From Escherichia coli (GTDB taxonomy: Bacteria > Pseudomonadota > Gammaproteobacteria > Enterobacterales > Enterobacteriaceae), in assembly GCF_003334355.1 (NCBI RefSeq), contig NZ_QOWP01000117.1: DNA of 300 bases; one strand, given 5' to 3'. The translations under genes were made by a program, and so were the position numbers. The notes under the pieces were generated by a model, which did no database searches, was not told the origin of the DNA, and saw only the letters and a list, made by a program, of their open reading frames with translations. This document shows, piece after piece, positions 1 to 300 of this stretch; positions within the stretch are counted from its first letter, which is position 1; each line of letters begins with the position of its first letter.

Positions 1-1
1 T

Positions 2-77
2 TGGTGGGTCGTGCAGGATTCGAACCTGCGACCAATTGATTAAAAGTCAACTGCTCTACCAACTGAGCTAACGACCC
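2..77 (-). tRNA. lysZ: tRNA-Lys (anticodon UUU), 76 nt including encoded 3' CCA
   Basis: Minus-strand read (77->2) is GGGTCGTTAGCTCAGTTGGTAGAGCAGTTGACTTTTAATCAATTGGTCGCAGGTTCGAATCCTGCACGACCCACCA. It folds as a canonical cloverleaf: 7-bp acceptor stem GGGTCGT/ACGACCC, D-stem GCTC/GAGC, anticodon stem GTTGA/TCAAT (one G-U), anticodon loop CTTTTAA with anticodon TTT, 5-nt variable loop, T-stem GCAGG/CCTGC with loop TTCGAAT, discriminator A, then CCA. It matches the E. coli tRNA-Lys sequence as I recall it. The symbol lysZ is tentative: it assumes the E. coli K-12 operon order and relies on my unverified recollection that lysY and lysZ are 146 bp apart, which would make this the downstream copy. 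Confidence 0.96.
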
Positions 78-93
78 ATATGGGTGTTACCTG

Positions 94-120
94 AAAGATT
101 TCTACTCGGAACCAATCTTT
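94..120 (-). other. AU-rich hairpin (7-bp stem, 13-nt loop) immediately after the CCA-AUUUUAA of the tRNA 3'-end remnant
   Basis: In RNA sense: AAAGAUU-GGUUCCGAGUAGA-AAUCUUU. The arms are exact reverse complements (plus strand aaagatt 94-100, aatcttt 114-120). The large loop and AU-rich stem make stability marginal. Confidence 0.3.
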
Positions 121-143
121 AAAATTGGTGGCTCGTGCAGGAT
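119..143 (-). repeat. Truncated tRNA-Lys 3'-end remnant: 3' half of T-stem, 3' acceptor strand, CCA and 7-nt downstream flank, duplicated inside the spacer
   Basis: Plus strand 119-143 (ttaaaattggtggctcgtgcaggat) versus 217-241 (ttaaaactggtgggtcgtgcaggat): 25 nt with 2 mismatches, at 125 (t vs c) and 132 (c vs g). Similarity stops abruptly on both sides (144 g vs 242 t; 115-118 vs 213-216 unrelated). The 5' partner strands needed for acceptor and T stems are absent upstream, so this is not a functional tRNA. Confidence 0.75.
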
Positions 144-197
144 GACTCGCTTCGCTCGCCCTACGGGCCGTTGCTGGCGTAACGTTATCCTTCACGC

Positions 198-220
198 TTA
201 ACATCTGAGTTTGATGTTAA
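198..220 (-). other. AU-rich hairpin (8-bp perfect stem, 7-nt loop) beginning 3 nt after the CCA of the upstream tRNA-Lys
   Basis: In RNA sense: UUAACAUC-AAACUCA-GAUGUUAA. The arms are exact reverse complements (plus strand ttaacatc 198-205, gatgttaa 213-220). There is no GC-rich stem and no following U-tract, so it is not a canonical intrinsic terminator. Confidence 0.4.
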
Positions 221-223
221 AAC

Positions 224-299
224 TGGTGGGTCGTGCAGGATTCGAACCTGCGACCAATTGATTAAAAGTCAACTGCTCTACCAACTGAGCTAACGACCC
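224..299 (-). tRNA. lysY: tRNA-Lys (anticodon UUU), 76 nt including encoded 3' CCA
   Basis: Positions 224-299 are identical over all 76 nt to positions 2-77 (checked base by base), so the same cloverleaf and TTT anticodon apply. On the transcribed minus strand this is the upstream copy. The symbol lysY is tentative for the same reason as above; if the source is not E. coli K-12-like, the paralog name could differ. Confidence 0.96.
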
Positions 300-300
300 G

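Follow-up and report, generated by a model that had tools for sequence, protein, structure and literature searches.

RtT from tyrT has been reported as a discrete processed RNA. The class of tRNA-linked repeats (TLRs), which is equivalent to the Rfam RtT RNA (RF00391), goes back to Egan & Landy 1978 and Rudd 1999 and counts 22 elements at ten loci of E. coli K-12, whose final 18-19 bp repeat the 3' end of the preceding tRNA or rRNA without any difference (PMC8144298). One of the operons concerned, lysT, yields a single transcript about 1,100 nt long, in which RNase P cleaves the 5' end of each tRNA in a 3'-to-5' order; the trailer is then removed by RNase II and PNPase, and RNase T finishes the end. 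Spacer probes detected no stable spacer RNA in wild-type K-12 (PMC4176162).

The window analysed here, a stretch of 300 nucleotides from E. coli, carries lysY and lysZ, adjoining tRNA-Lys genes of the lysT operon, with a TLR spacer between them (Table 1). A sequence-only reading had described two identical 76-nt tRNA-Lys(UUU) copies with a 222-bp period. Coordinates, anticodon, identity and period were all confirmed, with the correction that both genes lie on the minus strand. ARAGORN calls a tRNA-Lys (anticodon ttt) at each position, each copy reaches 79.2 bits with the Rfam tRNA model (RF00005) for a gathering threshold of 29, and both match annotated genes (tRNA-Lys in ATCC 8739, lysY/lysZ in K-12). 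Both 76-nt genes code for the single isoacceptor tRNA-Lys(UUU). They form one 76-nt direct-repeat family in the repeat search of the window (2-77 / 224-299, 100% identity, spacing 222); the probability of an exact repeat of this length in 300 random bases is about 8e-42. The same search returned a 25-nt repeat (119-143 / 217-241) with 92% identity, i.e. 2 mismatches, a result expected by chance (25 nt, at most 2 mismatches, 300 random bases) with a probability of about 1e-7. This internal duplicate had also been correctly noticed, but not its meaning: far from incidental, it is the 3' end that defines a known element, TLR/RtT. The window is ordinary, already described biology, and the initial observation is real, correctly described and already known.

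Table 1. Position and supporting evidence of the features of the window.
Feature	Position	Strand	Evidence
lysZ, tRNA-Lys(UUU); downstream copy, 100% identical to lysY	2..77	-	ARAGORN; direct-repeat search; annotation
Distal spacer, 48 nt, preceding lysZ	78..125	-	Allele comparison; ST131 annotation
TLR block, 98 nt (leader, structured core and pseudo 3' end)	126..223	-	Rfam RtT RF00391; allele comparison
Pseudo 3' end AUCCUGCACGAGCCACCA, copying tRNA-Lys positions 59-76 with one substitution	126..143	-	Repeat search; core of the 25-nt duplicate
TLR hairpin 3 (GC-GAA-GC), short variant	149..155	-	Covarying middle pair
TLR hairpin 2 (GCCC-GUA-GGGC), within the invariant core motif GCAACGGCCCGWAGGGCGAG	158..168	-	Invariant alignment columns
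TLR hairpin 1 (CGUUAC-GCCA-GCAACG)	169..184	-	Predicted fold; A.C mismatch in the window copy
TLR closing helix, 5' strand CGUGAAGGAU, partner 134-143	187..196	-	Predicted fold; 9/10 positions paired
Leader hairpin UUAACAUC...GAUGUUAA, 9 bp, directly after the lysY CCA	197..221	-	Predicted MFE and centroid fold
lysY, tRNA-Lys(UUU), encoded CCA; transcriptionally upstream copy	224..299	-	ARAGORN; Rfam tRNA 79.2 bits; ATCC 8739 and K-12 RefSeq annotation

In the direction of transcription, the 146-nt spacer comprises the 98-nt TLR and then 48 nt of basal spacer. The TLR block begins at the first base past the lysY CCA, inside the lysT operon. According to the predicted fold, a leader hairpin and a closing helix are joined in the module by three small hairpins, which surround an invariant core, and by a single-stranded tail. 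The window TLR has the core GCAACGGCCCGTAGGGCGAG, and its tail is copied from the final 18 nt of tRNA-Lys, CCA included. The RF00391 match in the window is marginal (47.8 bits for a threshold of 45), while the K-12 copy at the same position scores 54.4. Moreover, the span of this match (126-292) overstates the TLR. The 5' third of the Rfam RtT model is T-arm-like sequence derived from the tyrT repeats, and in the window it is placed on the genuine T-arm of lysY, across a 44-nt insertion; the part of the window that is homologous to the model extends from 126 to about 197. The leader hairpin is also found in the lysW-valZ TLR of K-12 and in Citrobacter youngae. RefSeq labels only the copies located after lysQ as 'RtT sRNA'.

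The window TLR copy has two degenerative substitutions. A C to G change at position 132 reduces the match between its pseudo 3' end and tRNA-Lys to 17/18. This G is private to the window allele (1/13 sampled), the other alleles at the same position matching the tRNA over 18/18. The second one, a G-to-A change at position 180 that is shared by 3/13 E. coli alleles, breaks hairpin 1 by introducing an A.C mismatch, the sole unpaired case among 29 aligned TLRs. No promoter-like site was found in the window. A terminator-like site predicted on the plus strand (169-184) is nothing else than TLR hairpin 1 on the non-transcribed strand, and the sub-threshold Rfam matches of the plus strand (Plastid-ycf2, psbI-rps4 and YrlA) are antisense or tRNA-like noise.

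A scan with the core motif finds TLRs throughout Gammaproteobacteria; some E. coli alleles of the core read GGGCAAG and fall outside the pattern CCCG[AT]AGGG[CT]GA. Among 29 Lys and Arg TLRs, 94.6% of the cells pair, versus 28-49% in slid controls, and none of 500 shuffles equals the observed covariation score. The closing helix has at least 9 of its 10 positions paired in 64 of 88 elements, versus about 4% of shuffles, and its 5' strand covaries with tRNA identity (Lys, Tyr, Arg and Pro TLRs). The middle pair of hairpin 3 is GC in 14 cases, CG in 7, AU in 6, UA in 1 and UG in 1 across the family. Fold z-scores are -3.7 for the K-12 paralogues and -1.0 for the window core. Furthermore, 81 of the 100 elements that have an upstream tRNA (Lys, Tyr, Arg, Pro or Ser) carry an exact 18-nt copy of its 3' end, and identity to the tRNA always halts at 18-19 nt, the boundary corresponding to tRNA position 58/59. 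Judged from these sequence comparisons, the strong conservation of the core and its covariation across Gammaproteobacteria fit poorly with a mere degraded trailer and suggest a function.

Substitutions within the spacer and within the tRNA genes are distributed very unequally, in line with the proposal that selection or gene conversion acts on the tRNAs while the spacer drifts. The seven substitutions that distinguish the window from K-12 all fall within the 146-bp spacer, the 152 bp of tRNA being unchanged. Among 19 strains, a single one of the 97 tRNA-Lys copies varies; the 13 copies of the 146-nt spacer represent 11 alleles, with 15 segregating sites and pi = 0.035. Strong purifying selection on every copy is probably the main reason why lysY and lysZ are identical. 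Such selection is sufficient, since the identical 76-nt tRNA-Lys sequence is found in at least eight genera; within the genome, too, all copies have it in common. Gene conversion would not be needed for this identity, yet it is inseparable from selection in such comparisons, which neither require it nor argue against it. Homogenisation is not absolute since two tRNA-Lys variants coexist within one operon in C. youngae and C. werkmanii.

The number of tRNA-Lys genes had been proposed to differ between strains. This proved true, and neither copy number nor spacer architecture is invariant, as is clear from the 19 representative genomes, in which the operon contains four to seven tRNA-Lys and two or three tRNA-Val genes. 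O157:H7 has four tRNA-Lys genes at the locus, most strains five, Dog168 six and AH21H025 seven; CU39ES-1 has three tRNA-Val genes. At the genome scale, the 5,426 complete genomes have 2 to 11 tRNA-Lys genes each (median 6). About 20 locus-length classes were distinguished in 60 sampled genomes, architecture being read from one genome per length class and presumed to hold for the rest of the class. Frequencies come from two 60-genome spreads and from summary counts over the whole 5,426-genome collection.

Most of the length variation at the locus stems from the TLR. The 98-nt block of the window is the exact segment that is absent from strains with a 48-nt lysY-lysZ spacer, and the indels share this anatomy, each long spacer being the sum of a TLR and a short spacer (135 = 100 + 35, 149 = 98 + 51, 146 = 98 + 48 and 132 = 99 + 33). 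Each of the five TLR positions of the operon is occupied or empty independently of the others. Thus, K-12 has five RF00391 matches in the operon and ATCC 8739 has three, while ST131 has no TLR in its lysT operon and its lysY-lysZ spacer amounts to 48 nt only. The TLR between lysY and lysZ is present in 4272 of the 5426 genomes (~79%) and its position is empty in ~21%; at this position, the TLR appears dispensable. The long and the short spacer are both found in outgroup genera as well.

Altogether, we consider it highly probable that the window is explained jointly by a pair of lysT-operon tRNA-Lys genes under selection, a TLR spacer and an instability of the locus that is driven by repeats. 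The tRNA-Lys genes would have arisen through tandem duplication. Since RNase P cuts at the 5' ends of the tRNAs, the TLR stays in the 146-nt 3' trailer of pre-lysY. The number of genes, observed from 4 to 7, would change when the 76-bp tRNA-Lys repeats exchange unequally, possibly through RecA, or slip during replication. The real and the pseudo tRNA 3' end likewise form direct repeats, of 18-25 bp and about 100 bp from each other, and an exchange between them would add or remove exactly one TLR block. Gain or loss of exactly one block at a time may therefore be why each of the five positions can be filled or vacant on its own.

Islands and phages that have integrated into tRNA genes (P4-family integrases) classically show direct repeats that start in the T-loop and cover the terminal 18-19 nt of the gene. 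The TLR could thus be viewed as an attR-like scar, left by an integrase-borne element that entered the region of tRNA-Lys going from the T-loop to the 3' end and that was later almost wholly deleted. The variable block is indeed bracketed by an 18-25-nt direct repeat of the tRNA 3' end, as an att site would be, and the constant boundary at tRNA position 58/59 points in the same direction, as does the duplication that runs past the CCA and takes in the terminator in K-12, Hafnia and Citrobacter FP75. In one strain, MSB1_4I, a P2-like prophage lies beside the lysQ terminator, the junction being located roughly. However, only about 80 nt separate the repeats, with neither an integrase nor any other element gene between them, the only ORFs there overlapping the tRNA genes, so that a defining feature of an integration scar is lacking. 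Furthermore, a single tyrosine integrase is an unlikely source because the same core follows at least six tRNA identities and also 5S rRNA (PMC8144298), and the covariation of hairpin 3 and of the closing helix 5' strand, the latter with the cognate tRNA, indicates a constraint at the RNA level. We thus hold an origin by integration to be quite unlikely. More room should be left, although we find it doubtful, for the TLR being a functional RNA that mimics an acceptor/T-arm and whose pseudo-CCA and closing helix recruit or stall RNase E, RNase II/PNPase and RNase T. Variants of this proposal, to which the same doubt applies, are that the TLR tunes how the upstream tRNA matures or how much of it is made, or that it frees a regulatory small RNA like RrA, RrB or RrF. 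In favour of a function are the invariant core, a closing helix and a hairpin 3 that covary between genera and between tRNA identities, and the wide distribution of the family in Gammaproteobacteria. In C. youngae, the pseudo-end tracks the immediately upstream tRNA although two tRNA-Lys variants share the operon. Those members that are linked to rRNA undergo processing and are bound by Hfq and CsrA, and their repeat has been proposed as an RNase E signal (PMC8144298). These points have to be set against the ~21% of E. coli genomes in which the position is vacant, the ST131 operon devoid of any TLR, the broken hairpin 1 and mutated pseudo-end of the window copy and the negative result of the spacer probes in wild-type K-12 (PMC4176162). 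Moreover, the function originally claimed for RtT has been retracted, and the TLRs of tRNA operons have very low scores for predicted CsrA binding (PMC8144298). Jointly, the chances appear rather low that TLRs are either a selected acceptor/T-arm-mimic module, the presence or absence of which tunes tRNA-Lys processing or yield, or the product of a mechanism that acts on the T-loop by insertion or duplication. If true, either reading would give the TLR family a function or an origin, both of which have been wanting since 1978.

Two other interpretations were considered. That it is a decayed tRNA-Lys pseudogene, resulting from tandem gene duplication, is very unlikely. It does have a cloverleaf-like shape over about 72 nt (closing helix and three hairpins), a 3' end identical to that of tRNA-Lys, and a 5' strand that looks like a fusion of acceptor nucleotides 5-7 with the T-stem 5' strand. 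However, neither ARAGORN nor the Rfam tRNA model detects a tRNA in 78-223, and the core is common to TLRs located behind Tyr, Arg, Pro and Ser tRNAs and is unrelated to the D and anticodon arms of the cognate tRNA. In each of the 81 elements with an exact copy, the likeness to the tRNA breaks off abruptly after 18-19 nt, and no form intermediate between the TLR core and the D/anticodon arms of tRNA-Lys was found among the TLRs that the motif scan had collected, of which 88 have a cognate pseudo-end. The D/anticodon-arm similarity that would define a pseudogene is thus absent. A negligible probability can be granted to the last possibility, namely that the window is an assembly artefact (a mis-expanded tandem unit) or that the spacer is coding through a 54-aa ORF (40-204, minus strand). 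The warning that assemblies are at risk at this locus is indirectly supported: tandem tRNA/TLR units do break short-read assemblies, and drafts hold whole contigs of 218-272 bp that correspond to one tRNA/TLR unit. At least 30 independent complete genomes of E. coli nevertheless match the window itself at 100% identity, and the 222-bp period recurs in K-12. As for the ORF, it does start with an ATG, but it extends into the lysZ tRNA and its frame is unlike that of tpr in the tyrT repeats. This frame is not conserved among alleles because they differ by 2-nt indels in hairpin 3, and a coding role was therefore rejected.

A selected tRNA-Lys pair, separated by a TLR in a locus made unstable by its repeats, hence remains our preferred explanation. 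Copy-number variation at such a locus is true but expected, this being a textbook tRNA operon. On the practical side, the numbers of tRNA-Lys and tRNA-Val genes and the length of the locus differ by lineage, O157:H7 having one tRNA-Lys fewer and ST131 no TLRs. The architecture of K-12 is therefore unsafe for annotation or comparison, since lineages differ and draft assemblies break at these units. Furthermore, the natural alleles with and without a TLR that exist at every position are ready material on the role of TLRs in tRNA maturation.

Several known systems can be compared with the locus. Like the TLR, the tRNA att sites of integrative elements involve an 18-25-bp repeat that goes from the T-loop through the CCA. 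They differ in that the TLR repeats bracket about 80 nt of structured non-coding sequence, without an integrase, and in that the TLR core spans many tRNA identities. RrA, RrB and RrF, located downstream of the 5S rRNA in rrnA, rrnB and rrnD, belong to the same family as the window TLR, carry an 18-bp copy of the upstream end and are co-transcribed with their operon (PMC8144298). Unlike it, they lie between dual terminators, are detectable as small RNAs and bind Hfq and CsrA; the 19 TLRs of tRNA operons score <0.01 for predicted CsrA binding (PMC8144298). With the TLR/RtT family (RF00391), the window element shares the location after a tRNA, the 18-nt end, the core, the closing helix and a score above threshold. 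It is a short form, the 5' strand of which abuts hairpin 1, whereas the RtT repeats of tyrT and the copy located after lysQ are long forms of about 125-170 nt. A further system is the lysT operon of K-12 itself. Strains of the type from which the window comes (ATCC 8739, strain C and similar ones) differ from K-12 by lacking the TLRs located after lysW and lysQ. Nevertheless, K-12 lysY (b0747) and lysZ (b0748) are the same genes, with the same order, strand logic and 222-bp period, their tRNA sequences are 100% identical to those of the window, and the cpoB and nadA flanks are likewise shared.

The feature in the window is real and was accurately described by the sequence-only reading; the two genes and the spacer element were both already known. 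ARAGORN and the Rfam tRNA model (threshold 29 bits) agree with the claimed two tRNA-Lys(UUU) copies, lysY and lysZ. A repeat search of the window also returned them as a 76-nt direct repeat with 100% identity and a start-to-start distance of 222, the period first noticed, together with the reported internal 25-nt duplicate, which lies at 119-143 and 217-241 and is 92% identical. The probabilities of such repeats arising by chance are about 8e-42 and 1e-7, respectively. The window is matched in all 5,426 complete E. coli genomes of the collection, with 100% matches in at least 30 independent complete genomes. In ATCC 8739, it belongs to a run of seven tRNA genes from cpoB to nadA. Compared with K-12, it carries 7 substitutions, which are confined to the 146-bp spacer and leave the 152 bp of tRNA unchanged.

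Features of the window, in order of transcription
Feature	Position	Strand	Evidence
tRNA-Lys(UUU) lysY	299-224	minus	ARAGORN; Rfam tRNA, 79.2 bits
Leader hairpin	221-197	minus	
Closing helix, 5' strand	196-187	minus	
Hairpin 1	184-169	minus	
Hairpin 2	168-158	minus	
Hairpin 3	155-149	minus	
Pseudo 3' end	143-126	minus	
48-nt basal spacer	125-78	minus	
tRNA-Lys(UUU) lysZ	77-2	minus	ARAGORN; Rfam tRNA, 79.2 bits

The spacer is spanned on the minus strand by an Rfam match to RtT RNA (RF00391; 47.8 bits, threshold 45), i.e. a tRNA-linked repeat (TLR). TLRs were first noticed in 1978 (Egan and Landy), and Rudd's catalogue of them followed in 1999; those of tRNA operons have no known function, and the functional claim made for RtT, the tyrT TLR, has since been retracted (PMC8144298). 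RF00391 has three matches in the ATCC 8739 operon (after lysT, lysY and lysZ) and five in that of K-12, where the extra ones follow lysW and lie beyond lysQ. The K-12 census comprises 22 TLRs distributed over ten loci, each of which has one to five (PMC8144298), and from these five matches we infer that its five-TLR locus is the lysT operon. Each TLR of the two operons is closed by the last 18 nt of tRNA-Lys, AUCCUGCACGACCCACCA. The 25-nt duplicate corresponds to this pseudo 3' end together with 7 nt of similar trailer.

The predicted fold of the K-12 paralogues has a closing helix, three hairpins and a single-stranded tail of 8 nt (z = -3.7). For the core of the window TLR, z is only -1.0, owing to a G-to-A change at position 180 that creates an A.C mismatch inside hairpin 1. 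In an alignment of 29 short-form TLRs located 3' of tRNA-Lys or tRNA-Arg in several genera, 94.6% of cells pair under the proposed structure, against 28-49% with slid partners, and the covariation score was reached by none of 500 shuffles. Two-sided changes occur in the closing helix and hairpin 3; hairpins 1 and 2 are near-invariant in sequence, and the pair at position 180 is broken in the window's copy alone among the 29. Furthermore, at position 132 its pseudo-end has G instead of C, a change present in one of the 13 sampled alleles. These two changes account for the marginal Rfam score and for one of the two mismatches of the 25-nt duplicate. Hence, the window TLR is a mildly decayed member of its family.

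To explain the identity of the two genes, purifying selection or gene conversion had been proposed. Only one of 97 tRNA-Lys copies from 19 strains differs, whereas the 146-nt spacers (n = 13) fall into 11 alleles with 15 segregating sites (pi = 0.035). Since the 76-nt sequence is unchanged in at least eight genera and the spacers vary, purifying selection on this single-isoacceptor tRNA is sufficient; gene conversion between copies is possible and is not required. The variant copy is lysQ of WCHEC025943, with a single-base change. Rare single-base variants of the otherwise invariant tRNA-Val also occur, in one copy each, in O157:H7 NE1092-2 and O78 strain 3. In Citrobacter operons, variant tRNA-Lys copies coexist. 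For instance, one operon of Citrobacter youngae ATCC 29220 (locus L118, minus strand; also L084 and L071) contains two variants distinguished by a compensatory base-pair change in the acceptor stem (GGGTCGT/ACGACCC vs GGGGCGT/ACGCCCC). Behind each variant lies a TLR with a pseudo 3' end that matches that variant, which points to local homogenisation or selection for identity.

Copy number does vary between strains, as had been anticipated. Using a query made of the flanking genes only, on a 60-genome spread with one genome read per length class, we found that the span between these genes ranges from 5,181 to 5,760 bp in about 20 length classes. Among the strains read, the operon contains four to seven tRNA-Lys genes: four in O157:H7, five in most strains (accompanied by three tRNA-Val genes in CU39ES-1), six in Dog168 and seven in AH21H025. 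Across all genomes, there are 2 to 11 tRNA-Lys copies per genome (median 6, mean 5.90); five copies are found on 9 of the 59 chromosomes sampled. At least one genome shows just two chromosomal matches and at least one shows 11. Eleven matches lie on plasmid records (for instance H150, NZ_CP098226.1, 50,485 bp), of which one, on a 50-kb replicon, has 98.7% identity. These plasmid-borne matches and extreme numbers could be real or assembly errors.

At each of the five TLR positions the allele is long or short, whatever the gene number. Every long allele is the short allele preceded by a block of 98-100 nt (135 = 100+35, 149 = 98+51, 146 = 98+48, 132 = 99+33); therefore, the true 3' end and the pseudo 3' end form direct repeats that exactly bracket the indel. 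Of the 5,426 genomes, 4,272 (79%) carry the window's TLR, in agreement with 46 of 59 in the spread, and the ST131 operon has none at any position. Equivalent positions are occupied in Citrobacter, Pluralibacter, Pseudocitrobacter, Phytobacter and Escherichia sp. ESNIH1, where short spacers are found too, and C. youngae shares the leader hairpin of the window TLR. Since these positions are occupied in other genera, the TLR family of this operon is older than E. coli, and empty positions would most simply be losses. The locus would change through exchange between the 76-bp gene repeats and also between the 18-25-bp end repeats.

The caution expressed about short-read assemblies gains general, indirect support from other genera: some whole draft contigs with the TLR motif measure 218, 246 and 272 bp (short-read assemblies of Citrobacter, Enterobacter and Moellerella; L043, L039 and L102, respectively, by length). 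L043 and L039 are each made up of a single tRNA/TLR unit with the repeated tRNA 3' end at its borders, as typically results when a repeat is collapsed.

Beyond lysQ, K-12 has a long-form TLR (L002, 1354-1540) that lies between 54-bp direct repeats combining the 18 nt of the tRNA-Lys 3' end with the entire 36-nt terminator, so that the operon ends with dual terminators. ATCC 8739 lacks this TLR and DETEC-S586 has two tandem copies 3' of lysQ (L016, 2501-2782). The RefSeq label 'RtT sRNA' is applied to this type only, the TLRs between tRNA genes being unannotated. In MSB1_4I, a P2-like prophage (ogr/Delta, gpD, tail sheath and tail tube genes) and a Hok/Gef gene lie between nadA and the tRNA operon (L021, about 6440-10237), and the lysQ-side terminator sequence is changed at the prophage junction. 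A few genomes are interrupted at or near the locus, since 18 of 5,426 have no site that matches 80% or more of the flank query.

The operon is transcribed as one RNA of about 1,100 nt (PMC4176162). RNase II and PNPase shorten its long pre-tRNA-Lys 3' trailers, which include the lysY-lysZ spacer, and RNase T completes the ends; in cells with a defective RNase P, RNase E can cleave within the long spacers (PMC4176162). Probes for the lysY-lysZ spacer detected no stable species in wild-type cells, and neither TLRs nor RtT are named in that study (PMC4176162). The window TLR would be co-transcribed, then degraded, and is probably dispensable. A role in processing, for example with the closing helix and pseudo-CCA acting as a stall or recognition site for tRNA 3'-end enzymes, as proposed for RNase E at rRNA-linked TLRs (PMC8144298), appears unlikely.

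A scan for the core motif in one genome per species gave at least 120 loci. Among the matches listed, most are from Enterobacterales, the others coming from Orbales, Alteromonadales, Oceanospirillales, Vibrionaceae and Thioalkalivibrio, with a few probable chance matches. Among these, 81 of 100 motif matches with a tRNA upstream in the extracted DNA (Lys(UUU), Tyr(GUA), Arg(ACG), Pro(UGG), Pro(CGG), Ser(UGA) or Arg(CCG)) carry an exact 18-nt copy of its own 3' end and a further seven have one mismatch. The identity ends throughout at 18 or 19 nt, i.e. at tRNA position 58/59 in the T-loop. Moreover, the 5' strand of the closing helix varies with tRNA identity at a fixed offset from the motif, and 64 of the 88 elements have at least 9 of its 10 positions paired, compared with about 4% of shuffles. 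TLR-like elements with exact cognate 18-19-nt pseudo-ends follow tRNA-Ser(UGA) in Thioalkalivibrio sp. ALJ21 (L139) and tRNA-Pro(UGG) in Gilliamella (L025, L026, L058). As these lie well outside Enterobacterales, the family is broad within Gammaproteobacteria. Motif matches in Siccibacter (L050, L051) and Superficieibacter/Pseudocitrobacter (L079, L098) have no tRNA upstream in the extracted DNA and lie about 100 nt from a downstream tRNA-Asp or about 63 nt from a tRNA-Thr(GGU); they may be 5S rRNA-linked TLRs of the RrA/B/F type (PMC8144298). Rather than establishing a new class, this survey re-derives and extends the published hallmark of TLRs.

Follow-up and report, generated by a model that had tools for sequence, protein, structure and literature searches.

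The 300-nt stretch of DNA that we analyzed (the window) is almost certainly the lysY-lysZ interval of the Escherichia coli lysT tRNA operon, with two lysine tRNA genes and a 146-bp transcribed spacer carrying an RtT-type repeat. Nothing speaks against the assignment to the lysY-lysZ locus. It rests on the sequence and the flanking genes, not on the 146-bp length of the spacer. The operon, its gene order, its spacings, its processing pathway and the RtT family are published or routinely annotated, and the locus is an ordinary known feature. The placement of the window in a known tRNA operon is correct, yet of little discovery value.

Two tRNA-Lys genes (anticodon ttt) were detected in the window by ARAGORN, at positions 2-77 and 224-299, both on the minus strand. 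Each matched the Rfam tRNA family (RF00005) at 79.2 bits, with a cloverleaf, the anticodon UUU and an encoded CCA. The two genes are 76-mers that are 100% identical to each other, and their starts are 222 apart. Since they occupy 2-77 and 224-299, the spacer at 78-223 is 146 bp long, which is the distance given in an earlier note on this DNA. Because both tRNAs lie on the minus strand, transcription runs from right to left in the window, also as claimed there. The gene at 224-299 is in the lysY position, promoter-proximal of the pair, and is identical to K-12 lysY; the gene at 2-77 is in the lysZ position and is identical to K-12 lysZ.

In the RefSeq annotation of K-12 MG1655, the operon consists of lysT (780554-780629), valT (780765-780840), lysW (780843-780918), valZ (781068-781143), lysY (781147-781222), lysZ (781369-781444) and lysQ (781577-781652). 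The gaps are 3 nt for valZ-lysY, 146 nt for lysY-lysZ (781222 to 781369) and 132 nt for lysZ-lysQ. The earlier note had given 146 bp for lysY-lysZ and about 132 bp for lysZ-lysQ, and these gene spacings proved accurate. The discussion in PMC4176162 gives spacer lengths of 135, 150, 147 and 133 nt, where the annotation has 135, 149, 146 and 132 nt; three of the four are off by one.

We performed the BLASTN comparison with E. coli and the inspection of the flanks that had been proposed for checking the placement in the lysT operon. The reverse-complemented window aligned to K-12 lysY..lysZ without gaps. The K-12 spacer (781223-781368) has the same position, the same 146 nt and identical flanking tRNA-Lys genes, and 139 of its 146 nt are identical to the window spacer at 78-223 (minus strand). 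An exact copy of the window is present in ATCC 8739 (L002 2208-2507). In this strain, the cluster lies between cpoB and nadA, in the order pal, cpoB, seven tRNAs and nadA. The neighbors predicted in the earlier note were both found there. A tRNA-Val gene (L002 2510-2585) starts 2 nt past window position 300, the window itself stopping short of it, and a third tRNA-Lys gene (L002 2001-2076) lies 131 nt past window position 1, so that the window genes have tRNA-Val 3 nt upstream and, after a 132-nt spacer, tRNA-Lys in the lysQ position downstream. These neighbors match those of K-12 lysY-lysZ, where valZ is 3 nt upstream and lysQ 132 nt downstream. Upstream of the operon, between pal and cpoB, Rfam detected the CpoB/ybgF intercistronic RNA thermometer (RF02782, 119-142 bits; L001 1-128 and L002 3928-4066).

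The spread of the window sequence was analyzed by megablast of the 300 nt against 5426 complete E. coli genomes. All 5426 gave matches, and at least 80% of the window was matched in one place in 4272 of them. Many E. coli chromosomes match the full 300 nt with 100% identity (E = 6e-155), at a place where three tRNA-Lys genes are adjacent, so that chance is no issue for the tRNA-Lys pair and its spacer. Parts of the window match several places per genome (median 6). The spacer alone was matched with at least 99% identity in 747 of the 5426 genomes and over at least 80% of its length in 4067, and it is single-copy per genome in the exact-match strains. The matches labelled "plasmid" were all to non-mobilizable records of 0.28-5 Mb that are chromosome-like, and a plasmid origin was rejected.

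Compared with K-12 lysY..lysZ, the window differs by seven substitutions (window positions 180, 132, 123, 111, 110, 102 and 81), which all fall within the spacer. The identity of the spacer is 95.2%, the value also obtained with the K-12 lineage strain DH1. Thus, the window is not K-12 itself. Its allele is distinct from that of K-12 and is the allele of ATCC 8739, E. coli C and many other strains, in which the spacer is 100% identical.

In the Rfam search, the window matched RtT (RF00391) at 47.8 bits, which is marginal against the gathering score of 45. The K-12 allele scored 54.4 bits. The lower score of the window allele is due to two of the substitutions, an A.C mismatch that weakens hairpin P2 (window 180) and a change in the copy of the tRNA 3′ end (window 132). 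Matches at or above the gathering score were found in every long spacer of the operon in both K-12 and ATCC 8739, and one further copy was found in K-12 past the lysQ terminator. The RtT alignment in the window spans 126-292, with the 5′ half of the model (positions 1-55) placed on the tRNA body and a 44-nt insertion. Therefore, the true unit is shorter than the Rfam interval. Its boundary was given by E. coli NRZ105822, in which the lysY-lysZ spacer is only 48 nt, ATTTTAAAGATTGGTTCCGAGTAGAAATCTTTCAGGTAACACCCGTAT. This sequence equals window 78-125 in the transcript sense with one difference, and thus the unit corresponds to window 126-223 (98 nt, minus strand). It occupies two thirds of the spacer. 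PGAP labels some such units in the lysT operon "RtT sRNA", and RefSeq has no annotation for the lysY-lysZ spacer.

The unit resembles the RtT RNA of the tyrT operon (rttR, RF00391) in several respects. [quoted passage not shown] A 3′ module is common to both, consisting of a GCGUUGC...GCAACG hairpin, a CCCG-A/U-AGGGCGA hairpin, a short hairpin, GAGU-C/A-AUCCU and the 3′ end of the host tRNA through CCA. In contrast, tyrT rtT is 171-178 nt long, whereas the window unit is 98 nt long, without the 5′ domain; in the alignment, ~80 nt at the start of rttR had no match. The window unit carries the end of tRNA-Lys and lies between tRNA genes, whereas tyrT rtT carries the end of tRNA-Tyr and follows the last tRNA, and the window unit has no tpr-like ORF, unlike tyrT rtT. 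The canonical full-length rtT architecture with the 5′ domain was not found in the window unit, which is a short form of the RtT family.

The lysT operons of K-12, ATCC 8739, NRZ105822, EC1 and O145:H28 RM13516 (L001-L005) were compared. A unit of 98-100 bp is exactly present or absent at all four long spacers. With and without the unit, respectively, the spacers are 135 and 35 nt for lysT-valT, 149 and 51 nt for lysW-valZ, 146 and 48 nt for lysY-lysZ, and 132 and 33 nt for lysZ-lysQ. The 146-nt form of lysY-lysZ is found in ATCC 8739, EC1 and K-12, in contrast to the 48 nt of NRZ105822. The lysT-valT, lysW-valZ and lysZ-lysQ spacers each carry one short-form unit with the same 18-nt tRNA-Lys copy and the same presence or absence between strains, and the lysW-valZ unit is nearly identical to the window unit over the 98 nt. 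The operon of O145:H28 RM13516 contains only four tRNA-Lys and two tRNA-Val genes with all spacers short; a Lys gene has been lost along with its spacer.

The spacer is 146 bp in about three quarters of the complete E. coli genomes, and approximately a quarter do not have the full lysY-lysZ spacer. Thus, the RtT-like unit is not required at this site. Spacer length, which the earlier note had used to identify the locus, fits where the unit is present but fails in strains without it, where the same site is 48 bp. The lengths of tRNA-operon spacers in E. coli vary as RtT-type units come and go, and loci should be called by sequence and flanks.

The unit closes with AUCCUGCACGAgCCACCA (window 143-126, minus strand), a copy of the 18 nt at the 3′ end of tRNA-Lys. 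K-12 and most Enterobacterales units carry this copy unchanged; in the window allele it matches at 17/18, with a C-to-G change at window 132. The same duplication was detected as a direct repeat (D2) between 119-143 and 217-241 with 92% identity. Each filled or empty indel is bounded by the 18-nt direct repeat, namely the 3′ end of tRNA-Lys and its copy, which is the signature expected of loss or gain by recombination or slippage. Thus, recombination or slippage between this copy and the 3′ end of the tRNA gene itself may remove the unit and possibly also introduce it. Such a process would account for the 146 bp in about three quarters of the genomes versus the 48 bp in the others. The region past lysQ is a second copy-number polymorphism. 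Downstream of lysQ, K-12 has a terminator, a long-form RtT copy and a duplicated terminator (L001 2154-2340), ATCC 8739 has a terminator only (L002 1724-2000), and EC1 has two annotated RtT sRNA copies (L004 853-1134).

In the unit, a conserved core is preceded by a leader hairpin that varies (window ~197-221). The core helices in the window are P1 (187-196/133-142), P2 (179-184/169-174) and P3 (165-168/158-161), and base pairs were counted on 73 unique Lys units. In P1 (GUGAAGGAU/AUCCUGCAC), eight of nine pairs are supported and one is a constant A.G. Two compensatory variants were observed in P2 (CGUUGC/GCAACG). P3 (GCCC/GGGC) is invariant and hence uninformative. P4 is a small hairpin with a GAA loop, whose middle pair is G-C in 43 units and A-U in 19; it can be claimed for the inner two to three pairs only. 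From Escherichia to Pectobacterium, the ~70-nt core hardly changes between genera, in contrast to the leader and the distal spacer, which diverge. When folded in isolation, the unit gave z = -2.46 in the window versus -3.52 in K-12, and folding of the whole spacer gave a modest z = -2.75. The mismatch in P2 and the substitution in the tRNA-end copy could be a sign of relaxed constraint on the window allele.

A scan for the core motif with one genome per species detected 68 loci, almost all of them in Enterobacterales. In 101 elements, GAGUC is followed by 18 nt that repeat the 3′ end of the upstream tRNA, which is Lys(UUU) in most cases. The copied tRNA is Arg(ACG) in Citrobacter sedlakii, Winslowiella and Pectobacterium, and Arg(CCG) in Marinobacterium. 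In some Citrobacter, a variant tRNA-Lys end is mirrored in the unit copies. The 5′ strand of P1 follows the tRNA type, being GGGGAAGGAU in Tyr units, GGGAGGAU in Arg units and AGGAGGAU in Winslowiella, where it matches a C-to-U change in the tRNA end. The spacers after tRNA-Lys are bimodal across Enterobacterales, with 14-66 nt where the core is absent and 121-162 nt where it is present; the Lys-Lys spacers of other Enterobacteriaceae are 140-162 bp. Enterobacterial-type tRNA-Lys spacers with the unit were also found on contigs labelled Chryseobacterium sp. 18061 (L073) and Hylemonella sp. MAG (L035). These occurrences are likely contamination or mis-binning.

The remaining 48 nt of the spacer (window 78-125, minus strand) are the 5′ leader of lysZ and the sole spacer left in strains without the unit. 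They are conserved across Enterobacteriaceae, in filled and empty sites alike. A hairpin, ACCAAUUU-UAA-AGAUUGGU, is predicted at 111-129 (minus strand), in which the CCA of the tRNA-end copy, or that of the real tRNA in strains without the unit, pairs with a downstream UGG. Among 38 unique orthologous Enterobacteriaceae spacers, 35 have the CCA fully paired, versus 13.5% of shuffled tails, and co-variation is seen in the stems. By itself, the distal 52-nt segment is no more stable than shuffles (z = -0.36). Therefore, the CCA-pairing hairpin rests on cross-species conservation, not on folding energy.

In K-12, the seven tRNA genes are transcribed as a single transcript of ~1100 nt from the lysT promoter (Agrawal, Mohanty and Kushner 2014, PMC4176162). 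RNase P cuts the 5′ end of each tRNA, proceeding in the 3′ to 5′ direction. Cleavage of the long spacers by RNase E, that of lysY-lysZ among them, requires a defect in RNase P and is not seen in wild-type cells. RNase II and PNPase trim the long 3′ trailers of the Lys pre-tRNAs, and RNase T finishes them (PMC4176162). The lysT transcription unit is essential although lysV exists elsewhere (PMC11480407). The 146 nt are a transcribed and discarded spacer. Once RNase P has cut, all of it remains on lysY as a 3′ trailer, and window 78-125 is the 5′ leader of lysZ. Our scan of the operon for internal sigma-70-like promoters found none, which fits a single transcript. The consensus terminator scan missed the evident lysQ terminator, AAAAAAGCGCCCTAAAGGCGCTTTTTT (L002 1965-2000, minus strand), which is plainly visible in the sequence. 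The four "terminator-like" matches that it returned were rejected as P2 hairpins read on the non-transcribed strand (among them L002 2155-2170, 2376-2391 and 2871-2886).

We considered whether the unit is a functional RNA kept by selection, released by means of its tRNA-3′-end mimicry and acting in trans, for example in the stringent response as proposed for tyrT rtT, and not a neutral repeat. The release of RtT RNAs has been stated for tyrT and for other tRNA operons (PMC4986893). For the tyrT rtT RNA (Bosl and Kersten 1991, as cited in PMC3318445 and PMC4986893), release and an effect on the response to amino-acid starvation have been reported; its function is still called unknown. By analogy with tyrT, 3′ trimming may pause at ...CCACCA behind the stem, and an RtT-like RNA may thereby be released. 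Our literature search did not find expression data for an RNA released from the lysY-lysZ spacer. The near invariance of the ~70-nt core from Escherichia to Pectobacterium, while leader and distal spacer diverge, the compensatory changes in P2 and P4, and the co-variation of the P1 5′ strand with the tRNA-specific 3′ end in the Lys, Arg and Tyr units favor a selected RNA. However, individual copies are freely lost within E. coli, a pair of P2 is broken in the window copy, the literature still assigns no known function to RtT, and concerted evolution between the copies could also keep the core uniform. Judged from these sequence comparisons, a core so strongly conserved between genera speaks for some constraint on the unit, and the ease with which individual copies are lost speaks against a need for any one of them; any single copy would be dispensable. 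Taken together, a selected, trans-acting RNA is a reasonable possibility, to which we give somewhat less than even weight.

The duplicated tRNA 3′ end might instead be an attL/attR scar of a phage or an integrative element in the tRNA-Lys gene. Integrative elements typically duplicate the 3′ ends of tRNA genes, and the 18-nt copy lies 80 nt downstream of the real tRNA end. However, the unit is only 98 bp long and has no coding capacity, and its structured core is found again in tandem, both within the operon and in tyrT. A phage search with the window gave no genuine match. We consider an integrative scar very unlikely and retain the assignment of 126-223 to a short-form RtT-like unit.

There is almost no probability left for an assignment of the window to a different Lys-Lys interval, such as lysZ-lysQ or the lysV region of the valU operon. 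Another interval could be suggested by the identity of all six tRNA-Lys genes, by the RtT-like core common to all long spacers and by the several places that parts of the window match. However, the lysZ-lysQ spacer is 132 nt, with another leader (ATTTAAAGGTGG...) and another distal part (TCCTGAATGATT...), and lysV is followed by a terminator, not by another tRNA-Lys (PMC4176162). The other long spacers differ from lysY-lysZ in their distal parts and downstream genes, and the distal part ...AUUGGNNCCGAGUA...CAGGUAACACCC followed by tRNA-Lys was found in the lysY-lysZ spacer only. The full window spacer matches the lysY-lysZ position only, once per genome. A different Lys-Lys interval is refuted by the gapless full-length lysY-lysZ match and the flanks in ATCC 8739.

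That the spacer encodes a small protein is equally improbable: an ATG-initiated ORF of 54 codons (54 aa) was listed at 40-204 on the minus strand, but it runs into a tRNA-Lys gene inside the tRNA precursor, is not annotated in RefSeq genomes and does not resemble Tpr, the product of the tyrT repeat, and both this ORF and one of 28 aa were rejected as coding on the grounds that they overlap tRNA genes.

In a speculative reading that we hold to be rather improbable, the short-form units are dynamic RNA modules that mimic the tRNA 3′ end, adopt the end of the host tRNA (Lys, Arg or Tyr) and are still gained and lost in E. coli; together with the CCA-pairing hairpin, they might determine in which order or how fast tRNA-Lys matures, or serve as decoys for factors that recognize tRNA 3′ ends. 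If the mimicry of the tRNA 3′ end is real in this sense, the 146/48-bp polymorphism would affect the phenotype. With its naturally filled and empty alleles, the lysT operon could serve to test the function of RtT, a family without an established function.

Follow-up and report, generated by a model that had tools for sequence, protein, structure and literature searches.

The lysY–lysZ interval and its direct repeat

We analyzed a stretch of 300 nucleotides of Escherichia coli DNA (hereafter, the window), which represents the lysY–lysZ interval on the minus strand and is 100% identical to ATCC 8739 and to many complete genomes. At least 80% of the window was covered by a place in 4272 of 5426 E. 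coli genomes. The window contains two tRNA-Lys(UUU) genes of identical sequence, both on the minus strand: the lysY equivalent at 224–299 (ARAGORN; Rfam tRNA model, 79.2 bits; ATCC 8739 RefSeq annotation) and the lysZ equivalent, which is the downstream tRNA, at 2–77 (ARAGORN, Rfam and RefSeq annotation). Because both genes are read from the minus strand, the tRNA at 224–299 is transcriptionally upstream, its 3' end lies at 224, and 217–223 is its 3' flank. The spacer between the two tRNAs covers 78–223 (146 nt).

An earlier note, made from these letters alone, had claimed that the tRNA-Lys 3' end and its flank occur a second time inside the spacer as a 25-nt duplication with two mismatches. 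A repeat search reproduced the duplication with the same coordinates, strand logic and mismatches. The direct repeat joins 119–143 and 217–241, with 23 of 25 positions identical (92%) and a start-to-start distance of 98 nt. When up to 3 mismatches were allowed, these two sites were the sole sites in the window, and dinucleotide shuffles of the window gave no match (0/200). The mismatches fall at 125, the first base after the CCA, and at 132, within the copy of the acceptor strand.

The template of the spacer copy is formed by the last 18 nt of lysY (224–241). The conserved repeat was limited to the corresponding 18 nt at 126–143, which were retained exactly (18/18) in K-12 and six other taxa, whereas the window copy matches at 17 of 18 positions owing to a derived G at 132. 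The flank part (119–125, AUUUUAA) matched at 6 of 7 positions in the window and at 5 of 7 in K-12. When extended over 12 nt, the flank agreed at 6 positions, and all short-form Lys elements ranged from 3 to 7 of 12; therefore, we regard the flank match as A/T-rich background or hairpin sequence. Thus, the 25-nt extent holds for its 18-nt tRNA part but not for the 7 nt of flank, and the conservation that the note had proposed to check is confirmed. As a side observation, the window copy, found in ATCC 8739/C-type strains, carries both a derived A at 180 and the derived G at 132, which are absent from K-12 and the six other taxa. The latter turns GACCC into GAGCC in the pseudo-acceptor strand and is the mismatch that the note had recorded.

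Anatomy of the spacer

We read positions 126–196 of the spacer (minus strand) as a short-form RtT-type repeat of approximately 71 nt, composed of a 5' arm, three hairpins and a 3' arm, on the basis of the Rfam model RF00391 and five homologues in K-12. Its structure was assessed with an alignment (A1) of 38 distinct short-form Lys and Arg elements among the matches listed. The 5' arm of the outer helix P1, CGUGAAGGAU (187–196, minus), complements AUCCUGCACG with one conserved A.G mismatch, as judged from the fold of the element alone and from A1 pair counts; the 3' arm of P1 lies at 134–143. Hairpin H1 (CGUUAC GCCA GCAACG; 169–184, minus) was defined by comparison of the copies and by A1 pair counts. 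In the window copy, the derived A at 180 breaks a G-C pair that is present in K-12 and other taxa. Hairpin H2 (GCCC-GUA-GGGC; CCCGNAGGG; 158–168, minus) has a 4-bp stem and a GNA triloop, was supported by folds and A1 pair counts, and varied only at the middle base of the triloop. Hairpin H3 (GC-GAA-GC; 149–155, minus), identified from compensatory changes at A1 columns 52–61, has a stem of 3–5 bp in other copies, with GNA, GNRA or UUCG loops. The element closes with the pseudo 3' end AUCCUGCACGAGCCACCA (126–143, minus), which equals tRNA-Lys positions 59–76 with CCA at 17 of 18 positions by repeat search and K-12 comparison. We also observed that H2 and H3 are both GNA triloops closed by C-G. 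The H3 sequence GCGAAGC is that of an unusually stable DNA mini-hairpin; therefore, a role of the H3 and H2 triloops in single-stranded DNA is conceivable.

Two further hairpins, found in both the MFE and centroid folds, occur at the two ends of this element. Hairpin H0 (UUAACAUC / 7-nt loop / GAUGUUAA; 198–220, minus) begins 4 nt past the lysY CCA and lies in the spacer outside the RtT core. It is present in the lysY–lysZ and lysW–valZ spacers, in C. koseri and in E. cloacae, with stem bases changed. The hairpin CCAAUUUU-A-AAGAUUGG (112–128, minus) pairs the pseudo-CCA with the spacer bases that follow it, and the 7 nt at 119–125 (minus) that had been taken for tRNA flank belong to it. This pairing is retained across 7 taxa, among them K-12, a divergent E. 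coli, C. koseri and Phytobacter; E. cloacae showed a two-sided change to CCACUUU/AAAGUGG, and strain RIT691 showed a change of C to U, giving U.G. The spacer is composite, and its description as mosaic was borne out.

Additional stretches were noted on the minus strand upstream of lysZ, where CCGAGUA (103–109) and AUCUUUCAGGUAACACCC (82–99) are conserved across genera. The 5' parts of the K-12 lysZ–lysQ and lysT–valT spacers (K-12 locus 1446–1480 and 631–665) contain GGTGG, which complements the CCACC of the pseudo 3' end, together with GGTAGAG or GGTAGTA, both similar to the D loop of tRNA-Lys. As sequence resemblances, these pieces hint that a tRNA-Lys copy may have been the ancestor of the units. 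Neither strand of the spacer showed a promoter-like site, and the sole terminator-like site of the spacer is the antisense of H1. Only spurious ORFs occur in the window. A 54-aa ATG ORF (40–204, minus) was considered and rejected as a gene because it runs into lysZ and its frame differs from that of tpr, the small protamine-like ORF of the tyrT repeat.

Identity of the element

RF00391 (RtT RNA) matched the window at 126–292 (minus) with 47.8 bits (E=1.6e-8), against a gathering score of 45, a score that takes in the upstream tRNA, to which the 5' third of the model was aligned. The spacer alone scored 34.4 bits (E=1.4e-5) over model positions 46–130 as a 5'-truncated match. The element by itself thus lies below the gathering score and falls short of the full model length, which we counted against its assignment to RtT; it lacks the 5' third of the RtT archetype. 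Matches to RF00391 were obtained in three spacers of the ATCC 8739 operon and in five of K-12.

All five tRNA-Lys genes of the K-12 lysT operon have a homologous element 3' of them, and each of these five copies ends in the exact ATCCTGCACGACCCACCA. They follow a common plan: an arm CGUG(A/U)AGGAU, H1 as ACGUUGC-loop-GCAACG, H2 as GCCC-GNA-GGGC, a variable H3, GAGUCAU and the last 18 nt of tRNA-Lys. The copies of the tyrT operon have the same core and end in the last 19 nt of tRNA-Tyr, with GGGGAAGGAU as the upstream arm. This shared plan indicates that the supposed remnant forms the 3' arm of a repeat unit whose body is the 73 bp between the repeats. In keeping with RtT, the element lies between lysY and lysZ, on the same strand and within a tRNA operon, and carries a cognate 3'-end copy of 18–19 nt with CCA (17/18 in the window and 18/18 in K-12).

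We conclude that a short-form RtT-type tRNA-linked repeat (126–196, minus) has the copy at 126–143 as its 3' arm, a reading to which we assign a probability of approximately 0.78. The Lys short-form element is related to RttR RNA and to the 178-bp repeats of the tyrT operon. The family itself is not new: it has been known from the tyrT operon for decades, is curated in Rfam and is partly annotated by NCBI as 'RtT sRNA'; in RefSeq, this name is given to the long forms alone, and the short forms are left without annotation. The 178-bp repeats/RtT of the E. coli tyrT–tyrV operon are attributed to Bosl and Kersten 1991, as cited in PMC3318445 and PMC4986893, and secondary citations of the same work ascribe to RtT RNA an effect on the amino-acid starvation response. 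According to PMC4986893, family members adjoining tRNA-Asn and tRNA-Lys in Pasteurellaceae were seen on Northern blots. The lysY–lysZ-type spacer is not discussed in PMC8082180 or PMC7049720. TRIP1 repeats were considered as relatives and rejected, as they are unrelated to tRNA.

Fold and covariation

The 5' arm is predicted from sequence to pair with the tRNA 3'-end copy, closing a junction of three small hairpins. On A1, the structure P1+H1+H2+H3 was 87% paired, compared with 29–46% when the 3' partners were slid by 1–3 columns. Two-sided changes in P1 followed tRNA identity, with one pair occurring as GC 16, UA 16 and AU 3 times in A1, and H3 showed compensatory changes at A1 columns 52–61 (GC 22, CG 8, AU 6, UA 1). 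The P1 of Arg short forms extended to as many as 14 positions and left ACCA free (A1). In Lys elements, P1 has 10 positions with the conserved A.G mismatch and 8 nt unpaired, which we counted against the RtT-type reading. H1 and H2 were nearly invariant in the sample; both were used as the search pattern, so that this invariance is partly due to ascertainment and tells little in either direction.

Folding of the window element alone recovered P1 and H2, with a z-score of -1.0 that we also counted against the assignment. In the whole-spacer MFE fold, the 5' arm prefers the downstream AAAUCUUUC to the pseudo 3' end, a further count against; here 93–101 competes with the pseudo 3' end for the 5' arm at 187–196. 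Therefore, P1 rests mainly on comparative evidence. Across seven taxa with a lysY–lysZ-type spacer, the element was almost invariant and its flanks drifted; the core hardly varied among E. coli, Citrobacter, Enterobacter and Phytobacter. For the long forms, an automated count of outer-helix pairing gave 7.7 of 12 with cognate and 6.5 of 12 with non-cognate arms, values that are weakly separated; several sequences were mis-registered, and we place no weight on this count.

Relatives at other tRNA genes

A scan of one genome per bacterial species with the core AACGGCCCGNAGGGCGAG returned at least 120 loci. Approximately half of these arose by chance in G+C-rich genomes and had no tRNA in their vicinity; the remaining loci listed belong to Enterobacterales, apart from a few in other Gammaproteobacteria (e.g., Marinobacterium). 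ARAGORN placed at least 85 elements 50–130 nt downstream of a same-strand tRNA, or farther in tandem arrays. Among the matches listed, the host tRNAs were Lys(UUU), Tyr(GUA), Arg(ACG), Arg(CCG), Pro(CGG), Pro(UGG) and Gln(UUG). When the final 22 nt were compared, tails agreed with the cognate tRNA at a mean of 16–19 positions and with non-cognate tRNAs at 8–14, and the cognate copy was perfect (18/18) in 64 of 77 distinct first copies, both among the matches listed.

Long forms have a further arm, whose AUGAGAA loop is conserved, as well as a T-loop-like GGUUCGA and one more hairpin. In most cases, they repeat the flank past the CCA too, at 8–12 of 12 nt, whole terminators included. Short forms, including that of the window, join the 5' arm directly to H1 and show a flank similarity of approximately 5 of 12. 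Arg short-form elements were present in 4180 of 5426 E. coli genomes with 1–5 copies each, without RefSeq annotation, and lie in the arg tRNA operon (e.g., at oriented positions 6693 and 6967 of one locus).

The operon of C. youngae has two tRNA-Lys acceptor variants, GGGTCGT..ACGACCC and GGGGCGT..ACGCCCC, and each is followed by a matching pseudo 3' end (elements at oriented positions 219 and 424). Within the element, the position that varies has no pairing partner, which points to local concerted evolution by recombination rather than to selection on RNA pairing.

Unit-sized differences between strains

Between E. coli strains, whole units have been lost or gained with precision at the repeat. 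ATCC 8739 is missing exactly one 98-nt unit in the lysW–valZ spacer (51 nt, versus 149 nt in K-12), together with the long RtT unit and duplicated terminator that K-12 has after lysQ. On comparison of the ATCC 8739 locus (3086–3136 and 2280–2500) with the K-12 locus (920–1068 and 1654–1873), the breakpoints lay in the tRNA 3'-end repeat. In E. coli strain 503025, the lysZ–lysQ spacer measures 33 nt versus 132 nt in K-12, which corresponds to the loss of one unit, and the array has contracted to five tRNAs (locus 869–1720). The long unit after the last tRNA-Lys of this strain is annotated as 'RtT sRNA'. The lysW unit was present in roughly half of the E. coli genomes (approximately 2658–3145 of 5426), and the long form after lysQ in 3241 of 5426.

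Alternative explanations

We can discard chance or an assembly artefact as the source of the similarity, given the shuffling result, the identity of the window in many complete genomes and the conservation of the element across genera; the assembly error that the earlier note had named as a possible refutation is thereby excluded. A passive scar, either a tRNA-Lys pseudogene in decay or a product left by unequal crossing-over as the array expanded, would have neither a selected structure nor a role; this reading, which the note had favored, is a more serious candidate that we nevertheless consider improbable. Long-form relatives do contain tRNA-like pieces (the GGTTCGA T-loop motif and an arm of 5 bp with a 7-nt loop), the 5' third of the Rfam RtT model aligns to a real tRNA, and GGTAGAG in the lysZ–lysQ and lysT–valT spacers equals the tRNA-Lys D loop. 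In addition, the unit-sized deletions and the different array sizes between strains show that unequal recombination is active. However, a core that is not tRNA is common to elements following six other tRNA species in many genera, it stays almost invariant while the neighboring spacer drifts, and P1 and H3 carry compensatory changes. Neither ARAGORN nor the Rfam tRNA model found a cloverleaf or the 5' two-thirds of a tRNA in 78–223; only the arms resemble tRNA-Lys. A purely decayed tRNA copy would account for the tRNA-like arms and for the GGTAGAG of two K-12 spacers, but it leaves the core common to seven tRNA species, with its RF00391 match, and the compensatory changes unexplained. That of unequal crossing-over was right insofar as the repeats do recombine (ATCC 8739 and 503025), but a passive scar does not fit the conserved structured core.

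The repeat could also have been left as an attL/attR-like footprint, or represent a miniature mobile element, non-autonomous and directed at the T loop or 3' end of tRNA genes; we judge this reading very unlikely. At tRNA att sites used by T-loop-targeting integrases, the identity block runs from the T loop through the CCA, and the block seen here has the same extent. The long forms duplicate the flank past the CCA (8–12 of 12 nt), presence/absence polymorphisms have exact boundaries, and one core occurs at seven tRNA types among the matches listed. Homologous recombination between the repeats explains these polymorphisms equally, and the units are only 71–178 nt long and often tandem. We agree with the note that the 73 bp between the repeats is too short for an integrative element. 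Its att-like idea found no support in phage, plasmid or viral collections, and the comparison that it had proposed for 144–216 yielded no genuine phage or plasmid homologue. In the phage collection, the matches were Salmonella chromosomal contigs filed as phage and one 7-kb unannotated record; those in the plasmid collection were mostly chromosome-sized or doubtful 'plasmid' records, all non-mobilizable; and a scan of viral contigs gave four matches by chance within coding sequence, plus one in host DNA flanking a Mu-like prophage. This last contig, the sole one with real RtT units, holds three tandem long-form Lys copies (12215–12712) in host DNA at the prophage edge, where the neighboring ORFs resemble MuA, MuB, Ner and a repressor. 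No integrase or mobility gene was found in the tRNA array or among its flanking genes (cpoB, pal, tolB, nadA, pnuC and zitB). Overall, the interpretation offered in the note is partly supported.

Proposed origin and fate of the element

According to Agrawal et al. 2014 (PMC4176162), the lysT operon is read as one transcript of ~1100 nt, its tRNAs are separated by RNase P from the 3' toward the 5' end, and 3' trailers as long as 150 nt remain on the lys pre-tRNAs until RNase II, PNPase and RNase T remove them. For lysT, that paper does not mention RtT and reports no Lys-derived RtT-like RNA species. Under the RtT-type reading, the element would be transcribed inside this ~1100-nt polycistronic precursor, where the 5' arm could pair with the copied T-stem/acceptor strand to form a four-way junction with the three small hairpins. 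Such a fold would mimic a tRNA acceptor/T-arm, with a conserved insert of ~43 nt (144–186) taking the place of the T loop. The claim that a CCA-ended acceptor-like sequence lies inside the primary transcript was borne out. Cleavage by RNase P at the 5' end of the next tRNA would leave the element as a structured 3' trailer of pre-tRNA-Lys, which is probably trimmed to about the pseudo-CCA and released as a by-product, by analogy with RttR. In K-12, the annotated 3' end of RttR falls exactly at the A of the pseudo-CCA, an annotation confined to the tyrT archetype. This provides a positive precedent for the remnant CCA as a processing site, drawn from the archetype and not from tRNA-Lys. The RNA might modulate precursor processing or the starvation response, and any function in trans would be an extrapolation. 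At the DNA level, the tRNA 3' end and its copy recombine as direct repeats; in this reading, recombination holds the copy to the sequence of its adjacent tRNA (concerted evolution) and yields precise loss, gain and tandem amplification of whole units.

A broader proposal is that RtT-type units constitute a family of tRNA-specific acceptor/T-arm mimics serving at least seven tRNA species, in which recombination keeps the copy cognate and selection re-fits the 5' arm; the units would then be either RNA decoys or sensors, or a miniature T-loop mobile element. We regard this proposal as speculative and rather doubtful. As decoys or sensors, the released RNAs could be directed at factors that recognize the 3' half of tRNAs, namely RNase P, 3' exonucleases, the CCA-adding enzyme or RelA/the ribosomal A site; as a mobile element, the conserved insert could be a miniature element that colonizes tRNA T loops. 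The observed cognate tracking, covariation and gain/loss polymorphisms form the basis for reading the units as a family of mimics and stop short of activity in trans or a mechanism of mobility.

The feature itself is ordinary, and the residual interest lies in its function and in how strictly both arms follow the neighboring tRNA. The short forms in the lysT and arg operons have remained without annotation, although most E. coli genomes contain them. The copied tRNA 3' end is built into the base-paired structure of the element and tracks its neighbor tRNA, even to an acceptor-stem variant within one operon. RtT repeats are the source of precise indels of unit size and of variation in the array size of a core tRNA operon, and natural strains that lack single units exist (ATCC 8739 and strain 503025).

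Comparison with known systems

The closest counterpart is the RtT/RttR of the tyrT operon. Both lie 3' of a tRNA on the same strand within a tRNA operon, share the core AACGUUGC..GCAACGGCCCGNAGGGCGAG..GAGUMAU, and carry an 18–19-nt cognate 3'-end copy with CCA that is paired to an upstream arm. Unlike the tyrT RtT, the Lys element lacks the AUGAGAA-loop arm, the GGUUCGA motif and the additional hairpin; it has the arms of tRNA-Lys instead of those of tRNA-Tyr and no RefSeq annotation, being known here from sequence. The attL/attR duplications at tRNA genes resemble it in a direct repeat that spans the tRNA from T loop to 3' end and in precise presence/absence between strains, whereas the Lys element has no integrase and no cargo, and a conserved structured RNA core lies between its repeats.

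Acceptor-T-arm minihelices are substrates of RNase P and the CCA-adding enzyme. The modeled arms of the Arg short forms, of up to 14 bp ending in ACCA, would approach minihelix geometry; in contrast, only 10 positions pair in the Lys copy, with one mismatch, and 8 nt are unpaired or taken up in the 112–128 hairpin. Finally, the 3'ETS of leuZ reportedly acts as an sRNA sponge (Lalaouna et al. 2015, as cited in PMC8082180). By analogy, the Lys element may likewise be a by-product of tRNA-precursor processing that could have a role of its own; unlike the leuZ 3'ETS, it is defined by acceptor/T-arm mimicry and not by complementarity to sRNAs.

What the first reader, a model, noticed from the sequence alone, without database searches (positions are those of the whole stretch)
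94..220. Parallel architecture: each CCA-(G/A)UUUUAA motif is followed by an AU-rich hairpin
Both the genuine 3' end of the upstream tRNA and the internal 3'-end remnant are followed by the same (G/A)UUUUAA flank and then a short AU-rich stem-loop (198-220 and 94-120), although the two hairpin sequences are unrelated to each other. Conserved structure without conserved sequence, placed at fixed distance from a CCA, suggests a role in 3' trailer processing, for example presenting a single-stranded AU-rich RNase E site or pausing 3' exonucleases, rather than termination.
Basis: inference. Interest (0 to 1): 0.35.

Follow-up and report, generated by a model that had tools for sequence, protein, structure and literature searches.

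The report
Known tRNA-linked repeat in lysine-tRNA spacer
The region is the spacer between two identical lysine tRNA genes of E. coli and holds one copy of an already catalogued tRNA-linked repeat (RtT family); one of the two reported hairpins is real and conserved, the other is not, and the 'parallel design' is mostly a by-product of how the repeat duplicates the tRNA's 3' end.

Summary
The window is the lysY-lysZ spacer of the E. coli lysT tRNA operon, with the genes on the minus strand. The spacer holds one RtT-type tRNA-linked repeat (Rfam RF00391, 47.8 bits against a cut-off of 45).

**Confirmed:**
- CCA-(G/A)UUUUAA occurs twice.
- The hairpin at 198-220 is real: dG -6.0, z -4.3, pair probability 0.97. 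In 25 relatives 91% of cells pair, with compensatory changes and 28 G.U against 1 A.C.

**Not confirmed:**
- The hairpin at 94-120 has dG -2.5, z 0.04 and pair probability 0.00. In 25 relatives 57% of cells pair against 56% in shuffles.
- A different, conserved hairpin pairs the copied CCA with a downstream UUGGU (129-111).

**Why the motif repeats:**
- K-12 and ATCC 8739 differ at lysW-valZ by exactly one 98-nt block: hairpin, core and 3'-end copy.
- So what follows the second CCA is the old tRNA trailer.
- AUUUUAA there varies within E. coli (K-12 has AUCUUAA).

Outside terminators and this repeat subtype, sequences after these CCAs fold no better than shuffles. Published work shows RNase P and exonucleases process this operon, with RNase E only a backup. 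The finding is ordinary and already known. The role of the real hairpin remains inferred.

The parts
224..299 (-). lysY, tRNA-Lys(UUU), the upstream gene; its genuine CCA is at 226..224
   Evidence: ARAGORN; Rfam tRNA 79.2 bits; operon annotation
126..223 (-). One 98-nt RtT-type tRNA-linked repeat block: hairpin 1, core, and a copy of the tRNA 3' end
   Evidence: Rfam RtT hit at 292..126, 47.8 bits against a cut-off of 45. The K-12 and ATCC 8739 lysW-valZ spacers differ by exactly such a 98-nt block.
217..223 (-). GUUUUAA directly after the genuine CCA. G223 and U222 are unpaired and U221 forms a wobble pair. UUAA (220..217) is the base of the hairpin-1 stem.
   Evidence: R-U-U-U is conserved in 25 relatives
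197..221 (-). Hairpin 1: 8 Watson-Crick bp (220..213 with 205..198) plus the U221.G197 wobble, and a 7-nt loop. It is the conserved 5' stem-loop of one subtype of the repeat.
   Evidence: dG -6.0, z -4.3; pair probability 0.97; 91% paired in 25 relatives, 6 pairs with double changes; 28 G.U against 1 A.C; predicted by RNAalifold
187..196 (-). 5' strand of the repeat's closing helix (CGUGAAGGAU), pairing with 143..134 of the 3'-end copy
   Evidence: RNAalifold consensus; the pairs are invariant in 12 spacers. The same arrangement appears in the Rfam RtT structure line.
158..184 (-). Two inner core hairpins: CGUUAC/GCAACG at 184..179 with 174..169, and GC.CC/GGGC at 168..165 with 161..158. The window allele has a weakening G->A change at 180.
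   Evidence: one G-C to A-U covariation; allele comparison
126..143 (-). Copy of the last 18 nt of tRNA-Lys (AUCCUGCACGAGCCACCA), with one mismatch, G132, relative to the tRNA
   Evidence: direct repeat D2; allele comparison
111..129 (-). CCA-pairing hairpin: ACCAAUUU (129..122) with AGAUUGGU (118..111), loop UAA. The second AUUUUAA (125..119) lies in its 5' arm and loop.
   Evidence: dG -5.2; pair probability 0.85; 86% paired against 13-52% with slid partners, 7 cells with double changes; predicted by RNAalifold
94..120 (-).
   Evidence: z +0.04; pair probability 0.00; 57% paired against 56% in shuffles; absent from the RNAalifold consensus
78..110 (-). Ancestral lysY trailer and lysZ 5' leader (UCCGAGUAGAAAUCUUUCAGGUAACACCCAUAU), conserved in sequence across genera with or without a repeat upstream
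2..77 (-). lysZ, tRNA-Lys(UUU), the downstream gene

Best explanation
**What it is.** The window is the 146-nt spacer between lysY and lysZ. [quoted passage not shown]

**The repeat block.** The spacer contains one copy of the RtT-type tRNA-linked repeat. This is a 98-nt block with three parts:
1. An A/U-rich stem-loop that starts 2-3 nt after the tRNA's CCA (hairpin 1).
2. A G+C-rich core.
3. A copy of the last 18 nt of the tRNA, ending in CCA, which pairs back onto the 5' strand of the core.

**How the parallel arises.** The block is gained or lost as a unit, most simply by recombination between the tRNA 3' end and its copy (inferred). The sequence that originally followed the tRNA therefore now follows the copy. 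This is why two CCAs are each followed by an A/U-rich trailer start.

**The two structures differ in kind.** Hairpin 1 is a conserved RNA module of the repeat. After the copied CCA, the supported structure is a hairpin in which the CCA itself pairs with a downstream UUGGU. That feature also occurs after genuine tRNA-Lys genes in other genera.

**Processing, from published experiments.** RNase P cuts at each tRNA 5' end, working 3' to 5' along the transcript. The whole spacer is then a 3' trailer removed by RNase II/PNPase and finally RNase T. RNase E cuts in the spacer only as a backup.

**Role of hairpin 1 (inferred, about one chance in three).** It may act as a folding insulator and 5' cap of the repeat RNA. 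It would keep only the short ACCA-RU(U) linker single-stranded between the acceptor stem and the repeat. That linker is where the tRNA and the spacer RNA must be separated.
For: **Identity.**
- tRNA calls; 100% match to E. coli chromosomes and the operon annotation.
- Rfam RtT is above its cut-off here and in every long spacer of the operon.

**Block structure.**
- The K-12 lysW-valZ spacer (149 nt) equals the ATCC 8739 spacer (51 nt) plus 98 nt of hairpin, core and copy.
- A Pseudocitrobacter contig has the post-copy segment directly after a genuine tRNA-Lys, as do 9 other genera.

**Hairpin 1.** Energy, probability, covariation and G.U asymmetry support it. It always sits 1-3 nt after a genuine CCA and 0-1 nt before the core.

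**CCA-pairing hairpin.** Supported. A helix of 5 bp or more involving C74/C75 occurs in 25% of 192 distinct tRNA-Lys trailers, against 6% in shuffles.

**Processing.** Agrawal, Mohanty and Kushner 2014, PMC4176162.

**By analogy.** The annotated RttR RNA of tyrT runs from the 8th nt after the tyrV CCA to the CCA of the first copy.
Against: - No end-mapping data exist for this spacer, and the TIER-seq supplements held no lys entries. The role of hairpin 1 is therefore inference only.
- Most covariation cells come from related sequences. I chose the hairpin-1 set by homology, which favours both arms.
- AUUUUAA-like starts follow both CCAs in several genera. Some selection on an A/U-rich start, for example as an RNase E site, cannot be excluded.
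- The direction of the 98-nt event, gain or loss, is not resolved.
Confidence: 0.62

Rival explanations
1. Each CCA-(G/A)UUUUAA plus a downstream A/U-rich hairpin is a 3'-trailer processing signal. It would present a single-stranded RNase E site or pause 3' exonucleases.
For: - AG|UUU and AA|UUU fit RN|WUU (PMC5222698).
- R-U-U-U after CCA is conserved in the 25 hairpin-1 relatives.
- RNase E cleaves somewhere between lysY and lysZ when RNase P is inactive.
- Hairpin 1 is conserved.
Against: - The second hairpin is not better than shuffles, has probability 0.00 and shows no covariation.
- Most of the first AU-rich flank is paired in the stem.
- The second flank is AUCUUAA or AUCUCCA in other E. 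coli.
- rne-1 alone gives no new intermediates and the processed fraction stays at 0.89 against 0.95.
- Identical tRNA-Lys genes lack the hairpin.
- There is no general hairpin enrichment after these CCAs.
Confidence: 0.15
2. End protection of a stable spacer RNA. Cutting in the ACCA-RUU linker would release an RtT-like RNA of about 100-110 nt. Its 5' end would be capped by hairpin 1, blocking 5'-end sensing by RNase E. Its 3' end would be the copied CCA, trimmed like a tRNA end or held in the CCA-pairing hairpin. This would be analogous to RttR from tyrT.
For: - RttR is annotated from 8 nt after the tyrV CCA to the copy's CCA.
- Both terminal structures are conserved.
- 5' stem-loops are known to protect RNAs (introduction of PMC3985628).
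- Hairpin 1 travels with the repeat rather than with the tRNA.
Against: - Northern blots with lysY-lysZ spacer probes reported only large precursors and few intermediates in wild type.
- No stable species is annotated here.
- The repeat is dispensable at lysW-valZ in ATCC 8739.
Confidence: 0.15
3. The hairpins are DNA-level palindromes, serving as recombination or protein-binding sites that move the repeat, rather than RNA structures.
For: The repeat is gained or lost as a block and forms tandem arrays of up to 10 copies in Photorhabdus.
Against: 28 G.U pairs against 1 A.C on the tRNA-sense strand show strand-specific, RNA-level constraint. The indel boundaries coincide with the CCA-ended direct repeats, not with the palindrome.
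Confidence: 0.03

Closest known systems
RtT RNA / tRNA-linked repeats of the tyrT operon (Rfam RF00391; rttR, Bosl and Kersten 1991 as cited in PMC3318445)
   Same: - It lies in a tRNA operon downstream of a tRNA.
- It has a homologous G+C-rich core.
- It ends in a copy of the 3' end of the neighbouring tRNA including CCA, and the 5' strand of the core pairs with that copy.
- It scores above the family cut-off.
   Different: - The 3'-end copy is of tRNA-Lys, not tRNA-Tyr.
- The unit is 98 nt rather than 178 nt.
- Copies are single and sit between tRNA genes rather than in a 3.14-fold tandem array after the last gene.
- The leader between CCA and core is a clean 8-9 bp hairpin that tyrT lacks.
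- No released RNA has been shown.
RNase E sites just 3' of CCA in E. coli tRNA precursors (RN|WUU motif; PMC5222698, PMC3985628)
   Same: An A/U-rich R-N-U-U-U run lies directly after CCA in a short single-stranded linker between structured domains.
   Different: For this operon RNase E is dispensable when RNase P is active (PMC4176162). No cleavage site has been mapped here. Much of the motif is base-paired.
RNase P-driven 3'-to-5' processing of the lysT and valU operons (Agrawal, Mohanty and Kushner 2014, PMC4176162)
   Same: This is the same transcript. The 146/147-nt lysY-lysZ spacer is the one probed there.
   Different: In the parts I read (abstract, the two lysT results sections, part 1 of the discussion, and term searches) that study does not describe the repeat, hairpin 1 or the CCA-pairing hairpin. 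It leaves the basis of directionality open.
Pairing that sequesters the 3' RCCA of pre-tRNA, as for 5' leader-RCCA pairing that inhibits RNase P (PMC9433436, abstract seen)
   Same: The CCA, genuine in other genera and copied here, is drawn into a helix with nearby sequence.
   Different: The partner is the 3' trailer, not the 5' leader. An effect on RNase P has not been tested. In this window the sequestered CCA belongs to the copy, not to a tRNA.
Spacer-derived regulatory RNAs such as 3'ETS-leuZ (Lalaouna 2015, as cited in PMC5222698)
   Same: It is a by-product of tRNA operon processing with its own conserved structure.
   Different: There is no evidence here for Hfq binding, sRNA complementarity or accumulation.

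Membership tests
RtT / tRNA-linked repeat (RF00391) | Covariance-model score at or above the curated gathering score | tested here: met
   47.8 bits against 45 in the window. Scores are 54.4-60.2 for the other copies of the operon and 133-137 for tyrT.
RtT / tRNA-linked repeat (RF00391) | Ends in a copy of the 3' end of the adjacent tRNA, including CCA | tested here: met
   126..143 matches the last 18 nt of tRNA-Lys at 17 of 18 positions. The 25-nt direct repeat is 92% identical.
RtT / tRNA-linked repeat (RF00391) | 5' strand of the core pairs with the 3'-end copy and encloses inner hairpins | tested here: met
   The RNAalifold consensus of 12 spacers shows this. The closing-helix pairs are invariant, so they are uninformative for covariation. 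One inner pair covaries.
RtT / tRNA-linked repeat (RF00391) | Released as a discrete stable RNA (as RttR is) | not testable with these tools
   Only the tyrT copy is annotated as an ncRNA. Northern data for this spacer report precursors only.
RNase E processing site at a tRNA 3' end | RN|WUU sequence in a single-stranded segment | tested here: inconclusive
   The sequence fits at both CCAs. Only G223 and U222 are clearly unpaired after the genuine CCA, and after the copy the motif lies in a hairpin arm and loop.
RNase E processing site at a tRNA 3' end | rne-dependent cleavage in vivo at that position | not testable with these tools
   The literature shows cleavage somewhere in the spacer only when RNase P is inactive, and the site is unmapped. 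The TIER-seq supplements have no lys entries.
Intrinsic terminator | G+C-rich stem followed by a U tract on the transcribed strand | tested here: not met
   No terminator-like site lies on the minus strand. Hairpin 1 is A/U-rich and is followed by GCGUG.
   z +0.04; pair probability 0.00; 57% paired against 56% in shuffles and 61% with partners slid by -1.
Conserved RNA structure (hairpin 198-220) | Folding better than shuffles, and pairs kept or compensated in relatives | tested here: met
   z -4.3. 91% paired against 34-45% slid, with 10 cells changed on both sides against 2.6 in shuffles. All 25 variants have p<=0.05.

The most novel reading that the evidence does not exclude
The two supported structures may not be passive. 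Hairpin 1 and the CCA-pairing hairpin could cap the 5' and 3' ends of a lysine-operon RtT-like RNA that survives processing and has a function of its own. Alternatively, CCA-pairing trailers (UUGGU or GGUGG 4-9 nt after CCA, found in a quarter of enterobacterial tRNA-Lys trailers) could hide the RCCA from RNase P until the downstream tRNA is removed. That would help impose the unexplained 3'-to-5' order of RNase P processing of this operon.
Probability: 0.1. Interest if true: 0.5.

Novelty: already known. Interest (0 to 1): 0.2.

Why it matters
As it stands it matters little. The element is a catalogued repeat in one of the best-studied tRNA operons, and the proposed shared processing signal does not hold up.

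Two by-products could be useful.

- **A subtype of the repeat.** One subtype carries a strictly placed stem-loop between the tRNA's CCA and the repeat core. The stem-loop is conserved as RNA across at least ten enterobacterial genera.
- **CCA-pairing trailers.** Many tRNA-Lys trailers, and their copies, pair with the CCA itself. If either structure affects how RNase P, RNase E or the exonucleases handle the transcript, it would give a concrete handle on two open questions:
  - why this operon is processed strictly from its 3' end;
  - what RtT-type repeats are for.

Tried and rejected
- **In vivo RNase E sites.** I searched the nine held supplements of the Salmonella TIER-seq paper for lysT/W/Y/Z/Q and valT and found no entries. 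Term searches of one RNase E direct-entry paper found no mention of this operon. The query to a second paper failed on a malformed term, so that paper was not searched.
- **The original RtT paper.** Bosl and Kersten 1991 is not held. What I say about RttR rests on the K-12 annotation and sequence and on citations in PMC3318445 and a 2024 preprint.
- **Terminator reading.** Rejected. There is no G+C-rich stem with a U tract on the transcribed strand. The one terminator-like hit is on the plus strand and is the complement of a core hairpin.
- **Coding reading.** Rejected. A 54-aa ORF (204..40, minus strand) starts at an AUG in the 3' arm of hairpin 1 and runs into lysZ. That AUG is not conserved.
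- **DNA-palindrome reading.** Rejected on the G.U against A.C asymmetry.
- **A general rule that CCA is followed by a hairpin.** Rejected for tRNA-Lys and its copies in this sample. However, valU (ACUAC-UUUAU-GUAGU) and the lysT-valT copy (CUAAC-AUA-GUUAG) do have short hairpins right after CCA.
- **CCA-pairing as a universal cause of 3'-to-5' RNase P order.** Weakened. The valU and valX trailers lack it, and so does lysY itself.

Full report
**Where the window comes from.**
- ARAGORN and Rfam find two identical tRNA-Lys(UUU) genes on the minus strand, at 299..224 and 77..2.
- The 300 bases match E. coli chromosomes at 100% identity. [quoted passage not shown]
- Rfam's RtT family (RF00391) matches 292..126 on the minus strand at 47.8 bits, above its cut-off of 45.
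- Every long spacer of the operon passes that cut-off. The four tyrT-operon copies score 133-137 bits.

**Checking the observation.**
- On the minus strand, CCAGUUUUAA is at 226..217 and CCAAUUUUAA at 128..119. That is 2 matches against 0.00 expected.
- Both belong to a 25-nt direct repeat, 92% identical, made by the tRNA 3' end and its internal copy.
- The hairpin at 220..198 is real: 8 bp, 7-nt loop, dG -6.0 kcal/mol, z -4.3. Its pair probability is 0.97 whether I fold the spacer alone, with either tRNA, or all 300 nt.
- The hairpin at 120..94 is not supported: dG -2.5, z +0.04, with 99 of 200 shuffles at least as good. Its pair probability is 0.00-0.01.
- The bases AAGAUU are used instead by a hairpin that pairs ACCAAUUU (129..122) with AGAUUGGU (118..111). 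That hairpin has probability 0.85.
- In this structure the copied CCA is itself paired, and AUUUUAA lies in the arm and loop.
- The UUAA of the first flank is the base of the hairpin-1 stem. 'Flank, then hairpin, at a fixed distance' therefore does not describe either site accurately.

**Relatives.** One scan of the species-representative genome collection used the pattern GTCATCCTGCACGANCCACCA.

**Hairpin 1 in relatives.**
- In 66 cases the RtT core (CGUGAAGGAU...) follows a genuine tRNA-Lys CCA at 24-29 nt. With the exact core pattern used, it never follows a copied CCA.
- The 24-29 nt leaders fall into two kinds.
  - Twenty-five distinct leaders are hairpin-1 relatives. They come from Escherichia, Salmonella, Citrobacter, Klebsiella, Enterobacter, Kluyvera, Pluralibacter, Silvania, Superficieibacter and others. 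All fold better than shuffles: mean dG -7.3 against -1.2, every p<=0.05.
  - Thirty-eight others mostly do not fold well (16% with p<=0.05). Most of them carry GGUGG 8-9 nt after CCA.
- On a MAFFT alignment of the 25 relatives, 91.2% of cells pair, against 34-45% with partners slid by 1-3 columns.
- Six of the ten pairs have changes on both sides, in 10 cells against 2.6 in shuffles.
- Departures from Watson-Crick pairing are 28 G.U against 1 A.C. The constraint therefore acts on the tRNA-sense RNA, not on the DNA palindrome or the antisense strand.
- Among seven E. coli alleles the 25 nt of the hairpin are invariant, while the post-copy segment varies.
- The second copy in K-12, at lysW-valZ, keeps the stem and changes the loop.
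- Caveat: I picked the set by homology and the sequences are related, so the shuffle counts are not probabilities.

**The second site in relatives.**
- I aligned 25 distinct post-CCA segments of the lysY-lysZ type, 16 after copies and 9 after genuine tRNA-Lys genes.
- The five outer pairs of the CCA-pairing hairpin give 85.6% paired, against 13-52% slid. Seven cells changed on both sides, and the covariation score is 0.160 against 0.059.
- Clear examples of kept pairing:
  - ACCCAU/AUGGGU in Citrobacter sedlakii;
  - CCACUU/AAGUGG in Enterobacter cloacae;
  - CACCAUCU/AGAUGGUG in another Citrobacter.
- RNAalifold on 12 whole spacers, with no structure supplied, predicts hairpin 1, the closing helix between the core's 5' strand and the copy, two inner hairpins and the CCA-pairing hairpin.

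**Why the motif is repeated.**
- The K-12 lysW-valZ spacer is 149 nt and that of ATCC 8739 is 51 nt. K-12 equals ATCC 8739 plus one 98-nt block inserted directly after the CCA.
- That block begins GUUUUAACAUC... (a hairpin-1 copy) and ends ...CCACCA. The same 98 nt span window positions 223..126.
- A Pseudocitrobacter contig has a 47-nt Lys-Lys spacer. It is simply CCA followed by AUUUUAAAUUGGUAACCGAGUAAAAAUCUUUCAGGCAACACCCAGAU, which is the post-copy segment of our window directly after a genuine tRNA.
- Salmonella, Citrobacter, Enterobacter and others show the same arrangement.
- So the block is gained or lost as a unit, and what follows the second CCA is the ancestral tRNA trailer.
- The second AUUUUAA is not conserved even in E. 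coli. K-12 and SJ7 have AUCUUAA, and another strain has AUCUCCA.
- The exact window allele is in 722 of 5,426 complete genomes and the exact K-12 allele in 926.
- All three alleles keep the CCAAU...AUUGG helix. The U/C change swaps U.G for C-G.

**Is there a general rule that a hairpin follows a CCA?** I tested distinct 30-nt segments from these loci.

| Class | n | Mean dG | Shuffled dG | Fraction p<=0.05 |
|---|---|---|---|---|
| Terminators, after genuine tRNA-Lys CCA | 17 | -14.66 | -3.98 | 1.00 |
| Terminators, after copied CCA | 29 | -12.61 | -4.23 | 0.79 |
| Hairpin-1 leaders, after genuine CCA | 27 | -7.35 | -2.14 | 0.93 |
| Other RtT leaders, after genuine CCA | 40 | -3.31 | -2.67 | 0.07 |
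| Other trailers, after genuine CCA | 108 | -2.46 | -2.12 | 0.13 |
| Non-terminator segments, after copied CCA | 120 | -1.86 | -1.88 | 0.10 |

- Only terminators and hairpin-1 leaders fold better than shuffles. There is no general rule.
- Pairing with the CCA itself is enriched. A helix of at least 5 bp involving C74/C75 occurs in 25% of 192 distinct genuine trailers. Shuffles give 6%, with a maximum of 11% in 200 rounds.

**What is known about processing.** Agrawal, Mohanty and Kushner (2014, PMC4176162) showed the following.
- The operon is one transcript of about 1,100 nt.
- RNase P separates the tRNAs, starting at the terminator and moving 3' to 5'.
- The lysine pre-tRNAs then carry 2-150 nt trailers. 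The authors propose, citing earlier work, that these are removed by RNase II and PNPase and finished by RNase T.
- rne-1 alone produces no new intermediates. The processed fraction is 0.89 against 0.95.
- RNase E cuts in the long spacers, including lysY-lysZ, when RNase P is inactive. The sites were not mapped there.
- The authors leave the basis of the directionality open. They note that RNase P cleaves poorly when a long 3' trailer is present.

The Salmonella RNase E consensus is RN|WUU (PMC5222698). AG|UUU and AA|UUU after the two CCAs fit it, so a backup RNase E cut there is plausible but not shown. The paper's supplements hold no lys entries.

**Comparison with tyrT.**
- In K-12 the annotated RttR RNA starts at the 8th nt after the tyrV CCA and ends at the CCA of the first repeat copy.
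- The tyrT unit shares the core and the pairing of its 5' strand with the 3'-end copy. Its leader between CCA and core is long and lacks a clean hairpin.
- The lysine-type unit is therefore a compact relative of a known family, with a subtype-specific 5' stem-loop.

**Mechanism, and what is shown against inferred.**
- Shown here:
  - the identity of the locus;
  - membership in RtT;
  - the reality and RNA-level conservation of hairpin 1 and of the CCA-pairing hairpin;
  - the lack of support for the second hairpin as drawn;
  - the block indel;
  - the polymorphism of the second flank.
- Taken from the literature: the RNase P and exonuclease pathway, and the backup role of RNase E.
- Inferred:
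  - recombination between the tRNA end and its copy moves the block;
  - hairpin 1 serves as a folding insulator and 5' cap, leaving only ACCA-RU(U) single-stranded between the acceptor stem and the repeat.
- I give the overall reading 0.62. Within it, the specific role of hairpin 1 gets about one chance in three.

**Verdict.** The object is an already catalogued repeat in a well-studied operon, so interest is low (0.2). The one reading with some novelty is that the supported structures cap a functional spacer RNA, or that CCA-pairing trailers help order RNase P cleavage. I put that at about 0.1.

Noticed in passing
L122 1384-1509 (+), K-12, downstream of the lysQ terminator; also L128 about 660-700 after lysV: A further Rfam RtT hit (46.7 bits) lies just past the operon terminator. 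The sequence there contains an inverted tRNA T-arm-like piece (AAGATTCGAACCTGCAGCA), and the same piece follows the lysV terminator.
   Followed up: no
L004, L057, L058 (Photorhabdus): These loci carry tandem arrays of 5-10 copies of the tRNA-Lys 3'-end copy with a period of about 175 nt. That is far more than in Escherichia.
   Followed up: no
L122 620-768 against L001 2372-2422: The RtT block is present at lysW-valZ in K-12 and absent in ATCC 8739. This is a presence/absence polymorphism of exactly 98 nt within one species.
   Followed up: yes
window 180 and 132 (minus strand): The window allele carries G->A in the core hairpin (CGUUAC instead of CGUUGC, giving an A.C mismatch). It also carries C->G in the 3'-end copy. 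Other E. coli alleles show further changes in the acceptor part of the copy while keeping CACCA.
   Followed up: partly
window 78-110 (minus strand) and aligned segments in A2: The block CCGAGUAAAA...UUUCAGGYAACACCC upstream of lysZ is conserved in sequence across many genera, with or without a repeat. Its role as a 5' leader is unknown.
   Followed up: no
L001 2083-2110 and 2800-2826, and many loci: RtT leaders that lack hairpin 1 carry GGUGG, the complement of the tRNA's CCACC, 8-9 nt after the genuine CCA. In several of them it sits in the loop of an AUCGNU...ANCGAU hairpin that starts right at CCA+1.
   Followed up: partly
L109 and L016, L077: Apparent recombinant spacers occur. Hairpin 1, whole or partial, is joined directly to the ancestral trailer without the core, or a hairpin-1-like stem follows a copied CCA.
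   Followed up: no
L086: A contig labelled as a Bacteroidales metagenome-assembled genome holds the enterobacterial tRNA-Lys copy pattern. This is probably a binning contaminant.
   Followed up: no
L128 308-351 (valU-valX spacer, K-12): The valU trailer begins with a 5-bp hairpin, ACUAC-UUUAU-GUAGU, immediately after CCA. The lysT-valT copy is likewise followed by CUAAC-AUA-GUUAG. Short hairpins abutting CCA recur in this operon family, although no general enrichment was found.
   Followed up: partly
window 169-184 (+): The only terminator-like hit in the window is on the plus strand. It is the complement of an RtT core hairpin followed by a weak T-rich tail, and is probably meaningless.
   Followed up: no

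Follow-up and report, generated by a model that had tools for sequence, protein, structure and literature searches.

The lysY–lysZ spacer and its tRNA-linked repeat

The window analysed here, a 300-nt stretch of E. coli DNA, carries two tRNA-Lys(UUU) genes that ARAGORN and Rfam find to be identical in sequence: lysY, the upstream gene by transcription (224..299, minus strand; Rfam tRNA 79.2 bits), and lysZ, the downstream gene (2..77, minus strand). Between them lies the 146-nt lysY–lysZ spacer of the lysT operon, at window positions 78-223. The 300 bases are matched at 100% in many E. coli chromosomes, ATCC 8739 and E. coli C among them. The lysT operon gives a single transcript (Agrawal et al. 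2014, PMC4176162), and lysY, the spacer and lysZ are all transcribed from the minus strand within this polycistronic precursor. A sequence-only reading of the window had singled out positions 144-197 as the core of a transcribed spacer, which agrees with this setting; since transcription runs from the minus strand, the real RNA is the reverse complement of the one it described.

Other roles considered for the spacer were rejected. An internal promoter was rejected for want of any promoter-like site in the spacer, and an internal terminator because the sole terminator-like site (plus strand, 169-184) is arm H1 of the element described below, on the non-transcribed strand. A coding role was also rejected, as each of the two ORFs (54 and 28 aa) shares sequence with the tRNA genes and is mechanical. 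The same holds for a tRNA or tRNA pseudogene: ARAGORN finds lysY and lysZ only, and no Rfam tRNA match falls within the spacer up to E = 10.

It is essentially certain that positions 144-197 are the conserved core of a tRNA-linked repeat (TLR; Rfam RF00391, RtT) in the lysY–lysZ spacer. The TLRs of E. coli K-12 are reportedly treated by Egan and Landy (1978) and by Rudd (1999). Stenum et al. (2021, PMC8144298) count 22 copies in K-12, spread over ten loci that hold one to five each. In every copy the last 18-19 nt repeat exactly the 3' end of whichever tRNA or rRNA precedes it. The class is given "no known function" except for the 5S-linked RrA/B/F, and the same paper lists a delta-22 TLR strain from which all 22 have been removed. 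The element of the window agrees with this class in placement, ending and core. The unit begins at the first base past the lysY CCA, on the same strand, and window positions 143..126 match the lysY 3' end at 17 of 18 bases (18 of 18 in K-12). The core aligns with the Lys-, Arg-, Pro-, Tyr- and 5S-linked copies, the serX copy having been compared by eye, and the same core is found in K-12 after lysV, argV/Z/Q, proK, serX, tyrT/V and the 5S gene rrfB. Read in the RNA sense, the K-12 layout consists of a 5' arm, AA, CGUUGC-N4-GCAACG (H1), G, CCC-GNA-GGG (H2), H3 in the form C-GA-[hairpin]-GA-G, UC or UA, and the tRNA copy. The delta-22 strain table holds five TLRs (T, W, Y, Z and Q) in the lysT operon, and PGAP labels the sister copies in this operon 'RtT sRNA'. 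Because it matches the TLR class, the rows of the delta-22 table and the PGAP labels, the element is already catalogued; it is real and structured, and it is not a new sRNA candidate.

The Rfam RtT model matches the window with 47.8 bits (E = 1.6e-8; gathering score 45). All four long spacers that follow tRNA-Lys genes in K-12, and the lysQ trailer, score 46.7-60 bits, and copies of the tyrT/rttR type reach 114-137 bits. The alignment to the model (126-292) places its 5' half on the body of the lysY tRNA; these coordinates overstate the short-type element, because the 5' half of the model, a degenerate copy of a tRNA T-arm, aligns to lysY itself. The TLR unit proper is 98 nt long and runs on the minus strand from the first base after the lysY CCA to a pseudo-CCA end (126..223), as delimited by its presence or absence among strains together with the RtT match. 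Its 5' flank is an AU-rich hairpin (198..220, minus strand; UUAACAUC-AAACUCA-GAUGUUAA), an 8-bp inverted repeat with 100% complementarity that appears in the MFE fold and, by sequence comparison, is specific to the lysW and lysY copies. At its other end lies the 18-nt copy of the tRNA-Lys 3' end (126..143, minus strand; AUCCUGCACGAGCCACCA), seen as a direct repeat of 119-143 with 217-241 at 92% identity, which runs 7 nt beyond the CCA. Within the copy, the outer stem P1 takes its 3' arm from 134-143, which leaves 126-133 as a free tail ending in CCA. The unique 3' part of the spacer (78..125, minus strand) remains in strains without the TLR, and a hairpin in it at 111-129 overlaps the pseudo-CCA end. 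The window allele differs from K-12 at two points, one in H1 and one in the tRNA copy, where the window has GAGCCACCA and K-12 has GACCCACCA. The sequence-only reading missed two things, the catalogued repeat and the tRNA 3'-end copy just beyond the region it delimited.

Fold and covariation of the core

Three small motifs and a GC-richer composition had been reported for the core from the sequence alone, and this observation stood in all but the placing of one motif. The hairpin GCCC-TAC-GGGC does lie at 158-168 and the palindrome TAACGTTA at 180-187, and positions 144-197 have 63% GC vs 33% at 78-125 and 27% at 198-223. The CTCGC direct repeat had been placed at 145-149 and 152-156, which is wrong; its two copies are at 146-150 and 155-159. 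Judged from the single sequence, the three motifs are not beyond chance: of 5000 dinucleotide-shuffled sequences, 8.6% contained an all-GC hairpin of 4 bp with a loop of 3 nt, 22.9% a palindrome of 8 nt, 28.6% a direct repeat of a 5-mer, and 0.9% all three. Taken alone, the 54 nt of 144-197 fold at -14.0 kcal/mol (z = 0.08), with 103 of 200 shuffles folding equally well; the spacer as a whole does a little better than chance (z = -2.75).

It is only through comparison with other family members that the motifs gain significance. The hairpin at 158-168 is arm H2, invariant across all family copies examined, the CTCGC pair forms the two flanks of the covarying arm H3, and the palindrome is the 5' strand of arm H1. 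At this last place the window reads CGTTAC, and K-12 and almost all other copies read CGTTGC. The palindrome exists only because the window allele has CGUUAC for CGUUGC, a difference that also breaks a G-C pair of H1, and by this comparison it is a by-product of an allele-specific G→A change.

The ~71 nt from 196 to 126 (196..126) are predicted to fold as a four-way junction made of P1, H1, H2, H3 and an 8-nt CCA-ended tail, a model that is well supported. The 5' arm of P1 (CGUGAAGGAU; 187..196, minus strand) pairs with 134-143 in RNAalifold and was also identified by a swap test. H1 (CGUUAC-GCCA-GCAACG; 169..184, minus strand) was defined by family comparison and by compensatory changes in the lysQ/lysV-type (Q-type) copies; its position 180 is A in the RNA sense for the G of the family, which leaves an A.C mismatch. 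H2 (GCCC-GUA-GGGC; 158..168, minus strand) was recognised by its invariant stem in the family comparison, and its loop is G-N-A, with all four bases occurring at N across the family. H3 (C-GA-GC-GAA-GC-GA-G; 146..158, minus strand), which contains opposed G.A/A.G positions, was identified by covariation. The H1 mismatch weakens the fold of the window allele, whose z of -1.22 against shuffles is not significant (-1.95 for K-12).

As judged from the aligned copies, the junction is conserved by compensatory changes across Enterobacterales. RNAalifold applied to 22 Lys- and Arg-linked copies independently returns P1, H1, H2, H3 and the free CCA-ended tail. In this alignment 99.3% of cells are paired; shuffles give 93.2%, and sliding the partners gives 55% at most. 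Its covariation score of 0.162 (vs 0.047) was reached by none of 500 shuffles. With 44 copies the score is 0.228 vs 0.085 in shuffles (0/500 reach it) and at most 0.10 with partners slid. All three H3 pairs tested, of 12 pairs in the tested structure, switch on both sides in the 44-copy alignment: pair 40-54 is CG in 21 copies, GC in 15, AU in 3, UA in 3 and UG in 1, and pairs 36-58 and 39-55 switch likewise. In the 5S-linked copy the opposed G.A/A.G positions of H3 are replaced by G-C pairs, as expected because those positions would face each other in the helix. Pair 3-64 of P1 is UA in the 12 Lys copies, GC in 9 Arg copies and AU in the one from Pseudescherichia vulneris. In this species the tRNA-Arg 3' end is CCUCCUGG, not CCUCCCGG, and the T-stem change of the tRNA is mirrored in the 3' copy of the TLR and compensated by a G-to-A change in its 5' arm. 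The H1 of Q-type copies comes in five different compensating stems. P1 is clear in Lys, Arg and Tyr copies and unclear in those linked to Pro and Ser and in the Q-type. As they never vary, H2 and the main-type H1 give no covariation evidence, and the invariance of H2 is partly imposed by the search pattern, which was the H2 core. The suggestion that the core is a structured RNA module is thus borne out by helices that covary.

Which strand functions is less firm. The sense strand is favoured, though not proven, because it is in this orientation that the H3 loops read GNRA or GNA and because G.U pairs are tolerated on it (pair 6-61 is GU in 3 copies). G.U and A.C pairs number 6 vs 7, a count that favours neither strand. 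On the antisense strand H2 reads as a cUNCGg tetraloop hairpin.

Distribution and turnover

Representative bacterial genomes were scanned with the H2 core ACGGCCCGNAGGGCGAG. The matches listed were mostly chance hits in GC-rich genomes, and true copies were sorted out by an upstream tRNA and a copy of its 3' end; the taxonomic range is a sample, not a census. True TLRs among the matches listed came from Citrobacter, E. albertii, Enterobacter, Superficieibacter, Pluralibacter, Erwinia and Pseudescherichia. Within the same listed matches, the upstream tRNA, where assignable, was always tRNA-Lys, Arg or Pro, and nearly all copies were exact to the tRNA end of their own species, three deviating by 1, 2 and 4 bases. 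On these alignments, the 18-nt copy tracks whichever tRNA lies upstream, even where that tRNA differs from the one in E. coli. Within Enterobacterales, the copies with an assignable tRNA show at most 2 mismatches in 18.

Individual units are present in some strains and absent from others. At least 80% of the spacer is present in 4067 of 5426 complete E. coli genomes, and the evidence for empty sites consists of such coverage statistics and one verified empty site. This site is in strain NRZ105822, whose lysY–lysZ spacer of 48 nt differs from window positions 125..78 by a single SNP, so that exactly the 98-nt unit 126-223 is missing there. The same strain is also without the lysW–valZ and lysZ–lysQ units. 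ATCC 8739, which has the allele of the window, is without the lysW–valZ TLR (51 nt at 3086-3136 of its extracted locus vs 149 nt at 2420-2568 of the K-12 one), and the deletion ends exactly at the tRNA-end copy. The real tRNA end and its copy make up an 18-25-nt direct repeat, and it is inside this repeat that the break points of unit loss fall. The empty sites of E. coli are most simply read as losses by recombination between these direct repeats, and as losses in particular because the full unit is also found in Klebsiella, at 85-88% identity.

Units can also be repeated in tandem. E. coli EC1 has two tandem trailer TLR units after lysQ (753-1034 of the extracted locus), with a terminator copy in each; PGAP labels both 'RtT sRNA, processed from tyrT transcript' despite their position in the lysT operon. 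The serX trailer of K-12 has three complete copies of a 181-nt unit, each including a terminator. There, GCGGGC-U-GCCCGC could compete with H2 (GCCC-GCA-GGGC), and an H1 of the CGUUGC type is absent. No genuine phage with the unit was found, the three 'phage' matches being chromosome-sized or chromosomal contigs, and almost no true plasmid carries it, most 'plasmid' matches being again chromosome-sized or chromosomal contigs. Three plasmid-sized, non-mobilizable records have TLR-like sequence: NZ_CP079601.1 (121 kb, at 16-114), NZ_CP093469.1 (14 kb) and NZ_CP098226.1 (50 kb).

Core-like copies were also seen outside the catalogue. An Alcanivoracaceae MAG (JARGOL010000002, ~7300-7723 of the extracted locus) has two tandem 156-nt units directly upstream of tRNA-Ser(GGA), each opening with a copy of the tRNA-Ser leader and 5'-most 22 nt, as far as the D loop, after which comes a TLR-like H1-H2-H3 core. 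This arrangement is the mirror image of that in E. coli and gives no Rfam RtT hit. Salinicola endophyticus (5856 and 8169) and Pseudomonas sp. PA27 (11010; positions in the extracted loci) have copies in which the core shows H1, GCCCGAAGGGC and GAG-hairpin-CGAG, with a shared CUACCUGCG before it and a shared GAGUAAUGCUCAUUUAC after it; ARAGORN finds no tRNA gene in these 10-14-kb loci, and the copies have no Rfam match at gathering threshold. A Holophagaceae MAG (8548) and an Acidobacteria MAG (858; again positions in the extracted loci) contain core-like copies after ...CCCACCA and a hairpin, with GGA in the H3 loops; in the Acidobacteria MAG the same flanking sequence stands on either side, which suggests a tandem array. 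The copies in Acidobacteria likewise have no tRNA close by. A long-type TLR architecture with an extra AAAAUYGU-GGGAAC-RAUUUU hairpin is seen in Zophobihabitans entericus (after tRNA-Pro UGG) and in a gammaproteobacterial MAG (after tRNA-Ser UGA); in both, the tRNA 3' copy is decayed after 7-10 nt. None of the core-like copies from Zophobihabitans, the gammaproteobacterial MAG, Salinicola, Pseudomonas, Acidobacteria and the Alcanivoracaceae MAG reaches the Rfam RtT threshold.

These copies make it tempting, if doubtful, to see in the TLR core more than a passive spacer: an ancient RNA module under structural constraint, able to join itself to the ends of stable-RNA genes and occurring far more widely than the E. 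coli catalogue or Rfam RtT shows. If this were true, the module would have a specific role, whether in the processing of stable RNAs or in mimicking a CCA-ended tRNA, or a dedicated route by which gene ends are copied.

Processing, function and relation to known RNAs

RNase P separates the tRNAs of the lysT operon in 3' to 5' order, and RNase II and PNPase have been proposed to trim off the long 3' trailers that the Lys pre-tRNAs carry; RNase E plays a minor part, cutting the long spacers only if RNase P is defective, and the wild type shows 'surprisingly few' processing intermediates (PMC4176162). Northern probes in the lysY–lysZ spacer reportedly revealed only species I and II, which are large precursors, in RNase P mutants (PMC4176162); we treat this as a weak negative because the binding positions of the probes are known only from the authors' description. 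Other members of the family do yield discrete processed RNAs, namely RrA/B/F from the rrn operons, which bind Hfq and CsrA in vitro, and RttR from tyrT, of the same repeat family; the 3' end of RrB maps 3 nt past its repeat copy (PMC8144298). Annotation also lists rttR as a small RNA. The sequence-only reading had taken the core for a stable spacer-derived RNA that might act as an sRNA sponge. Its first half, a structured and possibly processed RNA, is plausible by analogy with these family members; the sponge is unsupported, as set out below.

The reading we consider likely is that the core belongs to a minus-strand TLR that forms a four-way junction and is a structured passenger of the operon, would not act through sRNA base-pairing, and would be dispensable as a single copy. 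As the long 3' trailer of pre-lysY is removed, the GC-rich junction and the duplicated 3'-end processing context would be expected to yield a discrete tRNA-sized by-product or a pause point. Such a by-product would resemble in origin RttR and RrA/B/F from other family members. The conservation of the structure suggests some function beyond what 'passenger' names.

A trans-acting, protein-binding role, in which the RNA would be a decoy of tRNA enzymes by virtue of its CCA-ended shape or would titrate CsrA or Hfq in the manner of RrA/B/F, is unlikely. The junction with its covarying helices, its conserved non-Watson-Crick positions, its CCA tail and its tRNA-like size of 71 nt would suit such a role, as would the retention of the family from Escherichia to Klebsiella and Erwinia, and RrB does bind CsrA and Hfq in vitro (PMC8144298). 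However, the predicted CsrA-binding score of the 19 tRNA-linked TLRs is below 0.01 (PMC8144298), and the H3 loop of the lysY copy is GAA, not GGA; none of its hairpin loops (GCCA, GUA and GAA) has the GGA motif. Neither ARAGORN nor the Rfam tRNA model sees a tRNA in it, its tail has 8 nt vs 4 nt in the tRNA acceptor end, and single copies are freely lost.

We think it quite improbable that the element is explained at the level of DNA, either as a selfish cassette that moves to, and duplicates, the ends of stable-RNA genes or as a sequence merely swept along in unequal crossing-over between tandem tRNA genes. The att sites of T-loop-targeting integrases begin in the tRNA T loop, and the TLR copy starts there too. 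Moreover, a single core is joined to six different RNA genes with a matching 18-nt end each time, tandem arrays occur (serX x4, tyrV x3 and, in strain EC1, lysQ x2), presence and absence between strains are clean, and the Alcanivoracaceae MAG has the mirror-image form with the 5' end of tRNA-Ser. Against this, the search of phages and plasmids gave no genuine phage and almost no true plasmid with the unit, an associated enzyme gene was not seen, and the locus is old rather than recently invaded. The covariation, the sense-strand G.U of pair 6-61 and the GNRA/GNA loops in the sense orientation fit selection on the RNA.

That the spacer works as an sRNA sponge, with RNase P and RNase E releasing a stable fragment that binds Hfq and sequesters sRNAs by pairing, is very unlikely. 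Its appeal lies in precedent: E. coli has spacer-derived sponges, 3'ETS-leuZ being annotated as one, the TLR relatives RrA/B/F are pulled down with Hfq (PMC8144298), and the AU-rich flanks resemble RNase E sites in sequence. The analogy with 3'ETS-leuZ fails on pairing, however. Paired with the spacer, the unit or the core, RyhB, RybB and MicF give duplex energies within chance (z from -1.5 to +1.4), whereas 3'ETS-leuZ with RyhB, the positive control, lies far outside (z = -4.7); the screen is crude, covers these three sRNAs only, and missed the known RybB site in the control. A weightier point is that the core has no conserved single-stranded site at which an sRNA seed could pair: its conserved columns are helices or 1-2-nt junctions, and its loops vary. 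The spacer has no terminator with a U tail. RNase E, as noted, is minor in this operon, and the spacer probes are reported to show precursors only (PMC4176162); the element is absent from some strains, and a strain without any of the 22 TLRs could be built. Finally, the spacers go unmentioned in the interactome papers searched, including the main texts on RIL-seq and TRIC-seq, where multi-mapping reads were possibly discarded. Since the core is multi-copy, RNA-seq, CLIP and RIL-seq pipelines that discard such reads would miss it, and the repeat could have dropped out of the interactome data in this way.

The idea that a neutral spacer acquired the three motifs by chance, which the shuffles (9-29% for each motif) and the fold of the region (z = 0.08) would allow, can be set aside almost completely. 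The comparative data refute it: over 40 non-identical copies of the core are spread over different genera and show compensatory changes.

The main outcome is therefore a correction: the structured core is already catalogued, and the analogy with a sponge is best abandoned unless expression data show otherwise. TLRs have been without an assigned function since 1978, and the comparative evidence offers testable handles, namely the compensated four-way junction, the tRNA-end copy that co-evolves with its tRNA, and the retention of the family from Escherichia to Klebsiella despite the free loss of single copies.

Among known systems, the closest are the other TLRs of K-12. The lysY copy likewise stands directly after a tRNA gene, ends in the 18-nt copy of that tRNA's 3' end and shares the core AACGUUGC-N4-GCAACG-GCCCGNAGGGC-GAG-hairpin-CGAG, and its K-12 orthologue is among the 22 catalogued. 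TLRs of the tyrT, proK and serX types have extra 5' hairpins and a partial T-arm copy, and the short-type lysY copy is without both. RttR (rtT RNA), the 171-nt tyrT-tyrV product, has the family, the core arms and the 3' tRNA-end copy in common with the lysY TLR; it differs in being of the long type (137 bits vs 48 for the lysY copy), linked to tRNA-Tyr and overlapping the annotated tpr ORF. RttR is reported as a discrete RNA, whereas no such report was found for the lysY copy; the original claim of a stringent-response phenotype for RttR has been withdrawn (PMC8144298). The 5S-linked RrA, RrB and RrF belong to the same family, with H1 and H2 conserved and H3 at the same position as in the lysY TLR. 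Their H3, however, is an extended G-C helix whose loop is GGA, the CsrA motif, whereas that of lysY is a 2-bp stem with a GAA loop. They also sit between two terminators after 5S rRNA. The tRNA-linked copies are predicted not to bind CsrA (PMC8144298).

3'ETS-leuZ is, like the lysY TLR, a non-tRNA part of a tRNA operon transcript. It is a unique AU-rich trailer that ends in the operon terminator and has a long match to RyhB, whereas the lysY TLR lies in an internal spacer, is GC-rich, folded and multi-copy, and has no such match. The tRNA cloverleaf itself resembles the modelled TLR in its four-way junction, short linkers, single-stranded CCA end and size of ~71 nt, and the 3' strand of the TLR is literally copied from the T and acceptor stems. 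The two differ in that the TLR has arms of 3-6 bp with 3-4-nt loops, a tail of 8 nt, and none of the features of a D-loop, T-loop or anticodon.
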